The notes under the pieces: generated by a model
What the model was told of the DNA's origin: nothing
What the model saw: the letters and a program-made list of their open reading frames with translations, nothing else
Databases searched by the model: none
In this document: positions 1 to 64,000 of the stretch, in pieces
Layout of the letters: each line of letters starts with the position of its first letter
Numbering within the stretch: position 1 is the first letter of the stretch
Source of the DNA: an uncultured bacterium
GTDB lineage: Bacteria; Patescibacteriota; Minisyncoccia; Phycocordibacterales; GWA1-40-21
DNA: 64,000 nucleotides
Direction: 5' to 3'
Assembly: GCA_903850545.1 (NCBI GenBank)
Contig: CAINLW010000009.1
Span: 2,311 to 66,310, forward strand
Translations under genes and position numbers: made by a program

Positions 1-299
1 TTCGTTATTTTTGGGTTTATAAAAATAAGATCATTTGTTTCATTAATCTTTTTTGGCCATTCTGAATCTGTTGAAAAGACTTTTTTTGATATCATAAACA
101 ATCTTATGGGTTGTCCTATTTGAATAGCTGAAATAGCAGCGGCATCAATTTGACTGTGAAGAGCTTTTTTAAGCAAAGTAATGGTTTTTTTGATCTTTAC
201 TGTGCTAATTTCTGTAGCTGGAATAGCTGAAGAAATTTCTCTCAAAATAGGGTTGTCTACTTGTAGTATTTCGGTTTTACTAATTTTGGTTTTTAACAT
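1..299 (-). CDS. def: Peptide deformylase, N-terminal part only; the gene continues past the window start
   Basis: Reverse-strand translation from ATG(299) reads MLKTKISKTEILQVDNPILREISSAIPATEISTVKIKKTITLLKKALHSQIDAAAISAIQIGQPIRLFMISKKVFSTDSEWPKKINETNDLIFINPKIT. This matches the Def N-terminal architecture (DxRLR-like / GxGLAAxQxG-like / NP-E motif regions). The frame is open to position 1. Confidence 0.7.
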   Translation of the reverse strand, partial: MLKTKISKTEILQVDNPILREISSAIPATEISTVKIKKTITLLKKALHSQIDAAAISAIQIGQPIRLFMISKKVFSTDSEWPKKINETNDLIFINPKIT

Positions 300-363
300 A
301 ATCAATAGAATAACATTTTTCAATAAATTGGTCAAAATTTACAAATATGCTATTATCAAAAAC

Positions 364-1356
364 ATGAAATCAAATATTTGGAAAAAAATATATAAAAAAA
401 ATACTTTTTTCTGTCTTGCGCCAATGGCGGATGTTACAGATGTAGTTTTTAGGCAAATAATCACTAAATACAGCAAACACGGTAAAATTGGCGGTGGACC
501 AGATGTTTTTTTTACTGAATTTGTTTCTGCTGATGGGATTGCAAATGAAATAGGTAGAAAAAAGCTTTTGCCTATTTTAAAATTTTCAAAAAAAGAAAAG
601 CCGATCATTGCACAAATATTTGGATCAAAACCGGAAAATATTAAAAAAACTTGTCAGATTATTGCCAAACTTGGTTTTGATGGAATAGATATAAATATGG
701 GATGTCCAGACAGATCTGTAATAAAGCAGGGTGCTGGCTCAGCTTTGATAAGAACACCGAAGCTTGCTTGTGAAATAATACGTTCAGCAAAAGCTGGCGC
801 TCCCAAACTTCCAATTTCAATAAAGACGCGCATTGGTTTTAATGTCATTGAATACAAAAAATGGCTTCCAAAAATTCTGGCTGAAAATATTTCTGCACTT
901 ACGGTTCACTTAAGGACAAAGAAAGAGATGTCGAATGTTTCTGCACATTTTGAGCTTGCAAATGATATTGTAAAAGTTGTTCGAGGATGTGATAAAAATG
1001 TGGTTTTAATCGCTAATGGCGATATAGAAAGTTTAGAGCAGGGAAGAATACTAGCTAAAGATACTGGTTTTGATGGAATAATGATAGGAAGAGGGATTTT
1101 TGGTAATCCATGGCTTTTCGATTCAAAAAGAAAAAATCCACCTAGTACAAGCGAAAAACTTAAAGTTCTAATTGAGCACACAAAACTTTATGAAAAAATT
1201 TTGACTCATAGAAATTTTGCAAATATGAAAAAACACTTCAAGGCATATGTAAGTGGTTTTGATGGAGCAAAAGAATTAAGAATGGAACTTATGGAGACTA
1301 ATAATTCAAAAGAAGTTCAAGTTATTATTGAAAAATTTCTACAAAATATATATTAG
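364..1356 (+). CDS. dus: tRNA-dihydrouridine synthase (Dus family, TIM-barrel flavoenzyme)
   Basis: The listed ORF 181..1356 trimmed to ATG at 364 (MKSNIW...). The upstream part would overlap divergent def. CLAPMADVTDVVFR motif. Family length. Confidence 0.8.
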   Translation: MKSNIWKKIYKKNTFFCLAPMADVTDVVFRQIITKYSKHGKIGGGPDVFFTEFVSADGIANEIGRKKLLPILKFSKKEKPIIAQIFGSKPENIKKTCQIIAKLGFDGIDINMGCPDRSVIKQGAGSALIRTPKLACEIIRSAKAGAPKLPISIKTRIGFNVIEYKKWLPKILAENISALTVHLRTKKEMSNVSAHFELANDIVKVVRGCDKNVVLIANGDIESLEQGRILAKDTGFDGIMIGRGIFGNPWLFDSKRKNPPSTSEKLKVLIEHTKLYEKILTHRNFANMKKHFKAYVSGFDGAKELRMELMETNNSKEVQVIIEKFLQNIY

Positions 1357-1604
1357 TAGTTTTTAATTTATTATTTACAAACTGTAATAAGTGTAATAAG
1401 ATACAAATTAGATGTATAACGCGCACTGTGTAAGGGAGATATGGTGCGTGGTAGTATTCATCTCACTGTCCAAGATTGTTTGCCTCATAATAACCATACT
1501 CCTCATGGGTTTTGGGGACTCTTGAAAAAGGGTTAGGGGCAGTGAGATGTAAGATTTTTCCGAGGCCAATAGTGACCTCGGATTTTTATATTATTTTTGT
1601 GTAC

Positions 1605-1632
1605 TTGACAAGTAGCCTGAGTATGCTAAGAT
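1605..1632 (+). promoter_or_regulatory. Sigma70-like promoter (TTGACA, 16-nt spacer, TAAGAT) in front of a GC-rich structured region
   Basis: Perfect -35 hexamer TTGACA at 1605-1610. The -10-like TAAGAT at 1627-1632 follows a 16-nt spacer. Confidence 0.4.
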
Positions 1633-1639
1633 GTATTTC

Positions 1640-1959
1640 GGACTCGTGAGAATCCCCCTAAAGGACCACTCCGAGCAAAAGTGAGGAGTTTTATGAACAA
1701 AAACAACACTAAAGCACCCTTGATCGAGAGCTAAAATATCGGCGCCCCGGCCTGCAAAATTCACTAAAAGGAGAGGGAAATCCCTCTAAGGAGGAGTGCC
1801 TAACCGCACCCGATATGGAGCCAAACTAACGCCCGCCAAGGGTATTGTTTGGAAAAACCAGCGGACTAGAAGCAAAGATACGTAGCCGTGACGACAAAGT
1901 GTTTTGGGGTCTTGACCCCCGCCCCCAGGAACCTCGTGTTCCTGGGCGGCTTTTTTTTA
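1640..1959 (+). ncRNA. Unidentified structured RNA candidate, about 320 nt and GC-rich, lying between a promoter and an intrinsic terminator just upstream of dnaX
   Basis: GC content is clearly above the surroundings. No ORF of 60 aa or more. Many local helices, e.g. ccgagg..cctcgg at 1560-1581 and ggggtc..gacccc at about 1907-1920. Terminal hairpin gcccccaggaac/gttcctgggcggc followed by T9. Identity (SRP RNA, RNase P RNA, tmRNA or other) is unresolved. Confidence 0.35.
1921..1959 (+). terminator. Rho-independent terminator
   Basis: GC-rich 12-bp stem gcccccaggaac/gttcctgggcggc followed by a run of nine T. Confidence 0.7.
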
Positions 1960-2017
1960 TATTTATTCGCGAAAATTGATGAACTGAGTTATAATATTTG
2001 AGTAATAAATATCATAC

Positions 2018-3067
2018 ATGACAGAAACAGCTTTATATAGAAAATATCGTCCGCAAAAATTTAAAGAAATTTTGGGACAAGATCATATAGTAAAAGTACT
2101 AGAATCTTCTATTAAAAATGGAAATATTGCTCACGCATATATTTTTGCAGGTTCACGAGGAACTGGAAAGACCAGTATTGCTAGAATATTAGCAAAAGAA
2201 ATTGGCACAACAGTAAATGACATTTCCGAAATAGATGCAGCTTCTAACACCGGAGTTGATGATATCCGAGCTTTAAATGAATCTGTAAGCACTTTGCCTT
2301 TTGAATCTGTATATAAAGTTTATATTTTAGACGAGGCTCATATGCTTTCAAAATCTGCTTGGAATGCGCTTTTAAAAACAATTGAGGAACCTCCTAAACA
2401 TGTAATTTTTATTCTTGCTACTACTGAAGCAAACAAAATTCCTGAAACTATCATTTCAAGATGTCAGACTTTCTCATTTAGAAAACCAACTCAAAAAATG
2501 CTAAAAGATGTAGTTGTGGCTATTGCAAAAAAGGAAGGTTTTTCCTTGGAAGCCTCCTCAGCGGATCTTATCGCTTTGCTTGGAGATGGGTCTTTTCGTG
2601 ATGCGCAAAGTATTTTGCAAAAAGTAATGAGTGCTTCAAAAGACAAAAAAATTAGTCATGAAGAAGTAGAACTTGTTACTGGTGCACCAAAAACTGAGCT
2701 AGTAAATGATTTTATAAGAGCTATAGACGAAAACAATCTTGAAATAGGACTTGGAGCTATTTCAAAAGCCACCGAAGCAAATATTGATATGCTTTTATAT
2801 TTTAAACTCGTTCTTCATAAGATGCGTTCAATACTTTTGCTTCGAAATCTGAAAAGCTCAGAAGGGAAGTTACAAGATGAAATGACAGATACCGATTTTA
2901 AATTTCTAAAAGGTCTTGCCGATAAAAAACCATCAAACCCGCCTACAGGTCGGGCAGGAATTACTTCTGATACTTTACTTACACTTTTATCTTATTACGA
3001 TATGGTGGCAAAAGCGTATATTCCCGAGTTACCACTTGAGATCGCTCTTACAAAGCTCATAAAATAG
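2018..3067 (+). CDS. dnaX: DNA polymerase III gamma/tau subunit, short form
   Basis: N-terminal YRKYRPQKF..GQDH, Walker A GSRGTGKTS, DEAH-like ILDEAHML, sensor SRCQ. Confidence 0.85.
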   Translation: MTETALYRKYRPQKFKEILGQDHIVKVLESSIKNGNIAHAYIFAGSRGTGKTSIARILAKEIGTTVNDISEIDAASNTGVDDIRALNESVSTLPFESVYKVYILDEAHMLSKSAWNALLKTIEEPPKHVIFILATTEANKIPETIISRCQTFSFRKPTQKMLKDVVVAIAKKEGFSLEASSADLIALLGDGSFRDAQSILQKVMSASKDKKISHEEVELVTGAPKTELVNDFIRAIDENNLEIGLGAISKATEANIDMLLYFKLVLHKMRSILLLRNLKSSEGKLQDEMTDTDFKFLKGLADKKPSNPPTGRAGITSDTLLTLLSYYDMVAKAYIPELPLEIALTKLIK

Positions 3068-3113
3068 TGTAGAAGATCGACAATTTTTATTAATTTATAA
3101 TTAAAATATAATT

Positions 3114-4874
3114 ATGACCAGTCTAGAAAATAATAAATTTGAAAAAGTGTCTTTAAATGACAAGATGGAAGAATCCCCACTGTTTTCAAAAAGATTTTAT
3201 GAAAAAATGCGTTTATTTGCATTAGCTGGTTTATTGCTTATGCCCGGTTATGGAATTGCATCAAAAAACAAAAACGAATCTACTGAAACATCTACTTCAC
3301 AACTGGAAAATAATCCAAACTATAACGATAGTTTAATAGAGCAATTTAATAAAATTAAACTTGAATCTCCACATATACACAATACATTTTTTATAAAAAA
3401 TGAAAAAACTGGTGTAATTGAAACAAACTGGTGGGCATTACTCGCACCATTTCAAGTAGAATTACCTTGGACAAAAGATGGAGTTAAAGATAGTTATAAC
3501 GTATTACATGATTATGCTCGTCTTTTCATATCCGCAGGAGCACTTAACAATAAAGAATATTCAAAAATTTCAGAATTAATGGAGCAAGAAATAAAACAAC
3601 AGTTGGTAGAAGTTTTATACGGTTTAGACATAAGCAAAAAAGCTCATGAAGCCAATGAAGCGCCAAATTTTGATCAATTAAAAATTGAGAGTATCAATAT
3701 AACCGGAACGGCTTCTCCAGAGGGTCCAGCTTATAAAGGACCAGAAACAATTGAAAGTGTAGATCCAGAAAATCTCAAATTGGCACATTCAAGAGGAGTA
3801 AGTGGTTTTGATGAAATAATTAAGTCACTTAAAAAATTAGGAATAAATCCTGATGAAAAGATATTGCAAAAAGCTCTTTATGGTATTAACTTTGAGGAAG
3901 TGCAATTTTCACCAGATGAAATGAATAGAATGGCAGAATTATCCCGTGACTATTTTGGGTCAGATTCTTTGGAAAAGATCTTTAATATGATTGTTGATTA
4001 TAATGATAAAAAAATCTCAGATCCAAATTTAGTTTTGGAACTTGATTCGAGGGTTGCTTCAAAAAGATCTGTAGAAATTGAAATCGAATATTCTGGCAAA
4101 TTGCATCGAAGCTTCTTAGTACCAATACCACTTTTGCTTTTTATATTACCTTTTATATTTGGAGATGGTCGCAAAAAATATATAAGTAAGATTTCAAAAA
4201 ATGGATCATTTTTTAATGAAAATTATGATACTTTGATTAAATCGGGAAGTGGCGCATATGGTGATAGTGAAAGTGCTGGAATAAGTAACATTGGTAAAAT
4301 TGGTGGTCCAGATAAAGTCAGTGAAGTTTCTATTACAAGTAGCGGAAATGTTGAAAAAATAAGTGAAGCAGAAAAAATTGGTTCTGCAAACGCAATAACA
4401 GAAACTGAAAAAATATCTGAAAATTTTCTTAAATATTATTATTCATCCACTATACCTGAAGGAAAAGATAGTGAGCAAATGGAGGAGGCAACATGGATTG
4501 ATGATCTCTATAATTACTTCGACAGCGAGATTGCGATTAAGAGGGGTTTGAGTTATCGAGCTATTACTGATTCTATTTTATATGATAGTAAAATCTTTAA
4601 AAATAGTGATGAGATAGAATTAAAACTTACATTTCTTATTTTAAATAAATGGACCGAGCATGATTTGGCGGCTCGTCGTGAAGCCGGAGTAGATGAAAAT
4701 GTAATAAATGACGGTTTGAATTACACTGAAAATAATGAGCAAATAAAATGGGCTCGCATGCACGCAAAAGCCATTATTGAGATTGTTAAAATGAAAAAAG
4801 AAAATCCAAACAAGGATTATGAGGAATTGCTTGCAATAAAAGTTCAACAACTTCAAAAAAGAAGAACTTTTTAA
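3114..4874 (+). CDS. Hypothetical membrane-anchored protein (N-terminal transmembrane segment, internal hydrophobic segment)
   Basis: 586-aa ORF. Hydrophobic stretch LFALAGLLLMPGYGIA near the N-terminus and LVPIPLLLFILPFIFG internally. No recognisable catalytic motif. Confidence 0.45.
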   Translation: MTSLENNKFEKVSLNDKMEESPLFSKRFYEKMRLFALAGLLLMPGYGIASKNKNESTETSTSQLENNPNYNDSLIEQFNKIKLESPHIHNTFFIKNEKTGVIETNWWALLAPFQVELPWTKDGVKDSYNVLHDYARLFISAGALNNKEYSKISELMEQEIKQQLVEVLYGLDISKKAHEANEAPNFDQLKIESINITGTASPEGPAYKGPETIESVDPENLKLAHSRGVSGFDEIIKSLKKLGINPDEKILQKALYGINFEEVQFSPDEMNRMAELSRDYFGSDSLEKIFNMIVDYNDKKISDPNLVLELDSRVASKRSVEIEIEYSGKLHRSFLVPIPLLLFILPFIFGDGRKKYISKISKNGSFFNENYDTLIKSGSGAYGDSESAGISNIGKIGGPDKVSEVSITSSGNVEKISEAEKIGSANAITETEKISENFLKYYYSSTIPEGKDSEQMEEATWIDDLYNYFDSEIAIKRGLSYRAITDSILYDSKIFKNSDEIELKLTFLILNKWTEHDLAARREAGVDENVINDGLNYTENNEQIKWARMHAKAIIEIVKMKKENPNKDYEELLAIKVQQLQKRRTF

Positions 4875-4984
4875 AAAATAGTGATAAATATTTGCTTGTT
4901 AACTAATAATAATAAGTATTACTGAGGGATTAAAAGTTATCCACAGTATTAATTGTTGACTATAATTAATATTTGAGTATAATT

Positions 4985-5430
4985 TGCGACAGGAAAAAAT
5001 ATTGATCTTTCTGCGCATAGAAAAACGACCCTTTCGGTCAAGGAAATAGCTATGCGCATAATCCGTATCTTGCGGACAGGGCAAGATAGGGTGCTCTTCA
5101 GAAGAACACCGCTACAAAGTGGGCGACTCTTTAAATAGTTGCCACGGATAAACAAAGTGCAGTAGTGCAAAACAAATCAAGCGCCACCCAAAAAGCGAAA
5201 ACTTGCGGGCCAAAGCGTCAGTTTATGCACTCCAGCCTGTTACTTAAAATTGCGACCAATCACCCTGAGAGGACGCAATTTGTGGCACAAAAGAGTGGTC
5301 ACGCCATTCTTTAGTTAGGGGTCCTGATGGTACTCAGCGAGACCTAAAGCTCGCGTCATCTAGCTTGCTCAGGCATGCAAAAAAGGACCCCGCGATTTCG
5401 CGGTCGAGTGGGGTTGGACTAGTAAAGTTC
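4985..5430. other. GC-rich, highly self-complementary intergenic island between convergent genes; candidate structured RNA or foreign remnant
   Basis: Nested helices: ctgcgcatag..ctatgcgca enclosing gacc-ctttc-ggtc; aaattgcg..cgcaattt; gcgag-acctaaag-ctcgc; ggggttgaac..gttcaacccc at 5410-5440. Only short spurious ORFs. Confidence 0.3.
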
Positions 5431-5530
5431 AACCCCCTCTTTAATTTATAAATTATATTTAATCTACACAATAACCACATTAAAGTGGTTTTTTAATTTT
5501 GTATTTAGAATACAATAGACGTCTTAAATA

Positions 5531-6601
5531 TTAAATTTTCCAATTACCTTTTTCCTGAATTACTTTTCCATCAACAATAATTTGTGCTTTTTTCATACTT
5601 TTAACAATATCCCAATGTAGAGAGGAATCATTTCCACCACCGTTTTCTTTGTAGGCGGCACCCAACGCTAAGTGAATTGTACCACCGATTTTTTCATCAA
5701 ATAATAAATTGTTTGTATATTTATTTATTTTTGGGTTACAACCAATACCAAGTTCCCCTACAAATTCTGAATTTTTGTCTAATGCAAGCATTTTTTTCAA
5801 ATAATCAAGATTTTTTGTCGCTTTTGCTTCAATCACTTTTCCATCTTTAAAAACTAATTCTATATCAGAAACTTCTTTTCCATCTCGAACAGAAGGGAAG
5901 TCAAATTTAATATAACCATTTAAACTTTCTCGAACTGGAGCCATAAAAACTTCACCACCTGGCATATTTTCCTCACCTTTATCAGCAACGGCTTTTTCTC
6001 CATGCACCTTCATTTTCAAATCTACACCAACACCCACAAGGTGAACCTCACTATTTTTCTTAAATTTTAGCAAAATTTTATCCATCAATTTACCCAATTT
6101 TTTCCAATCTTGCAAACACGCACCGAAAACAAAATTTTCGTATTCTGTAAGTGACATCTCAGCTTCTTGTGCTAAAGCTTGGCAAGGATATCCAACAGTG
6201 ACTCTGTGCATTAACGGTTTTGAATTACAAATATGTTCTCTAATAGAATGCGTTACTTTTGATCTTGTGGCGATTTTATTTGAATCACAATTTGTAAGTT
6301 CTCTTGTGTTTGTATCTGTATCTATACCGATATATTTTTGGGAATTTTTGACTACAAACTCAAAATCCTCCGGAAATTTTTCTAGCTGGTGTTGTTGCGC
6401 ATGAGTATAATACGTATGAGTAAGCCCGGGTAACGATAATCTTAACACTGGATGTGCACCTGCTTTTATTACTTCTTCATATAAAACTCGTATAAATTCT
6501 TCTGCTTCAGTGCTACCCGAGATAATAACTTTTTCATTGTGTTTAACAAAAACAGAATATTTAACTACCAACTGCGCTAACTTTTTTGTTCTAATATCCA
6601 T
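5531..6601 (-). CDS. M29-family aminopeptidase (AmpS/PepS-like), tentative
   Basis: 356 aa. N-terminal MDIRTKKLAQLVVKYS and overall layout resemble thermophilic aminopeptidase II (M29). Confidence 0.5.
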   Translation of the reverse strand: MDIRTKKLAQLVVKYSVFVKHNEKVIISGSTEAEEFIRVLYEEVIKAGAHPVLRLSLPGLTHTYYTHAQQHQLEKFPEDFEFVVKNSQKYIGIDTDTNTRELTNCDSNKIATRSKVTHSIREHICNSKPLMHRVTVGYPCQALAQEAEMSLTEYENFVFGACLQDWKKLGKLMDKILLKFKKNSEVHLVGVGVDLKMKVHGEKAVADKGEENMPGGEVFMAPVRESLNGYIKFDFPSVRDGKEVSDIELVFKDGKVIEAKATKNLDYLKKMLALDKNSEFVGELGIGCNPKINKYTNNLLFDEKIGGTIHLALGAAYKENGGGNDSSLHWDIVKSMKKAQIIVDGKVIQEKGNWKI

Positions 6602-6617
6602 TGTATTTAAATTAAAA

Positions 6618-6660
6618 ATTAAATATCAAAAATCAAAATTATAGATTAAATATCAAAAAT
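6618..6660. promoter_or_regulatory. Two perfect 16-bp direct repeats (attaaatatcaaaaat) 27 bp apart, in the promoter region of the M29 aminopeptidase gene
   Basis: Copies at 6618-6633 and 6645-6660. Confidence 0.3.
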
Positions 6661-6760
6661 TTCGATTCAAACTAATAAATTTATACATTAAATTTCAAAA
6701 TATATTTAATAACCTTAGTAGTATTACATCTTCAATAATAACAACTACTTCAAATCTTGC

Positions 6761-8284
6761 TTATTTTAGCACAATTATTGTTTCGTCTCTATCAGGCCCA
6801 ACTGAAATAATCCGAGTTTTAACACCAGCCTCTTTTTCAATAAACGAAATAATTTTTTTAAGTTGTTGCGGAAGTTCGTTTACATTTCTTAGTTTACGAA
6901 TAGTTGTTTGCCAACCAGAAAAAGTCTTATATATTGGTCTACAATATTTCAAAACTTCTTTGTCTGGAATTGCAATGTTGATTTTTGTTCCTTTATTTAA
7001 TATAAGTTCACCTACATGATATTTTGGGCCAGTATATTCATAAGCTACACAAATTTTAATTTCTTTACATAAATCCATTACATCAATTTTGGTAAAAATA
7101 ACATCTGGACCGCTAAATTGAACCGAATATCTTAAAAAGGGAAGATCTAGCCAGCCAGTTCGTCTCGGTCGTCCTGTTGTGGCACCGTATTCATAACCTG
7201 CCATTCTAACAGCTACACCAAGTTTAAATTCATCTGTTTGATCAAGTAGTAAATCTCCAAACTTATCTTTCTCCATCTTTTTTGTTATTCCAGACGTTCC
7301 ACACCATTTGGCCGATTTTAAACCACCCATTTCTGTTGGAAAAGCACCTTCACCAACCCTAGTCATGTATGGAGCCTTTATAATGCCAAAAGTCATATCA
7401 ACATCATTTTCATGCAACCCAACGCCTTTAGCTAAGCCAGCGATTGTGCAATCTGAAGCTGTAACAAAAGGATAAGTGCCATGATCAATACTAAGCAGGT
7501 TTCCTTGAGCACCCTCAAGAAGTATTTTCTTTTTACCAAGATTTTTTCTCAAATAAGTATCTGTATCTGTAATATTATTTTTAAATATTTTGCCATATCT
7601 AGTATATTCTTTAACTATTGCATCTATATTAAATATATTTTTATTGTCGTAAAAACGTCCACAACCCAAATGCTCATGTTGAAGAATTTGTTTAATTACT
7701 TTTTTATCATATTGATTAAGTAAAACTATTTTTTCACGAAGATTTCTAATAAGCTTTTCTTTAAAAATTTTAGGATTAAGCAAATCATTAACAGTAAGGC
7801 CTATGCGAGCATAATGGTCTTCGTATACTGGACCAATTCCTCTGCCAGTTGTGCCTATTTTATTCAAACCAGCTTTGCTTTCTTTTACTCGATCTAATAA
7901 TAAGTGTTGAGGTAATACTAAGTGAGCATCTTTAGAAAAGAATATGTTTTTATTACTACACCCCGAGGCTTTTAAAAGCGACATTTCATGTTCTACAACA
8001 GCTGGATCAAAAGCAACTCCGCTACCAATAATATTAATTTTACCTTTTGAATCATATAGAATCCCTGACGGAATAAGATGGAAAATATATTCTTTATCTT
8101 TGAGACGAATGGTGTGTCCAGCGTTTGCTCCACCAGTACCACGTGCAATAATATCTGCCCATGAACCAAAAAAATCTACAAATTTTCCTTTTCCGGTATC
8201 GCCCCATTGATTGCATACAACTGCAATAGTTTTTTTACCTTTTAATAATTCGCTCGTTTTTTTAAAAAGATTTGTTTTTAACAT
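6761..8284 (-). CDS. purA: Adenylosuccinate synthetase
   Basis: QWGDTGKGKFVD P-loop. GGANAGHTI motif. Longer than the usual 430 aa, at 507 aa. Confidence 0.85.
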   Translation of the reverse strand: MLKTNLFKKTSELLKGKKTIAVVCNQWGDTGKGKFVDFFGSWADIIARGTGGANAGHTIRLKDKEYIFHLIPSGILYDSKGKINIIGSGVAFDPAVVEHEMSLLKASGCSNKNIFFSKDAHLVLPQHLLLDRVKESKAGLNKIGTTGRGIGPVYEDHYARIGLTVNDLLNPKIFKEKLIRNLREKIVLLNQYDKKVIKQILQHEHLGCGRFYDNKNIFNIDAIVKEYTRYGKIFKNNITDTDTYLRKNLGKKKILLEGAQGNLLSIDHGTYPFVTASDCTIAGLAKGVGLHENDVDMTFGIIKAPYMTRVGEGAFPTEMGGLKSAKWCGTSGITKKMEKDKFGDLLLDQTDEFKLGVAVRMAGYEYGATTGRPRRTGWLDLPFLRYSVQFSGPDVIFTKIDVMDLCKEIKICVAYEYTGPKYHVGELILNKGTKINIAIPDKEVLKYCRPIYKTFSGWQTTIRKLRNVNELPQQLKKIISFIEKEAGVKTRIISVGPDRDETIIVLK

Positions 8285-8288
8285 CGAT

Positions 8289-8834
8289 TTATTTATTAGT
8301 TGAAATCAAATATTTATGTAATTTTTTTAGTGCAATATTTCTCATCGCATAAGGTTTATGTTCCTGATTTGTCATCTCGGCGTATGTCCTATCACATCCT
8401 TTTGGAATAAAAATTGAAGCCCAACCAAAACTGTTTTTACCTTTTGGATTTTGAGAAACAGTGCCTTCCATAGAACCACTGAAAAATCTCACTTTTTTTC
8501 CATCATAAAATCCGTAACAAACGGTTGCAGTGCAACTACGATCTTTTCCATCAAGTAATCTGCATAAACCTTCGTTCGTTAACTCATGTTCAAACCATTT
8601 AATAAGCGGGCCAGGCAATTTTCCCAGCGAATGGAAAACAAAAGACACATCTTCAACCAAGATAGTTTTTTTAACTATTTTAAAAGCTCTCTCAGCTTTA
8701 TCTTTTACAATTTCTTCAAGATCTAAAGATTGTACCTCGTGTAAATTTAGCGATTGATGATCAATTGGCATTTTTAAGTAACGACACACTTCCTCAGCTT
8801 TTCCTGCATTTCCAGTAATAAATATTATTTTCAT
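8289..8834 (-). CDS. rdgB: Non-canonical purine NTP pyrophosphatase (ITPase, Ham1/RdgB family)
   Basis: MKIIFITGNAGKAEE N-terminal signature. Length 181 aa. Confidence 0.7.
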   Translation of the reverse strand: MKIIFITGNAGKAEEVCRYLKMPIDHQSLNLHEVQSLDLEEIVKDKAERAFKIVKKTILVEDVSFVFHSLGKLPGPLIKWFEHELTNEGLCRLLDGKDRSCTATVCYGFYDGKKVRFFSGSMEGTVSQNPKGKNSFGWASIFIPKGCDRTYAEMTNQEHKPYAMRNIALKKLHKYLISTNK

Positions 8835-8956
8835 AGTGTAAACTTTAACACGATATAGTCATTATTACAAAAAGTTAGGTGATTCCAAGCTATTGAACCT
8901 ATACGGTACCATTGACAAATATTAAATTAATTGTTAATATTATAGATAGTAGTAAA

Positions 8957-9085
8957 TTTAGTATGTTTCAGCGGTTGAGCCCAAAGGACCAAGAGTTACC
9001 TCCGTGCTTTTGGTGCCTCTCCAGACAAACGCTGAAGCATCCGCCTCATTCAGGTTTGGGCAAACTGAATGAGGCACTTTTTTTT
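8957..9085 (+). ncRNA. Small structured element ending in an intrinsic terminator; candidate sRNA
   Basis: Long-range pairing atgtttcagcg..cgctgaagcat. Terminal hairpin gcctcattcag/ctgaatgaggc followed by T8. No credible ORF; the 99-aa listed ORF has no supporting features. Confidence 0.3.
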
Positions 9086-9181
9086 AAAAGTTGTAAATTA
9101 AAAACATATCTATTTAATAATTTTCAATATATAACCTTATATCTCTGTGTCATTCAAAATGTAAAAAAATATTTACAAGTC

Positions 9182-9817
9182 CTAGCACCCGAAAATTTTG
9201 AGACAAAGTAAAATGATTCCAATAATAACCAAAATAATAAGTAAAAAATGAATAAAAGACAGTAGGTGATTTGAATGGTAATCGTTTCTGTTCCAAACAA
9301 TGTTCATATAAATATTATATTTTTTATACAAAGATATCGGAAGTCCAGCATTAATGGCTTTATCGATTGTATCTTGAGTTCCAAAGCTATTATTTATTTG
9401 AAAAGCAAACACTTCATCTGAAATTTTCACCTCTTCTGTGTTACGAAGCAAATATTCTTTATCATCAATGATGGTGTCGTTTTGTATTTGTATAACTGCG
9501 CTTGGATTTACATCAATTATTTTTACTAAAAGTTTCTCAAGGTTATTAATGATTTCATCAGTAATAGGTTTTTTACACCAATTTGTGCGGTAATTAATTA
9601 TATAATTGTTTAAAAAAGCCGGAATGATTACTTTCAATCTTGATGCATCTGGAAAAAGTTTCATTGCTTCATCTATAGCAAAAAAATCCACACCAGTTGT
9701 TCCACCGGTAACAATTCCATCACCATGAGAAAGAACTTCTCGAGTCGCAGTGCGAACATCATTTTCAACTTCTTTGTTAATAGTTCTCCATGATCCTGTA
9801 AACAAAATCCATTTCAT
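9182..9817 (-). CDS. Rossmann-fold protein with a GG..GVD motif (SLOG/DprA-like), tentative
   Basis: ILFTGSW..HGDGIVTGGTTGVDFFAIDEAM is reminiscent of DprA/Smf and SLOG-family nucleotide-binding domains. Confidence 0.3.
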   Translation of the reverse strand: MKWILFTGSWRTINKEVENDVRTATREVLSHGDGIVTGGTTGVDFFAIDEAMKLFPDASRLKVIIPAFLNNYIINYRTNWCKKPITDEIINNLEKLLVKIIDVNPSAVIQIQNDTIIDDKEYLLRNTEEVKISDEVFAFQINNSFGTQDTIDKAINAGLPISLYKKYNIYMNIVWNRNDYHSNHLLSFIHFLLIILVIIGIILLCLKIFGC

Positions 9818-9844
9818 AATGTTTATATCTAATGTATAAAAAAA

Positions 9845-10201
9845 CTATTTTTTATATTCTTTAACTTTTGCTTTTAATAATTTCACAGCGGAGTCATTTT
9901 TAAGTTTATTGCTTTCTAATAATCCATTGGCCAATCCTAAATAGTAATCTCTCATGTTATATTCATTTCCTTCAGCGGTTTTAACAACACTAGAATTATT
10001 AATATTCATAATGAGAAAAAGAACAGTTTCCATATCACTTTGATTTTCAGAGAGTTTTTTAAGCTCAATCCGTCTAATTTTTATTTCTTCTGATTCAGGG
10101 TTACTGCTATCTAAATTTGAAATGTTGTTTTCTGACATACAGTAAGTATAGCATGATTTAAATATATTTTGTGGATAATAAACTACCTCGGTGTAGAGCA
10201 C
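9845..10201 (-). CDS. Hypothetical protein
   Basis: 118-aa ORF. No recognisable motif. Confidence 0.35.
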   Translation of the reverse strand: MLYTEVVYYPQNIFKSCYTYCMSENNISNLDSSNPESEEIKIRRIELKKLSENQSDMETVLFLIMNINNSSVVKTAEGNEYNMRDYYLGLANGLLESNKLKNDSAVKLLKAKVKEYKK

Positions 10202-10336
10202 ACGAGGTATTCGTCATAATACTTCTGTCTTTGCGAGCGAAGCGTGGCAATCCAGGTTTGTACTGTATGTAGTTCTGGATTGCTTCGCTTCGCTCGCAAA
10301 GACGAAATACAAAACATTAACCGATGCAGAGCATCG
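10195..10336. repeat. Dispersed hairpin repeat, copy A
   Basis: agagcacacgaggtatt..gtctttgcgagcgaagcgtggcaatccag (10227-10255) / ctggattgcttcgcttcgctcgcaaagac (10275-10303)..accgatgcagagcatcg. A second near-identical copy sits at 42810-42950. Confidence 0.7.
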
Positions 10337-10372
10337 AGTAATATTAGGATTTAATCTACAAGATGTCTTTAC

Positions 10373-11206
10373 TTAATACATTAACAAGATTAAGCCCGCT
10401 ACCACAAAAGCAAATGAAACAATTTTTATTAATATATGCTTCTCGTGAAAAAATTTATTCCCGGATACAATAGAAGCAAGTACGGATGTTCCACGTTTAG
10501 CTCCGGTGATTACTGACGTTGGTGCGTATAGATAAGCCATACTCATAAAAACAGCAGCAAAACCTCTAGAAACTGATTGTAATAGAAACTTTTTATTAAA
10601 AACAAATCGAAGTGGATTTTCTTTAGATTTCCAAAAGGCCATTATAAAGAGAGCAACTAATAAAATTGAAATTTCTAGGAATTGTTGAGCTTCTACTGAA
10701 TTATAATTGGTAATTAGATATTTAAAGATTGAAATTGTAGCAACTGCATTAAAAGTACTAAACCATACGTATCTTATTCCTTTTTTACTTAGTCCATGAT
10801 TAATAAATAAAAATATAAGACTCAAAACAATAAAGCTTATTCCAATTAAATTAATAAATGATATTGAATATCCTAGAAAAATATCAACTACCAAAAGAAG
10901 GGGAATTGTACCAACCATCAAAAAACCGAATGTACTACGATCAGCTTCTGCAATAGCATGTAAAGAAGAATATATTTGAGCCCCATCTAACAATAATAGT
11001 AAAGTAAACAAGGGGATAGAAGCAGGATCAAAAATAAAATGACCTTTTATTAAAATAATGCACAAAAAAATAATTGCACCCCAAAAATAATTAAGGAATC
11101 CAAGTGTGTACAGACTCTCGATTTTATGATTTACATTCCATTTCCCGGCTGAAGATGAAACTTCATCAAGAATTGTTCCAATAACAACTAAAATTATTCC
11201 AAACAT
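10373..11206 (-). CDS. Multi-pass membrane protein, unknown function
   Basis: 277 aa. Repeated hydrophobic segments throughout. Confidence 0.45.
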   Translation of the reverse strand: MFGIILVVIGTILDEVSSSAGKWNVNHKIESLYTLGFLNYFWGAIIFLCIILIKGHFIFDPASIPLFTLLLLLDGAQIYSSLHAIAEADRSTFGFLMVGTIPLLLVVDIFLGYSISFINLIGISFIVLSLIFLFINHGLSKKGIRYVWFSTFNAVATISIFKYLITNYNSVEAQQFLEISILLVALFIMAFWKSKENPLRFVFNKKFLLQSVSRGFAAVFMSMAYLYAPTSVITGAKRGTSVLASIVSGNKFFHEKHILIKIVSFAFVVAGLILLMY

Positions 11207-11275
11207 ATCCTAGATTATACTATATATTTGAATATATGCTAAAATTTAACTGTAAATAGTTAATAAATATATTAG

Positions 11276-11839
11276 ATGAAAAGAAATATTAAATTAAATA
11301 ACGAAAATGTCCAATATCTTTTAAAAGAAAGCAAGTGCTCTCGAAGAATGAAACTCGCGGTGTATTGTGATGGAAGTTTTGTTGTAACAACTCCAAAAAA
11401 TATTGATCAGGGAGTAGTTGAAAAGTTTATTGTGGAAAAATCTCATTGGGTATTAGATAGATTAAGTTTTTTTAAAAATTCGAAAAAAATATTTTTTCCC
11501 AAAAGTACTAAAACTGAGTATACGAAACACAAACATACAGCAAAACAAATTGTTCAGCAAAAAATTGAAAAACTCAATTTAATATATAATTTTAAATTTA
11601 ATCGTGTAAGTATTAAAAATCAAAAAACTCGATGGGGAAGTTGTTCAAGTAAAGGCAACTTAAATTTTAATTATAAAATCGCATTAATTCCGGAAAATAT
11701 CGCGGAATATATCGTCGCTCATGAGCTTTGTCATCTTTATGAATTCAATCATTCACCAAAATTTTGGAGCTTAGTTGCAAAAACTATTCCAGATTATTTG
11801 AGTCTTAAGAAAAAACTAAAATCTTGTAGTTTTTATTAG
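11276..11839 (+). CDS. YgjP-like metal-dependent hydrolase (M48/DUF45 family)
   Basis: HExxH motif within IVAHELCHLYEFNHSPKFW near the C-terminus. Confidence 0.55.
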   Translation: MKRNIKLNNENVQYLLKESKCSRRMKLAVYCDGSFVVTTPKNIDQGVVEKFIVEKSHWVLDRLSFFKNSKKIFFPKSTKTEYTKHKHTAKQIVQQKIEKLNLIYNFKFNRVSIKNQKTRWGSCSSKGNLNFNYKIALIPENIAEYIVAHELCHLYEFNHSPKFWSLVAKTIPDYLSLKKKLKSCSFY

Positions 11840-13119
11840 GCTAAGTGCTTATTTTCCATTATTTGTTCAATAGAACTTCCTTTTTCATAAAACACCAAAT
11901 CACTGTTGTTATTTTTCCACATATTTTGTATCTCATCCAAAATTCTCCAGGTTTGTATTATTTCTTCGCTTGATGTAAATAGATTGTGGTCAGAGTTTAT
12001 CGCATTAAATAATACTTGTTCATATGCGTTTGGTAATTCTCCGTAGTATTCTTTAAACAAAAAATGAAGTTTGTGTTTACTGACCTGATGTTCGAGTCCT
12101 GGCTTTTTAGCCCATATACTAAACTCAATTCCAGCATCGGGCTGAACTCGCAATTGTAATTCATTTGATTCGTTTTCATCATCTTTTTTGTAACGGATTT
12201 TTATTACAGTAAATTCTTCTTTTAATGCTTTTCCAGTAGTTAATGTAATTGGAATACCCGCCAGTTTGCTGTCATTCGATTGTAGGTTTATGGAAACGAA
12301 AGTTTCAATCATACTTTTGAGATTGTTCACTTCGTTTCGATATCCTTTGTATTGGGCACGTTTTACGCATTCCTCATTTTTTATATTACATACAATATTG
12401 AGTTGTTTTAATGCTTGTAGACGACATTTTGGCACATCGTCAAGATTTTTTGGTAAATCCATTAATGCTAGCGACGCCAATTGTAAAAGATGACTTTGCA
12501 CTACATCACGCAGTGCGCCGGTTTGTTCATAAAAATTTACACGTCCTTCTATATCAATTTTTTCGCTAACTGTAATCTCTATGCTCTCAATAAAATCTTT
12601 ATTCCACGTTTTTTTGAATAATGAATTACCATTACGAAAAACGATCAAGTTCTGAGATATTTCCTTTGCCATATAATGGTCTACTCTATAAACTTGTTCA
12701 GATGAAAAATACTTATCTACATGTTTAACGAGGTCTTTAGCACTTGATAAATTGGTACCGAAAGGTTTTTCTAACAAAAGTTTATTGTTATTGTGTTTAA
12801 TTAAACTTGATTTACCGATAAGCTCAATTATATCCTTACATGCTTCGGGAGGAACGGCTAAATAAAATATTCTTTGAGTTGGTTCTTTAAATTCTTTTTC
12901 TATTTCATTCAAGTAGACATTTAATCTTTCGTAGTCTTCTTTGTCTGTAATGTCCATTTGAAAATAATCTGAATTTTTTTGGCGAGTCACACCAACAATT
13001 TGAAACTTGTTTGGAAGCATACCAGTTTTTGCAATGGCGTTAATTGCAGGCAAAAGATACCTCTGTGCCAAATCACCAGATACGCCAAAAATTATAAAAA
13101 TTGTAGGGATTTTGTTCAT
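11836..13119 (-). CDS. zwf: Glucose-6-phosphate 1-dehydrogenase
   Basis: N-terminal IFGVSGDLAQRYLLPA NADP-binding motif. RVDHYMAKE (the RIDHYLGKE motif). Confidence 0.8.
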   Translation of the reverse strand: MNKIPTIFIIFGVSGDLAQRYLLPAINAIAKTGMLPNKFQIVGVTRQKNSDYFQMDITDKEDYERLNVYLNEIEKEFKEPTQRIFYLAVPPEACKDIIELIGKSSLIKHNNNKLLLEKPFGTNLSSAKDLVKHVDKYFSSEQVYRVDHYMAKEISQNLIVFRNGNSLFKKTWNKDFIESIEITVSEKIDIEGRVNFYEQTGALRDVVQSHLLQLASLALMDLPKNLDDVPKCRLQALKQLNIVCNIKNEECVKRAQYKGYRNEVNNLKSMIETFVSINLQSNDSKLAGIPITLTTGKALKEEFTVIKIRYKKDDENESNELQLRVQPDAGIEFSIWAKKPGLEHQVSKHKLHFLFKEYYGELPNAYEQVLFNAINSDHNLFTSSEEIIQTWRILDEIQNMWKNNNSDLVFYEKGSSIEQIMENKHLA

Positions 13120-13234
13120 CCCAGTAGTAAAATTTTTAAGCTACTAATATTTATTTTTTTTATCATGATATATTCTAATATTATTACACAGTTGTTTATG
13201 TATTACTAGTTCGTAATTTACTACGGGACAAGTA

Positions 13235-14140
13235 TTAGTTTTTGTTTATTTTATGTCCACCAAAAGCATTGCGCATTGCAGCCAACAATTTGGTGGCAAA
13301 ATTAATTTTGCCTTTTTGAGATTTTACTCTCACATCAAATGCTGATTGCATGGCCGGTGTTTCAATTTTCAAACTTTTTGCTAGTTCAAGTGCCCAGCGA
13401 GCTTCTCCAGACTCAGCTACGAATCCTTCAACTCCTTTTAGGTTCGGATTTTCTTTCAAAACATCGCGACAAAGCTCATTGAGCCAAGAAGTTACAACAC
13501 TGTGATGTTGCCAAACGTCTCCCGCAGCAGCCAAATCGATATTTTTGTATGGCCCTTCTTTCAAAATTCTGTATCCTTCGGCCAATGACTCCATCATTCC
13601 GTATTCTATTGCGTTGTGTGTCATTTTAACAAAATGACCGGCACCACTTTCTCCAAAATGAAAATATGCACCTTCTGGTAAAGATAGTGTTTTTAAAACC
13701 GGTTCTATTATTTTATAAGATTTTTTATCACCGCCTGCCATCATTGAAAAACCATTTTTGTAGCCCCAAATTCCGCCACTGGTTCCAACATCCAAATAAT
13801 TTATTCCGAAAGAGGTTACTTTTTTTGCTCTCTTTTGTGTAAGTCGAAAATCTGAATTGCCTCCATCAATTATAATACTATTCTTTGGCAACAATTTTAT
13901 TAAGGTGTCTAATTCATTATCTACAGCCTCGGCTGGAATCATTAGCCAAATAATTATTCGATCTTTTTTAAATAACTTTACAATATCTTCTTTGGTATAA
14001 GCCGGTGTCATTCCCAAAGTAGCCATTTCGTCAATCGAATTTCGACTCCTATTATGAACTATAACCTTATGTTTTCCTTCATGAAGTTTTTTTGCGATCT
14101 GCATTCCCATTTTACCTAAACCAAAAATTGCTATTTTCAT
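13235..14140 (-). CDS. gnd: 6-phosphogluconate dehydrogenase, short NAD(P)-binding form
   Basis: MKIAIFGLGKMGMQIAKKL..HNRS Rossmann N-terminus. About 300-aa 6PGDH-like layout. Adjacent to zwf. Confidence 0.65.
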   Translation of the reverse strand: MKIAIFGLGKMGMQIAKKLHEGKHKVIVHNRSRNSIDEMATLGMTPAYTKEDIVKLFKKDRIIIWLMIPAEAVDNELDTLIKLLPKNSIIIDGGNSDFRLTQKRAKKVTSFGINYLDVGTSGGIWGYKNGFSMMAGGDKKSYKIIEPVLKTLSLPEGAYFHFGESGAGHFVKMTHNAIEYGMMESLAEGYRILKEGPYKNIDLAAAGDVWQHHSVVTSWLNELCRDVLKENPNLKGVEGFVAESGEARWALELAKSLKIETPAMQSAFDVRVKSQKGKINFATKLLAAMRNAFGGHKINKN

Positions 14141-14142
14141 AA

Positions 14143-14793
14143 TTATTTATTAGTAAATATTGTTAATAATGGTACTTTTTTTAAAACTTGTGATGGTTGT
14201 TCTCTAATACTAATCTCTTTTTGCAAATTTTCAAGCACATTTGGCTTGTTCTGCATCCAAACCACCGCTTCGTCCAGCTTTTCTATTGCATAACATGTCA
14301 AAGTAATTCGAGAAAATTTTGGAGTATCATAATTACAAACAAAATTTTTATCATCAACTGCAATACTTCCTGGTAAGATTCCTGCTGTGTGTCCATCTTC
14401 GCCGATACCAAACAAACCAATTTTGTAATCTGCTGTAGCAAATTCATGTTTAATAATTTTATTAAAATTTTTGGTTGTCGTTTTTTTATCTTTATCAATC
14501 AATACAGGAATAATTTTTGAGTAGGGAAGGACAAATCCATTTTTTATAAGCTGAAAATAATTTGAATCAGGATGATTTATATGGCCATATCTTTCATCGG
14601 TGAGTGTAACCTTTAAATTATTATGTAAGTGTCCTCTCAAAAGTTCCGCTACTTTTATTCCAACAGAAATTGCTGAGCCACCCGCAACAAAAAACAATAC
14701 ATTTTTACCAATTTTTAGTTGATTTAATATAGAAGCTGTAATAAATTTTGCAGTTGTTTCTGGTTTGCTTGTTTTTTTTATTTTAAAACTCAT
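14143..14793 (-). CDS. pgl: 6-phosphogluconolactonase / glucosamine-6-P isomerase family, tentative
   Basis: 216 aa. VLFFVAGGSAISV segment. Position immediately upstream of gnd-zwf in the same orientation. Confidence 0.45.
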   Translation of the reverse strand: MSFKIKKTSKPETTAKFITASILNQLKIGKNVLFFVAGGSAISVGIKVAELLRGHLHNNLKVTLTDERYGHINHPDSNYFQLIKNGFVLPYSKIIPVLIDKDKKTTTKNFNKIIKHEFATADYKIGLFGIGEDGHTAGILPGSIAVDDKNFVCNYDTPKFSRITLTCYAIEKLDEAVVWMQNKPNVLENLQKEISIREQPSQVLKKVPLLTIFTNK

Positions 14794-14938
14794 GTGTTAA
14801 ATTTTTTATGTAAAAAAATTATTTTTAAATAATACTACAAAATACTAATATTAACTAATTAATTATTTATAAATAGATAGTAATACATTATCGCTTGAAT
14901 TAATTTGGTTTTTCTAGTATTCTTCATGAGTCAAACAT

Positions 14939-15012
14939 TGGGGGATCGTCTAATGGTAGGACGCGTGCCTTTGGCGCATGCAATCGGGGTTCGAGTCCCT
15001 GTCCCCCAGCCA
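14939..15012 (+). tRNA. tRNA-Gln (anticodon TTG), CCA encoded
   Basis: Acceptor TGGGGGA/TCCCCCA. D-arm GTCT-AATGGTA-GGAC. Anticodon stem CGTGC/GCATG with loop CTTTGGC. T-arm CGGGG-TTCGAGT-CCCTG. Discriminator G + CCA. Confidence 0.75.
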
Positions 15013-15086
15013 ACAAGTGATAGGTTCTCTCGCACGAGTTGCGTCGAACTATTTTTTTACAATAAAGAAGATAATAAAACCTAATT

Positions 15087-15740
15087 ATGAATGAAAACCA
15101 AATTAATACAGGTCTCTCTTTGTCCGAAATCAAAAAGATTATTATTCATGATACAAACGAACCATTGGTTGAGATTATTGAAAATGAAAAAATAAAACTT
15201 CTAAAAGAACATAAATTTTTATCTCCATATTTGAGAAAATCGGCGAACGATCTGCTTATTGAAGCATCAAGAAACTTACCCGCTACATATAAATTTCTAA
15301 TTGTGACTGCATATCGTCCACTATGGATGCAAAAAATACTTTGGAGAAATAGATTGATACAGATGGCGAAGAAATATCCTTTTAAAATGATTTTTCAATA
15401 TCCTAAATGGAAAAAGATGGCATCTAGATACACAGCTCCTCCTGGTGGATCACCTCATCAATTTGGCGGAGCGGTGGATCTGACAATAATTAACGCCAAG
15501 GGAGAAAAACTTGATATGGGTACAACACTTACCGATTTTGGAGAACGAGTAAGTACTCATAGTAATTTAATTACAGACAAACAAAAAGAAAATCGCAAAA
15601 TTCTTTATGATGCAATGACAAAAGCCGGATTTGTAAATTATCCACTTGAATGGTGGCACTATTCCTATGGAGATAGAACGTGGGCAGCATATACAAAACA
15701 AAAAGAGTGTTTTTATGGGAGAATAGAATCCACTGACTAA
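15087..15740 (+). CDS. D-Ala-D-Ala dipeptidase (VanX-like, peptidase M15D)
   Basis: APPGGSPHQFGGAVDLTI zinc-binding signature. Confidence 0.55.
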   Translation: MNENQINTGLSLSEIKKIIIHDTNEPLVEIIENEKIKLLKEHKFLSPYLRKSANDLLIEASRNLPATYKFLIVTAYRPLWMQKILWRNRLIQMAKKYPFKMIFQYPKWKKMASRYTAPPGGSPHQFGGAVDLTIINAKGEKLDMGTTLTDFGERVSTHSNLITDKQKENRKILYDAMTKAGFVNYPLEWWHYSYGDRTWAAYTKQKECFYGRIESTD

Positions 15741-15757
15741 ACAGATTTTAATGTTCA

Positions 15758-16222
15758 TTGTTTAGATTAAACTATTCAATAATGAGAAATCAAACTATAG
15801 CAAAATTAATAAATAAACTTTATCGAGTATATTGGTTTATCACTCATCCCAAAACAAAAGGTGTTAAAGCCCTTATATTCAACCAAGATAAAATTCTTAT
15901 GGTACGTCTTACATATTATCCAAATACATGGACTTTTCCTGGAGGAGGTGTTAATAAGAAAGAAAATACTATCGATGCAATTATTCGCGAATGTAAGGAA
16001 GAAGTTGGTATTACATTAAAGCATCCGGAATATATTGGAGATCTTCATTTTGAACATGAATATAAAAAAGATACCGTTTCTGTATTTAAAGAAACAATAG
16101 ATGGGCCTGAAATAAAAATTGATGGAAAAGAGGTTGCCGAAGCAAATTGGTATGAGTTAGACAAACTTCCTGTTATGGGTAAGAACGCCAGGACTATACT
16201 TAATATTGTATTAAATAAATGA
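15758..16222 (+). CDS. Nudix hydrolase
   Basis: Canonical Nudix box GGGVNKKENTIDAIIRECKEEVGI (Gx5Ex7REUxEExGU intact). Confidence 0.7.
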   Translation: MFRLNYSIMRNQTIAKLINKLYRVYWFITHPKTKGVKALIFNQDKILMVRLTYYPNTWTFPGGGVNKKENTIDAIIRECKEEVGITLKHPEYIGDLHFEHEYKKDTVSVFKETIDGPEIKIDGKEVAEANWYELDKLPVMGKNARTILNIVLNK

Positions 16223-16234
16223 TAATATAAGAAT

Positions 16235-16558
16235 ATGAAATCAAAAAATGTAAAAATTGTTGTTTTTGTTCCAGAAACTCACTCAGACATAGTTAGAAAA
16301 GCTATGGGAGATGCTGGTGCGGGGAAAATAGGAAATTACAGTCATTGCTCTTTTTCTTCAAAGGGACAAGGAAGATTCTTACCATTGAAAGGATCAAACC
16401 CTTCAATTGGAAAGGTTGGGACATCAGAAGTTGTGGATGAAGAAAGAATAGAGTTTGTTTGTGAAGAGAAAAATCTAAAAAATATTGTTTCTGCAATGAA
16501 AGAATCCCATCCTTATGAAGAGGTAGCTTTTGACATTTATCCACTACTAAATATATAA
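16235..16558 (+). CDS. Nif3/DUF34-like C-terminal domain protein, tentative
   Basis: GAGKIGNYSHCSF..GQGRFLPLKGSNPSIG resembles the C-terminal module of NIF3-family proteins. Confidence 0.3.
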   Translation: MKSKNVKIVVFVPETHSDIVRKAMGDAGAGKIGNYSHCSFSSKGQGRFLPLKGSNPSIGKVGTSEVVDEERIEFVCEEKNLKNIVSAMKESHPYEEVAFDIYPLLNI

Positions 16559-16564
16559 AATAAT

Positions 16565-17119
16565 ATGAAAACCAAGTATATTTTACATGGAGGATTTACT
16601 CCCAAAAACAAAAATGAAAATAATGAGGATTTTTACAAGGAAATTTTAAAGGATGCTCCCGAAGGGGCTAAGATTTTAATAGTTCCATTTGCAAAAGACA
16701 TCGACCGAATTCCTGTTAGTGTCGCAAGAGTTACGGCTGAATTTAATAAAAATAAGTGGCAAGAAAAATTTGATTTTGAAGTAGCAAATGAAGAATCTTT
16801 TATAAAACAAATAGAATCATCCAATGTTATTTATTTCCAAGGTGGAAAAACTTTAAAATTACTTGAGGTTCTTAAAAAGTTTTCTAATTTAAAAAAGATG
16901 TTTGAAGGAAAGATAATTGCTGGTGAATCAGCAGGGGCAAATGTTTTGGGAAAGTTTTTCTATAGTCCAAGCGCTAATGGTGTATTTGAAGGACTGGGTC
17001 TTCTTCCAATTAAAGTCATCCCTCACTATTCTTTAAAATATAGAGATGTATTTAAAGATACGGGATCAGATTTGGACTGCTTGTATCTTAAAGAGTACCA
17101 GTATAAAGTCTTTAAATAA
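16565..17119 (+). CDS. Peptidase S51 / peptidase E-like class-I glutamine amidotransferase-fold protein
   Basis: IYFQGGKTLKLL and IIAGESAGANVLG segments typical of the S51 family. Confidence 0.5.
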   Translation: MKTKYILHGGFTPKNKNENNEDFYKEILKDAPEGAKILIVPFAKDIDRIPVSVARVTAEFNKNKWQEKFDFEVANEESFIKQIESSNVIYFQGGKTLKLLEVLKKFSNLKKMFEGKIIAGESAGANVLGKFFYSPSANGVFEGLGLLPIKVIPHYSLKYRDVFKDTGSDLDCLYLKEYQYKVFK

Positions 17120-17125
17120 AATTAT

Positions 17126-17440
17126 ATGAAAACACTTTTTCAAAAAATCATAAACAAGGAGGAGCCGGCGAAGTTTTTATATGAAGATGACGACTATATT
17201 ATTATTGATAACAAATATCCTAAAGCTCCAATTCATTACCTAATTATTCCTAAAAAACCAATTCATTCTATTTCTGAATCCGTTAATAAAGATAAAGAAA
17301 TCCTAGGAGGACTTTTATTGTTGGCGAGTAGTTTTGCTAAGAAGAAGAAAATCAAAGATTATAAAATAGTTTTTAATTGTGGAAAACATTTACATATTCC
17401 ACATCTACACTTACATTTTCTTGCGGGTGATATAGATTAG
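17126..17440 (+). CDS. HIT-family (histidine triad) nucleotide hydrolase
   Basis: HLHLHF histidine triad at the C-terminus. IIDNKYPKAPIHYLIIPKK. Confidence 0.7.
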   Translation: MKTLFQKIINKEEPAKFLYEDDDYIIIDNKYPKAPIHYLIIPKKPIHSISESVNKDKEILGGLLLLASSFAKKKKIKDYKIVFNCGKHLHIPHLHLHFLAGDID

Positions 17441-18270
17441 TGACTTTTTATTTTCTCCAATTGATTAATAACCATTGTCTTATTATTTTCAAGGACATCT
17501 TTGATATCTTGATATTCCTTATATAATTGGTCGAGTGTAATAACATTCAAATCATAATTAAATTGTATCTGCAGATACTTTTCTTTTGTTATCTCCTTTT
17601 CAAAACTTTTATAAACGAAACCAGAAGCTGGATATAATGTGGTTTTAAAGTTTTTGAAAGCGTAGATTTTAATATTATTAAAAATTTTTAACGAATCAAA
17701 TAACGTCTTATTATATGTATTTGAATTTACAATAAAAACAAAGTATAAATCGTCTTTATGAATTCCTATTTCGCACAAATTAGTTGTTAAGGTAGGAATA
17801 CCAGTTTTTATTAAATTTCCTGAGTCATCAAAATTACCATGAGTTATTAATATATCACTGACAGGATCTCCATTCCTAGCAATCAATTCTCTTAATTTTG
17901 AAAGAAAAATTTTGGTGTCATATGTTTTTATGTTGAGATCCCATGCCACCAGGCCAGATTTTTTTATTTTCGCTTTATAACCAGGATAACTATAATAAAT
18001 CTTTCGTGCATCATCAGCTGAATGAATTGATGGCATGATTTTCTTAAAAGGTATTGCTTTAAACATACTTTCAATAGTTTTAAATTGACGCACTCGCTTT
18101 ACTTCCTTATTTATTCGTTGCTTCCCGCAGACAATAACCAAAACATCTCCCTTTTGGATATTAGTATAACGTATAGTGGCAGCGCGAGTTTCCACCGTTT
18201 TCAATCCATCTTTGATCTCATTAAAATTGTCTTTATCAACTGCACGAAAACGTAATATAATTTTTTTCAT
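17437..18270 (-). CDS. Hypothetical protein, possible ASCH-like N-terminal domain
   Basis: 277 aa. 4-nt overlap with the HIT gene stop. Confidence 0.3.
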   Translation of the reverse strand: MKKIILRFRAVDKDNFNEIKDGLKTVETRAATIRYTNIQKGDVLVIVCGKQRINKEVKRVRQFKTIESMFKAIPFKKIMPSIHSADDARKIYYSYPGYKAKIKKSGLVAWDLNIKTYDTKIFLSKLRELIARNGDPVSDILITHGNFDDSGNLIKTGIPTLTTNLCEIGIHKDDLYFVFIVNSNTYNKTLFDSLKIFNNIKIYAFKNFKTTLYPASGFVYKSFEKEITKEKYLQIQFNYDLNVITLDQLYKEYQDIKDVLENNKTMVINQLEKIKSH

Positions 18271-18303
18271 ATTGGTTACTTTTTATATAGTGTATTTATT
18301 GTT

Positions 18304-18759
18304 TTAATCTGAGATAGATGCAAAAATGCCTCTAAATGATTTACTGAATTCAGCTTGATTAATTTTTATGAGAACATCATTTTTTCCACTTCCGAAGAAC
18401 AGAGAAGGAAGAGAAAGTGTAGAATTATCTGCTATCTGTTTAATCACAGGGTTAATTCCAAAAGGTGACACAGAACCAACACTGTAGCCTGTAAGAGTCA
18501 TTACCTCTGTTGGTTTTGCCATTCGTAATCCTTGCTCTCTCGTAAGAGTTTCAATTTTTGCAATATTTGCTCTTTTGTCTCCAGGTAGGACAACAACAGG
18601 ATTTTTTCCAATGAAAATCAGTGTTTTGATCACCTCTAACGACTCACATTTGCAAGCAATTTGAACATCATGTACTGAATGTACAGCTTGGGTCAAATGG
18701 ATTAATTCAAAATTAATTCCTTTATCTCTTAACTCTTTTATACTGCTTATTTTTTCCAT
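18304..18759 (-). CDS. YbaK/ProX-type aminoacyl-tRNA deacylase
   Basis: GYSVGSVSPFG motif. 151 aa. Confidence 0.5.
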   Translation of the reverse strand: MEKISSIKELRDKGINFELIHLTQAVHSVHDVQIACKCESLEVIKTLIFIGKNPVVVLPGDKRANIAKIETLTREQGLRMAKPTEVMTLTGYSVGSVSPFGINPVIKQIADNSTLSLPSLFFGSGKNDVLIKINQAEFSKSFRGIFASISD

Positions 18760-18900
18760 ATGAATATATTTCTTCTCATTTTACTTATTATGTCCCATGT
18801 ATAAATATATCAGAATATGATTAAAAAATCTTTGTTTTGTTCTGGTTAAAAACATTATTGAAAAATCAGTTTATTCTTAATTAAAATATCTAAAATAAAA

Positions 18901-18934
18901 TTGGGTTCCTATGTCATTCATAGGAACCCAATCT
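18901..18934 (-). terminator. Rho-independent terminator (perfect 13-bp stem) after the DUF1385-like gene
   Basis: ttgggttcctatg-tcattc-ataggaacccaa with an A-rich plus-strand flank (T-run on the minus strand). Confidence 0.6.
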
Positions 18935-18938
18935 GTTG

Positions 18939-19712
18939 TTATGCCAAACTATGATGTTTTGCTACCAGCCGTTCTAGTGCTAACTGTGCAGTCTGCAACT
19001 CGACTTCACCTGGTTCGGTTGTGGTTATCCATTTTTGCAATAACCGGGACATGCCTGATGTTATGGGTATTTTATCCCAGCCTATTAATTTATCTATCCA
19101 CAAAATTGCTTCCATGGATAGTAAATTGACAACTATTGAGTTCACCCCCGAACTTTTGAAGGCGTACTCTGCAATAGTTGTCACTATGATTATAGGCAGG
19201 AATAATCTTCCACCACATTTTTCGTTTACACGGCTCTCTTTCACAATATCCTTCATTCTTACAGACCCAAGACGGTCATATGTGCCGATCGCCTTGTGTT
19301 CTGCACCGTGCCAAGAAGCAACTTCCTGTCGGATATATGTAAAAATGCAAGCATTTATGGTTGCATAAGTGACTAACGAGTCCCACCACCCACTTGATGT
19401 AGGCGCAGAAGCATGATGATGTCCAGGTAGGATGCTTGCTAACATATACAATCCTGCCAAGACTAAACCCCCAAAAACCAAAGTCCTAATTCCTATTTCA
19501 TCAATAAGCATTAGGATTAGTTTGACAGTTTGAGGTATGAAGAACGAACCCTTTTTAGTGATTAGCCGCAGAATAGCCGAATTGCGTTTTACCTCCCACA
19601 GAATACAGTCGGTGAATGGATCGTATTCAGCTGTCGATGTATATTCTTCTGAAAGAATACTTATACTTCTGGATTTGGACATTCCGCCAATAATTCTGAC
19701 TTTTTTCATCAA
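18939..19712 (-). CDS. DUF1385 (YqhQ-like) membrane-associated protein
   Basis: WHGAEHKAIGTYD motif. Hydrophobic segments. Confidence 0.45.
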   Translation of the reverse strand: MMKKVRIIGGMSKSRSISILSEEYTSTAEYDPFTDCILWEVKRNSAILRLITKKGSFFIPQTVKLILMLIDEIGIRTLVFGGLVLAGLYMLASILPGHHHASAPTSSGWWDSLVTYATINACIFTYIRQEVASWHGAEHKAIGTYDRLGSVRMKDIVKESRVNEKCGGRLFLPIIIVTTIAEYAFKSSGVNSIVVNLLSMEAILWIDKLIGWDKIPITSGMSRLLQKWITTTEPGEVELQTAQLALERLVAKHHSLA

Positions 19713-19979
19713 TAAACCCCCAATATTTTATGATATTTGTGATACTCAGTCTCTTATATTCAAACAACATTTCAAATACAAAAAACAGTTTTTGTACATC
19801 TGCCACTAAATATAGTAGATAGAAAAAATATGTCAATTCAAGTAAACGCTCGTATCTTTTGAAAAACGTATCATGAGTAGCTCCTAAAGTGTATCAAAGG
19901 GTTATCATTTTTTTGTGATTAACCTTTTTATATCTTAAATAGATTGGTAATATTTTAATATAAAAGATATAATACAAAT

Positions 19980-20255
19980 GTGAAAAGCGAAGATGTATTC
20001 AAAAGAATAAAAACTTTAGAAAATATTTGGGAAGTAAAACCCGAACTCGCAATAGATGTTATTGCTATGCATGAAAACGCTACAAAACTATGGTTATCTA
20101 GAAACAAGGCTGAAGAAGAAAAACAAAGAAAACTCGCTAATGTTTTTATTGGAGCATGTATAGCAGCAAACAGACTTGGCATATCGGATATTCCAAAAAT
20201 TATTGAAAATCGTTTAGTTGAACTTGAGAAATTGGCTAAAGAAAAGAAAAACTAA
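19980..20255 (+). CDS. Small all-alpha protein, MazG-like NTP pyrophosphohydrolase fold, tentative
   Basis: GTG start. ELAIDVIAMHE..LANVFIGACIAANRLGISD resembles the MazG/HisE helical core. Confidence 0.3.
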   Translation: MKSEDVFKRIKTLENIWEVKPELAIDVIAMHENATKLWLSRNKAEEEKQRKLANVFIGACIAANRLGISDIPKIIENRLVELEKLAKEKKN

Positions 20256-20302
20256 TTTTTTAGTAGTTTTTTTATTTCAAATAATCTCATTATTTATTAA
20301 AA

Positions 20303-20350
20303 TAAAAAAAGTAGCCGCTTCTATTTGTGTAAACAAATAGAAGCGGCTAC
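20303..20350 (-). terminator. Rho-independent terminator (perfect 18-bp stem) after repeat-protein gene A
   Basis: gtagccgcttctatttgt-gtaa-acaaatagaagcggctac preceded on the plus strand by A7. Confidence 0.7.
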
Positions 20351-20365
20351 AATGTTTGTAGATAG

Positions 20366-21181
20366 TTATTTTTCCTCCTTATTATTAATTATTTGGGCCA
20401 TCCTCCTAATGGCATCGCAAGACTCTTGAGAATGATGTTCTGTTTTCTTGAAAACAAATAAACAATCTTTGACGTTTTCAGTAGTGATCAAAGCCTTTTT
20501 AATAGCACTGGACTTAACGATACTTTCATCCGGAGAATCTTTCCACACTTTCATGCATTCCTTGAATGTCGTGGCGACTTCAAGTCTAGACTCGAGTATT
20601 TCGTTTATTTTATGAAGGGCTTTCGCTTGAACAGCGTCACTATATGAATCCCGTAGAACTTCCATGTAATCCCCAAATGTTAAAGCAGTTTCTAGCTTTA
20701 CCTCAAGAAGTTTTTCAATTTTCTCTGACACTTTTAGTTCAATGCAGTTACATATTTGCCGATCATCATCACGATCAATAATCTTTTCACATTCTTTAAT
20801 GGTCGTTGCAAATGTTACAGCTTTTTCCAACAACGCTTTCTGGAAAATACTAACATCACAATCATCAAAGTCCGTGTCGCCATCATCATCACAAAAAATT
20901 AACATATCATAAATCTTCATACACCCCCTGAATGTCGTGGCGTCTTCAACCTCCTTTTTAATAAGCTCCTCAATCTTTTCCTGCGCTTTTTCATAGATAT
21001 TCCTATCAGCAATATCACAATACTTAATTTCCCGACATTCGTTAAGTGTCTTGGCATTTTCGAGTCTCAAGTAAAGATCTGCATGTTTTTTTTCAATGTT
21101 TCCCAATGCCGACTCCGCAAAATATGTTCCGCCGAGGCCTAGAATACTCGCGATTTTTTCCACCAATATTTTTCTGTCCAT
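20366..21181 (-). CDS. Repeat protein, paralog A (~45-aa alpha-helical repeats with A-T-T-F-x-E/G-C-x-K-[IV]-[WY] cores)
   Basis: Internal repeats DATTFRGCMKIYD / ALTFGDYMEVLRDSYSD / VATTFKECMKVWKDSPDE. AAGGAG Shine-Dalgarno 8 nt before ATG(21181). C-terminal CDAIRRMAQIINNKEEK parallels the paralog. Confidence 0.55.
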   Translation of the reverse strand: MDRKILVEKIASILGLGGTYFAESALGNIEKKHADLYLRLENAKTLNECREIKYCDIADRNIYEKAQEKIEELIKKEVEDATTFRGCMKIYDMLIFCDDDGDTDFDDCDVSIFQKALLEKAVTFATTIKECEKIIDRDDDRQICNCIELKVSEKIEKLLEVKLETALTFGDYMEVLRDSYSDAVQAKALHKINEILESRLEVATTFKECMKVWKDSPDESIVKSSAIKKALITTENVKDCLFVFKKTEHHSQESCDAIRRMAQIINNKEEK

Positions 21182-21261
21182 ATACTCGTCTCCTTTAACT
21201 ACAGTTTTTTTAAAGAACTATTTGTTCCAATCAATAATTAAGCATAATCTTTTGAATAAAT

Positions 21262-21288
21262 AAAAAAAGCGAGGATGCCCTCGGTAAA
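21262..21288 (-). promoter_or_regulatory. 27-nt element aaaaaagcgaggatgccctcggtaaaa, copy 1 (weak terminator-like hairpin or shared regulatory site)
   Basis: An identical copy lies at 22335-22361. Each sits ~75-80 nt upstream of a repeat-protein start codon. Confidence 0.4.
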
Positions 21289-21368
21289 ATAGATAATAAA
21301 AATGTCGCACTTGGGATAAAACCAAATGCGACATAAGATCACGTATAACAAATATTCTGCAGAATGAA

Positions 21369-22259
21369 TTATTTTACCTCCTTTCTTTCTATAATCCTTG
21401 CCATCTTTCTGATGACACGACACATTTGTGAACCCCCATCTATAAGTCCATAATTCTTATCCATAAGAATATCTGAGCATTCCTTTGCAGTTCTGGCGAC
21501 ATCAATGGCTCTGTTAGCAATCTTTTTTTGAAGCCATGTGGAATTACTCCCTTCGTCTAAGTCGAGGAGCATATCGTAAAGTTCTTTCATTGAGGCCTTC
21601 AGTAATGCTTTTTTCAAAGACTCACGCTCTATGTAGTCACAATAATCGGGGGAATCTTCATATATCTCCCAGTATTCCTCAGTACTGGTAGCCACCTTAA
21701 GTCTCTGCATGAGAAGTTTTTTTACTTTTTTTCGTGCCTTAAGCTTAATGCGAGGGTCAATACAACCACTAGAAACATCCTCACATTCCCCGACAGTTTT
21801 GGCTGTCTTTAGCTCTCTTCGCATAAGTTTATCCACCATTTCTTTAGCTTTTTGTTTGGTTTTGGTGTTAGCTAAAGGATGATCGCTGATCTCAGAATAC
21901 TCAGAATATCCGAACCAGTCGCCACGACCCTCTTTTGCAATTGTAACAAGTTTTAATTGAAGAAGTTCGTTGAGCTTTTTTCGTGCCATCCTTTTAATGT
22001 CAGTACCTTGGGAATTATAAAGACACTCGCATTCTTTAATTGTTTTTGTGGTCAATATAATTTTATCCAAGATTTTTTGTCTGATATCGCTACCTTTTGG
22101 AGAATATATGTAAACCTTATAGCAATCTCTGGGTGTCGTGGCACATTCGAGTCTCTCTTCTAGTTCGGTAATTGACATCAACCCTAGAGTAAACCTCACG
22201 CTACAAGAACTATTTTCACCGAGAATCTTGACGATTTTTGCCGACGTATCAGTATTCAT
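21369..22259 (-). CDS. Repeat protein, paralog B
   Basis: Start moved to MNTDTSAK (GGAGG Shine-Dalgarno 7 nt upstream; the listed ORF begins 20 codons earlier). Repeats CATTPRDCYKVYIYSPKGSD / VATSTEEYWEIYEDSPDY / VARTAKECSDIL. C-terminal CRVIRKMARIIERKEVK. Confidence 0.55.
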   Translation of the reverse strand: MNTDTSAKIVKILGENSSCSVRFTLGLMSITELEERLECATTPRDCYKVYIYSPKGSDIRQKILDKIILTTKTIKECECLYNSQGTDIKRMARKKLNELLQLKLVTIAKEGRGDWFGYSEYSEISDHPLANTKTKQKAKEMVDKLMRRELKTAKTVGECEDVSSGCIDPRIKLKARKKVKKLLMQRLKVATSTEEYWEIYEDSPDYCDYIERESLKKALLKASMKELYDMLLDLDEGSNSTWLQKKIANRAIDVARTAKECSDILMDKNYGLIDGGSQMCRVIRKMARIIERKEVK

Positions 22260-22334
22260 TTCATTATCCTCCGTTTTAATTTTAAAGACCAATATTTTCT
22301 CCATTCCATGAATAATCATAGTCGTTCTATAAAA

Positions 22335-22361
22335 TTAAAAAAGCGAGGATGCCCTCGGTAA
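22335..22361 (-). promoter_or_regulatory. 27-nt element aaaaaagcgaggatgccctcggtaaaa, copy 2
   Basis: Identical to 21262-21288. Confidence 0.4.
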
Positions 22362-22392
22362 AAATTTTAAAGCTTAATTTTTTTAAACTTAA

Positions 22393-23103
22393 CTAAATGT
22401 CGCTTTGAATATCCTCCCTGAAAAAATATTGAACAGACTTATTTGTTTTCTTTTTAAGATCCTTCAAAACAATTTTTATGCTTTTAATTGAATCAAATTT
22501 AGATGATTCGTTTTTAATTGCAATATTTATTGGCACCCACATATTATGTCCAAAATCTGTATCTTCTATTAATTTTCCTGAATATTTATTCGCGAAGGCA
22601 ATGACAAACAGGACGTCAGAGAAAAGTTCTCCAGATTTATACATAATTCTTCTTTCACATCCAAGAATTTTGAACTTCGCATCAAGTCCAGTTTCTTGCC
22701 TTAATTTTCTGCTAGCAGCATCTTCAAATAATTCTCCTTTAAGTACTACGCCACCCATGACCCCGACTTTTCCATATGAAGGATTAGATTTTCTAATTTG
22801 ATTTAATATTTCTAATTTTCCACCTACAGTTCTTGAAACAATAGTGATAACTTTAACACCAAACAAAGCATCCTCCAATTTGTTGCTTGTGTGGGGATCA
22901 GCTACATATTTCAAACCTTGAGCTGATAGATAGTATTTTGAGTTTTCTTTGGTCAATAACCCCTTTTTTACCAAATGCTGTAAATGATAATTAAATAAGT
23001 CGTTTGGCGTTCCCTGAGGATGCAAATCTGCGTATCTTAAAACATCAGCATTCTTAAGCTTGGAAATAATATAATCTTGGATTGGTGAAAGTTTAGATGT
23101 CAT
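22393..23103 (-). CDS. Winged-helix DNA-binding domain fused to a degenerate Nudix domain (NrtR-like regulator candidate)
   Basis: N-terminal helix-turn-helix-like region. Nudix-box remnant GGVVLKGELFEDAASRKLRQETGLD, in which the REUxEE glutamates are replaced (RKLRQE). Confidence 0.5.
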   Translation of the reverse strand: MTSKLSPIQDYIISKLKNADVLRYADLHPQGTPNDLFNYHLQHLVKKGLLTKENSKYYLSAQGLKYVADPHTSNKLEDALFGVKVITIVSRTVGGKLEILNQIRKSNPSYGKVGVMGGVVLKGELFEDAASRKLRQETGLDAKFKILGCERRIMYKSGELFSDVLFVIAFANKYSGKLIEDTDFGHNMWVPINIAIKNESSKFDSIKSIKIVLKDLKKKTNKSVQYFFREDIQSDI

Positions 23104-23253
23104 GTATTTAAAGAATATACTTTATTTTGAGGAAAATGACAAAGAGTCTGTAGCGTTCTTATTTAATCAAGGTCTGTTTTTAAAGTTACTATTTTGTTTA
23201 TAATTTCTATTAACTGCTTGCTCCACCACAATATTTCATGATACCGTATTAAT

Positions 23254-23922
23254 ATGACAGTGTATGATAAACCACAACCGAAATCAGATGCTCTTGATCA
23301 TATTCGTATAGCAGTAGCCTTGATTCCTACAGAGCCTCTTTTTTCTAATATTATTGAGGCCAGTCAAGCTATAACTCGCCAATTTCAGAATTTTAACATT
23401 ATTGATAAAAATGTTTTTCCTCCTCATGCGTGCCTACATATTTGCACCATATCCAAAGACAAATTGCCACATTTCCTAAAAATAATTAATCAATTGTCCA
23501 ATACAACTTTCCCAATTTTTGATCCATCTATACTAATCAAGGGATCAACGGGCTACATCTCTTTTCAATTAAATATTTCCCCATTGATTCGTTCACTTCA
23601 CGAGAGTGTGTTATCAGCCGCTTTGACTGTTCGGGGAGATGACTATCAGGAAGACCCCGCTCGTTTAGCTCGCCTTTCGGTAGCTGACAGATTGAGCTTT
23701 CAGAAATATGGCAATCGTTTTATCTTCGACAAGTTCAATTTACACATATCCATTGCAAAGGTTGCGCAAGAACATCAAGATGAGGCTTTTGAAATCGCCA
23801 AAACGATCTTAAGCACACCTAAGGCAACGCCCGCAGCTGCTATTCAAGTTTGCGACATCGGAATGCGGAGCGAAAAATGGATCGTTTTATATAGTAAGAA
23901 AATGCAGGGAAAACGTCATTAA
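23254..23922 (+). CDS. 2H-phosphoesterase-like (LigT-like) protein, tentative
   Basis: Two H-x-[ST/C]-x-like motifs about 100 aa apart (PHACLHICTI and NLHISIAKV). GC content above the local average. Confidence 0.3.
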   Translation: MTVYDKPQPKSDALDHIRIAVALIPTEPLFSNIIEASQAITRQFQNFNIIDKNVFPPHACLHICTISKDKLPHFLKIINQLSNTTFPIFDPSILIKGSTGYISFQLNISPLIRSLHESVLSAALTVRGDDYQEDPARLARLSVADRLSFQKYGNRFIFDKFNLHISIAKVAQEHQDEAFEIAKTILSTPKATPAAAIQVCDIGMRSEKWIVLYSKKMQGKRH

Positions 23923-25238
23923 TTTAAATATATAGTTTTATCTTTCAAACTTATTTTACTTTTTAAACATCCCAGTAGTTCTCTCTTTTCTATATCTTTT
24001 CCTTCTCTAAGAATATATTTCGCATAATTTTTAATATCTATATCGGCTATTAGTATTTTTTCATTATTTCCGAGTATCATGTGATTAAATTTTTTGATTT
24101 CTTCAACTTTCGCTTTTATCTTCTCTTTTATTCCAATTTCATCTATATCAATTTTTTCAATTAGGGTTTCAAATTGTTTTATTAGATCTATTTCGTTTAT
24201 ATAACCTCCTTTGCAATTCCTGTCTCTTACCCTGGTACAGCTATAATAGACATGCCTGTGAATATTGCCGTTTTTTTGTTTTTTAAACTTTTCATCTGCT
24301 GTAATTCCAGATCCACAAAGTCCACAAGTCATTAATTTGGTAAAAGCAAATTCCTTACTTTCTGATTTAATAATCTGACTTTTTACTTGATTTTGTACTT
24401 GATCAAACAGTTCTTTGGTAATAAGTGGTTCATGTTTACCCGTATAGAAATTTCCACTTTTTAGTGGATATTCGAAAACTCCATAATAATACGGGTTTCC
24501 TAAAAGTTGATATATATTTCCGAAACTTAATCCTTTGTTACTTTTTACACTTTTGAAATTAATCTCAAACTTCAACCAATTATAGATTTTGTGACCACTC
24601 CATTTCTCATACGCCACCTTTTCAAACATTTTCTTGATTACCGGAGCTCGTTGATGATCAATTACTACGTATCCTTTTCTATCAACCCTTTTTTCGTTCA
24701 AATATCCTACTGGTGGAGGTCCTGGTCTTAATCCCATTTCACATTTAGTTCTTAACCCACGTTTTACATTTACTGATTTATTATCATTTTCTAATTTTGC
24801 TTGAGAACATAAAATCATTAATAAGAACTTTTCGTTTGGTGAATTTATAAATGATTGTCCATAAGTTCTTATTTGTAAAAGTAGTTTCTGATCCATTAAA
24901 TCAACAAGTGATCCAAGATCGCCAGCGTTTCTAGAAAGCCTATCTGGTGCCCAAGTAAGTATTCCGTTAAATCTTTCTTTTCTTATATCTTCAAGTATTT
25001 CTTTAAATATGGGTCTTTGTCCTGAATCTTTAGCTGAATGAGACTCTCTCCTTATATCAATAATCTCAAGTCCTTCTTTTTCAGCCAGTTCAAGCATTTC
25101 TTTTACTTGGGATTCTATAGATAAGATTTGGCGCTCCTCAGATTCTGTACTTTTTCTAGCATATAAACAATATTTAATCTTTGCGGTTGGTATTACAACC
25201 CTTGTACCAATCAAAGCGTTTGTCGCCTGTATTTCCAT
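23919..25238 (-). CDS. Large serine recombinase (resolvase/invertase catalytic domain + recombinase domain + Zn-ribbon)
   Basis: YCLYARKSTESEERQ..SIESQ catalytic-serine region. C-terminal Cys pairs (CGLCGS..CTRVRDRNCKGG). Confidence 0.8.
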   Translation of the reverse strand: MEIQATNALIGTRVVIPTAKIKYCLYARKSTESEERQILSIESQVKEMLELAEKEGLEIIDIRRESHSAKDSGQRPIFKEILEDIRKERFNGILTWAPDRLSRNAGDLGSLVDLMDQKLLLQIRTYGQSFINSPNEKFLLMILCSQAKLENDNKSVNVKRGLRTKCEMGLRPGPPPVGYLNEKRVDRKGYVVIDHQRAPVIKKMFEKVAYEKWSGHKIYNWLKFEINFKSVKSNKGLSFGNIYQLLGNPYYYGVFEYPLKSGNFYTGKHEPLITKELFDQVQNQVKSQIIKSESKEFAFTKLMTCGLCGSGITADEKFKKQKNGNIHRHVYYSCTRVRDRNCKGGYINEIDLIKQFETLIEKIDIDEIGIKEKIKAKVEEIKKFNHMILGNNEKILIADIDIKNYAKYILREGKDIEKRELLGCLKSKISLKDKTIYLN

Positions 25239-25424
25239 GTATTAATGGTGTCAGAGATAGTGTCTTTTGCTAAGCGATAGCTTGTTGGCAACTTTTCTTA
25301 GCAGAATAACTAATTAGCGATATGATCAAGGTAGATTAATAATTTAAAAAGAGTTATTATGTGTAGGACAACTAAATAAGAAGTAGCCTAAACCAGTAGT
25401 AATACTGGCATGGTGAAAGTAAGT

Positions 25425-25510
25425 CCGTTGAAGATAAAAAACCCATCATGTGGGATTTGTCTTCAACGGCCGTATCTGGAAACAGGTATGGAGGGTTCAA
25501 ACCCTCACTC
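25425..25510 (+). other. Structured region upstream of the recombinase: a 10-bp perfect inverted repeat plus a tRNA T-arm-like hairpin; candidate attachment site
   Basis: ccgttgaaga..tcttcaacgg (25425-25469). gaggg-TTCAAAC-ccctc (25491-25506) fits the TPsiC arm consensus, but no complete tRNA could be folded. Confidence 0.3.
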
Positions 25511-25570
25511 ACGTGATGGGCTTTTTGTTTTTCATCACTGGGTTTTAATAACAATTAATAATCTAATGAT

Positions 25571-26206
25571 ATGAAAATTCTCAGAAATATTTTGGGTATA
25601 GGTATCGGTCTTGTTTCTATTGGTTTGTTATTTAGTAAACCAATTTCAGGTATCGTAGGTCTTATTTTTGCAATAAGCTTTTTACCAAAAACGTGGTCTT
25701 ATCTTTCTAAGAAATATAATTTAAATATTCCTAAGCTCTATAAAATATTAATCGTTGTTGTATTACTTTTTGTTTTCTTTAGTCTTTTACCTCAATCAGC
25801 ACCTCAAGTCCAAAATGTTATTAACAATGAAGCTAGTTCAACTACAAATATAATTGATAAAGAAAAAACACAAAGTCTAAATGGTGGTATTAAGTTTAGT
25901 CTTGATAAGGATTACGGATTCGGTGTCATCACTGTTACAAACAAAGATAGCTTTGATTGGAAAGATTGTGTCTTTTCAGTTCCTCTTGCAAAAACTAATC
26001 CTCTTACAATATTAAAAGGAGATTATATGCCTATAACAGCATCTGATTTCTTTAATGATCCTGAGTTTAATAATGGTGGAAAACAAATGACTATGGATGA
26101 TGGCACTTTCAGAAATATAGGAGGTGCTATTAATGTCCAGTGCAGTAATGGTCAAAGCTCAATTGATAATGTTGCTAAAAATTTTAGTAATATAACTGTA
26201 AAATAA
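25571..26206 (+). CDS. Secreted/membrane-anchored hypothetical protein
   Basis: N-terminal hydrophobic segments. Thr/Asn-rich. Confidence 0.4.
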   Translation: MKILRNILGIGIGLVSIGLLFSKPISGIVGLIFAISFLPKTWSYLSKKYNLNIPKLYKILIVVVLLFVFFSLLPQSAPQVQNVINNEASSTTNIIDKEKTQSLNGGIKFSLDKDYGFGVITVTNKDSFDWKDCVFSVPLAKTNPLTILKGDYMPITASDFFNDPEFNNGGKQMTMDDGTFRNIGGAINVQCSNGQSSIDNVAKNFSNITVK

Positions 26207-26210
26207 AATT

Positions 26211-26927
26211 ATGAAAAAAAAGATAATAGTTCTATCTTTCTTTTCACTCCTTATGATAGGGGGTGCTTCAACCGTATTCGCTATTTATGGTATCCAAACA
26301 AAAATAATTAATTGTGTCGCTAACCAAACTTTACAAGACCCTGCTTGCACTCCAGGAGCAGTTTTAACGACGAGTACAACTACAATTTGTAAAACTGGTT
26401 ATACAACAACGGTTCGTGACGTTTCAGTAGCTACCAAAAAGAAAGTTTTTAAGGAATATGGCATTGATTATTCTTTACATTCAAATTATGAAGTTGATCA
26501 TCTAATCAGCCTTGAGCTTGGAGGAAGTAATGATATATCGAATCTTTTTCCCGAGTCATATTTGATTAAAGATAATGCCAGAATAAAAGATAAACTAGAA
26601 AACTATTTGCATAGTAAAGTTTGCAGTGGAAAAATGTCTATCACCGAAGCTCAAAAAGAAATATCAACCAATTGGCTTTATTATTACGATCTTTATTACA
26701 ATGTAAAAGTCGCAACAACTTCAAAAAGCGTTTTACCTGCGACAACTACTTCTATTGTTCCCACCAAATCAATAGCCACATCTTCTACAAATTTTCCCTC
26801 AGTAAAGAAAAGTTTAACTGGTCTTTGCCATGCTTTAGGCACAAGATATTATACTCAGACTTTAAATTACACAGGTTACAATTCGATTGGCGCTTGTTTG
26901 GCAAGTGGAGGAAAATTACCGAAATAA
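26211..26927 (+). CDS. Secreted HNH-family nuclease
   Basis: Signal-peptide-like N-terminus. HNH signature YEVDHLISLELGGSNDISNLFPE. Confidence 0.6.
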   Translation: MKKKIIVLSFFSLLMIGGASTVFAIYGIQTKIINCVANQTLQDPACTPGAVLTTSTTTICKTGYTTTVRDVSVATKKKVFKEYGIDYSLHSNYEVDHLISLELGGSNDISNLFPESYLIKDNARIKDKLENYLHSKVCSGKMSITEAQKEISTNWLYYYDLYYNVKVATTSKSVLPATTTSIVPTKSIATSSTNFPSVKKSLTGLCHALGTRYYTQTLNYTGYNSIGACLASGGKLPK

Positions 26928-26928
26928 A

Positions 26929-28455
26929 TTATCTAAAAAACGGTTTCCAATTTGCTCCAGTAATACCCATAGCTTGGTCAAGATCACTCTCATTAGTATG
27001 ATGATTACTATGATAAATATAACTAATGGATGGTGTACTTTTTGAATCCTCAAACATTTGTAAGATAAGCATTGTCGTGGCGTCAACCAAATCGTCATGC
27101 TTTTCTTTTCCGAAACCCAATATTTGTTCCACTAACTCCTCATTACCTTTATCAGCAAAAACTACACGTCCAAGTTCAATTAAAGCAGAAACAGCCATAA
27201 GTCGATCCTCTTTACTCCAACCTCTTACTGGAAATGGTCTGGCTGGTATTCCCTCAGCCCTTAAGAGATCTGTGATAATTCCTTGGAAGTTTACATCTTC
27301 AACATACACTCGGGAATATGATCCATTATCAGGATTTCGTGAAAGACTTTTAACTCTGCTGATTATTTGGTCAGTAGTTAACCTCGCATTTACTGGATTT
27401 GGTAAAATGTACAATTTTCTATCTTTTCCTGAACCATAGATTTTACCCGAAACCATAGCTGTGTAATCTGCGCCAGCCTTTTGTGATCTTGCAGGGTCAA
27501 TTGAAAGAGCACTGAATCTTAGACTTACTCCAACAGGCAGTTCAGAATAGTGGTGAATATGTTCTCTCTTAATAATCTGATAATCGTTATCGACGATTCT
27601 TAACATATACTCTCTTTGCCAAGTTAGGTCACTAAAACATTTTGATTTTTCATCATCTATATCTTTTTGTGTTTTAAATTTGCCAGGCCAAAGTGGTACA
27701 TTATTTTCATCAATAATTGGAAATTTTCTGAAAACATTTCTTGGATCATTGTTTTGAAAGAATTTTTCCATTCTCATGAGTGTCGAATCGTTGTGCAAGG
27801 GCGTGCCGATGAAAACAAGTTGAGTGTTTCTTTCACCTGCGGGTATGACATCACCTGTTAGCCAGTCATACATTTTATCTCTGTTTTCTTGTGTTCGTAC
27901 TGAATCCGAATCTTCTATATCGTCAGCGATGATCAAGTCTGGTCTATGCTGAAAATGCCTTATACCTCGAATATTTTGCCCAATAGAGCGAGTTGAAATA
28001 TTAGCTCCATATTGAGGAAGAAGAATAGACTGTGTTCCTTCCTGATCGACTTCTTCTTTGAATGGTCCGAAGTCACGTCTAAAGTCATCATTTTCTTCCA
28101 ATTCCTTTTTTATATCGGTAAGGTGTATCTGAGTACTTAGTTGTGTGTGACCTAGAATAAGGATAAACTTTTTCTGCTTTACGCCGACAATTGACCAGAT
28201 GACATACGAAAGAGTGATAATGGTGCTTTTGGCGCTACCCCTAAAAGCGGTAATAACGATATTACGAAGATCAGGATTTTCCGTGAGGTTGAAAATTTCT
28301 CTGTGGAAATCCGCAGTTGGAAATTCTGCATACTTTCTACCGAAGTAATAATGGAAAAACCAATAATGGCTTTTCCTTACCATTGCTAGACGGAATGTTT
28401 TATCTTTAATCATCTGATCGATAATATATTCCTCACTAGGATTTAGGTTGTTCAT
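26929..28455 (-). CDS. Phage terminase large subunit
   Basis: ATPase motif ITAFRGSAKST. Terminase-like length and C-terminal nuclease-like region. Overlaps the upstream small subunit by 20 nt. Confidence 0.75.
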   Translation of the reverse strand: MNNLNPSEEYIIDQMIKDKTFRLAMVRKSHYWFFHYYFGRKYAEFPTADFHREIFNLTENPDLRNIVITAFRGSAKSTIITLSYVIWSIVGVKQKKFILILGHTQLSTQIHLTDIKKELEENDDFRRDFGPFKEEVDQEGTQSILLPQYGANISTRSIGQNIRGIRHFQHRPDLIIADDIEDSDSVRTQENRDKMYDWLTGDVIPAGERNTQLVFIGTPLHNDSTLMRMEKFFQNNDPRNVFRKFPIIDENNVPLWPGKFKTQKDIDDEKSKCFSDLTWQREYMLRIVDNDYQIIKREHIHHYSELPVGVSLRFSALSIDPARSQKAGADYTAMVSGKIYGSGKDRKLYILPNPVNARLTTDQIISRVKSLSRNPDNGSYSRVYVEDVNFQGIITDLLRAEGIPARPFPVRGWSKEDRLMAVSALIELGRVVFADKGNEELVEQILGFGKEKHDDLVDATTMLILQMFEDSKSTPSISYIYHSNHHTNESDLDQAMGITGANWKPFFR

Positions 28456-28846
28456 TTGAGTTTTGATTATTATTTGGTAATGCTAGACGGAGGGCTTCAC
28501 GAAGTAATTTTTCTTGCTCTGGATCGAGGATTTCTTTTTCGTTTTTTATCGTTCCTACTATCTCAACCTTTTCTTTGAATTTTGGATTTCGATGCCTTAA
28601 CCAAAAAGAAAGGGCATTCCAATTTTTTTCTTTTATAAGTGTGAGCAGTTGGCTTTCGGAAATGTCATTGATTAAGGCTTCACCGTCGGCTAATGCTTCT
28701 TCCATATCTTTTGCAAATTCCTTATCTGTATTTTTCCACCTATACAAGCTGACTCTAGATATTGCTACTTTTTCACAGGCAACCTCAATAATCGGAATTT
28801 TTCTTAACTCTACCAGAAACTGATTTTTTACTTTATTCTTTTTCAT
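28436..28846 (-). CDS. Phage terminase small subunit-like helix-turn-helix protein
   Basis: ISRVSLYRWKN helix-turn-helix. Position immediately upstream of the terminase large subunit. Confidence 0.45.
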   Translation of the reverse strand: MKKNKVKNQFLVELRKIPIIEVACEKVAISRVSLYRWKNTDKEFAKDMEEALADGEALINDISESQLLTLIKEKNWNALSFWLRHRNPKFKEKVEIVGTIKNEKEILDPEQEKLLREALRLALPNNNQNSNEQPKS

Positions 28847-30122
28847 AGTAGTTGTGAATTATTTTTGCTTGTTTTCCTGTGAGTTTTAAAAATCTTCTTA
28901 TGGCTAAGTCGATATATATTGGCTGAAGCTCTAGACCATAAACTTTTCTTCTGAGTTGCTCTGCCGAAATTAATGAGCTTGCGGACCCGAGGAAGCTATC
29001 TAATATAATATCTCCGACCTTTGTACATCTTCTGATAATTTTTGAATATAAATTCGTTGGTTTGGAAGTTGCATGTTCCATTTCTTTGCCAGATAATCTT
29101 CTAACCGCCCAGACGTTGAGACAATCAAGGACTTGATCAAACATATCGTTTCCAGTCGTCATGTCCCCATTCATTACCTCATTGAGATTTTGAATGTTTG
29201 GAGCGATATATGGATGACCTCGAAGCCCGTAGGTACAAGGTTCATAGCACTTTGAAAAAGCAATACCTGGGGTCGGGTTTTGTGACTGCTTCAACCATAG
29301 ACACACTCTTTTGTTTTGTATTCCAAAACTTCTATATAATTCTTGTATAAAACCAATATAGATTTGGTCTGAAAAATAAAAGAAATTAACATCATACTTA
29401 GATACAGATAATGCTCCTGCCATGCTTTTTCTAAGGAATTCTTTATATTCAGTGTCGGTTCTATTATCGAGGACTTCACCGCCATAATTTTTTGATCCAC
29501 CTAATCCAGATTTGTAGTTATAATTTATATTGTAGATTGGATCTGAACATACCATTGACGCTTTTTCTTTTCCGAAAAGTTTTTTAACAGCCTCAGCATC
29601 CGTGCTATCTGCACACAAAATTTTATGATCTCCTAATATGACGAGATCACCAAGTTTTGTTTGTGGAATTTTAATTTTGGCTAACTCAATTTTTTCGTCA
29701 AAGTTATCATCCTCAGTTTTTAACTCATCTCCCCAAACTTTTGAAAGATCTATATCACTTAAACCAATGTCAGACAGCAAATCCATCTTAAAATCTTTTA
29801 ATTTTTCAAAATTCCATTGCCCATCATTTAAATTACTTTCGAGACCAATTTTTCTTCTTTCGTCTTCAGAAAGTTTGCGACTTGGGACAAGCACATTAAC
29901 CTCTTTTATCTTTAATTTCATAAGCGCAACCTTCCTTTGGTTGCCAGATAAAATTGTGTTATCTGCATCAATAACAATTACAGCATGAAAACCATGCTGT
30001 TTAATTCTATCCACTAGTCTAGCCATGTCCGGTTTTGTAATCCTGCGAGGATTCGCTTTCCAAACGACTAGTTCTTCGACCTTCCTAACTTCTGCGTGCC
30101 AAACTAATTTTTGTTGAGACAT
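28833..30122 (-). CDS. ParB-like nuclease domain fused to a DNA methyltransferase (N4/N6 type)
   Basis: N-terminal ParB-like region. SDPIYN (DPPY-like) and ILDSFLGSASS (SAM-binding) motifs. Confidence 0.65.
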   Translation of the reverse strand: MSQQKLVWHAEVRKVEELVVWKANPRRITKPDMARLVDRIKQHGFHAVIVIDADNTILSGNQRKVALMKLKIKEVNVLVPSRKLSEDERRKIGLESNLNDGQWNFEKLKDFKMDLLSDIGLSDIDLSKVWGDELKTEDDNFDEKIELAKIKIPQTKLGDLVILGDHKILCADSTDAEAVKKLFGKEKASMVCSDPIYNINYNYKSGLGGSKNYGGEVLDNRTDTEYKEFLRKSMAGALSVSKYDVNFFYFSDQIYIGFIQELYRSFGIQNKRVCLWLKQSQNPTPGIAFSKCYEPCTYGLRGHPYIAPNIQNLNEVMNGDMTTGNDMFDQVLDCLNVWAVRRLSGKEMEHATSKPTNLYSKIIRRCTKVGDIILDSFLGSASSLISAEQLRRKVYGLELQPIYIDLAIRRFLKLTGKQAKIIHNYYEKE

Positions 30123-30216
30123 AAATTTTATTTATGATTAATTAATAAAGTCGTGATTTCTCACGACCCTATTAAACACCATAAAAATAAATAGTTTGGA
30201 AAAAATTGGTCCAGAA

Positions 30217-30954
30217 TTATCCAAAAAGCTTCTTACGCATTTTATCTAAACTTCTTTTAGCATCATATACTTGTTGTGATTTTTTTCTGGATCCAAAATG
30301 TTCCTCGGCGAGGTCTCTCGCTGTTATTTTTTCGGTATATTTTTCTCTATCTTTTTGCCAATTCTCAAACGTAAGCCGTTTAATTGTAGCCTTTGTTATT
30401 TTGTTGATTTTTGGAAAATCCTTCGTCCTTTCTTTAATTAAACGCAGTAAGGATAACTGTTCATTTTTTGTAAGCCTAGAATATATTTCTATTTTTGCTA
30501 CGCGTTCTGTTTTTATATCCCATAGGTATGAAAAATTATCAGTAGGTATAAAATCAAATTTATTGTGAAGGATATATCGTCTTATAACACTGACAAGGTG
30601 AGAAGGTAAATTAAAATTATCTATAACATAATTACTAGCGTCAGTTAGAATATTTGCATGAAGATTTTCTCTGAGGAGTAGATTTAGTTGTTTATTTGCC
30701 ATATTTCGATCTAATTCACCAGATTTCATTTTTTCTCTTAGATACTGATTGTGTCTTTTGTAGTTTTTCGAGTTCAGATATTCACGATCTTTTTCCTCCC
30801 AATAATTTATCCATCTTTCGACTTCTTCATTTTTTGAAAAACCTGATTCAGGTATCTTTAAAAGAATCCGTATTGATTTTATGTAAACCTGAAACTTATC
30901 ATGACCGATTAATAGAGTTAGAAGTTGGACGTTGTTAGATTTGTTAATCATCAT
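30217..30954 (-). CDS. Hypothetical protein (first gene of the packaging-module transcription unit)
   Basis: 245-aa basic protein. No motif recognised. Confidence 0.35.
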   Translation of the reverse strand: MMINKSNNVQLLTLLIGHDKFQVYIKSIRILLKIPESGFSKNEEVERWINYWEEKDREYLNSKNYKRHNQYLREKMKSGELDRNMANKQLNLLLRENLHANILTDASNYVIDNFNLPSHLVSVIRRYILHNKFDFIPTDNFSYLWDIKTERVAKIEIYSRLTKNEQLSLLRLIKERTKDFPKINKITKATIKRLTFENWQKDREKYTEKITARDLAEEHFGSRKKSQQVYDAKRSLDKMRKKLFG

Positions 30955-31034
30955 TGTATTATATCCTAAAAATCCTTTGAAATATAGTAAAAATATGTTA
31001 TAATAATTATATAAAATGTTTTATTTGTATTAAT

Positions 31035-32573
31035 ATGGATCAAACAGAAATATCTATGGAAACGAGTAACAACCAACAAGGCAGTCAATCTACAAAGGGA
31101 GTATATTTTTCTGAGATTTTTGGTGTTCAACACTCAATTATTGAAAAATATGGAGCACTGGATATATCGCTTGTTTGTGACAATCCAGCTTTTGTGGATC
31201 CCTTTCTTATCTTCGCAAATCCTAAATATAGTAAGCTTCATGAATATATAATTAATTATCTTAAATTTTTAAAAGATCTTTCTTCAAAGAATAAAGGAAA
31301 TATACTAAGTGTGGGTGACTTTAAACATTATTATAAATTCCCCGAAGTTAAACAGGTATGGCTTGGTTATTCGCTTAGTGGTAATGGTGGTTTGGGTCTA
31401 GGTATAGAGTTTGCTAGGTCTCTTTATAAAAATTTAAATGAAATATTTTCTGAATTTGGTGACGAAGATATAACAGAAACGGCGCACTTAGAGAAACTGT
31501 GTTTAGTAGAAGATGGCATAGGAGTTGATAAGATTAGTGATTTTACTTTAAATCTAATAAAAATATTTATTCTTGAATATACTCAAGAATTTGCTGAAAA
31601 TTTTTTGGATAAAAAATTCCTATCTGTTTTTGCTGTAAAGAAGACGAGTTTTGATTTTACAAATCAGATTTGGCAGGACGGTTCCTTCAATCTGCCCTCA
31701 ATAGAAATAAATGGGAAAAAACAGTTCGTATTACTTGTTCCAAAAAATATTATAACGAAACACGATAATTGGATTTCAAAAAATGATTTTCTAAATAATG
31801 ATACCTCCATTTTTAATACCATAGAAAATGATGAGTTAAGGACAAAAATTAACAAGTATTTTCTTGATAATCTTTTGACAAAATTTAATAGAGAAAAAAA
31901 GATCGTGAAAGACTTCTCGAGAAAAAGTAAAGTAGTAGCTTTGTCGAAAACCGTTGCGGAGTTTCCTGAGACGCTAGATTACTATATTAGATTCAAAGAA
32001 AACAGAAAAGCTGAAGCATTATTGTCACATGTGGCCAATCCAGAAGAAATTAACCATTTTTTTGATACCTCCATCTTACAGGGTGAATTAGGCGTAAAAA
32101 AGTTTGAAAAGATGTCTTCGTTTGATGATTGTGTTTCTAGAATAGCCTTTTTCAAGAACACCCTAGAATCTAACAGTAAAAAGTTATACATAAAGGATAA
32201 GCCGTTGGAAGAAAAACAACTTCAATTAATGTTCAAGATGGTTACTTTTGATAGTTTGTTTAATTATGATTCCGAAGTAAATAACGGAAGAGGTCCAATT
32301 GATTTTATAATTTCTTATGGAAGTGGTGATAAGACAGGTCTAGAACTTAAGCTAGCTTCAAACACAAAACTAAAAAAGAATCTTAAAAACCAAGGTGTTG
32401 TTTACACTAAAGATTCAAATCTAAAACATGTCATAAAAATAATTTTCTTTTTCTCCGATAAAGAATTGGAAAGAGTGAACAAAATCTTTAAGGAATTGGA
32501 CAAGGTGGTTGATAATAATGAGTTTTTTCTAATTGATTGTCGTAAAAAAGATTCTGGATCAAACCAGGAATAA
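31035..32573 (+). CDS. Hypothetical 512-aa protein with a C-terminal PD-(D/E)xK-like motif
   Basis: GRGPIDFIISYGSGDKTGLELKLASN (D..ExK pattern) near the C-terminus. First gene of a tight four-gene cassette. Confidence 0.4.
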   Translation: MDQTEISMETSNNQQGSQSTKGVYFSEIFGVQHSIIEKYGALDISLVCDNPAFVDPFLIFANPKYSKLHEYIINYLKFLKDLSSKNKGNILSVGDFKHYYKFPEVKQVWLGYSLSGNGGLGLGIEFARSLYKNLNEIFSEFGDEDITETAHLEKLCLVEDGIGVDKISDFTLNLIKIFILEYTQEFAENFLDKKFLSVFAVKKTSFDFTNQIWQDGSFNLPSIEINGKKQFVLLVPKNIITKHDNWISKNDFLNNDTSIFNTIENDELRTKINKYFLDNLLTKFNREKKIVKDFSRKSKVVALSKTVAEFPETLDYYIRFKENRKAEALLSHVANPEEINHFFDTSILQGELGVKKFEKMSSFDDCVSRIAFFKNTLESNSKKLYIKDKPLEEKQLQLMFKMVTFDSLFNYDSEVNNGRGPIDFIISYGSGDKTGLELKLASNTKLKKNLKNQGVVYTKDSNLKHVIKIIFFFSDKELERVNKIFKELDKVVDNNEFFLIDCRKKDSGSNQE

Positions 32574-32611
32574 GGAACTGGAAAAGATTATAACTAATTT
32601 TTAGGAAAAAT

Positions 32612-33679
32612 ATGGAAAAACATCTCAAACCATATCAATACTACTCGGACTTGTACGACAAATACACTGTTGAAAGGTGTCGTAATCTGGAGAAAATTGA
32701 TAATGACATAAAATTGCCAGAGGATAAAATCACAAAAGAAAAGCAACAACATTTTAAAAAAGCTTTTTCCAAACTTCACATGTACTTTGAAACAGGAGAA
32801 GATTACCTAGGGAAATCCAAGAGGATAAACGAATGGATGGAAAGAGATAAAAAATACGATGAATTATATGAGCAGGCAAAAGCCCCAGAAAATATCACAT
32901 GTTTATCTTGTGGTCGTTTGATGTTTGTTGAATCGAAACATCTTGATTTTGCAAATAATGACAAAAGAGATCGGGTGATGTTCTTTTATGATTGCCCCCT
33001 AAAACATAAACCGATGCGTGTTTTTTACGATGACGGGGAAGAATATAGGGTCAAACCCCACATTTGTCCAAAATGTAGTTCATCTTTTAGCGAAGAATCA
33101 AAAAAAGAAAAAGATATAATCTATATTACTTATACTTGTTCGAAATGCGGTTTTATCGAAAAAACTGATTTAGACCTGACTATTAAAGAAGAAAAAATTG
33201 ATCTAGATTTTATTAAAGATCGTAATCGTTTCTGCTTATCTGAAGCCGACGGGCAAAAATATATGGAAGCCAAAGTAAACATAGAGAATCTCAGCAAAAT
33301 AATGGATAAATATAAAGAAAAAGAGAAAAATAAGAATTTATATGATAAGGTGGCGAAACTAAAAAAATTAAAAATTATAGAATTAGAAAAACTACTTACT
33401 CCTATACTTGAATCGGCAAATTATGTTAAGCTCCAATTTCAAACTCCGCAGGTAAGCAAGGATGTTTTTGTCCCATTCATAGTTTATGATTCCAAGAGTG
33501 AACGCTCCGAATACGATAGTAAACATAATCTACAAAAACTCTTAAAAACAAAACTAGAGGATACTAACTGGCGTTTGATGAGTGATGGAGTTAATTATCG
33601 CTTAGGTATGCTTGAGTGGCGTTTAAGAGCTTATGAGCGTGAGGAAGATTTGATTAAGCTAATTGAAGATATAAAATAA
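32612..33679 (+). CDS. Hypothetical Zn-ribbon protein
   Basis: Three CxxC pairs (CLSCG, CPKC, CSKCG). Confidence 0.4.
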   Translation: MEKHLKPYQYYSDLYDKYTVERCRNLEKIDNDIKLPEDKITKEKQQHFKKAFSKLHMYFETGEDYLGKSKRINEWMERDKKYDELYEQAKAPENITCLSCGRLMFVESKHLDFANNDKRDRVMFFYDCPLKHKPMRVFYDDGEEYRVKPHICPKCSSSFSEESKKEKDIIYITYTCSKCGFIEKTDLDLTIKEEKIDLDFIKDRNRFCLSEADGQKYMEAKVNIENLSKIMDKYKEKEKNKNLYDKVAKLKKLKIIELEKLLTPILESANYVKLQFQTPQVSKDVFVPFIVYDSKSERSEYDSKHNLQKLLKTKLEDTNWRLMSDGVNYRLGMLEWRLRAYEREEDLIKLIEDIK

Positions 33680-33687
33680 ACAAATCA

Positions 33688-34479
33688 ATGAACATAAAAA
33701 AGTTTCCCAACCCAAAATTAAATTTACCAAAGGATTTGAAAAAGAAAGCTAAAGAAGACCCCGCTTTATTTTTTAAGTATGTAGATAATTATATTAATTT
33801 AGTTGGTAAATACATTTATACAGATATTAATCTTGACTATCAACCAGTGGACGATAATCACATCCATGCTTGGATACAACGAATAGTGAGTGCAAATCTG
33901 TTAAGAAGTCTATATATTCGTAATGAATTTGTAGAGACGATAAATACTAGAAATTTCGTTGGAATGTTTTTACCACTCAAGGCGTGGTTTGAAATAGTTG
34001 GTGTTCTAGCATCAATTCTAGATTTACTAGAGAAAAAATTGTCGAAAGAAGATTTAAGAGAAAAATTAGAACCATATTGCTTAGGGAACAGAGGGATAAC
34101 AAAAATTGGTGAAGTTGAGTCAATAAATGTTTTAACCATGATAAATAAAGCCAACCGATATCTTGAAAAAATGCAAAAAGAAGTTCAAAATAAAGATAAG
34201 GCATCTCCTGAAACTTTTTTTACCAGTTTTTATGATACAGCAAGTAATCCATCACACCCAAGTTTTGATTCTATGGAAATGGTGGGTTTTCTAGATGAAG
34301 AAAGTGGAACTTGGCGCGCCGAATTGCCAGATAATATAAAAGAAAAAATCGTCACGAGTATTGATGGCTACGGTGGATTACTAATGTCACCACTATTTAT
34401 TGAAAATATTTGTCAAAAAATTTTTCTAATAGAAAAAGACAAATTTTTTAAACTAAAAAGTAAAAAGTATTTTGATTAA
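33688..34479 (+). CDS. Hypothetical protein
   Basis: 263 aa. 8-nt gap from the previous gene. Confidence 0.4.
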   Translation: MNIKKFPNPKLNLPKDLKKKAKEDPALFFKYVDNYINLVGKYIYTDINLDYQPVDDNHIHAWIQRIVSANLLRSLYIRNEFVETINTRNFVGMFLPLKAWFEIVGVLASILDLLEKKLSKEDLREKLEPYCLGNRGITKIGEVESINVLTMINKANRYLEKMQKEVQNKDKASPETFFTSFYDTASNPSHPSFDSMEMVGFLDEESGTWRAELPDNIKEKIVTSIDGYGGLLMSPLFIENICQKIFLIEKDKFFKLKSKKYFD

Positions 34480-34496
34480 TTTATCAAATTAAAACA

Positions 34497-34898
34497 ATGT
34501 TTAATGCCACAACTACACCAATACCAGATTTTACAAAAGAAATGGTTACCCAGATTATTCAAGCATTTGATAAGTTACCATTACAAACCGCTAATATCAT
34601 CTGGTCTATTTTTATTTCAATCTTAAAAGCAGATTGGCCTATTTTATTACTAATACTTTTTATAATTGTTTTAGTCGCGACTCTTAAGATGATGATTGGC
34701 CACTGGGGTATGTTTGGTAGTGTTATTTATAATATCTTGTATTTTGGAGTGCTATTAATTATAGGTCTATTTAAGGGCCCAGAGGTTTTTGTAAGTGATT
34801 TTTATAAGCCATTTTGTCTGATAATACTTTACCCCTTGTGTTATTGGATTACTGGATCAATACTAGATTTGGTTAGAAATAGATTTGGGCGAAGATAA
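34497..34898 (+). CDS. Small multi-pass membrane protein
   Basis: 133 aa with about 3 hydrophobic segments. Confidence 0.4.
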   Translation: MFNATTTPIPDFTKEMVTQIIQAFDKLPLQTANIIWSIFISILKADWPILLLILFIIVLVATLKMMIGHWGMFGSVIYNILYFGVLLIIGLFKGPEVFVSDFYKPFCLIILYPLCYWITGSILDLVRNRFGRR

Positions 34899-34899
34899 A

Positions 34900-35338
34900 A
34901 AGTTACACTCAACTGTAACTTTTTAGATCAATCCTGTGTTACTTTTGTAACTATTTAAATAGCTCTTGTCGCGTCGTTTTGATACACTTAAAAGCGTCAA
35001 AATGACCTTGTGGGGCTTGGCCGACCACGGCTCTGTCTCTAGTCGCTCAGCATTAAGTTTAAGTGGTCTGTTTTGGAAAAAATATTCGCGTCGCTACGCG
35101 ACTGTAACAACGTTTCTGCGAGAATTTGCCACGGCATTTTGAAATCCACAGAAATCGAACAGTACGTGTATATATGATTTTGTGAAAAAGATTCCTGACA
35201 TCGTTTTCTGATTAATTAAGTATATTTTGACTTTCAAGCTAAAATGTGACACTATCGAAATTAGGTCTGAAGAATTTAAAAATCAGATAATATCTGCACT
35301 TTAAAAAAACAATCAGTAATATTAAGGAGGAGGGAGAA
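34900..35338 (+). other. GC-rich structured leader/intergenic island in front of a GC-rich gene
   Basis: Helices gtcgttttga..tcaaaatgac and cgcgtcgc-tac-gcgacg. Ends in a perfect Shine-Dalgarno sequence AAGGAGGAGGGAG. Confidence 0.3.
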
Positions 35339-36313
35339 ATGAACGATAATAAGATACACTTCAGTAACGTGCCGTTTATGGCATATGTCGAGAGCATGGG
35401 AGACGAATTGATAGAATGTACTCCAGTGGTATACGGCGATGGACTCAACTATGGCATCAGTGTGTTATTTCCCAACATGGAAAGTATCACATGGGGTCTG
35501 GTGACACCCAGAAACCTCATCACTGCATGGCGTGGGACAGAAATACTGCGTCATATCCACACCATCGAGAACGGAACACTCTGCGCAGCCTACTACACGG
35601 GTATACGCAGTCCTCACGAGAGTGATATGAAGTCGTACGTGGAACCGATCATCAAAAAAATTGGTCGGGATGTGTACGACACAATCATGTCAATGACCGT
35701 ACCCGAACAAATAATAAGGGCAATACTCGACAATCAGAATGGTGATTCCAAACCTGATCTTTACCCGATAACTGACGAAGTACGGGCGGGAACCATCGAG
35801 TGGCGACAAGAGTTCGTCGAATTCGGGATCAAGCACCCTGATGATGTCGATAACGAAGAGAGGTTGCAGAAAGAGACAATCGCTAAATTCGAACGCCTAC
35901 TGGCTTCCTATGCAAGATCGAGAAGTATACCGAGAAACTGTATGGGTATGAATTACGTCGAGAGTGCTCTATTGACTCTCGTCGACAAGAAAGCCAACGA
36001 GGAACATTCGGATAACGTACTTATCGCTCTCTCAGGTGTCGTCGGCGAACTAAGTATAACGAACTTCGCAGCATTTATATTACCGTTTGGCATTAGTAAT
36101 CAGGCGGAATATGATGCACGAATTAACAAAACCAAGGAGGAAGCACTTGAGTATTCGGCGTCGTGGCTGGCTTCAATTTCTAAACCACCGTGGTTTAGTT
36201 TTCTTAGAAAGAAAGAGACTGTCTCATTCACCTCAGAAAATGCAACGAAGTTGCTCAGAGAATTACTTGAAAAGTATTTTCCCAGAAGGAAAAAGTTAGT
36301 TACTTTTGTGTAG
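35339..36313 (+). CDS. Hypothetical protein encoded by a compositionally atypical (higher-GC) gene
   Basis: 324 aa. Strong Shine-Dalgarno sequence. Codon usage is visibly richer in G/C-ending codons than neighbouring genes. Confidence 0.5.
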   Translation: MNDNKIHFSNVPFMAYVESMGDELIECTPVVYGDGLNYGISVLFPNMESITWGLVTPRNLITAWRGTEILRHIHTIENGTLCAAYYTGIRSPHESDMKSYVEPIIKKIGRDVYDTIMSMTVPEQIIRAILDNQNGDSKPDLYPITDEVRAGTIEWRQEFVEFGIKHPDDVDNEERLQKETIAKFERLLASYARSRSIPRNCMGMNYVESALLTLVDKKANEEHSDNVLIALSGVVGELSITNFAAFILPFGISNQAEYDARINKTKEEALEYSASWLASISKPPWFSFLRKKETVSFTSENATKLLRELLEKYFPRRKKLVTFV

Positions 36314-36568
36314 TCTAGTTCCAATCCTTACAACTCAACTGATGTTTGTTTGACGTTTATCTATACACCAAACTAGGAGAACTGGTGGAAAAATAAGCAA
36401 GAGGTCCCGGCTATTTTCAGCGGGACCTTTTACTTTTTATTTTATTTATTAACTACATAAATATTATAATTTTATAATTCACAAAAATTTTTGTTTAACA
36501 AATTTATCAAGATTATATTTTAGTAATTTTGTCCAGCATTTTTATTAAATTTTGATATAATACCCTAT

Positions 36569-37441
36569 ATGGAATTTATAGAGCCCGAAATCAAATATGC
36601 ACTTAACTTGCTTTTAAAAGAGCGAGCGATAGAAAGAATGGAAAAAATAGGCAATGTTTGGATTGGACCAGATATTTCTTTGGAAAAAAAAGTGATTATT
36701 CCTCCTCTCGCAACTGTTAGAAATATTAATATTGTGGTAAGTAAATCTGATTTACCACCAATAGAAATTGATAGAGGGACTTTTAGTGCACTGCGCTGGT
36801 CTGTTCGAAGTTGTCACGCACAATCAGGAACCGACATAATATTTCATCATTCGAATTTGTCTGATGAAATGATAAAAGATATAAGTGATGGAAAAAGTGT
36901 CTCAATACCAGTAGATATAATGAGTGTTTTAGATAGACCAGTTGAGCTAGAGGGAAATATTATGCGTTTCTTTTGGGTAAATGAGATTAATCGTCTGAGA
37001 CATGAAAAATTACGTGAAGTGGTAGGGAAAGAATTAATAATTGATGGAAAAGAAGGAACAGATTGGTCATATGGCGATTCTACAGAAATTACTGAGAAAG
37101 GAAAATATCCAAATGAATATTATAAAGATTTATGTCTTGTGATTTCATTAAAAGAAAAATATCATATTCCTCCTTCAACTGAAATATTAAAAGTAAATAG
37201 CAAAAAAGATTTACCAAATGTTTTACAAAAAATACCAGTTGGTGAAAAAGCATACTTTTCAGTGGGTGAAACTGTAAATGTAAAATTTGGGAAAAATATC
37301 GTAGGAGTTTTAGTTGCTAGAGGTTATGAACAAGGCATTCATCTTTATTCTCCTTTGATTGATTCTGGCTTTGAAGGTCCCATTAGAACCGAAACCTTAT
37401 TTGGTCTTAAAGAATTAGATCTTTATATATATAAAAAATAA
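36569..37441 (+). CDS. dCTP deaminase/dUTPase-superfamily protein with an N-terminal extension
   Basis: C-terminal VGVLVARGYEQGIHLYSPLIDSGFEGPIRTE matches the dCD/dUTPase motif. Confidence 0.4.
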   Translation: MEFIEPEIKYALNLLLKERAIERMEKIGNVWIGPDISLEKKVIIPPLATVRNINIVVSKSDLPPIEIDRGTFSALRWSVRSCHAQSGTDIIFHHSNLSDEMIKDISDGKSVSIPVDIMSVLDRPVELEGNIMRFFWVNEINRLRHEKLREVVGKELIIDGKEGTDWSYGDSTEITEKGKYPNEYYKDLCLVISLKEKYHIPPSTEILKVNSKKDLPNVLQKIPVGEKAYFSVGETVNVKFGKNIVGVLVARGYEQGIHLYSPLIDSGFEGPIRTETLFGLKELDLYIYKK

Positions 37442-37443
37442 TT

Positions 37444-38079
37444 ATGAATATAAAAAAATATGAACAATCAGGCTTAATTATTGAATCAAATAGTGGATAT
37501 AAAGTCGCAATTGATATTGGTTATTATACTCCAGTAGAAAAATTTGATGTAATTTCTGTAGACGCAATGCTTATTTCACATATTCACAAAGATCATTTTT
37601 CTCTAGAACAAATTAAGAAACTTTCTCCTAATAAATTATATCTTGGTAAAGATTGTATTGAATCATTAAATAATGAAAAATTATCATCAGAAATTATTGA
37701 GGTTAAAACTGGCGACCAAATAAATATAAATGATTTTAAAATATTAATTTTCGATGTAGATCACGGCCCTAATGTGAAGGCACCAGTGGAATCAAATTTT
37801 GGCTATCTGATAGAAGTTGATAATAAAAAAATCTATTATGCTGGAGAAATGTTCTATCAATCAGGAATTGATGTCACTTCATTAGAAGTTGATTATGTAA
37901 TAATACCAATTGGTGGGTATTATACTTTTGGACCAAAAGAAGCTTTGACTTTTTTATCTAAATTTAAAAAAATTGGAAATATTACACCAATGCATTATCA
38001 GAAAAATCCTGAGATAAAAGAAGAATTTGTCAAATTGGCAGTAGCTTGTGGAATCAACGCAGAGAGTATTATTTTTTAA
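37444..38079 (+). CDS. Metallo-beta-lactamase-fold hydrolase
   Basis: HxHxDH motif ISHIHKDH. Downstream DHGPN and PMHY. Confidence 0.6.
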   Translation: MNIKKYEQSGLIIESNSGYKVAIDIGYYTPVEKFDVISVDAMLISHIHKDHFSLEQIKKLSPNKLYLGKDCIESLNNEKLSSEIIEVKTGDQININDFKILIFDVDHGPNVKAPVESNFGYLIEVDNKKIYYAGEMFYQSGIDVTSLEVDYVIIPIGGYYTFGPKEALTFLSKFKKIGNITPMHYQKNPEIKEEFVKLAVACGINAESIIF

Positions 38080-38137
38080 ACAAAAATTATCAAGAAAATT
38101 ATCAAGGCAAGGCCTTAATAATTCTTGAATACAGAAT

Positions 38138-38180
38138 CAAACCTGGATTGCCACGTCGAATTACCTCCTCGCAATGACAC
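38138..38180. repeat. Partial copy (right half) of the dispersed hairpin repeat
   Basis: aaacctggattgccacgtcg..cctcgcaatgaca resembles aaacctggattgcttcg..cctcgcaaagaca of copies A/B. Confidence 0.4.
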
Positions 38181-38183
38181 AGA

Positions 38184-38220
38184 ACAAAAATATTCGTTAA
38201 AGCGAATATTTTTGTTTTTA
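38184..38220 (+). terminator. Rho-independent terminator after the MBL-fold gene
   Basis: Perfect 13-bp stem acaaaaatattcg/cgaatatttttgt, loop ttaaag, T-rich tail. Confidence 0.55.
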
Positions 38221-38310
38221 TGGGAGTAAGCTCGTTTCGGCTAGTAATATTCACGGCATTTTGATGTTTAATCTATTGTTATAAATATTGTATAATCATA
38301 TTTATAATAT

Positions 38311-39747
38311 ATGAATAATAAAAACCAACAATCTGTAATTTTCTCCTGCAGTCATATTTCTAAAAAATTTGAATTGATAGAGGTCTTGAATGATATATCT
38401 TTTACTATATCTAAAAATGAAAAAGTTGGACTGGTTGGCCCCAATGGATCAGGAAAAAGCACGCTACTAAAAATAATCGCAAATTTGATGGAAAAAGATG
38501 GTGGTGTCGTCTCATATTCAAAACAAGTAAAGATTAAGTATCTTTCCCAAATCCACTTAGAAGAAGAAAAACTTAGTGGTGGGGAAATTGCAAAAAAAAT
38601 TCTTTTACCAATAATTTTATCAGATGCGGATTTATATATTTTAGATGAGCCGACAAACAATTTAGATACTGATGGTTTGTTTATGCTCGAAAATTTTATT
38701 AGTAAAAGCAGTAAAGCTTTTTTAATAATTTCACACGATAGAGCCTTTTTGGATAAAATTGTAACTAAAATTATAGAGATTGATGTTGTAACAAAATCAT
38801 CATCAATATATGCTGGAAATTATTCTGATTTCATAAAAGAACGAAAATTAAAAATTGAAAGACAATGGAAAGAATACGACGATAAAGTTGAAAAAACTGA
38901 AAAAATAAAGACTAATGTAAATTTACGTTCTGCTTGGTTAAAAAGAGTCGAATTAGAGAAAAATAGCGCAAAAAATCTACCAATTCACGAAAGAGAAAAG
39001 AAACCTTTAGATTTTCGCAATCCAGATGGAAAATCAGCTAAGCGCTTAAAAGTAATGAAAGACAGACTCGAGAGATACGAAAGCAATTCAAAAAACGTCA
39101 CAAAACCAAAATATAATTTACCACTTAAAATATGTTTTAAAAATGAACGGGGAAGTACAAGTGTTTTTGATTTAAAAATGGTAGAAAAGAAAATTGGCAG
39201 AAGAAAAATAGGACCTATTAATCTTCATATCCAGTATGGCGACAGAATCCATATCATTGGAAAAAATGGAACAGGAAAAACAACATTAATAAAAATGGTT
39301 GTCGGCGAATTGAAAGTTGATTCAGGAATTGTAAAACGAGGTGAAAATGTGGTTGTAGGATATATTCCACAAGAAAAATGGTTGGACAGACCAAATAATA
39401 AAGTTATATCTGAATTCTTAGACGTTACAAAAATATCAGAGACAAATGCTAGAAAAATTTTAAACAGGTTTAGAATAACTACTGAGGACGTAAATAAGCA
39501 CATTTCGTTAATTAGCCCTGGTGAATATTCAAGACTAATTATTGCGGAACTTATTGCAACAAATCCAAATTGTATAATTCTAGATGAACCAAGTAATCAT
39601 CTTGATCTTGAGGTTATTGAGGAATTAGAAAACGGACTTAGGGAATATAAAGGAACCCTTATCGTTGTAAGCCATGATAGATATTTCGTAGAAAAACTAA
39701 AACTTAATAAAGTTATCGATTTAGATAATAATTCAAAAAAAATATAG
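38311..39747 (+). CDS. ABC-F family ATPase (two tandem ABC domains, no transmembrane domain)
   Basis: Walker A GPNGSGKST and GKNGTGKTT. Signatures LSGGE / SPGE. Walker B ILDEPTNNLD / ILDEPSNHLD. Confidence 0.8.
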   Translation: MNNKNQQSVIFSCSHISKKFELIEVLNDISFTISKNEKVGLVGPNGSGKSTLLKIIANLMEKDGGVVSYSKQVKIKYLSQIHLEEEKLSGGEIAKKILLPIILSDADLYILDEPTNNLDTDGLFMLENFISKSSKAFLIISHDRAFLDKIVTKIIEIDVVTKSSSIYAGNYSDFIKERKLKIERQWKEYDDKVEKTEKIKTNVNLRSAWLKRVELEKNSAKNLPIHEREKKPLDFRNPDGKSAKRLKVMKDRLERYESNSKNVTKPKYNLPLKICFKNERGSTSVFDLKMVEKKIGRRKIGPINLHIQYGDRIHIIGKNGTGKTTLIKMVVGELKVDSGIVKRGENVVVGYIPQEKWLDRPNNKVISEFLDVTKISETNARKILNRFRITTEDVNKHISLISPGEYSRLIIAELIATNPNCIILDEPSNHLDLEVIEELENGLREYKGTLIVVSHDRYFVEKLKLNKVIDLDNNSKKI

Positions 39748-39786
39748 AAATAATTTCGCCATATTTTTATCTTTTATTATAATCAA

Positions 39787-40035
39787 ATGTATTACCTCTA
39801 TATTCTTAAATGCGCTGATAAAACCCTATATACTGGAATTACAACAGATTTGAAAAGAAGAATTTTTGAACATAATAATACAAAACTTGGTTCAAAATAT
39901 ACTTCTTCTCGAAGACCGGTAAAAATTGTTTACTTTAGAAAATATAAAAATAGATCACTTGCTTCAATAGATGAGGCTAGGATTAAAAAATTAACAAGGA
40001 AAGAAAAAACCAAGTTAATAAATAAGAAATTGTAG
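39787..40035 (+). CDS. GIY-YIG nuclease-domain small protein
   Basis: YYLYILKCADKTLYTGITTDLKRRIFEH. Confidence 0.65.
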   Translation: MYYLYILKCADKTLYTGITTDLKRRIFEHNNTKLGSKYTSSRRPVKIVYFRKYKNRSLASIDEARIKKLTRKEKTKLINKKL

Positions 40036-40108
40036 TTTTGTGTATTTCGCCACGTTGATAATAGTTACGTTACGTGCTACTTTTCTTCATGAACGTTTTG
40101 GGAGGAAA

Positions 40109-40382
40109 AATGAATATAATAGTTAAAGCGGTAACAAATGTCGGTATGAAAGTCACAGGAAAAAGGACTAACAAGCTACCGAAGATTCCGCAAGGGTGCG
40201 GGTTGGTTGCTGTAATACACAAAGGGTCCGAAGATGTGTTAGAAGACGTGACATATTTAGCAAAATATATGGGTTGTCACATAAAGGACTGCTGCGGAAC
40301 ACACAGGATGGACCTATACATTCTGTCACATTATCAGATGCGGTTGTGTGGTATAGGGCCATGCCAACACAGCAAGAGGTAG
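40109..40382 (+). CDS. Cysteine-rich 91-aa ORF in a GC-rich segment
   Basis: GGGAGG 6 nt before ATG. 8 Cys including CCGTH and CGIGPC. The terminator-like hairpin cgcgcc..ggcgcg lies 34-66 nt downstream. Confidence 0.3.
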
Positions 40383-40459
40383 TTGAGTCACCTAGAAGTA
40401 CTCGTGATCGTCGCGCCTGTATTTTAAGGCGCGGCGATTATTTTTTTATATTTTCTGAT

Positions 40460-40493
40460 AACATTCCGACATTCTGCAGAATGTCGGAATGTT
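40460..40493. promoter_or_regulatory. Perfect 34-bp palindrome 50 nt upstream of the U32 peptidase start; candidate operator
   Basis: aacattccgacattctg|cagaatgtcggaatgtt centred on CTGCAG. Confidence 0.5.
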
Positions 40494-40543
40494 ACTTTAA
40501 ATTAGCCTTTCTTTTATTCAAATATAATGATAAAAATATACTA

Positions 40544-41776
40544 ATGGCAAAATTAACAAACAAACCTGAGTTACTTTCACCAGTACAAGATTTTACATCA
40601 CTAACAGCAGCAATAGAAAATGGTGCCGATGCTGTTTTTTTTGGTATCAAAGGCTTTAATATGCGCGCTGGGGCAAAAAACTTCACTGTAAGTGATTTAC
40701 ATAAAATCGCAAAAACTGCTCACAAAAGTAATGTAAAAACTTATCTAGCTATAAATACTATTATTTTTGAAAATGAACTAAAAGAAGTTGAGAAAATTTT
40801 AATTAAAGTTAAAAAAGCCAAAATAGACGCTATTATCTGCTGGGATTTTGCAATTATACAAATTGCAAAGAAGTTAAAAATTGAAATTCATATTAGCACT
40901 CAAGCAAGTATTGCAAATTCGGAGACGGCAGAATTTTATCAGAAACTTGGTGCGACAAGAGTGGTACTAGCACGCGAGTGTTCACTTGAACAAATTAAAG
41001 AAATAAAGAAAAACACGAATGTTGAAATAGAAATCTTTATTCATGGTGCAATGTGCGTATCTGTTTCTGGAAGATGTTTTATGTCACAATTTTTGTATGG
41101 TAAATCAGCAAATCGAGGTGAATGCTTACAACCCTGCAGAAGAAAATATATTATTAAACAAATTGATGGAGGTGCTGAACTAGAACTTGGTGAAAATTAT
41201 GTCCTTAGTCCAAAGGATTTATGTACAATTGATTTTATAGAAAAAATAATTGATGTTGGCGTAAACTGCTTAAAAATTGAAGGAAGAAACAGAAGTCCTG
41301 AATATGTAGCAACAGTTACTAAAGCCTATCGAACAATTATTGATTTTATTTATTCAGCTAAAGTACGTGACGATAAATTCAAACAGGAATTAAAAAATCT
41401 AAAAAACAAATTATTCGAAGATTTGAATACTGTATATCATCGAGGTAGTAGCAGTGGTTTTTTCCTTGGAAAACCTATTAATGAGTGGACAAAAGATCCT
41501 GAAAGCCAGGCGACTCAAAAGAAAGTATATATTGGAAAAGTTTCAAACTATTATAAAAAAATTGGTGCAATTGAAACAACTATTCAAACAAATAATACAA
41601 TTAGAATTGGTGATACACTTATTATTCAAGGGCCCACAACTGGAAGCATAAAAGAAAAAATTATATCAATTGAAAAAAATCATTTACCTACCAAAATGGC
41701 AAAAAAGGGCGAAAAGATTGCATTTGGAATCAAATCTCTCGTTAGACAAAATGATCAGATATATTTAATTAAATAG
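40544..41776 (+). CDS. U32-family peptidase (collagenase-like / RlhA-TrhP family)
   Basis: Listed ORF trimmed to MAKLTNKPELLSPVQDF. E-x-F-x-H-G-A-M-C-x-S-x-S-G-R-C motif region IFIHGAMCVSVSGRCFMS. Confidence 0.75.
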   Translation: MAKLTNKPELLSPVQDFTSLTAAIENGADAVFFGIKGFNMRAGAKNFTVSDLHKIAKTAHKSNVKTYLAINTIIFENELKEVEKILIKVKKAKIDAIICWDFAIIQIAKKLKIEIHISTQASIANSETAEFYQKLGATRVVLARECSLEQIKEIKKNTNVEIEIFIHGAMCVSVSGRCFMSQFLYGKSANRGECLQPCRRKYIIKQIDGGAELELGENYVLSPKDLCTIDFIEKIIDVGVNCLKIEGRNRSPEYVATVTKAYRTIIDFIYSAKVRDDKFKQELKNLKNKLFEDLNTVYHRGSSSGFFLGKPINEWTKDPESQATQKKVYIGKVSNYYKKIGAIETTIQTNNTIRIGDTLIIQGPTTGSIKEKIISIEKNHLPTKMAKKGEKIAFGIKSLVRQNDQIYLIK

Positions 41777-41838
41777 TCACTGTCATAAATAGTAATAATT
41801 TGATAAAATAGACATACTGTTTTTATAATTATCAATAT

Positions 41839-42711
41839 ATGAAAGTCGAAGCAATACGTGAATACTTGGAAAAATTTAATCAAAATATTTACACCTCTGG
41901 TGAAACTGAATTTTGCTTTGCTCGAGATCTACAAGGATTGCTTGGATATAAAGACTGGAATAATTTCTTGAATGTTATAGGAAAAGCAAAAACTGCTTGC
42001 AACCATTCTGGAATTGATGTTGAGAAAAATTTTAATCCAACCGTCAGACTTGTGAATATTTCTACAAATGGTAGTAAAGATGTTGATGATTTTCTTTTGA
42101 CTAGATATGCTTGTTATTTAATTGCACAAAACGGAGATTCTTCAAAAGAACAAGTTGCTTTTGCAATGAGTTATTTTGCTGTTCAAGCTAGAAAACAAGA
42201 AATTTTAGTAAAGAAACTTGAAGAGTTTGAAAGATTGCAAGCGAGAAAAAAATTAGGCGAAACAGAAAAGCAATTATCCGGAGTTGTTTATGAAAGAGGG
42301 GTTGATGGCGGAGGATTTGCTGTCATTCGAAGCAGTGGAGATGAGGCATTGTTTGGGGGGAAAACTACCGCTGAAATGAAAAATAAATACAAAATTCCTC
42401 AATCAAGAGCATTGGCCGATTTTTTACCAACCATAACAATAAAAGCAAAAGAGTTCGCTGACGAAATTACTGTATTTAATGTAAAGAAAAGTGGGGGAAT
42501 GCGCGGAATAAATAGCATAAAAGAAGAGCATGTTAGAAATAATAGAGACGTGAGAGATCTTTTAAAAAACAGAGGGATTGTCCCAGAAAATTTGCCTCCG
42601 GAAGAAGATTTACAAAAAGTACAAAGAAGAATAAACTCTCAAGAAAAAGTTATTTTAAAAGAAGTAAAGGAAAATCCGGATCATCAAACAGACCAAACGG
42701 TACTAAATTAG
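41839..42711 (+). CDS. Hypothetical protein, possibly DinD/antirepressor-like
   Basis: 290 aa. Weak resemblance only. Confidence 0.3.
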   Translation: MKVEAIREYLEKFNQNIYTSGETEFCFARDLQGLLGYKDWNNFLNVIGKAKTACNHSGIDVEKNFNPTVRLVNISTNGSKDVDDFLLTRYACYLIAQNGDSSKEQVAFAMSYFAVQARKQEILVKKLEEFERLQARKKLGETEKQLSGVVYERGVDGGGFAVIRSSGDEALFGGKTTAEMKNKYKIPQSRALADFLPTITIKAKEFADEITVFNVKKSGGMRGINSIKEEHVRNNRDVRDLLKNRGIVPENLPPEEDLQKVQRRINSQEKVILKEVKENPDHQTDQTVLN

Positions 42712-42809
42712 TAATTGATAAAATTAAAATAAATGTTCTAGTATGAAATATAACGTATGAAATGATGTAGATCAACAAAATCTGCAATTATTATTAAATA
42801 CTTCAATAC

Positions 42810-42950
42810 AGAGCACACGAGGTATTAGCTATTATTATTTCTGTCTTTGCGAGCAAAGCGAAGCAATCCAGAATTACATACAATACAAACCTGGATTGCT
42901 TCGTGCCTCGCAAAGACAATACATAGAAGGTGGACCGATGCAGAGCATCG
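42810..42950. repeat. Dispersed hairpin repeat, copy B
   Basis: agagcacacgaggtatt..gtctttgcgagcaaagcgaagcaatccag (42843-42871) / ctggattgcttcgtgcctcgcaaagac (42891-42917)..accgatgcagagcatcg. Same orientation as copy A. The loop sequence differs. Confidence 0.7.
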
Positions 42951-42962
42951 GGGAATATCTAA

Positions 42963-43850
42963 TCATTTAAATAACTCCAAAAATTTTATAGGATCAATTG
43001 AAATATTATTTATCCGAACTGTTAGATGTAAATGTGGACCAATAACATAACCAGTGTCCCCAGAAATTCCTATCAGCTGGCCTTGTTGTACCAGTTCTCC
43101 GACATTAACTTTTATTTTTGATAGGTGCATGTAAAAAGTCATGACACCTTCTCCATGATCAATAACTATTGTTTTTCCATAAACTTGAAAAGTTTTAGCT
43201 ATACGCACGATACCTTTATTCATCGCCACAACCTTCGTACCAACATCTGCTTTAAGATCAACTCCTTTATGCGCTAAAGTATAAACTCCAGTTTGTCTTG
43301 AATAACCATATTCATCCGTAACTGTGTGATTTAAAATAGGATAAATAAATTTTTTGGACCAAAGTGGTTTTGCAAATGTTTTTATTACAGACAACACATT
43401 ATTTTCAATACTCAAAGTATTAATAACTTTTGTTTGATTTTCTGATGAATTGCCACCCAAATTTTCTGGCACCTCCATTGCAACTTGATATTTATTTCTT
43501 TCCTTTACGGTCAAAAATTGCTCGGATGAACTTCCATTTTTATAATCAAGTTTTATTTTGTAATCACCAATTTTTTTGTTTAAATCAATTCCTAGTAAAG
43601 CAGAGGGAATATTTTTGTATATAAAAAATTTTAAACTCTTATTATCAAAAGTTATTTTTTTTATATCGGACAATTTAACACCGGAAATTTGTATTAAAAC
43701 TGGCTCGCCTTGAAATACAGCATTTTTCGGAATAATGGAAATTGAGGCCATGGCATTTACATGTTGATTTTCAAATAGAAATAAAAAAAATATAAATAAT
43801 ATAACAAAACGATAACTTTTGTTCTTTTTGTCCAGGTTGAATATTTTCAT
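42963..43850 (-). CDS. Secreted M23-family (LytM-type) metallopeptidase
   Basis: Signal peptide. HxxxD and HxH motifs (YTLAHKGVDL .. GPHLHLTV). Confidence 0.75.
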   Translation of the reverse strand: MKIFNLDKKNKSYRFVILFIFFLFLFENQHVNAMASISIIPKNAVFQGEPVLIQISGVKLSDIKKITFDNKSLKFFIYKNIPSALLGIDLNKKIGDYKIKLDYKNGSSSEQFLTVKERNKYQVAMEVPENLGGNSSENQTKVINTLSIENNVLSVIKTFAKPLWSKKFIYPILNHTVTDEYGYSRQTGVYTLAHKGVDLKADVGTKVVAMNKGIVRIAKTFQVYGKTIVIDHGEGVMTFYMHLSKIKVNVGELVQQGQLIGISGDTGYVIGPHLHLTVRINNISIDPIKFLELFK

Positions 43851-43871
43851 AATTGATAGTATTATTATACT

Positions 43872-44282
43872 ATGAATAATAAAATTAAATTAGTAGTAGT
43901 CTTTATATTAGTAGCAATTTTGTCATATTGTTTGTTTGTAAAGTTTTTGGATGAAGACTCATGGATTTGTACAGAGGCAGGCTGGACGGAACACGGCAAG
44001 CCAGATTTTGCTAAACCAATTTTACCCTGTGGAGAAATTGAAGTAAAAAATGTTGTAGAAAATTATTTAAGAGAAAATATTTCAAACATTTCAACAACAA
44101 AAGAAGTTTTGGGAGGCAAATTTAGTATTACAAAATTAAATTGGGTTGGAAACAATTCCGGAATGATTGAATATGAAGATGGTCATATACTTTTAAAAGC
44201 ACTTTTTGATTACAAAATTGAACCTAGCAGTGATGTAAAAAATTATTCTGTTATTATAGAAAATTTCAAAGTGATAAAGTAA
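43872..44282 (+). CDS. Secreted/membrane-anchored hypothetical protein
   Basis: N-terminal hydrophobic segment. Confidence 0.4.
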   Translation: MNNKIKLVVVFILVAILSYCLFVKFLDEDSWICTEAGWTEHGKPDFAKPILPCGEIEVKNVVENYLRENISNISTTKEVLGGKFSITKLNWVGNNSGMIEYEDGHILLKALFDYKIEPSSDVKNYSVIIENFKVIK

Positions 44283-44293
44283 CGCTGATTACA

Positions 44294-44752
44294 ATGATAA
44301 ATAAATTTAAGGAACTTAGAGAAAATAATCCTCATTTTTATCAATTTACGACTTATCTACCAATAAGTATCATAACGACAGTAATAGACTTTGCAATTTT
44401 GAATGCACTGATACTTATTACTGGAAAAAGTGTTGGTTGGGAGTATTCAGTATTCGTAGCTGTCGCTTTTTTGATATCAATAATATGTGGTTATTTTATG
44501 AATAGGCGCTGGACTTTTGATATCATTCACGAAATAGAAATAGTGGAGTTTTATAAATATCTTTTTATTTATATTGTAAGCGCAATTGTAAGCACCTGTA
44601 TAGCTACTTTTTTAGTAAATATTGTGAGAGCACCAAAATGGACAACACCCATGATGTGGGCCAACATTTCTTTGGCACTTACAGTTTTTTTTAATATCCC
44701 TTGGAATTTTTTGTGTATGAAACATCTTGTTTTTAAAAAACACGATTGTTAA
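44294..44752 (+). CDS. GtrA-family small membrane protein
   Basis: 4 hydrophobic segments. RRWTF motif. Confidence 0.55.
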   Translation: MINKFKELRENNPHFYQFTTYLPISIITTVIDFAILNALILITGKSVGWEYSVFVAVAFLISIICGYFMNRRWTFDIIHEIEIVEFYKYLFIYIVSAIVSTCIATFLVNIVRAPKWTTPMMWANISLALTVFFNIPWNFLCMKHLVFKKHDC

Positions 44753-44901
44753 ATTTATTTATCAAATATTAATTTAATGTAAATTGTACTTCGAGAATTG
44801 GCTTTTCAATTTATTTTATGTTATAAACTGACGCAGGAATAAAAAGTGGTTTTGTGTGTTCTTTGGTAGTAAAACGCAGTTTATTTTAGAAGGAGGAGAA
44901 A

Positions 44902-45384
44902 ATGAAAAATAAAAGTACCGCGATTAACGTTGATGATATAGATGTTAAAATTCTGCTGGCAGTTTTTGAGCGCGAGTGCATTCTTAACAGATTGCCGCTC
45001 CGTTTACCAGCAAATATTCCCGCCGAAGAAAAAACTTCTTTCTTCAAGCGGTTGCGGACAGAGCAGGATATCTTTTTACGTGATTTTTATAATAAACACA
45101 TCAGTGACAAAAAAGAATCGCCTGACAAAAAGCTGGAGGCTTACGTTATCGGCAAAAAAATTAAGGGGTCGAAAACAGGAAAGAACGAATGGACTCCTGC
45201 AAGCATTGACGCCCTCGCAAGAAAGAAGGGAAAGCTTCCCAAAGGATCAACCGATGGTATGACCAAGGCCGAGCTGAAGGAGTTCAAAAAGCTTCGGTGG
45301 AATTATAAATACGGAAAACGCCCCGTTACAAAAAAAGGAAAAGGGCGCGGTCAGTCCTCAGGGGCTGAATTGGAGGGCGATTGA
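44902..45384 (+). CDS. Hypothetical basic protein encoded by a higher-GC gene
   Basis: GAAGGAGGAG Shine-Dalgarno sequence. Lys/Gly-rich C-terminal tail. Confidence 0.45.
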   Translation: MKNKSTAINVDDIDVKILLAVFERECILNRLPLRLPANIPAEEKTSFFKRLRTEQDIFLRDFYNKHISDKKESPDKKLEAYVIGKKIKGSKTGKNEWTPASIDALARKKGKLPKGSTDGMTKAELKEFKKLRWNYKYGKRPVTKKGKGRGQSSGAELEGD

Positions 45385-45582
45385 AAAAAAAACAACTGAC
45401 TTTGTAACAACGGGAGGAAAACTTACATGGACAGATGTAGAGTCCAAAATTGCTGCTACTAAAGCTGCTAAGGAGGCAGAAATAAGGTTAAAAGAAGAAA
45501 AGATAGCAGAATTAAGAAAAAGAACAGGACTCTCGGTGCATGAAGCACCAGAAAGCAGGTAAGTAGACAGTAGTAAATATCA

Positions 45583-45620
45583 GCCCCGCCCGGAGTAATC
45601 TGGGCGGGGCTTTCAACTTT
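45583..45620 (+). terminator. GC-rich hairpin terminator
   Basis: gccccgccc..gggcggggc followed by TTTC. Confidence 0.45.
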
Positions 45621-45657
45621 ATATAATTAGTTTTGAACTCTGTCTTTGAAATTAAAG

Positions 45658-45695
45658 ACGACCGAGCTCCCCTGGGAGCTCGGTCGTATTTTTGT
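45658..45695. terminator. Bidirectional terminator (perfect 14-bp stem) between convergent genes
   Basis: acgaccgagctccc-ct-gggagctcggtcgt. T-run downstream on the plus strand and A-rich upstream. Confidence 0.6.
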
Positions 45696-45704
45696 GCTGA
45701 GAGT

Positions 45705-46157
45705 TCAGCGCGGAATCGACACTACTGTGATACCAGCAAAAGTATATTTCTTCGGCATCACTACAATTTTCCATCCTTCGCGAAGGCCGATGCCGCCACC
45801 ATGTGAGAACTTGACTTTGTTTTCTGGTGATAAGGTTGCTTCAACATCGGCCCAGAAAAGGTCGTCGACGGCATTAGCGAAGTCACATTCGACCATCGTT
45901 CGTCCCAAATTTTGGCACTTGGGACAGGTGAGCGAGTCGCCTGTGGTCGAGCAGTCAACCATCTCGTTGTGTTCACCAGCCATCTTGTTGTACGAGTCTA
46001 TGGTGTTGTTTTTGAAGGCGTAGAACTTTTGAAGTTCAATGTCGGTTATCTGTCCTACTATCACCTCATTCGACCCCACCTTATCATTCGGACCTTTGAT
46101 ATCCTCAGGTTTTATAGCCGAAATTCCGTCACATAACCGCCTCAGTATCTTTGTCAT
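45705..46157 (-). CDS. Hypothetical protein with a CxxC motif, encoded by a higher-GC gene
   Basis: AAGGAGAG Shine-Dalgarno sequence 5 nt before ATG(46157). CPKC. Confidence 0.45.
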   Translation of the reverse strand: MTKILRRLCDGISAIKPEDIKGPNDKVGSNEVIVGQITDIELQKFYAFKNNTIDSYNKMAGEHNEMVDCSTTGDSLTCPKCQNLGRTMVECDFANAVDDLFWADVEATLSPENKVKFSHGGGIGLREGWKIVVMPKKYTFAGITVVSIPR

Positions 46158-46430
46158 TTATTCTCTCCTTGTGTACATTTTACAGGTTTTCAAAACCTGT
46201 TTCGTATCGGATGTTAATATAAAAAATGTTGTTTGTCAATCTACTTTGGTATGTCTAATATTCAAACAGAAAGTATATAATTAACGTAAATGATTATCAT
46301 GTTGACAATAATCATCATATAGACTATAATTAACTCAATTAAGAAGTAAGTTGATTTTTGTAAGGATTAGTCGTCTTTCGTTTCAAGTGAGGTCTTAAGG
46401 ATTTATTAAGTGTGCGTAATTTATAATTGA

Positions 46431-46697
46431 ATGAAAAAATTATATGTAGGTGGTGTTTCTTATAGCACTACAGAGCAAGCTTTATCAGACGCTTTTTCAA
46501 AAGCAGGAGAAGTCGCATCAGTTGCTATCATCATGGACAAAATGACTGGTAGATCAAAAGGATTCGGTTTCGTTGAAATGGTAACCGAAGAAGGTGCAAA
46601 AGCAGCCATAGAAATGTGGAATGGTAAAGAACTTGACGGCAGAAAATTGACCGTTAACGAAGCAAGACCAAGAGAAGAGAGACCAGCAAGATACTAA
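46431..46697 (+). CDS. RRM-domain RNA-binding protein
   Basis: RNP-2 LYVGGV and RNP-1 KGFGFVEM. Confidence 0.75.
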   Translation: MKKLYVGGVSYSTTEQALSDAFSKAGEVASVAIIMDKMTGRSKGFGFVEMVTEEGAKAAIEMWNGKELDGRKLTVNEARPREERPARY

Positions 46698-46712
46698 TCT
46701 CAAACTAGCTTT

Positions 46713-46746
46713 AAAAAAAGACCCGCGCAAGCGGGTCTTTTTGTTT
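46713..46746 (+). terminator. Rho-independent terminator
   Basis: agacccgc-gcaa-gcgggtct followed by T5. Confidence 0.7.
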
Positions 46747-46756
46747 GTTTTTTATA

Positions 46757-47314
46757 CTATTCTAAAATAAATACGGCAGTAGCTATAGTTGTTGTCCAAA
46801 GTCCGTTTTTGTCTCCCTCAGCAGATTGACTAATGTTTGTTGTTTTAAAAATGTTTCCACTTGTTTTATAAATCTGTTCTCTTTCTTCCCAAGCTTGATT
46901 TGGATCAAATGAAATACCTAAAGTTGTAGCAAGCATTGTGGCAGCTAAATCTTCTGCATATTCACCAGCAATTTCTCCTTTTTCTCCATAAGCATGATGT
47001 TCAGATAAATACCCATAACCATTTTTTTCTGAAGGAATAGCCAAACCTATAGCAGAAGAAACAAGGCGATTTGGCTCGCTAGTCTCACTTCTTGCCATAA
47101 CACAAAAGGTAATTTGTCCCGGTTTAAGATATTTTAAACCTTCATCTTTTGAGATTATTTTGCATTCTGGAGGGAAAATACTTGAAACATAAACAAGATT
47201 ACATCCTTCTATACCAGCGCTTCTGAGAGCCAACTCAAACGACGCAAGTTTGTCTTTGTGTACACCAACACCTTTTGTCAAAAAGACTTTTTTAGGAACC
47301 ATTGTGTCTAACAT
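46757..47314 (-). CDS. pdaD: Pyruvoyl-dependent arginine decarboxylase
   Basis: [32 protein letters not shown] (Ser-Ser self-cleavage site). Confidence 0.6.
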
Positions 47315-47434
47315 ATATTTATTATAATTTTTTATATCAACTGATTAAGCGACAGTTTAGCTTTAATTTATATTATTTATTTTAGCTTTGGCCATTATAA
47401 AGTAGAATATAATTAAATACAAGGTTTTTTGATA

Positions 47435-47455
47435 ATTATTATTATTATTATTATT
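47435..47455. repeat. (ATT)7 trinucleotide microsatellite in the pdaD upstream region
   Basis: attattattattattattatt. Confidence 0.8.
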
Positions 47456-47585
47456 TATTCACAAATTATATATTAGTTAAAAAAAATTTTTATGGTTTGT
47501 ATTAAAAAATAATATTATATATAAAACATAAAGAGCCATATCGTTGGCTCTCGGTACGTCCGCTTGCGAGAATAATTATTATATT

Positions 47586-47819
47586 TTATTTATTTTCGTT
47601 CTCCTTTAAGAATTTTGCCCCTGCTTCAGTGATTTTGAAAAGTTTTTCTTCTTTTGTCACCAGCCCCTTCCTAACGAGGTGCTGAACACCAGTTGCGACC
47701 ATATACCTGCCATGAGCTATGGAAATTTTTTGTTGCTTACAAACAGCATCAATAATTTCCTCATTGGTGGCGCCATGCCGTTTTACCGCATCCAAAACCT
47801 TTAATATATTTATTCCCAT
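47586..47819 (-). CDS. Small hypothetical protein, possible winged-helix
   Basis: GGGAGGG Shine-Dalgarno sequence. 77 aa. Confidence 0.4.
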   Translation of the reverse strand: MGINILKVLDAVKRHGATNEEIIDAVCKQQKISIAHGRYMVATGVQHLVRKGLVTKEEKLFKITEAGAKFLKENENK

Positions 47820-48232
47820 TTTTCCCTCCCAAAGATCCCGCTGGGATTACAATTACATAGGCAAAATAAAAAGTCAACATACTCATTTGTTCTATTGACT
47901 TTATTTGGCATTTAGTTTACACTTGTAATAACTTTAAAACGAATGTGTTGCGGGCGTAAAGTGCCAAATAAGTAGGCTAGATTAAGTTGCTAAACGTCTT
48001 GCTTAAAAAAATAAGTTAAATTTTAAAAAGGAATAGAGAAACCTTATTGGGGAGGTTTGTCTTTTTTTGTTTAAAATTTGGTTTTTGTAAATAACAAAAA
48101 CCTTGTCAGTATGAATATAAAAATGTCGCATATTTTTATATTTTTTGACAAATAAATCGTATTTATTTTTTTGTGCGAGATTTTGTTAGATTAATACTTA
48201 ATATTTACTAACGAAAATAATAAAAATTATTC

Positions 48233-51200
48233 ATGAAAAGACCGGCAAATATTTTAACTGAAGGTGCGACTGGAGGAGAGCTAAAAAAGAAATATTTTAG
48301 CAAATACAAGAAACCTCTAATCAACACGCCAAACTTAGTTGACCACCAAATTAAGTCATATAAGTTGTTTTTGAAAGATGGTATCGCAGATGTGTTTAAA
48401 GAATTTTCCCCAATCAAAGATTACGCAGACAAAAAATTTGAATTGTATTTTTCTGGATTTGAAATTGGTGAATCAAAATATAATGAATTTCAAGCAAAAG
48501 AAAAGAAAATTTCATATGATGGACAACTAAAAGCAAAGGTTATCTTAAAAAACAAAACCTTTGGAACAGAAAATGAGCAGGAAATCTTTTTGACTGATAT
48601 TCCTCTTATGACTGATCATGGTACTTTCATTATAAATGGTATTGAAAGAGTTGTTATTCCTCAACTTGCAAGATCATATGGAATATTTTTTACTTTAAAC
48701 GATGCAAAAGGTAAAAATCAATTTGGAGCAAAAGTTATTCCAGCTCGCGGTTCTTGGATTGAAATTGAATCTGAGACAGACGGTGCTATTTATGTAAAAA
48801 TAGACAAAAAGAGAAAATTTGCGATTTCTTCTCTTTTGAGAATTTTTGGTGCAAAAACAGATAAAGATATTACAGCATTATTTGATGGTAATGATGAAGC
48901 TTTGAAAGTTATTGAGACAACTATTCTAAAAGACCATGCAAAAAGTCAAGACGATTCATATCTTGAAATATACAAAAGATTAAGAGACGGGGATCTAGCG
49001 GCACTTGAAAATGCAAAAGAATATGTAAATGCAGTATTTAGTGCAGAAAGATACGATATATCAAAAGTTGGACGTTCAAAATTCAACAAGAGATTTAATT
49101 TACCTACAGATGAAAAAACTCTAGAGAAAAAACATATTACTCTTGAGGATTTTGTTATTACAATAAAAAAGATTGTTGAACTTAATAATGATCCTGAAGC
49201 AAAAGAAGATGATATTGACCATTTGGGTTCAAGACGTGTCCGTTTTGTAGGAGAACTACTACAGCAAAAGTTTCGTGTTGGTATGGCACAAATGAAAAGA
49301 AATATTCAAGACAGAATGTCTACCGTTGATCCTGATATAAAAATGCCAGTTCAATTTATTTCTGCAAGACCACTTCAAGCAAGAATTAAAGAGTTTTTCT
49401 CAACAGGTCAAATGTCACAGTTTATGGATCAGGTAAACATTTTGAGCGAGCTTGAACACCTAAGAACGCTTTCTGCACTCGGTCCTGGAGGACTTACTAG
49501 AGAAAGAGCGGGATTCGAAGTTAGAGACGTTCACCCATCACACTATGGAAGACTTTGTCCTATTCAAACACCTGAAGGTCAAAACATTGGTCTTATTTTG
49601 AGGATGTCAACTTACGCAAAAATAAACGATTTTGGAATGATTGAAACTCCATATGCAAAAGTAAAAAAGGGAGTTATTACAAACGAAATCAAATATTACA
49701 ATGCGGTTGAAGAAGAAAATTTTAAAATTGCACACGCTGCCACAGCATATGATGACAAAGGAAAAATCTTAGAGGAAGAAGTTGAAGTTCGTCTAAACGG
49801 AGAACCAAAACTTGTAAGAAGTGATGAGGTAGATCTTATTGACGTTGCAGCAAACCAAGCATTTTCAGTTGGAACTTCTATTATACCTTTCTTAAACCAC
49901 GACGACTCTACAAGAGCTCTTATGGCAACGAACATGCAAAAACAAGCTGTTCCTTGTGTTATTCCTGAGGCAGCACTTGTTGCAACTGGAATCGAAGCAG
50001 AAGCAGCAAAATACACAGGTAGAGTAATTTTGGCAGAGGAAGAGGGAACAGTTACAGCAATTGATGCTACAAAAGTTGCAGTAAAATCTTCAAAAACAAA
50101 CAAAGAAAAGGTTTACAGTCTTGTAAATTTCTCAAGAACAAATGGATTTACCCCGTTCCACCAGAGACCAAGTGTCAATCTTGGACAAAAAGTTAAAAAA
50201 GGGGAATTACTTGCAGATACTTCATCTACTGTCAACGGAGAAATGGCACTTGGACAAAATGTTCTCGTAGCTTTTATGACATGGAGCGGATCAAACTATG
50301 AAGACGCAATTATTTTATCTGAAAAATTAGTTAAAGATAGCAAATTTTCATCAATACACATTGAAGAAATACAGGTAAATGTTCGCGATACAAAACTTGG
50401 ACCTGAAATCACAACTCACGATATTCCAAATGTTGGAGAAGCAAAATTAAAAAATCTTGATGAAGACGGAATCATTAGAATTGGAGCTGAAGTAAACACT
50501 GGAGATATTCTTGTTGGTAAAATTACACCAAAAGGAGAAACCCAGCTTACACCTGAAGAAAGATTGTTAAGATCAATCTTCGGAGAAAAAGCTAGAGACG
50601 TTAAAGACACATCAAAAAGATTAGAAAGTGGAAAATTGGGAAGAATTATTTCTGTAAAAGTATTTTCTAGAGAAAATGGAGATAAACTTGAATCAGGAAT
50701 TATAAAAAGAATTCACATAGAAGTAGCTCAATTAAGAAATGTTTCTGTCGGAGACAAACTTGCTGGTAGACACGGAAACAAAGGTGTTATTTCAAAAATC
50801 TTGCCAGTTGAAGATATGCCGTTTATGGCAGATGGAACTCCCGTTGATGTTATCCTTACACCACTCGGTATTCCAAGTCGTATGAACCTTGGACAAATTC
50901 TTGAATTACACTTAGGACTTGCTGCAAACACTTTAGATTATCAGGCAATCGTTCCACCTTTCATGGGAGCAACTGATACAGAAATAAAAGAAGAACTTGT
51001 AAAAGCTGGTTATAATTCAAACGGAAAAATGCCACTATTTGATGGTAGAACCGGTATAAAATATGAGCAAGATATTTCTGTTGGATATATGTATATTTTG
51101 AAACTTCACCATGAAGTAGAAGACAAGATACACATGAGATCTATCGGACCTTACTCAATGATTACTCAGCAACCTTTGGGAGGAAGAGCACAAGGAGGAG

Positions 51201-51448
51201 GACAGAGATTTGGAGAAATGGAGGTGTGGGCACTTCTTGGATACGGTGCTGCTTATACGCTACGCGAAATGCTCACTATAAAATCAGATGATATTGTGGG
51301 AAGATCATCAGCTTTTGATTCAATCGTTAAAGGAGAAAGAATCAAACAGCCAAATCTCCCAGCATCATTTAATGTATTGTTAAATAGCTTGAGAGGTCTC
51401 GCTCTAAATGTCGAACTCAAGAATGAAGATTTAGAAGAAGAAAAATAA
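48233..51448 (+). CDS. rpoB: DNA-directed RNA polymerase beta subunit (compact, 1071 aa)
   Basis: Rifampicin-region and catalytic motifs present (GSRRVRFVGELL.., NMQRQAVP-like, HGNKGV). Confidence 0.95.
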   Translation: MKRPANILTEGATGGELKKKYFSKYKKPLINTPNLVDHQIKSYKLFLKDGIADVFKEFSPIKDYADKKFELYFSGFEIGESKYNEFQAKEKKISYDGQLKAKVILKNKTFGTENEQEIFLTDIPLMTDHGTFIINGIERVVIPQLARSYGIFFTLNDAKGKNQFGAKVIPARGSWIEIESETDGAIYVKIDKKRKFAISSLLRIFGAKTDKDITALFDGNDEALKVIETTILKDHAKSQDDSYLEIYKRLRDGDLAALENAKEYVNAVFSAERYDISKVGRSKFNKRFNLPTDEKTLEKKHITLEDFVITIKKIVELNNDPEAKEDDIDHLGSRRVRFVGELLQQKFRVGMAQMKRNIQDRMSTVDPDIKMPVQFISARPLQARIKEFFSTGQMSQFMDQVNILSELEHLRTLSALGPGGLTRERAGFEVRDVHPSHYGRLCPIQTPEGQNIGLILRMSTYAKINDFGMIETPYAKVKKGVITNEIKYYNAVEEENFKIAHAATAYDDKGKILEEEVEVRLNGEPKLVRSDEVDLIDVAANQAFSVGTSIIPFLNHDDSTRALMATNMQKQAVPCVIPEAALVATGIEAEAAKYTGRVILAEEEGTVTAIDATKVAVKSSKTNKEKVYSLVNFSRTNGFTPFHQRPSVNLGQKVKKGELLADTSSTVNGEMALGQNVLVAFMTWSGSNYEDAIILSEKLVKDSKFSSIHIEEIQVNVRDTKLGPEITTHDIPNVGEAKLKNLDEDGIIRIGAEVNTGDILVGKITPKGETQLTPEERLLRSIFGEKARDVKDTSKRLESGKLGRIISVKVFSRENGDKLESGIIKRIHIEVAQLRNVSVGDKLAGRHGNKGVISKILPVEDMPFMADGTPVDVILTPLGIPSRMNLGQILELHLGLAANTLDYQAIVPPFMGATDTEIKEELVKAGYNSNGKMPLFDGRTGIKYEQDISVGYMYILKLHHEVEDKIHMRSIGPYSMITQQPLGGRAQGGGQRFGEMEVWALLGYGAAYTLREMLTIKSDDIVGRSSAFDSIVKGERIKQPNLPASFNVLLNSLRGLALNVELKNEDLEEEK

Positions 51449-51501
51449 TCTCAACATTTAGTTGTAGAAAAAATCTAAAAAATAATTAAATACTAAATAT
51501 T

Positions 51502-54500
51502 ATGATTAAAACAAAACAATCTTCAGATCAAAATTTCAACACAATATCCATCCACATTGCTTCTCCTGAAGTTATTGCAAAATGGTCATTTGGTGAAATT
51601 ACAAAACCGGAAACCATCAACTACAGAACGCAGAGATCAGAAAGAGGAGGACTCTTCGATGAAAAAATATTCGGTCCAGATAAGGACTACGAATGTTATT
51701 GCGGAAAATACAAAGGAATAAGATACAAAGGAATTGTTTGTGAAAAATGCGGAGTTGAAATAATCAGATCAATAGTCAGAAGAGAAAGAATGGGACATAT
51801 TGAATTGTCTACACCTGTTTCCCATATTTGGTTTTTGAGAGGAATACCTTCAAGACTTGGATCTGTAATGGGAATGTCAGTTGCTGATCTTGAAAAAGTT
51901 ATTTATTTCGCTGGATATATTATTACCCAAACTTTCCAACAAGAGAAAGATAGGATCTTAAAAGAAATAGAAAACGAATTTAAAAACAAAATAAAAACAG
52001 TTACCGACGAAAAAACAAAGGAAGCCTTGAAAGAAATGGCTACGAATGCCAAAAAGGAAGTTGAAGGAATTGTTGAAGGTAAAGTTTTAAACGAAGCTTC
52101 TTATCATAAATATTCAATAAAATACGGTCCTGCTTTTGAAGCTGGCATAGGAGGAGAAGTTATTTATGAACTTCTTAAAAAATTAAACTTGGATGATTTA
52201 GAGAAGAAAATTGTTACCGCACTAGAAAAAGCGAACTCTGCTGATTCTGAAAAACTAAACAAGAGATTGAGTTTGATAAGATCTATGATTGCATCAAAAT
52301 CAAGACCTGAATGGATGTTCTTAACAAAAATTCCTGTTATACCACCTGCACTAAGACCGATGGTACCACTTGATGGAGGAAGATTTGCTACATCTGATGT
52401 AAACGATCTTTACAGAAGAGTTATTAATAGAAATAACAGACTTCTTAAGCTAAAAGAAATTCATGCTCCAGACGTTATCTTGAGAAATGAAAAAAGAATT
52501 CTTCAAGAAGCGGTTGATGCCTTGATAGATAATTCAATCAGACATGGAAACGCTTTGTTTTCTGCTATGGGTTCGGCTTCAAGTAAAAGACTGTTGAAAT
52601 CTTTGGCAGACAATTTAAAAGGAAAAAGAGGTTTATTCAGACAAAATCTTCTTGGAAAACGTGTTGACTATTCTGGTAGATCAGTTATCGTTGTTGGTCC
52701 TGAATTACACTTGGATCAATGCGGGCTTCCAAAACACATGGCTCTTGAACTTTTTAGACCATTCGTTATTTCACAACTTTTGAAAAAAGAATTGGCTTAT
52801 AACATTCGTGGGGCTGGTAGATTGATTGATGATGGAGATCAAGAAGTTTGGGCAATACTTGAAGATGTCATTAAAGATAAATATGTTCTTCTAAACAGAG
52901 CCCCTACGCTTCACAGACTTGGTATTCAAGCTTTCAAACCAATACTTATCGAAGGAAACGCTATTCAGATTCACCCATTGGTATGTACAGCTTTCAACGC
53001 TGACTTCGATGGAGACCAAATGGCAGTTCACTTGCCACTAGGCGAAGAAGCGCAAAAAGAAGCGAAAGAAATTATGGCTGCTGACAAAAACATTTTGAAA
53101 CCTGGAGACGGAGATCCAACAATTTCTTCGAAACTTTTGGATATTGTGCTTGGATGTTATTGGATGACAAAAAATGTTGAGGGTGAGAAAGGTGAAGGAA
53201 AATATTATTCTTCAAAAAACGCCGCTATTACAGCTAGAGACTTTGATGTAATAGGATTTAGAACAAAAATTAAAGTTTTGCCATCAGAGAAAAAGAAATA
53301 TGACCAATTTGAAGGTAAAATATTTGAAACAACAGTTGGTAGATTGTTATTCAATTCATCATTACCTGAAGATTACCCATTTGTTAACAAAGAAATTGAT
53401 AACAAACAACTTAAAAAAATTATTGATGATTTAATTGTTCAGCATGGTCCAAATTCAATTGCTCCTATTATGGACAAAATCAAAGAGTTTGGATTCAAAT
53501 ATGCAACCTTATCAGGTGTCACTTGGGGTATAGATGATATTCAAATTCCAAAAGAAAAAGAGGCTATTGTTAAAAAAGCAAAACATAAATCTTTTGAGGT
53601 TTCTGAACAATTTAACGAAGGTTTGCTTATTGAAGAAGAAAGAATAAGAAAAAATATTGAAATTTGGCAAGGGGCAAAAGGAGAATTAGAAAAACTTATT
53701 ATTCCTTCTCAAGACAAAAACAGTTCAGCTTGCGATATGACAAAGTCTGGAGCTAGAGGATCTTTAGGACAACTAGTTCAAATGGCAGGTATGAAAGGTA
53801 TGATTCAAAACACAATGGGAGACACTATTGAATTCCCAGTTATTAACTGTTCAAAAGAAGGTTTTACTCCAATTGAATACTTCATTACAACTCACGGTTC
53901 AAGAAAAGGTCTTACTGACACTGCACTTAACACAGCAAGAGCTGGTTATTTGACCAGAAGATTGTTTGATGTTGCGCAAGATATTATTATCAAAGAAGAA
54001 GATTGTGGAACAAAAGAAAGTATAAAAATTTACAAGAGCTCTGGTAAGGATACAGGATCGTCTCTTGCAAAAAATATTAGAAGCAGAATTCTTGCTGAAG
54101 ACGCTGTAATGAAAGATGGGACTGTTTTATTCAAAAAAGGAACCCTACTTACAAAAATTGATGCTCAAGTGATTGAAAAATCAGATGTTGAGTCTGTTGC
54201 TGTCAGATCTCCACTTGTTTGTAAAACATTACACGGAATTTGCGCAAAATGTTACGGTATGGATCTTGGAAGAAATGCTTTGATAGATCTTGGAGAGGCT
54301 GTTGGAACAATCGCTGCTCAAGCTATCGGAGAACCAGGAACCCAGCTTACAATGAGAACATTCCACTCTGGAGGTGCTGCAGCTGAAGGTGGAGATATCA
54401 CGCAAGGTTTGCCTAGAGTTGAAGAAATTTTTGAAAAGAGAAGACCAAAAAATCCAGCCGTTATTGCAACAGTAAATGGTTTAATAACTTCTGTAAAAGA

Positions 54501-55176
54501 TTTTGGTAAAGAAAAAATAATCACAATAATTCCAGATCTAGAAGACAAAGGTAAAACAAAAAAATCAGGAGAAATTGAATACGTATTCAATCCAAAAAGA
54601 GTTGCGTTAGTTAAACAAGGAGATAAAGTCAAAAAAGGTCAATTACTCACAGACGGTTCAGCAGATGTAGATGAAATATTTGAATTTGCTGGAAGAGAAA
54701 AAGCTATTGAATATATTATTACCGAGGTCAGCAAACCTTACGAATTGCAAGGAGCTGCAGTTTCAAGAAAACACATTGAAATTATCGTTAAACAAATGTT
54801 TTCAAAGAAAATCGTCTCAAATCCAGGTGCATCTGATTTCTGTGTTGGCGACATCATTGATGAACTAGATTTGAAATTAGAAAATGAAGAAATAGCAGAG
54901 AGAAAAGGTGAACCAGTAGAAGCAAAACCTTTAGTTATGGGAATCACGGAATCATCACTCTCAAGAAGAAGCTTCTTATCCGCTGCTTCATTCCAACACA
55001 CAGTAAGAATACTTATAAATGCCGCAATAAAGGGAACAAACGACAATCTAGTTGGTCTAAAAGAAAATGTTATTATCGGTAGAATAATTCCATCTGGAAC
55101 AGGATTCGAAGGTAGTAAAAAATATGAAATGATAAGAGAGGTTCAAAAACAATTTGAAGGTGAAAACGAATACTAG
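51502..55176 (+). CDS. rpoC: DNA-directed RNA polymerase beta-prime subunit
   Basis: Zn-finger CYCGKYKG..CEKCG. NADFDGDQMAVH catalytic motif. Confidence 0.95.
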   Translation: MIKTKQSSDQNFNTISIHIASPEVIAKWSFGEITKPETINYRTQRSERGGLFDEKIFGPDKDYECYCGKYKGIRYKGIVCEKCGVEIIRSIVRRERMGHIELSTPVSHIWFLRGIPSRLGSVMGMSVADLEKVIYFAGYIITQTFQQEKDRILKEIENEFKNKIKTVTDEKTKEALKEMATNAKKEVEGIVEGKVLNEASYHKYSIKYGPAFEAGIGGEVIYELLKKLNLDDLEKKIVTALEKANSADSEKLNKRLSLIRSMIASKSRPEWMFLTKIPVIPPALRPMVPLDGGRFATSDVNDLYRRVINRNNRLLKLKEIHAPDVILRNEKRILQEAVDALIDNSIRHGNALFSAMGSASSKRLLKSLADNLKGKRGLFRQNLLGKRVDYSGRSVIVVGPELHLDQCGLPKHMALELFRPFVISQLLKKELAYNIRGAGRLIDDGDQEVWAILEDVIKDKYVLLNRAPTLHRLGIQAFKPILIEGNAIQIHPLVCTAFNADFDGDQMAVHLPLGEEAQKEAKEIMAADKNILKPGDGDPTISSKLLDIVLGCYWMTKNVEGEKGEGKYYSSKNAAITARDFDVIGFRTKIKVLPSEKKKYDQFEGKIFETTVGRLLFNSSLPEDYPFVNKEIDNKQLKKIIDDLIVQHGPNSIAPIMDKIKEFGFKYATLSGVTWGIDDIQIPKEKEAIVKKAKHKSFEVSEQFNEGLLIEEERIRKNIEIWQGAKGELEKLIIPSQDKNSSACDMTKSGARGSLGQLVQMAGMKGMIQNTMGDTIEFPVINCSKEGFTPIEYFITTHGSRKGLTDTALNTARAGYLTRRLFDVAQDIIIKEEDCGTKESIKIYKSSGKDTGSSLAKNIRSRILAEDAVMKDGTVLFKKGTLLTKIDAQVIEKSDVESVAVRSPLVCKTLHGICAKCYGMDLGRNALIDLGEAVGTIAAQAIGEPGTQLTMRTFHSGGAAAEGGDITQGLPRVEEIFEKRRPKNPAVIATVNGLITSVKDFGKEKIITIIPDLEDKGKTKKSGEIEYVFNPKRVALVKQGDKVKKGQLLTDGSADVDEIFEFAGREKAIEYIITEVSKPYELQGAAVSRKHIEIIVKQMFSKKIVSNPGASDFCVGDIIDELDLKLENEEIAERKGEPVEAKPLVMGITESSLSRRSFLSAASFQHTVRILINAAIKGTNDNLVGLKENVIIGRIIPSGTGFEGSKKYEMIREVQKQFEGENEY

Positions 55177-55278
55177 GTTTAACAGGATATAGTAAGTAGC
55201 TTTTTAGCTTCTTAGTAAAATACATTAGAATGTGTTTCCTAAAAAGCTAATAAGCTACAAGCTAATAAGCTATTTATA

Positions 55279-57054
55279 ATGTCCTCCGTAGATCAAATAA
55301 AAGAAAGATTAAATATTGAAGGTGTTGTTGGCTCCTACATCAAACTTGAGAAAGCCGGCAACAGCTTAAAAGCAAGGTGTCCTTTTCACAATGAAAAAAC
55401 GCCATCTTTCTTCGTATCTCCAGAGAGAGGAAGTTATTATTGTTTTGGGTGCGGTGCAAAAGGGGATATTTTTACTTTTGTTCAAGAATTTGAAGGTATT
55501 GATTTTCTTGGATCATTAAAAATTCTTGCAGATAAGGCAGGTATAACTCTTGAGAAATTTACTTCAAAAACTACTGACAAAAAAGAAAGATTATATCAAC
55601 TTTTGGAAACTGCGACTTTGTTTATGCAGAAAAACCTTGAAGCAGAAGATATTCCTTTAAGTTATTTGAAAAATAGAGGTCTCAACAACGAAACCATTAA
55701 AAATTGGAAAATAGGTTATGTCCGCGATGAATGGAGATCTATTTCTGATCATTTAAAATCAAAAGGGTTTATTGATGATGAAATAGAAAGAGCTGGAATA
55801 TCAAAAACTGAAGGAAAAAACACTTATGACAGATTTCGTGGACGAATAATGTTTCCTATTTTTGACTCTGCTGGACGTGTAATCGCATACTCTGGAAGAA
55901 TACTTCACGATGACGGAAAATCTGCAAAATATTTAAATTCGCCACAAACTGAGCTTTTTGATAAGTCAAAGGTTCTTTATGGATACGATAGAGCAAAACA
56001 ATCCATTAGAAAGTTTGATTTTTCAATTTTAGTTGAAGGACAAATGGATTTACTCATGGCACATCAAGCAGGTTTTACAAATGCTATTGCATCTTCTGGA
56101 ACCGCCCTCACAGTAGAACACTTGGCATTATTAAAAAGAATATCGAACAAAATAATAATGTCGTTTGATTCAGATTATGCGGGGGCAAAGGCAGCAGAAA
56201 GGGGATGGGCATTAGCACTTTCAAACGGAATGGATGTAAAAATCGCTGAAATACCAAAGGGATTTGATCCTGCCGACTTAATCCTTAAAGATAAAGAAAA
56301 ATTTAAAGATGTTATTAAAAATTCTACATTTTTAATAGATTTTCTTTTAAATAGAATTGAAGCGGAACATAAAGACCTGCCTGCGCAGGCAGGCAAAAAG
56401 AAATTGTGGCAAACAATAAAAAATAAGATTTTGCCATATGTTTACTTATTAGACGGAAATACGGAAAGAAGTAGATATGTAAAAAAAATATCCGATCTAA
56501 TAGACATAAAAGAAGACTTTATCTGGGATGATTTAAAAAAGGTCAAACTCGATGATGAATTTCAACCACAAAACACACAAGTCGAAAACAAAACTATAGA
56601 AAAAGAGATAAGTCAGGAAATATTAAAAAAAGGTTCGATAGAAAGAAGTTTGGCATCTATTTTGACTAAACAAGAGGGTCGGCAAACAGATACGACAAAT
56701 GTGCGAGAAAAAATAAAGAACATATTAAGTGATGAAAAATATTTAAAGTTTCAAGAAGAATACAAAAATAAAATAAATGAATTAGCTTTTGAAGCAGAGG
56801 GGTACTACGAAAATATTGACGACGATAAATTACAAAAAGAAACGGAATATTTGATTTTAAATCTACGCGAAGAATACTATAAAAAAGAACTGGAAAAGCT
56901 TTTAACAAACCTAAAACTAGCAGAAAAAAGTAAAATTGCAGAAATGATAGAGTCCATATCGCTAAGATTAAAACTACTGATGCAAAAATTAAGTGAGATT
57001 AAAAGCGAAAAAAATTCTTTTTATAAAAATAATCTCGATCAACCAAAAAAATGA
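55279..57054 (+). CDS. dnaG: DNA primase
   Basis: Zn-binding [33 protein letters not shown]. Confidence 0.85.
56374..56394. repeat. 21-nt palindromic insert gacctgcctgcgcaggcaggc, in-frame within dnaG (encodes DLPAQAG)
   Basis: Identical 21-mer at 60599-60619 in an unrelated gene. Core cctgcctgc|gcaggcagg is a perfect 18-nt palindrome. Confidence 0.85.
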
Positions 57055-58283
57055 AAAAACACAAAAAAACAAAAAAAGTTTCTAAAAGAAAAATAGTAAA
57101 AGTTAAAAAAACTATTAAAAAGATAGTTCATAAAACGTCTACTAAAACAAAATCTGCTCCAAAATCAAAACCCTCTCCAAAAACAAAAAGTCCAAAGATT
57201 TCTTCTAAACTTAAAGAAATGGATATAAAGGCAGGCAGACTTATTTCAAAAGGTAGAGAAAGAGGTTTTATTACTTATGATGAGATTCTAAAGGAATTTC
57301 CTAAAATCGAAGATGATATTTTTTTCCTTGATGATTTATATAGCAAACTTGTAGTTGCAGGAATTGATGTTCTTGAAGGAGGCGGAATGCTTGAAGTTGA
57401 CGAAGAACAAATCAAAAAATATTCAACTTATGGCTCACGTTCAGCAGATGCTGGATATGACTCTATTCAAATATACTTGAAAGAGATCGGACAATATCCG
57501 CTTATCAATGCTTCAATGGAAAAGGATTTGGCAAGAAAAATTCAGCAAGGTGACAACGAGGCCAAAAATCTTTTAGCAAAAGCCAACTTAAGACTTGTTG
57601 TTTCTATAGCAAAAAAATACGTAGGAAGATCTGCCGATCTTACACTATTAGATTTGATACAAGAAGGGAACCTCGGTTTATTTAAAGCGGTAGATAAATT
57701 TGATTGGACAAAAGGTTTTAAATTTTCAACTTACGCAACTTGGTGGATAAGACAAGCGATTACAAGAGCTCTTGCCGACCAATCAAGAACAATCCGTGTA
57801 CCAGTTCACATGGTGGAAACAATCGCAAAATACAAACAAGTTTACAGAAGGCTATCTCAAGATTTGGGAAGAGAACCTCTTTCAGAAGAAATTGCTACTG
57901 AAATGGGACTAGAGGTAAGCAAGGTTTACATGATTGAAAAAATTGACCAAGACACAATATCTTTGGAAGCTCCCGTTGGTGACGATGATGATGGAAAATC
58001 AACTCTTGGTGACTTCGTTGCAGACGATAAAATACTTTCACCTGATCAAGAATCATCCAGAAGAATTCTTTCTGACCAAGTTAAAGAAATTCTAAATGAC
58101 CTTTCATTAAAAGAGAAAAAAATTCTTGAAATGAGACATGGATTAAATGACGGTGTCACTCACACACTTGAAGAAGTCGGACTAGAATTTGGCGTAACCA
58201 GAGAAAGAATTAGACAAATTGAAGCTAAAGCGCATGAAAAAATAAGAATTCATGAAAAAATAAATAGACTTCAAGCATATTAG
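57051..58283 (+). CDS. rpoD: RNA polymerase sigma factor, sigma-70 family (primary-like)
   Basis: Region 2 [23 protein letters not shown]. Region 4 [22 protein letters not shown]. 4-nt overlap with dnaG. Confidence 0.9.
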
Positions 58284-58362
58284 AAGCTGACTCCGTCAAA
58301 TTGACTTTTTTGACCGAGGCTGACTACTATCACGTTTGGTTAATAAATCATTATATTTAACC

Positions 58363-58395
58363 GCACCAACCACGAAGAGTGGGTGGTGCTTTTAT
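58363..58395 (+). terminator. Rho-independent terminator after rpoD
   Basis: gcaccaacc..gggtggtgc followed by TTTTAT. Confidence 0.55.
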
Positions 58396-58445
58396 AAACA
58401 AAAAAAGACTAGAAACTGTAGCATTTAAGTGCTAATATTTACTGT

Positions 58446-59087
58446 ATGAAAATATACTTTGTAAGACATGGTGAAAGCAAAGGTAATGTTGGACCTTTTG
58501 TTCAGGGTCCAGATGAACCACTTACTGAAGCAGGCCTTAAACAAGCACAGTTTGTGGCAAAAAGATTAGAATCTATTCCTGTTGACGTTATTTTAAGTAG
58601 TCCAGAAAAACGTGCAGAAATGACAGCAAAAATCATAAGTGCGACTATTAATAAACCAATAGAATTAAGTAATTTGTTGATTGAATTTGTTAAACCGTCG
58701 GTAATTGTTAAAAAACTTAAAAAAGATCCTGAAGTAAAAGAAATTAAAAAGCTTATAAAAGATCATTTTCACATTTATGGATGGAAACATTCTGATGAAG
58801 AAAATTTTGAAGATTTTAAAAAAAGAGCAATAAAGCTTCTTAATTATCTTTCAACACGTAAGGAACAAAACATTCTTATTGCTACACATGGAATTTTTAT
58901 GAGAATGCTTTTGGCGATTGTTGTTATGGGCGAAGAGCTTACCTCCCGTGAATATTGGAAATTTTTTATTACATTTTCCTTAGATAATACGGGTATAATG
59001 GTGCTTAAATCTAACGATGTTGGATTATATGAAGACTCACCTAAATGGGAATTGATTACTTGGAATGACCATGCCCACTTGGATTAA
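58446..59087 (+). CDS. Histidine phosphatase (phosphoglycerate mutase family)
   Basis: FVRHGESKGN catalytic RHG motif. Downstream ATHG. Confidence 0.65.
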   Translation: MKIYFVRHGESKGNVGPFVQGPDEPLTEAGLKQAQFVAKRLESIPVDVILSSPEKRAEMTAKIISATINKPIELSNLLIEFVKPSVIVKKLKKDPEVKEIKKLIKDHFHIYGWKHSDEENFEDFKKRAIKLLNYLSTRKEQNILIATHGIFMRMLLAIVVMGEELTSREYWKFFITFSLDNTGIMVLKSNDVGLYEDSPKWELITWNDHAHLD

Positions 59088-59093
59088 AAATTT

Positions 59094-60116
59094 ATGACCA
59101 CAGAATCTAACATTAGAAATATTCCACTTCCTGAAGATCATGAATTGATTGAACATTATCAACCAAGATTTTTAGGTATGGGCGGAGACCATCTTGTATA
59201 TGAAGTGGGAGGACATCCCGATGTTGTTATTAAAGCATCAACATATTATATAAAAGATATTTTGCTTGGCGAAAAGACAAAAGACCTTGTTGCAACTGAG
59301 ATATTAATAAAAAATGATCAAATCAGAGAGTTACGTGCTTTTTGGGGGAAAAAACACACTGTTCCAGAAAGACGTTACCTTATGCGAGTTCCGATTTCAA
59401 AAGATTTGTTAGATGAAATATTTAAAAATGATTGGTTAAGACGTGTTCCTCCAAATGGTTACGAGTCTTTAAAAGAGGTTTGGACATCAGTGATAGTGCA
59501 AGAAAAAGTTCCTGAAATTAATAACCCAGAACACAAAAGTTTTAGTTTTGGTGGTTTTGTGGAGGATGAATTAGAGAATATTGATCAAGTACAGTATGAA
59601 AAATTAAATCATACTTTTATTACCCATGAAACTGTATTAAATGAGGAAGATTTAAACCTATTCTTTAATCTACAAGATAGTCCAAAAACTCATCATTTAA
59701 AAGATCTGATCAAGCAAGCAGAAAGTGATAACGAGCTTAAAGAAATGCTTAAGAAGTTTGTTTTACAGGCGATCGATTTTGCAATAAAAACTGGGAATAT
59801 TTTGGCTCTAGCTGGAGAAAATAATGTTATTTTTTACAAAAAAGACAACGGCTGGAATTACTTACTAATAGATGCGACGCCCGTTCATTCAGGGCCAGTA
59901 TTTAAAGCATCCATGGAGATTCTTCATAAAATTATGCTTGGTGAGAATATTGATATTAAAGAAAAAGATTTATTAAAAAAAGGGTTAAATTTTACAAGAA
60001 CAATAAATGGTTTTGCAAAGAGTCTCGGTTTAAATGATTTTTTAGATATTATCAATACTCAAGATTCATTAGATAAAATTAATTTCTCAAGAATTTTTAA
60101 AGCATCTTTAAAATAA
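59094..60116 (+). CDS. Hypothetical protein
   Basis: 340 aa. No motif recognised. Confidence 0.4.
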   Translation: MTTESNIRNIPLPEDHELIEHYQPRFLGMGGDHLVYEVGGHPDVVIKASTYYIKDILLGEKTKDLVATEILIKNDQIRELRAFWGKKHTVPERRYLMRVPISKDLLDEIFKNDWLRRVPPNGYESLKEVWTSVIVQEKVPEINNPEHKSFSFGGFVEDELENIDQVQYEKLNHTFITHETVLNEEDLNLFFNLQDSPKTHHLKDLIKQAESDNELKEMLKKFVLQAIDFAIKTGNILALAGENNVIFYKKDNGWNYLLIDATPVHSGPVFKASMEILHKIMLGENIDIKEKDLLKKGLNFTRTINGFAKSLGLNDFLDIINTQDSLDKINFSRIFKASLK

Positions 60117-60229
60117 TTAAAACCATCTTATAGACTTGTGATTGTTTTGTTAACTCTAGAGAGATCGAGCCAAAATAAGGTCACTAATGTAACTATTCTA
60201 TATTTGCATTAATTTGATACAATAATCAA

Positions 60230-61843
60230 ATGAAGCAGCTTACAAAAACAGATTTTATATCATACAAAGAGTGTCCAAATAATGTTTGGATAAAATGGCA
60301 TATGCCGGAAGAATATGCAAAATTTCCTGTTTCTGAATTTGAACAATCGCTTGGAGAAATGGGAAATGAGGTTGAAGAATTGGCGCGTGATATGTTTCCA
60401 AATGGCTATTTAATTGAAAAAAGAAGCGAGGGCGCACAGGAACTCACGATGAAGTTGATGAGCGAGCATACGCCCATCATTTATCAGGCAGTGTTTAGTA
60501 CTGACAAATATTTAGCTGCAACAGATGTTATACACTGGAATGAAAAAGCTAGTGCTTATGACCTTTATGAAATTAAAATGTCTTCTACAGAAGGCGAGGA
60601 CCTGCCTGCGCAGGCAGGCGAAATAACAGATGATAACACTCCGCCAAAAGTAAATAAAAAAAGAGAAACTCAATATGAGTATGACCTCGCATTTCAAACA
60701 AATGTCGCTAAACTTTGTGGTGTAAATTTTAATAAAAAATATCTTGTTCGACTAAATAAAAAATATGTAAGAAGTGGGGAATTAGATTTTTCTAAATTAT
60801 TCGAAATAACAGATAAAACTGAAGTATTAAATGACATTTTTCTTTCTGTGACATCAACAGAAATGAATTCGGCTTATGAATATCTTTCAAACACGAAACA
60901 ATCCATTAAAAGGTGTCCGTGTTATTACAAAGGACGTTCGTCACATTGCACAACTTTTAGTATCAGCAACCCTGACGTGCCCATATACAGTGTTCATGAT
61001 TTAAACAGAATTGGAAATAGTAAAAAATATTTAAGTGAGCTTTTAAATGAAGGTGTAATGGAAATAGATAAAGTTCCAGAAGACGATAGGCTAAAACCAA
61101 AACAAAAGAAAAGTGGAGAACTAAGCAAGCCTAAAAAATTAAACCAAGTCAGAGTTTATAAAACAAAAGAACCCATTGTCGATATAATTTCTATTAAAAA
61201 AGAACTGGATTCACTAAAATATCCTTTGTATTTTTTAGATTACGAGACCTCACCTCGAGCAATTCCTCTCTATAATGGTTATCGTCCGTACCAACATGTA
61301 GTTTTTCAATATTCATTGCATATTTTAAAAAACAAAGATGCTAAACTTGAACATAAAGAATGTTTGATACTTGATGGGGATCCTGCTGAAAGATTGGTTG
61401 CAAGTTTAAGAAATGCTATTGGAGAAACTGGAAGTGTTATTTCTTGGTATAAAAGTTTTGAAAATTCTCGTAACAAAGAATTGGCAAATTTAGTGCCAGC
61501 TCAATATGATTTTCTTTACAGTGTCATCAATCGCACATATGACCTAATGGACATCGTCGATAAGCAATACTTTGTTCATCATGGTTTCAAAGGAAGTTCA
61601 TCGATTAAAAAAATACAGCCGGTTATTGCTCCAGATTTTTCATACAAAGAACTTGATGTACACAATGGAACAGACGCGATAGAGGCTTATAGACAAATAT
61701 CTAGCGGTGAATTAGTTGGTAAAGATGCTGAAGAAAAAAGACTGGCAATGCTTAAATACTGCGAATACGATACTAAAATTATGTATATAATATGGAAATA
61801 TTTCACTGATTTGATTGAAAATGAGCTTTTGCCAGATAAATAG
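60230..61843 (+). CDS. Cas4/RecB-like PD-(D/E)xK nuclease-like N-terminal region with a Cys cluster, plus a C-terminal DUF2779-like region; tentative
   Basis: N-terminal YKECP. DVIH..YDLYEIK (D..ExK). Cys cluster CPCYYKGRSSHC. C-terminal YFLDYETS segment. Confidence 0.35.
   Translation: MKQLTKTDFISYKECPNNVWIKWHMPEEYAKFPVSEFEQSLGEMGNEVEELARDMFPNGYLIEKRSEGAQELTMKLMSEHTPIIYQAVFSTDKYLAATDVIHWNEKASAYDLYEIKMSSTEGEDLPAQAGEITDDNTPPKVNKKRETQYEYDLAFQTNVAKLCGVNFNKKYLVRLNKKYVRSGELDFSKLFEITDKTEVLNDIFLSVTSTEMNSAYEYLSNTKQSIKRCPCYYKGRSSHCTTFSISNPDVPIYSVHDLNRIGNSKKYLSELLNEGVMEIDKVPEDDRLKPKQKKSGELSKPKKLNQVRVYKTKEPIVDIISIKKELDSLKYPLYFLDYETSPRAIPLYNGYRPYQHVVFQYSLHILKNKDAKLEHKECLILDGDPAERLVASLRNAIGETGSVISWYKSFENSRNKELANLVPAQYDFLYSVINRTYDLMDIVDKQYFVHHGFKGSSSIKKIQPVIAPDFSYKELDVHNGTDAIEAYRQISSGELVGKDAEEKRLAMLKYCEYDTKIMYIIWKYFTDLIENELLPDK
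60599..60619. repeat. Second copy of the 21-nt palindromic insert (encodes DLPAQAG in-frame)
   Basis: gacctgcctgcgcaggcaggc, identical to 56374-56394. Confidence 0.85.
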
Positions 61844-62017
61844 GGATTTGTACCAAAACCTCACAAAAAGGCCCAAATTAGGCCAAATATTGCGTATTAG
61901 AGGCATAATTTACTCAAAATTCATCAATTAAAGTGGTTTGACCAAAGGCCAAACCGCTTTTCTGTTTTTTAAAAAAATTAAACATTTACTTACCTTGAAT
62001 CACGAATCTCCCTTTTC

Positions 62018-62192
62018 TGTCATCCTCGCTTCGGCAGGGTTGAAGTTGGGATGGGACCCAACTTCAAGGACGGACTGAGCGGAGGCGAAGGAGTCGGGGT
62101 CGCGAGATTTTTCAGCTGAAAAATACTTGTGATCCAGATTAATTGAATTAAAATGCGATACAACCTGGATCCCCGCATCCGCGAGGATGACA
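62018..62192. other. GC-rich structured element with 12-bp terminal inverted repeats and nested palindromes; candidate miniature mobile element or structured RNA
   Basis: Terminal inverted repeats tgtcatcctcgc (62018-62029) and gcgaggatgaca (62181-62192). Internal hairpin ttgaagttggg..cccaacttcaa. Perfect palindrome atttttcag|ctgaaaaat. gatccagatt..aacctggatc. Confidence 0.4.
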
Positions 62193-62217
62193 ATTCGGAG
62201 AGTTTCGTAATTCACAG

Positions 62218-63009
62218 TTACTTAACTATCAAATCCAAAATATCTTTTACGTTTTGTAATGGTAACGCACCATTTATAACAATCTTTTTGTTTGAATCTG
62301 AAACTGAAACAAAAACATTACCGTCGCTATCAATCAAACTATTTTTAGAAATATATTCATCTATTTGGTTTTTTACTTCTGAGGTTATAGATGTTTTTAA
62401 TAAAATAACATTATAAGGAGTAGATCGTGCTCCAGCATTTACACCATCTTGAAAATTTTCTGCAACAAGATTCGCATATTTACCAGAATTTAAACATTCA
62501 TTAAATTTTGTAACATCAATACCAACATTTTTTGCAAATTCAGGAAGTTTACTAGCATCAAGTCCATTGTTGGAAGGAGTATTGGCATAAATCATATCCA
62601 ACATTTTCCAAAAAGTAGTATTTCCACCTAGTTCATTCGCACATTCCGTAGATTCAGCTTCTTTTCTTGATTTTGAATGTAATTCATCAATGGGAAAATG
62701 TCTATATACCCAAGCAACTTTTCCTTCTTTTCCGTATGTGTTCATAATATTTTGCATTGTGTTTTGAAATATTCTACAAAAAGGACACTCGGTGTCAGAA
62801 AATTCTACAATAACTGCCTCAGCATTCGGGTTACCTAAAATATGATCAGTACTTGATACTGGATTAATATTAATATCTGATTGAAAAGAAGAATTATTAT
62901 TTACCAAAGATGGCTTATTATTTTTAGAATAATAAATTCCACCAGCAACCATAAGGCCGATAAAGATAATAAAAGCTGGAATATAATAACTGTTTTTTGA
63001 TTCCTCCAT
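62218..63009 (-). CDS. DsbA-like thiol:disulfide oxidoreductase (thioredoxin fold), membrane-anchored
   Basis: N-terminal transmembrane segment. CPFC active site in SDTECPFCRIF. Confidence 0.65.
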   Translation of the reverse strand: MEESKNSYYIPAFIIFIGLMVAGGIYYSKNNKPSLVNNNSSFQSDININPVSSTDHILGNPNAEAVIVEFSDTECPFCRIFQNTMQNIMNTYGKEGKVAWVYRHFPIDELHSKSRKEAESTECANELGGNTTFWKMLDMIYANTPSNNGLDASKLPEFAKNVGIDVTKFNECLNSGKYANLVAENFQDGVNAGARSTPYNVILLKTSITSEVKNQIDEYISKNSLIDSDGNVFVSVSDSNKKIVINGALPLQNVKDILDLIVK

Positions 63010-63142
63010 AATTTGTTAGATAATTATAACACGTAAATTTTATTTTAAATAATAAAATATTTAAATTTATTCAATACAAACTTAAAAACAATCAGTATAT
63101 TTCATCTTGCAAAAGTTTTAATTTTCGTGTAGTATATTTCTC

Positions 63143-63460
63143 ATGGAATTCGCAGTTATAAAAACAGGTGGAAAACAATACAAAGTTTCAAAAGGTGATT
63201 CTATAAAGATAGAAAAGCTTTCTGATACTGCTAAAGTTGGTGATAAAGTCGCTTTTGAAGAGGTGTTGTTGGTAGATAATGGAAAAGATACTACAGTTGG
63301 TGCACCGTTCATAAAAGGAGCAAAAGTTGAAGCAACAATAGCTGAAATAGGAAAACTTCCAACGGTTACTGTAATTCATTACAAACAGAAGAGCAGATAC
63401 TTCAAGAAAAACGGACACAGACAACCATTCTTCAAAGTCACAATCGATTCAATAAAGTAA
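63143..63460 (+). CDS. rplU: Ribosomal protein bL21
   Basis: MEFAVIKTGGKQYKVSKGD. Confidence 0.85.
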   Translation: MEFAVIKTGGKQYKVSKGDSIKIEKLSDTAKVGDKVAFEEVLLVDNGKDTTVGAPFIKGAKVEATIAEIGKLPTVTVIHYKQKSRYFKKNGHRQPFFKVTIDSIK

Positions 63461-63483
63461 AAATAGAACACATAAATTCAAAA

Positions 63484-63517
63484 AAGTCGCGCATTTTAAG
63501 CGCGACTTTTTATTTTT
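63484..63517 (+). terminator. Rho-independent terminator after rplU
   Basis: aagtcgcgc-attttaa-gcgcgactt followed by a T-run. Confidence 0.7.
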
Positions 63518-63594
63518 AATTTGATAAAATATTGTAGTATTTAAATTTTCGTAGGATTTCGTTATTATTCGTAGTTTTTATTTTCGCATATTAA

Positions 63595-64000
63595 ATGAAA
63601 AGCAAATCTCATAAATACATCTTTGTTATTGGAGGAGTTATGTCAGGTGTCGGTAAAGGTATTGCAACTTCTTCCATCGGAGCAATTCTACAGTCAAAAG
63701 GTTTTGTTGTGAATCTTCTAAAAGCCGATCCATATTTAAATGTGGACGCAGGTACCATGAATCCAGTTGAACACGGAGAGGTCTTTGTTCTTGATTCTGG
63801 ACTCGAAACAGATCAAGACATGGGAAATTATGAAAGATTTTTAAACAGAAGTCTTTCAGGAGATGATTACATAACATCAGGAATGGTTTACAAACATGTT
63901 ATTGATGCCGAAAGAGCTCTCAAATATGGTGGAAAATGTGTTGAAGCGATTCCACACATTAGAGACGAAATAGTTCATCGTTTTGAGAAATCTGCAAAAG
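63595..64000 (+). CDS. pyrG: CTP synthase, N-terminal part (runs off the window end)
   Basis: MKSKSHKYIFVIGGVMSGVGKGIATSSIGAIL..DPYLNVDAGTMNPVEHGEVFV. Not in the ORF track because no stop falls within the window. Confidence 0.8.
   Translation, partial: MKSKSHKYIFVIGGVMSGVGKGIATSSIGAILQSKGFVVNLLKADPYLNVDAGTMNPVEHGEVFVLDSGLETDQDMGNYERFLNRSLSGDDYITSGMVYKHVIDAERALKYGGKCVEAIPHIRDEIVHRFEKSAK

Follow-up and report, generated by a model that had tools for sequence, protein, structure and literature searches.

The locus between the GIY-YIG and U32-family genes

We analysed a stretch of 64,000 nucleotides (in the following the window), which belongs to an AT-rich genome of the CPR/Patescibacteria. The closest relatives of its U32-family gene were found in MAGs of the Paceibacterota/Minisyncoccia. 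Between a gene for a short GIY-YIG protein (39787-40035) and the U32-family gene (40544-41776) lies a GC-rich block of ~350 nt (~40100-40450) with a GC content of 41-47% compared to 25-30% in the flanks. A first-pass annotation of the window had pointed out this segment and put its length at ~450 nt; the segment is there, at the shorter length that we measured. Table 1 lists the features that we assigned to the locus. Homologs of the protein encoded in the block define two further lineages, which we name after their proteins P0003 and P0004. The DNA comparisons for the P0004 lineage refer to the loci L085 and L086.

Table 1. Features between the GIY-YIG gene and the U32-family gene (positions in the window).
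Feature	Position	Strand	Evidence
GIY-YIG (URI domain only) protein gene, 82 aa	39787-40035	+	Pfam PF01541, E = 2.8e-15
Promoter-like element of the small gene (predicted), TTGATA-17 nt-TACTTT	40055-40083	+	Hexamers and spacing conserved
Shine-Dalgarno sequence GGGAGG	40100-40105	+	4 nt before the ATG; identical in all lineages with DNA
Small protein-coding gene, 90 aa, pI 9.3	40110-40382	+	Homologs P0003 and P0004; dN/dS 0.21; invariant residues
Small hairpin directly after the stop codon	40385-40403	+	Same predicted fold in the window and L085
Predicted intrinsic terminator of the small gene	40404-40448	+	15-bp stem, 8-nt loop, T-run
Perfect 36-bp palindrome, strain- or lineage-specific	40459-40494	.	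Identical in at least seven assemblies; absent from U32 relatives and L085
Conserved U32 promoter/leader (CTTTTATT...TATAATG.TAAAAATATA; also CTTTTATTTAT..TATAATG.TAAAAATATA)	40507-40543	+	Sole part conserved in relatives
U32-family gene, TrhP/UbiU-like, 410 aa	40544-41776	+	Pfam PF01136, E = 3.5e-81

The segment 39601-40700 is 100% identical across six independent assemblies, and a seventh differs by one base, which lies outside the palindrome. All seven assemblies read through the palindrome into the U32-family gene and we can thus treat it as real sequence rather than an artefact. Three short contigs break inside the palindrome; assemblers tend to break at perfect palindromes. The contigs of the population are clonal, with 0-2 SNPs in 1.1 kb, and their identity hence carries no information on selection of the palindrome.

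The start of the U32-family gene at 40544 had been proposed before and is supported: the relatives align from residue 1 and the conserved promoter/leader lies directly upstream. In the public contigs of the window strain, by comparison, this gene was called with 500 aa, starting inside the small ORF and spanning the palindrome, because the U32 frame is by chance free of stops for 116 codons upstream. The database entries of P0003 and P0004 carry false N-terminal extensions. For all public assemblies of the locus that we examined, either the U32-family gene was lengthened by ~90 codons through the terminator and the palindrome or the small ORF was falsely extended at its N-terminus. As a result of these gene-calling errors the small gene is nearly invisible in protein databases, and the rarity of its family is in part an effect of gene calling.

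The small gene and its product

The small ORF runs from an ATG at 40110 to a TAG at 40380-40382 and encodes 90 aa plus the stop. It had been described as a Cys-rich ORF with a good Shine-Dalgarno sequence, the motifs CCGTH and CGIGPC and eight cysteines. We found the ORF, the GGGAGG and both motifs as described and counted six cysteines. Further upstream, the hexamers TTGATA and TAYTTT and the 17-nt spacing between them are kept in L085 and in L081, a contig whose left part belongs to the P0003 lineage; L085 keeps the spacing despite an 18-nt insertion just upstream. The -10 hexamer TACTTT is weak and fails a consensus promoter scan, so that we infer the promoter of the small gene from its conservation.

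A small hairpin directly follows the stop codon and shows one compensatory change between the window and L085 (U-A to C-G). The next stem-loop (40404-40441) starts 21 nt after the stop codon and comprises 15 pairs, 8 of them G-C, with an 8-nt loop, followed by TTTTTT. The segment that holds both hairpins folds at -30.2 kcal/mol (z = -6.2). A hairpin cgcgcc/ggcgcg with a T-run had been noticed here earlier; it forms the core of the 15-bp stem, is stronger than described and, judged by this stem and tail, would be a strong intrinsic terminator. In L085 a terminator with another stem sequence stands at this position, and the order of small hairpin, terminator and second hairpin is common to the 3' regions of both lineages. 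We propose that the TTGATA-17-TACTTT element (about 40055-40083), together with the strong Shine-Dalgarno sequence GGGAGG, would drive a transcript of ~350 nt, that this transcript would encode a basic protein of 90 aa under purifying selection and that transcription would end at the terminator at 40404-40448.

To find relatives of the small protein we conducted an exhaustive HMMER search of 1.84 billion cluster representatives, which returned two full-length homologs, P0003 with 63% and P0004 with 52% identity. A word-indexed search of 5.8 billion proteins gave the identical protein and one partial match only. The family comprises three lineages among the roughly 7.6 billion proteins that were searched. 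A profile search for further members added none, and nucleotide-level scans of IMG/VR and the JGI metagenomes, both with the single sequence and with the alignment, gave no relatives; the one match in IMG/VR was a chance match of 15 residues. Pfam, NCBIfam, PHROG and PADLOC gave no match for the family, and no repeat family was found within the window. One further candidate, P0005, is a proline-rich repetitive protein of 3,095 aa with an E-value of 2e-6 that is the sum over six weak repeats, and we treated it as spurious.

Another contig, L081, matches the window at 100% across 40095-40264 (170 nt). Upstream of this stretch the identity drops to 75%, and downstream of it follows an unrelated ilvD with 52% GC. 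The C-terminus of its GIY-YIG protein is identical to P0010, the GIY-YIG protein on the contig of P0003; the contig switches to window-type sequence at the conserved Shine-Dalgarno sequence and ATG, and the window strain also turned up in further samples from the series that L081 came from. The P0003-type left part, the switch of lineage at this point, the jump to ilvD and the presence of the window strain in the series led us to regard L081 as a chimera that arose by assembly or recombination. We rejected an ultra-conserved core of 170 nt, as the P0003 lineage's own ORF is only 63% identical to that of the window.

The ORF is open in all three lineages with 89-92 aa. We compared the window and L085 at the DNA level: dN/dS is 0.21 in the frame of the ORF and 1.16 and 0.60 in the two shifted frames, and the differences at the three codon positions number 27, 26 and 52 over 88 codons. 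The synonymous sites are near saturation, as they likewise are in the neighbouring GIY-YIG gene that served as a control, and these conservation statistics rest on one DNA pair (window and L085) and one protein-only comparison. With the frame kept in two diverged homologs and a dN/dS of ~0.21, the coding signature in relatives that the first-pass annotation had asked for is present. These signals argue for a genuine protein-coding gene that is conserved, under purifying selection and has the appearance of an expressed gene.

The composition of the small gene differs from that of its surroundings. Its GC3 values of 0.48 (window) and 0.32 (L085) compare to ~0.2 in the neighbouring genes and 0.24 in the host, and the codon usage score lies below the 1st percentile of host-gene windows. 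This codon usage fits a foreign origin before the lineages split. Such atypical codon usage is unusual for a long-resident gene. The high GC content of the block reflects the atypical composition of the small gene and not a structured RNA.

The six cysteines of the protein (C30, C56, C61, C62, C80 and C85) amount to 6.7% of the residues compared to 1.0% in the long ORFs of the window. Residues 1-72 are conserved and the last ~18 (73-90) are hypervariable. Among the residues that are invariant across the three lineages are H37, H57, C61, C62 and C80, and the invariant motifs are EDVT, AKY.G.H.K.CC and MDLY.L. Only three of the six cysteines (C61, C62 and C80) are invariant, whereas those of CGIGPC and QGCG are not conserved. 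The pI within the family ranges from 9.2 to 9.75. From the high pI, the invariant His2Cys3 set and a weak L30e/L7Ae-like profile signal we infer a small basic protein that probably binds nucleic acids and is possibly stabilised by zinc.

The profile signal is limited. A profile search of the PDB gave a weak match to L30e with E = 0.05, and each single sequence matched in the same register with E about 1. An hhalign comparison with a manually entered alignment of L7Ae, L30e, YbxF and YlxQ reached a probability of 35% (P = 4e-4) and covers residues 4-57 only; the GIY-YIG control reached 0.4%. No match to Pfam PF01248 was obtained for any of the three family members even at E ≤ 10. The invariant L71-G72 of the reference alignment would correspond to the invariant L69-Y70 of the small protein, with LY in the place of LG, and the invariant prolines P24 and P27 fall in the would-be RNA-binding helix of the fold. 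Other basic ribosomal proteins (eL32, eL40 and eS7) score similarly to L30e, which suggests a compositional effect. An AlphaFold2 model from the alignment of three sequences had a mean pLDDT of 41 and a pTM of 0.31 and was too poor for a fold search. We regard an L7Ae-like ancestry as a tentative and rather doubtful hypothesis. A PtuB-like match consisted of a local alignment of 22 residues and was too short and too weak to interpret. We also rejected an origin in defence systems or phages, with no PADLOC or PHROG match for either the small ORF or the GIY-YIG gene.

The palindrome and the neighbouring genes

The palindrome had been reported as a flawless repeat of 34 bp at 40460-40493. Its symmetry is indeed perfect, but it extends further and is the 36-mer TAACATTCCGACATTCTGCAGAATGTCGGAATGTTA with an arm of 18 nt. 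No other perfect palindrome in the window exceeds an arm of 9 nt, and 100 Markov-shuffled windows gave arms of 13 nt at most. As RNA it is predicted to form a 16-bp hairpin with the loop UGCA at -23 kcal/mol. It was scored as terminator-like, with a stem of 16 pairs and a loop of 4 nt, where the tail CTTTAAATTA barely passes the rule of 5 Ts in 8 positions. The tail ACTTTAAATT is a poor U-tract and the terminator activity may therefore be low.

We searched for further copies of the palindrome and of its half-site. With up to 3 mismatches the half-site matched only the two arms of the palindrome itself in the 64-kb window, so the recurrence that had been suggested as a check did not show up there. 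Among the 100 loci that were fetched the palindrome was not found outside contigs of the same strain, and the half-site gave a few chance matches in unrelated loci at 3 mismatches. Neither palindrome nor half-site was present upstream of 20 U32 relatives or in the P0004 lineage (L085). At the position of the palindrome L085 has an ordinary hairpin plus UUUUUAUUUUU, that is a hairpin and T-run terminator, and in several U32 relatives the terminator hairpin of the upstream gene stands in front of the conserved U32 promoter. From this distribution the palindrome does not appear to be a conserved control site of the U32-family gene. It ends 28 nt upstream of the TATAAT at 40523-40528, which corresponds to about -41 to -76 from the predicted transcription start of the U32-family gene; activator sites occur in this region.

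We suggest that the palindrome acts, if at all, most likely as a second (back-up) transcription-stop or insulator hairpin before the U32-family gene's own promoter, because it sits where the sister lineage has its second terminator hairpin and where U32 relatives have the terminator of the upstream gene. Its flawless symmetry would be most simply explained by a recent template switch (quasipalindrome correction) acting on a hairpin that was imperfect before. Template switching is known to turn quasipalindromes into perfect inverted repeats (PMC7202029, PMC3820800).

The best NCBIfam matches of the U32-family protein are TrhP and UbiU, both below the cut-offs. Upstream of the 20 relatives only the counterpart of window positions 40507-40543 is conserved, and none of them has the small ORF, the GIY-YIG gene or the palindrome within 4 kb. 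The first-pass annotation had linked the small ORF to the U32-family gene and proposed a search for it upstream of U32 genes in relatives, which gave 0 of 20. When we searched 100 loci (708 kb) with the profile in six frames, the small ORF came up only in its own three lineages. The gene order in the window and on the P0003 contig is ABC ATPase (of the ABC-F type), GIY-YIG, small ORF, U32 and Bro-N. On the P0004 contigs it is holin-like, GIY-YIG, small ORF and Bro-N, without U32. We rejected a conserved pair of the two, because the ORF is missing from the 20 relatives and stands without an adjacent U32-family gene in the P0004 lineage. GIY-YIG is the constant upstream neighbour of the ORF in all three lineages. 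Its homologs in CPR number more than 2,170 at E ≤ 1e-10, with the best 120 at 70-86% identity, and a general pair of GIY-YIG gene and small ORF was rejected in turn, as the close homologs lie in unrelated contexts without such an ORF. The small ORF is a clade-specific gene and not a general partner of either neighbour, and its protein family is confined to a narrow Paceibacterota/Minisyncoccia-like clade of CPR.

Alternative readings and comparison with known systems

Our preferred reading, to which we assign a probability of roughly 0.7, is that the region holds a compact, self-contained small gene with its own terminator between the GIY-YIG gene and the U32-family gene, and that the palindrome is no conserved operator of the latter. 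In AT-rich genomes a GC-rich island usually marks an RNA gene, and the block could accordingly be a structured non-coding RNA gene in which the ORF is incidental. Its GC content of 41-47% against a local background of about 28%, the strong terminator that closes the unit, a codon usage unlike that of the host and a 3' half that folds better than shuffled sequences (z = -4.1) would all fit. The z-score of this half stems mostly from the terminator, however, and the 170 nt at the 5' end show no unusual structure (z = -1.0 against shuffles). Rfam gave no match on the block even at E ≤ 1, with the scans at gathering thresholds likewise empty, and ARAGORN found no tmRNA or tRNA there. The substitutions between lineages concentrate at third codon positions, with the dN/dS of 0.21 in the ORF frame alone, and all three lineages keep an intact ORF at a protein identity of 52-63%. 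We rejected the RNA gene as highly improbable on these grounds: no match in Rfam or ARAGORN, a 5' core that folds no better than shuffles and substitutions that are codon-like rather than pairing-preserving. The product of the ORF might instead be a RiPP-type precursor or a metal-binding partner of the U32 enzyme, as had been proposed at the outset. The conserved residues 1-72 followed by a hypervariable end that contains Cys in every lineage resemble a leader and a core, and in two of the three lineages the ORF adjoins the U32 gene for an Fe-S-type enzyme. Variable C-termini are common in small proteins, though, and the pattern is non-specific. Metal binding as a partner of U32 is weakened by the cysteines, with conservation limited to three of six, and by the neighbourhoods, where the two genes occur apart in the P0004 lineage and in the 20 relatives. 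A modified peptide finds no maturation enzyme, protease or exporter conserved beside the ORF, the neighbours being GIY-YIG, U32, Bro-N, an ABC-F ATPase and a holin-like gene. Those U32 members that have been characterised hydroxylate RNA or quinones (PMC6599085, PMC6747719, PMC10990095) and are not peptide-modifying enzymes. Nothing ties the U32-family gene mechanistically to the small protein and no RiPP machinery is present, so that we give this proposal hardly any credence.

For the palindrome the first-pass annotation had favoured an operator or activator site, at which a dimeric regulator would control the U32-family gene in this lineage. Its dyad symmetry is far beyond chance, it lies just upstream of the predicted U32 promoter (about -41 to -76), it shows no variation within the sampled population and a gene for a Bro-N protein, a putative DNA-binding protein, follows U32. 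Both the Bro-N protein and the small basic protein are conceivable as binders. On the other hand there is no second copy in the 64-kb window or, outside the same strain, in 100 related loci; the palindrome is absent before 20 orthologous U32 genes, where conservation is limited to the core promoter/leader, and from the P0004 lineage; no classical HTH regulator was found among the six flanking genes scanned; and identity among clonal contigs (0-2 SNPs in 1.1 kb) is no evidence of selection. Real operators are rarely 36/36 perfect. Of the testable predictions of the operator, recurrence in the window and the related loci and conservation at orthologous promoters failed, and a search for an adjacent regulator gave no classical candidate; we consider the operator unlikely. 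In the terms of the first-pass annotation, the palindrome proved unique in the window with no cognate regulator found among the flanking genes scanned, while the small ORF proved conserved with a coding signature. Still less likely in our view is a mobile cassette of two genes, GIY-YIG and the small ORF, with its right end at the palindrome. On one contig, L082, the pair is present with 99.7% identity; its left flank is unrelated and starts exactly 1 nt ahead of the ATG of GIY-YIG, and the contig stops exactly at the end of the palindrome. GIY-YIG genes with 70-86% identity occur in unrelated CPR neighbourhoods and the flanking genes differ among the three lineages of the ORF. But this case rests on a single contig of 823 nt, and three contigs end inside the palindrome just as assemblers do at perfect palindromes. 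The window and P0003 share the flanks on both sides despite an ORF identity of 63%, which argues for vertical inheritance. Other CPR GIY-YIG genes come without such an ORF or palindrome, and neither terminal repeats nor a recombinase were found. A more far-reaching combination would see the small protein as a highly diverged, His/Cys-bearing offshoot of the K-turn-binding L7Ae/L30e proteins in one CPR clade that acts on RNA, conceivably together with the U32 enzyme, which resembles RNA hydroxylases, and the palindrome as a lineage-specific control or insulator element under selection and no mutational accident; we consider this combination unlikely.

The self-contained small gene remains our preferred reading and the arrangement as a whole is ordinary: an unannotated, narrowly distributed small gene with a terminator, next to a palindrome that is curious and probably inconsequential. 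The main value of the analysis lies in annotation, as a lesson on gene calling in CPR genomes, and it illustrates that RNA genes need not account for every GC-rich island of an AT-rich CPR genome. It adds one uncharacterised family of small basic proteins that is very narrowly distributed and one palindrome that is unusually perfect and whose function is doubtful; neither of them bears on a long-standing question.

We compared the features of the locus with known systems. The small gene resembles the lineage-restricted orphan small genes of the CPR/Patescibacteria: with 90 aa it would be monocistronic with its own Shine-Dalgarno sequence and terminator, it has no domain match, it occurs in few closely related genomes, and genes of this kind are routinely missed or swallowed by automatic gene calling. 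It differs from them in that its coding status is backed by dN/dS and conserved expression signals and in being markedly GC-richer than the host. The L7Ae/L30e K-turn-binding proteins (L30e, L7Ae, YbxF and YlxQ) are similar in size (82-120 aa) and basic charge (PMC3884654, PMC9723947), and the weak match is co-linear over about 54 residues in the region of G-x-K, hydrophobic strand and helix. In contrast, the C-terminal half including that family's invariant LG...G motif is unmatched in the small protein, and the conserved His/Cys set of the small protein is no feature of that family. For the U32-family gene the similarity is to prephenate-dependent hydroxylases of the TrhP/UbiU class, with matches that stay below the curated cut-offs (PMC6599085, PMC6747719, PMC10990095).

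The 3' region can be compared to intrinsic and tandem terminators. The stem at 40404-40448 is of the textbook type, GC-rich with a T-run, and a second hairpin follows in both lineages. The difference is that the second hairpin of the window is a flawless 36-bp palindrome with a marginal T-tail, whereas that of the sister lineage is an ordinary hairpin with a U-run. The palindrome itself is similar to the products of template switching at quasipalindromes, with a perfect repeat where relatives carry imperfect hairpins (PMC7202029, PMC3820800); it is specific to its lineage and shows no sign of a repeated binding motif. It departs from these examples in one respect: the imperfect ancestral state of the window palindrome is presumed rather than directly observed.

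Gene calls that conceal the small ORF

The reading frame of the U32-family gene is open for 116 codons upstream of its true ATG (window positions 40196-40543) and runs across both the terminator and the palindrome. Because this stretch is free of stop codons, the public gene calls at the U32 locus (loci L087-L094) give a 'U32' protein of 500 aa, which conceals the small ORF encoding the 90-aa basic protein. We observed an over-extension similar in kind for the Bro-N gene in the P0004 lineage: in locus L086 its called start lies well upstream of the Bro-N ATG of L085, and the 3' end of the small ORF falls inside the called gene.

Contigs with unusual junctions

Two short contigs contained junctions. 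The 823-nt contig L082 carries the GIY-YIG gene and the small ORF with 99.7% identity to the window. Its left flank (L082 positions 1-114) is unrelated to the window and had no match among the other loci compared; the junction corresponds to window position 39786, the nucleotide directly in front of the GIY-YIG ATG. L082 could come from a strain with a rearrangement, from a second copy or from misassembly. In the 694-nt contig L081, which is on record in two samples, an N-terminal fragment of ilvD with 52% GC (L081 positions 353-694) is fused to CPR sequence of 19% GC. This junction is probably an assembly chimera, and we consider a real recombination or horizontal gene transfer event the less favoured explanation.

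GC-rich stretches and LOOT RNA

GC-rich intergenic stretches also occur elsewhere in the window, which as a whole has ∼33% GC. The two ∼650-nt stretches listed in the table contain no credible ORF and had no Rfam match, even in focused scans at E ≤ 1. In contrast to the small-ORF locus they are candidates for unannotated structured RNAs. For the GC-rich gap between long ORFs a convincing ORF was not found either. The LOOT RNA match is clear, with a score far above the Rfam gathering score of 46.4.

Features of the window outside the small ORF
Feature	Position	Strand	Details
GC-rich intergenic stretch	1357-2017		∼650 nt; GC peak 0.54; longest ORF 57 aa
GC-rich intergenic stretch	4875-5530		∼650 nt; GC peak 0.51; longest ORF 73 aa
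LOOT RNA (Rfam RF03000)	25385-25506	+	85.6 bits; E = 9e-15
Bro-N domain protein gene	41839-42711	+	downstream of U32
GC-rich gap between long ORFs	61844-62217		GC 0.42; peak 0.51

GIY-YIG and Bro-N genes

Homologs of the 82-aa GIY-YIG-only protein (39787-40035) number more than 2,170. They come from a very diverse set of CPR MAGs and from some 'archaeon' MAGs, and the best 120 of them show 70-86% identity. The gene neighbourhoods of the homologs (loci L095-L100) are unrelated to one another. Such high conservation in so variable a context is unusual and might reflect mobility or a strongly constrained function. Synteny of Bro-N, GIY-YIG and the small ORF was observed in all three lineages (window strain, P0003 and P0004). 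The Bro-N protein matches phrog_8036 in PHROG (E = 1e-78) and the candidate defence family PDC-S13 in PADLOC (E = 5.5e-99).

Follow-up and report, generated by a model that had tools for sequence, protein, structure and literature searches.

An identical 18-nt palindrome is inserted in frame in two unrelated genes of the window, that is, of the whole 64,000-nt stretch of DNA analysed, and its two halves coincide with the termini of longer cassettes encoding a GIY-YIG nuclease. Both inserts are probably copies, of recent date, of the smallest and non-autonomous member of a palindrome-ended GIY-YIG mobile family, a reading to which we assign a probability of roughly 0.6. The whole analysis was computational.

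Two identical inserts and their empty sites

The 21-mer GACCTGCCTGCGCAGGCAGGC, pointed out in an earlier note, occurs exactly twice in the window, at 56374–56394 and 60599–60619 on the + strand, and contains the perfect 18-nt palindrome CCTGCCTGCGCAGGCAGG in each copy (56376–56393 and 60601–60618, respectively; no strand is assigned to the palindrome itself). In 100 dinucleotide-preserving shuffles, no match was obtained even with up to three mismatches tolerated. The bases adjoining the two copies are unlike (a and g before, a and g after), so the shared identity is exactly 21 nt. The 18-mer has a G+C content of 78% against about 32% for the window, and is free of stop codons in all frames on both strands.

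The first host gene (55279–57054, + strand) encodes a DNA primase DnaG of 591 aa with the Pfam domains Zn_ribbon_DnaG, DNAG_N and Toprim. The palindrome lies between GA and C of Asp366 and is read as LPAQAG (codons 56377–56394, residues 367–372), in the linker past Toprim, which ends at about residue 337. The second host gene (60230–61843, + strand) encodes a DUF2779-family protein of 537 aa with PF11074 at residues 334–458; here LPAQAG is placed between GA and C of Asp124, as residues 125–130, in an acidic linker N-terminal of PF11074. The repeated sequence, its palindromic core, its GC-rich composition in AT-rich surroundings, the preserved frame in both genes and the position of the dnaG copy after TOPRIM all agree with the earlier note. 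A possible third, diverged 21-nt copy, CCCGCCTACAGGTCGGGCAGG, is located at 2938–2958 (+ strand) and reads in frame as N-PPTGRAG-I within a 349-aa ORF (2018–3067) that looks like a clamp-loader/DnaX protein. This copy is similar to the LPTGQAG form of DnaG site 124.

The DNA of orthologues defines the inserted unit as 18 nt, CCTGCCTGCGCAGGCAGG, and six residues, LPAQAG, and not as the 21 nt and DLPAQAG proposed originally, since empty orthologues already possess the Asp codon. The insertion point is situated between bases 2 and 3 of this pre-existing codon (GA^C); the gain relative to empty-site DNA is exactly 18 nt, with an ambiguity of only 1 nt, and target duplication is absent. The empty dnaG site reads GAC-AAAAAG in L121, L152, L124 and L126, with GAC or GAT before AAAAAG among orthologues, and the empty DUF2779 site reads gaggac-gaagat (L123). 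The insert is absent from a DnaG of 89% identity (P0004) and from the nearest of at least 120 listed DUF2779 homologues (P0121, 88% identity, STEGED-EMTSDG). Most of 70 aligned DnaG homologues show …EIxD-KKKLW…, and most of 120 have …D-KKKLW… at the insert point. With orthologues of 88–89% identity empty, the insert is lineage-specific, a point for which the note had suggested an alignment of dnaG orthologues. Related loci totalling 784 kb contain no copy of the 18-mer, compared to 2 in 64 kb here. The insert is found in three near-identical DnaG proteins (P0001–P0003), which are encoded on four contigs of both NCBI and ENA origin; one of the three is set apart by two residues elsewhere. An assembly artefact is therefore unlikely.

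Distribution and reading frame of the 18-mer

At least 120 stretches of DNA from species-representative genomes contain the exact 18-mer. The matches listed belong mostly to low-GC Patescibacteria of many classes and are spread over many phyla; cultured isolates and data sets from many laboratories are represented as well. The earlier note had compared the insert to Rickettsia palindromic elements, as a tiny palindromic element entering coding sequence, and had set against this its absence elsewhere combined with ancestral residues in relatives. The empty orthologues and the wide occurrence favour mobility.

Among the matches listed, the flanks are unrelated, except that the preceding base is a purine in 85 of 104 and the following base is a pyrimidine in 80 of 104; the combination of a preceding pyrimidine and a following purine is absent from these 104 flanks. 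Long ORFs contain 71 of the listed copies, distributed over the frames LPAQAG (53), PACAGR (10) and CLRRQ (8), and by sequence inspection at least one CLRRQ call (L008) is better taken as LPAQAG on the opposite strand. The 53 ORFs in the LPAQAG frame (at least 140 aa) matched 96 different Pfam families, among them SHMT, PolA, TopoI, GatB, GyrB, UvrD and another DnaG. The hosts in this frame are dozens of unrelated housekeeping proteins among the matches listed. The frame bias may stem from selection against the Cys/Arg-containing peptides PACAGR and CLRRQ.

GIY-YIG cassettes and intermediate forms

The two 9-nt halves of the 18-mer are the outermost ends of cassettes of 282–291 nt, which start with 5′-CCTGCCTGCGCC, encode a GIY-YIG nuclease and end with GGCAGGCAGG-3′, the end pair being CCTGCCTGC/GCAGGCAGG. 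Read as DNA, full-length cassettes start with CCTGCCTGCGCC and end with GCAGGCAGG in five cases out of five (L201, L070, L228, L229 and L230, the last two being one cassette in two assemblies); in L201, the cassette CCTGCCTGCGCCACGG … CGCGGCAGGCAGG is enclosed by GA and C. The encoded enzyme belongs to the UPF0213/YhbQ/Slx1-like GIY-YIG type; its closest solved relatives are the UPF0213 proteins 1ywl and 1zg2. The cassette lacks a start and a stop codon and is read through in frame as …D-LPAPRP-nuclease-RQAG…. It is placed after base 2 of a codon of the host gene, most often Asp (GA^Y), and host ribosomes thus translate it as an internal domain.

A cassette profile search retrieved 154 representative proteins at E ≤ 1e-30, a number that rises to 1,777 at E ≤ 1e-10, and nearly all of the best 150 matches are embedded in longer proteins. 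The left junction is x-LPAP(R/Q), where x is Asp in 65 of 105, and the right junction is (T/A)RQAG. HsdS accounts for 68 of the 92 cassette hosts of at least 300 aa; other hosts include HsdM, HsdR, other methylases, TrmD, trigger factor, ArgRS, QueC and TatD. The nuclease motif positions Y, YIG, R, H and E are invariant or nearly so across 92 proteins, which suggests purifying selection on the cassette nuclease.

No full-length cassette is present in the window. Its only GIY-YIG gene is a free-standing ORF of 82 aa with its own ATG (39787–40035, + strand; Pfam PF01541, E = 2.8e-15), which belongs to the UPF0213/YhbQ-like family, as does the cassette nuclease, and shares 36% identity with the cassette peptide (tblastn, E = 2e-10). 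Its product is a candidate trans-acting enzyme. By tblastn, GIY-YIG genes occur in 9 of 120 18-mer-centred loci versus 0 of 80 dnaG-centred loci, the latter being conserved neighbourhoods and hence a weak control; four of these genes lie no more than 500 nt from the palindrome.

Intermediate forms of 30–39 nt, found in both orientations, bridge the 18-mer and the full cassette; the 33-nt form, CCT(a)CCTGCGCCAagcgtaGCGCGGCAGGCAGG, consists of the cassette ends only. In DnaG homologues, LP…QAG inserts occupy at least four separate sites, and unrelated lineages have the intermediate forms repeatedly at the same ones. At site 212, a complete GIY-YIG domain is found between LPAPRPG and RTRQAG in P0037, and shorter inserts measure 36 nt (P0034), 21 nt (P0111) and 18 nt (L120). 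Site 124 holds inserts of 33, 21 and 18 nt, with an identical 33-nt variant in distant lineages. At site 366, carriers are dispersed over the tree amid empty sequences, and no full-length form is seen at this site among 120 homologues. Asymmetric short forms are in frame in dnaG in the forward direction at site 124 (L202) and in the reverse direction at sites 366 (L202) and 467 (L201). Since a full-length ORF in reverse would be almost certain to bring stops into an essential gene, the reverse forms most likely entered short. One hsdR gene (L070) combines a full cassette, a 39-nt form, an exact 18-mer and a decayed copy. Older copies in the DnaG alignment have decayed to LPIQTG, LSAQAG and PPAQAD.

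Origin of the short forms and comparison with known systems

Judged by these sequences, the 18-mer very probably belongs to the GIY-YIG cassette family. The autonomous form would be the cassette of about 282–291 bp, and the 18–39-bp derivatives would retain just its inverted termini, the 18-mer being the left 9 nt joined to the right 9 nt. In the window, the 18-mer was inserted at GA^C in disordered linkers, one in DnaG and one in the DUF2779 protein, and the target was not duplicated, LPAQAG being a presumably harmless addition to both. A GIY-YIG nuclease, either cassette-borne or free-standing such as that of ORF 39787–40035, may recognise the palindrome or the empty site and drive spread by homing into empty alleles with occasional ectopic insertion. 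Movement of the short forms as units in trans is rated at slightly better than even odds. We know of no GIY-YIG enzyme acting as a transposase, which counts against the proposed explanation. In 148 representative proteins with a full cassette, the accompanying short elements are never exactly LPAQAG; the 18-mer lineage that dominates in Patescibacteria may thus have a different partner or none.

The 18-mer could instead be the immobile residue of a full cassette at that very site, the interior having been lost by nuclease-mediated excision or hairpin-promoted deletion. We consider this unlikely. The size series at DnaG sites 212 and 124 agree with it, as does the classical cycle in which homing endonuclease genes invade, degenerate and are lost, and a symmetric cut leaving 2-nt 3′ CG overhangs (typical GIY-YIG chemistry), followed by ligation, would produce the exact 18-mer. 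However, reverse in-frame short forms in the essential dnaG are hard to obtain from a reversed full-length ORF, and about 40% of the listed copies lie outside long ORFs, where a start-less cassette would be unexpressed. Moreover, the Patescibacteria loci examined contain one full cassette (L201) versus dozens of short forms, and both the lack of a full-length form at site 366 and the identical 33-nt variant at one site in distant lineages argue against residues formed in place. A little less probable still is that the palindrome came first, spread by another process and served as the recognition or homing site into whose centre the cassette enters. Exactly the two halves flank full cassettes, the 18-mer is far commoner and wider spread in Patescibacteria than full cassettes, and a perfect 18-bp palindrome is the typical site of a dimeric DNA-binding enzyme. 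The 2-nt GC junction overlap fits a 2-nt staggered central cut, and is equally compatible with an 18-mer derived from the cassette or serving as its insertion site. Nevertheless, the 30–39-nt forms hold cassette-specific subterminal sequence (…GCGCCA…, …CGCGG…), which points to cassette derivation; the spread of the 18-mer is left unexplained, and cassettes at many host sites (HsdS, MsrB, TrmD, MGMT) would each need a prior 18-mer.

It is very improbable that the 18-mer is an independent REP-like palindrome moved by an IS200/IS605-type Y1 (RAYT) or other system, its likeness to the cassette ends being coincidental. A short GC-rich palindrome with no target duplication and a one-sided purine rule does resemble hairpin-guided single-strand insertion, and a Y1_Tnp (IS200-like) gene adjoins the four-element hsdR in L070 (Pfam E = 1.2e-5), but this is the only Y1 gene seen. 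All five cassettes have termini identical to the two 9-nt halves, graded intermediates join the two, all forms meet in the L070 hsdR, the GTAG/CGTC-type 5′ tag is absent and most copies are intragenic, unlike REPs. Marginally less credible is a selected, non-mobile motif, such as a DNA-uptake signal, a restriction/modification or protein-binding site, the LPAQAG peptide or an RNA hairpin. The exact sequence is kept across phyla in coding and non-coding DNA, folds as a hairpin (7-bp stem, 4-nt loop; −6.5 to −8.3 kcal/mol for DNA) and occurs in Patescibacteria, which are thought to depend on DNA uptake. Yet it arrives as an 18-nt insertion and not by substitution, at the low and patchy density noted above, in variable linkers, and older copies decay freely. 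Assembly or sequencing error, or chance coincidence, has a negligible probability: the source is metagenome-assembled and chimeric reads can make palindromes, but shuffles predict no copies, the insert recurs in three DnaG proteins on four contigs from two archives, mutated versions occupy orthologous sites, and isolates and many laboratories' data sets contain the 18-mer.

Palindromes related to a GIY-YIG cassette can be compared with several known systems. Rickettsia palindromic elements, reportedly described by Ogata and colleagues in 2000 in frame in unrelated protein-coding genes, resemble the 18-mer in being palindromic, in frame in unrelated genes, translated and housed in an AT-rich genome, which in Rickettsia is also reduced; they add peptides at tolerated surface positions and have a selfish character. 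They measure about 100–150 bp, are restricted to Rickettsia and have, to our knowledge, no enzyme-encoding autonomous partner, whereas the unit here is 18 bp (30–39 bp in larger forms), occurs in many phyla and has its ends in common with a nuclease cassette. GIY-YIG homing endonuclease genes (I-TevI, Seg) and inteins share with the cassette a nuclease ORF inside host genes, refilling of the same site in orthologues of unrelated lineages and the coexistence of filled, degenerate and empty alleles. In contrast to them, the cassette has no intron or intein and stays unspliced in the host protein; its nuclease is small and YhbQ/Slx1-like, without the DNA-binding extensions of I-TevI, and GC-rich terminal inverted repeats and mini-derivatives distinguish the family from classical homing endonuclease genes.

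MITEs and REP/REPIN sequences with RAYT are also short, multi-copy, non-autonomous forms sharing ends with an enzyme-encoding relative, and form similar GC-rich hairpins. However, the partner here is a GIY-YIG nuclease and not a DDE or Y1 (HUH) transposase, and the 18-mer lacks a target-site duplication and the GTAG/CGTC tag and is mainly intragenic and frame-specific, not extragenic. The GC clusters of yeast mitochondria and the PstI palindromes of Neurospora mitochondria are GC-rich sequences of about 18–50 nt in very AT-rich genomes; like the 18-mer, some lie in coding sequence, where they add residues to the protein, and mobility is presumed for them. Unlike it, they are organellar and differ in sequence, and no full-length form encoding a nuclease has been demonstrated for them. 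HIP1 (GCGATCGC) of cyanobacteria is likewise a short GC-rich palindrome in and out of genes, but it is an 8-mer, present at very high density and created mainly by substitution. The 18-mer is an insertion of low and patchy density, and the HIP1-type interpretation offered in the earlier note is rejected; nor did anything point to a role as a restriction or recombination hotspot as such.

A GIY-YIG domain of the Slx1-like kind has been described as "recently inserted" in HsdR of Methylococcus capsulatus, an 80%-identical homologue of which lacks it (Dunin-Horkawicz et al. 2006, PMC1564403). This case corresponds to the cassette phenomenon at the protein level, with an Slx1/YhbQ-like domain in a Type I restriction subunit, and was presented as a single curiosity, without the terminal inverted repeats, the in-frame read-through logic, the family-wide hosts or the mini-derivatives. 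No published description of the element family was found beyond this one anecdote. The cassettes represent a little-described family whose members are translated as part of the genes that contain them, in many uncultivated bacteria.

Two in-frame palindromes and their empty orthologous sites

The 21-mer GACCTGCCTGCGCAGGCAGGC, for which two occurrences had been claimed in the earlier note, has exact matches at 56374–56394 and 60599–60619, and the perfect 18-nt palindrome described within it was confirmed as CCTGCCTGCGCAGGCAGG. Dinucleotide-preserving shuffles of the window gave zero matches to the repeat, even allowing three mismatches. The G+C content of the window is about 32%, and when the window was scanned for perfect palindromes and for 20-mers rich in G+C, the two insert sites were conspicuous. 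The first copy of the 18-mer (56376–56393) lies in the gene of a 591-aa DnaG, in the linker past the Toprim domain, and the second (60601–60618) in that of a 537-aa DUF2779 protein, far N-terminal of the PF11074 domain. Both copies are read as LPAQAG preceded by Asp. A third, older insertion is possible at 2938–2958, where PPTGRAG is read within the dnaX-like ORF 2018–3067.

The insert is present in three near-identical DnaG sequences (P0001–P0003) from four contigs of NCBI and ENA sources. The alignment of dnaG orthologues proposed earlier demonstrated that the segment is lineage-specific: most of the 70 aligned DnaG homologues, including the 89% identical P0004, feature the empty form …EIxD|KKKLW…. 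The closest DUF2779 homologue (P0121, 88% identical) is also empty (STEGED|EMTSDG), and both sites appear to be empty in one relative, that of P0004 and P0121. The empty-site DNA of relatives, taken from JGI metagenome loci, reads GAC|AAAAAG or GAT|AAAAAG in dnaG and gaggac|gaagat in the DUF2779 gene. Therefore, the gain is the 18-mer alone, placed between GA and C of an existing Asp codon. The insertion into coding DNA with preservation of the frame thus stands as first described, and the unit has to be corrected from 21 nt encoding DLPAQAG to 18 nt, the Asp being already present in the empty orthologues. The insertion point has one base of positional ambiguity, and target duplication is absent. 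Both copies follow the rule of the family described below, by which the reading frame is kept and insertion follows codon position 2, typically in an Asp codon (GA^Y).

Folding of the 18-mer, another suggestion of the earlier note, yielded a hairpin with a 7-bp stem and a 4-nt loop of modest stability (−6.5 to −8.3 kcal/mol as DNA). A search against Rfam gave zero family matches at the two inserts. The region between rpoD and the DUF2779 gene (58446–60116) encodes a histidine phosphatase and a 340-aa protein without a Pfam match; on the syntenic contig of the relative with 89% identity, both genes are missing and the DUF2779 gene directly follows rpoD.

GIY-YIG cassettes and their short forms

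In an alignment of 120 DnaG homologues, inserts of the LP…QAG type occupy at least four independent sites, mostly directly past an acidic residue. Site 124 contains LPAPSVARQAG, LPTGQAG or LPVQAG; site 212, LPALHAQAWQAG or LPDGRQA; site 366, which is the site of the window copy, LPAQAG, LPIQTG, LSAQAG or LPAATQAQVG; and site 467, LPAQVG or LSATTVAQTG. In one DnaG (P0037), site 212 is occupied by a complete GIY-YIG domain extending from LPAPRPG to RTRQAG. The DNA encoding P0037 (locus L201) reads cat GA[C CTG CCT GCG CCA CGG … CGG CAG GCA GG]C gat; therefore, the terminal 9 nt at either end of this cassette are the halves of the window 18-mer. A 33-nt form in another dnaG locus (L202), ga[C CTa CCT GCG CCA agc gta GCG CGG CAG GCA GG]a, is the cassette ends minus the interior.

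The ends of the cassette family are 5'-CCTGCCTGC … GCAGGCAGG-3', and the window 18-mer consists of exactly these two halves. They were found in all five full-length cassettes read as DNA (loci L201, L070, L228, L229 and L230, of which L229 and L230 represent one cassette in two assemblies); the cassettes of L070, L228 and L229/L230 are 282–291 nt long, with ends as in L201. The window copies have no nuclease interior and can therefore only be non-autonomous derivatives. In L070, a single hsdR gene of 1170 aa combines four members of the family: one full cassette, the 39-nt form LPAPQSEAARQAG, an exact 18-mer (D-LPAQAG-G) and a decayed copy, LSAGQAG. Directly upstream of this four-element gene lies an IS200-like Y1_Tnp (RAYT-like) gene (L070:7482–7985, minus strand).

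The cassette peptide search detected the arrangement (D/N/G)-LPAPRP-nuclease-…RQAG within MsrB, TrmD, HsdR and MGMT fragments, and in one protein a full cassette is followed by a tandem short form. A cassette profile run over 1.84 billion representative proteins gave 16,686 matches at 1e-3, 1777 at 1e-10 and 154 at 1e-30; in nearly all of the best 150 of the 16,686, the match is internal to a longer protein. At the left junction, x|LPAP(R/Q), x is Asp in 65 and Gly in 17 of 105 full cassettes, and the right junction is (T/A)RQAG|. All 92 cassette hosts of at least 300 aa matched the Pfam GIY-YIG domain, and the Type I specificity domain (HsdS) was detected in 68 of them. Among the others are HsdM, HsdR and Eco57I-, TaqI- and Type III-type methylases, as well as housekeeping proteins (pseudouridine synthase, trigger factor, TatD, QueC, TrmD and ArgRS). 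Full cassettes (proteins P0255–P0402) are thus heavily biased towards HsdS, and within it they recur at two sites, …VPQDPND|EPASVLL… and …ARQEGR(A/D/S)|YEPAS…, a recurrence suggesting that defence genes contain preferred home sites of the cassette. Across the 92 host proteins, the GIY-YIG motif positions (Y, YIG, R, H, E) show little or no variation, which suggests that the cassette nuclease is still under selection. The nearest solved structures are the UPF0213 proteins EF2693 (1ywl) and BH0048 (1zg2), of the small YhbQ/Slx1-like type.

In the literature covered, which was incomplete, we found no description of the 18-mer, LPAQAG or a relevant LPAPRP, and an earlier description elsewhere is possible. 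The sole prior mention found is a remark on a GIY-YIG domain in one HsdR (Dunin-Horkawicz et al. 2006, PMC1564403).

Distribution and surroundings of the palindrome

The search of other genomes, carried out as an exact-match scan with one genome per species, found the 18-mer in at least 120 genome stretches. A 598-kb Paceibacterota contig (JBAZKU010000001.1) carries three or more copies. Among the matches listed, the majority belong to low-GC Patescibacteria from numerous classes (WWE3, Microgenomates, Paceibacteria, Saccharibacteria, Gottesmanbacteria, Uhrbacteria and Dojkabacteria), and further carriers include Bacteroidota, uncultured Gammaproteobacteria, Terriglobia and others; a few GC-rich matches could be due to chance. 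The flanks are mutually unrelated among the matches listed. Counted over the 104 listed copies whose loci do not exceed 52% G+C, a purine occupies position −1 in 85 and a pyrimidine position +1 in 80, and the combination of a preceding pyrimidine with a following purine occurs in none, which fits a requirement satisfied on at least one strand. Neither a target duplication nor a longer conserved flank was found, leaving only the preference at these two positions. The weak enrichment of AGA at the flanks is partly owed to five tRNA-Gln sites.

Stop codons are absent from all six reading frames of the palindrome. Over half of the listed copies lie inside ORFs, and the 71 listed copies in long ORFs are read as LPAQAG (53), PACAGR (10) or CLRRQ (8); for at least one minority-frame call (locus L008), inspection favours an opposite-strand reading as LPAQAG. 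The 53 LPAQAG-frame ORFs, selected at ≥140 aa, gave matches to 96 different families of Pfam, among them SHMT, PolA, TopoI, GatB, CysRS, FtsW, UvrD, GyrB, TrmD, SOD and another DnaG. The exact 18-mer was not found in 784 kb of dnaG-centred loci of relatives, versus two copies in the 64-kb window; therefore, its density is very patchy.

In IMG/VR, the exact 18-mer occurs in only 25 stretches, mostly contigs of 58–67% G+C, with mixed frames. No full cassette was found among 70 viral matches to the left-end pattern; one of these is a 33-nt short form, and the other 69, having no GIY-YIG ORF and lying mostly in GC-rich contigs, are read as chance. Plasmids yielded only free-standing homologues of less than 50% identity. 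Hence, viruses and plasmids appear not to be important carriers.

Five different Patescibacteria have a tRNA-Gln, duplicated or partial, that carries the 18-mer at the identical position between nt 9 and 10, in the context …GRTCR^TCTAATGG…, with an intact tRNA-Gln adjoining the disrupted copy (L027:1700–2110; L110, minus strand, about 380–760; L038, minus strand, about 6780–7200; L037:3520–4020; L042:340–490). The disrupted copy of L038 is otherwise a complete second tRNA-Gln, its 5' acceptor strand being altered. L027, L110 and L038 each have a free-standing GIY-YIG gene alongside, and L037 has an HNH-like ORF, so identified by sequence reading alone. At these sites, the palindrome may mark a junction arising from cleavage or recombination of mobile GIY-YIG genes. 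GIY-YIG genes are present in 9 of the 120 listed 18-mer-centred loci versus none of 80 dnaG-centred loci, which constitute a weak control; four of the nine are located no more than 500 nt from the palindrome. The only GIY-YIG gene of the window is a free-standing 82-aa ORF (39787–40035), bracketed by a 9-bp direct repeat ATTTCGCCA (39753–39761 and 40044–40052) as if inserted with target duplication.

Several other palindromic or structured features were noted. In the Bacteroidota loci L033, L083, L012/L102, L004/L043 and L105/L112, the 18-mer forms the end of longer repeats between genes, so that in these lineages the palindrome is embedded in larger non-coding elements. It terminates a 91-nt repeat in L033, two inverted copies of which (3390–3480 and 5735–5825) flank an operon. 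Several low-GC 18-mer loci (L066:2079, L097:7450, L105:4962, L112:5470 and L107:5737) share another recurrent GC-rich palindrome, (A)TCCGCCAGCTGGCGGA(T), which may represent a second micro-element family. The window itself contains a 36-nt perfect palindrome TAACATTCCGACATTCTGCAGAATGTCGGAATGTTA (40459–40494) just upstream of a large ORF with a probable start at about 40545; it is preceded by a 400-nt relatively GC-rich non-coding stretch (40040–40440), in which Rfam detected nothing at the gathering threshold. Between genes at 62019–62192, the inverted repeats tgtcatcctcgc … gcgaggatgaca enclose about 150 nt of GC-rich DNA with a spurious translation …DPRIREDD… and no Rfam match; this segment has the look of a small element of another kind, palindromic or structured. 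The LOOT RNA (RF03000) was matched at 25385–25506 over its full length with 85.6 bits.

Proposed mode of spread and relation to known elements

Asymmetric short forms are found in frame and in both orientations within the essential gene dnaG. Locus L202 carries one forward at site 124 and one as the reverse complement at site 366, where the opposite-strand counterpart of LPAATQAQVG is LPAPASRQAG; in L201, the form at site 467 is also reversed. Such reverse forms most likely entered as short units, because a reversed full-length ORF would be expected to carry stop codons. In the neighbour-joining tree of DnaG, the carriers of site-366 inserts are scattered amid empty sequences, the sister of the window clade being empty, and an identical 33-nt variant occupies site 124 in distant lineages. 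To judge from these sequences, this looks like repeated site-specific acquisition (homing), not descent. In the Patescibacteria loci examined, a single full cassette (L201) was found versus dozens of short forms. The reversed short forms, the scattered carriers and the rarity of the cassette all favour independent movement of the short forms.

In the proposed mechanism, the 18-mer would be the minimal non-autonomous member of the GIY-YIG cassette family, inserting at a purine^pyrimidine step (here GA^C) with no duplication and persisting in genes only at a tolerant linker and in the LPAQAG frame. Its spread would be driven by a GIY-YIG nuclease recognising the palindrome or the empty site; this enzymology we infer, and what the sequences show directly are the anatomy and distribution of the element and its relation to the cassette. 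Two close rivals concern the relation between the 18-mer and the cassette: the 18-mer might be nothing but the in-situ residue of a lost cassette, or it might be a landing pad into whose centre the cassette homes. Both fit the 2-nt GC overlap at the junction. GIY-YIG enzymes typically leave 2-nt 3' overhangs, and the overlap fits these as well. Exact LPAQAG is absent among the short elements accompanying 148 cassette-bearing representative proteins, which counts against a simple link between the two. An excision footprint of a larger transposon with distant half-sites was rejected, as half-site scans revealed no kilobase-scale element and only short variants of 18–39 nt and cassettes of about 285 nt. 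A restriction site (ACCTGC or TGCGCA within the palindrome) also seems less likely, the flanks being purine/pyrimidine and not strictly A/T.

The window inserts behave as in-frame selfish palindromes, similar to the Rickettsia palindromic elements (RPE). The latter are about 100–150 bp long, fall into consensus families and are confined to Rickettsia, whereas the present element has 18 nt and occurs in Patescibacteria and other phyla; the comparison covered size and host. As derivatives of an enzyme-encoding parent, the inserts resemble MITE and REP elements. However, REP/REPIN are extragenic imperfect palindromes of 20–40 nt with a 5' GTAG/CGTC tag, while here the tetranucleotide tag is absent and over half of the copies are intragenic; as to the RAYT (Y1 transposase) gene that goes with REP elements, one Y1_Tnp gene adjoins hsdR in L070, and none was found in the window region examined. 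Inverted ends are shared with MITEs, but target duplication is absent, and the full-length partner encodes a GIY-YIG nuclease and no known transposase, in contrast to the transposase-encoding IS parent of a MITE. The parent is similar to a homing endonuclease gene, for which cleavage of the empty allele and copy-in by repair would be expected, and of these there is only an indirect pattern, the same DnaG site filled in unrelated lineages; the parent differs in having no intron or intein, in its terminal inverted repeats and in read-through expression. No intein or Hint domains were found in the cassette proteins, in which Pfam detected only GIY-YIG and host domains, and Rfam detected no intron within the window. 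The likeness to HIP1 drawn in the earlier note does not hold, HIP1 being the octamer GCGATCGC of very high density, in contrast to a different sequence and length and two copies per 64 kb here. The defining features of RPE, REP/RAYT, MITE, HIP1 and intron/intein homing elements are thus in no case fully present.

There is a substantial chance that the whole cassette family is an undescribed class of mobile elements. Slightly less than even odds (about 0.45) are given to the complete reading, in which YhbQ/Slx1-like GIY-YIG cassettes with GC-rich terminal inverted repeats and no start or stop codon would reside in frame in host proteins, above all restriction-modification subunits, and spawn palindromic, non-autonomous mini-elements of 18–39 bp, the latter spreading through essential genes in either orientation, in Patescibacteria as in other uncultivated bacteria. 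If this is true, hardly any known mobile insertion would be smaller than the 18-mer, and the nuclease would represent a novel type of mobility enzyme; UPF0213/YhbQ-type GIY-YIG nucleases, abundant and functionally obscure, would be pointed to as mobility enzymes. The pairing of a roughly 90-aa nuclease domain with an 18-bp recognition palindrome could also become a practical tool. LPAQAG and LPAP…RQAG would serve as a marker for cleaning alignments and annotations, and the elements would explain part of the lineage-specific GC-rich indels in Patescibacteria proteins. That full cassettes so strongly favour Type I restriction subunits, with HsdS in 68 of the 92 hosts, suggests an interplay of the element with host defence, possibly a conflict. 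Being small, in frame and free of stop codons, the element would let the host ribosome express its nuclease, and this would be a third way to occupy essential genes, without a self-splicing intron or intein.
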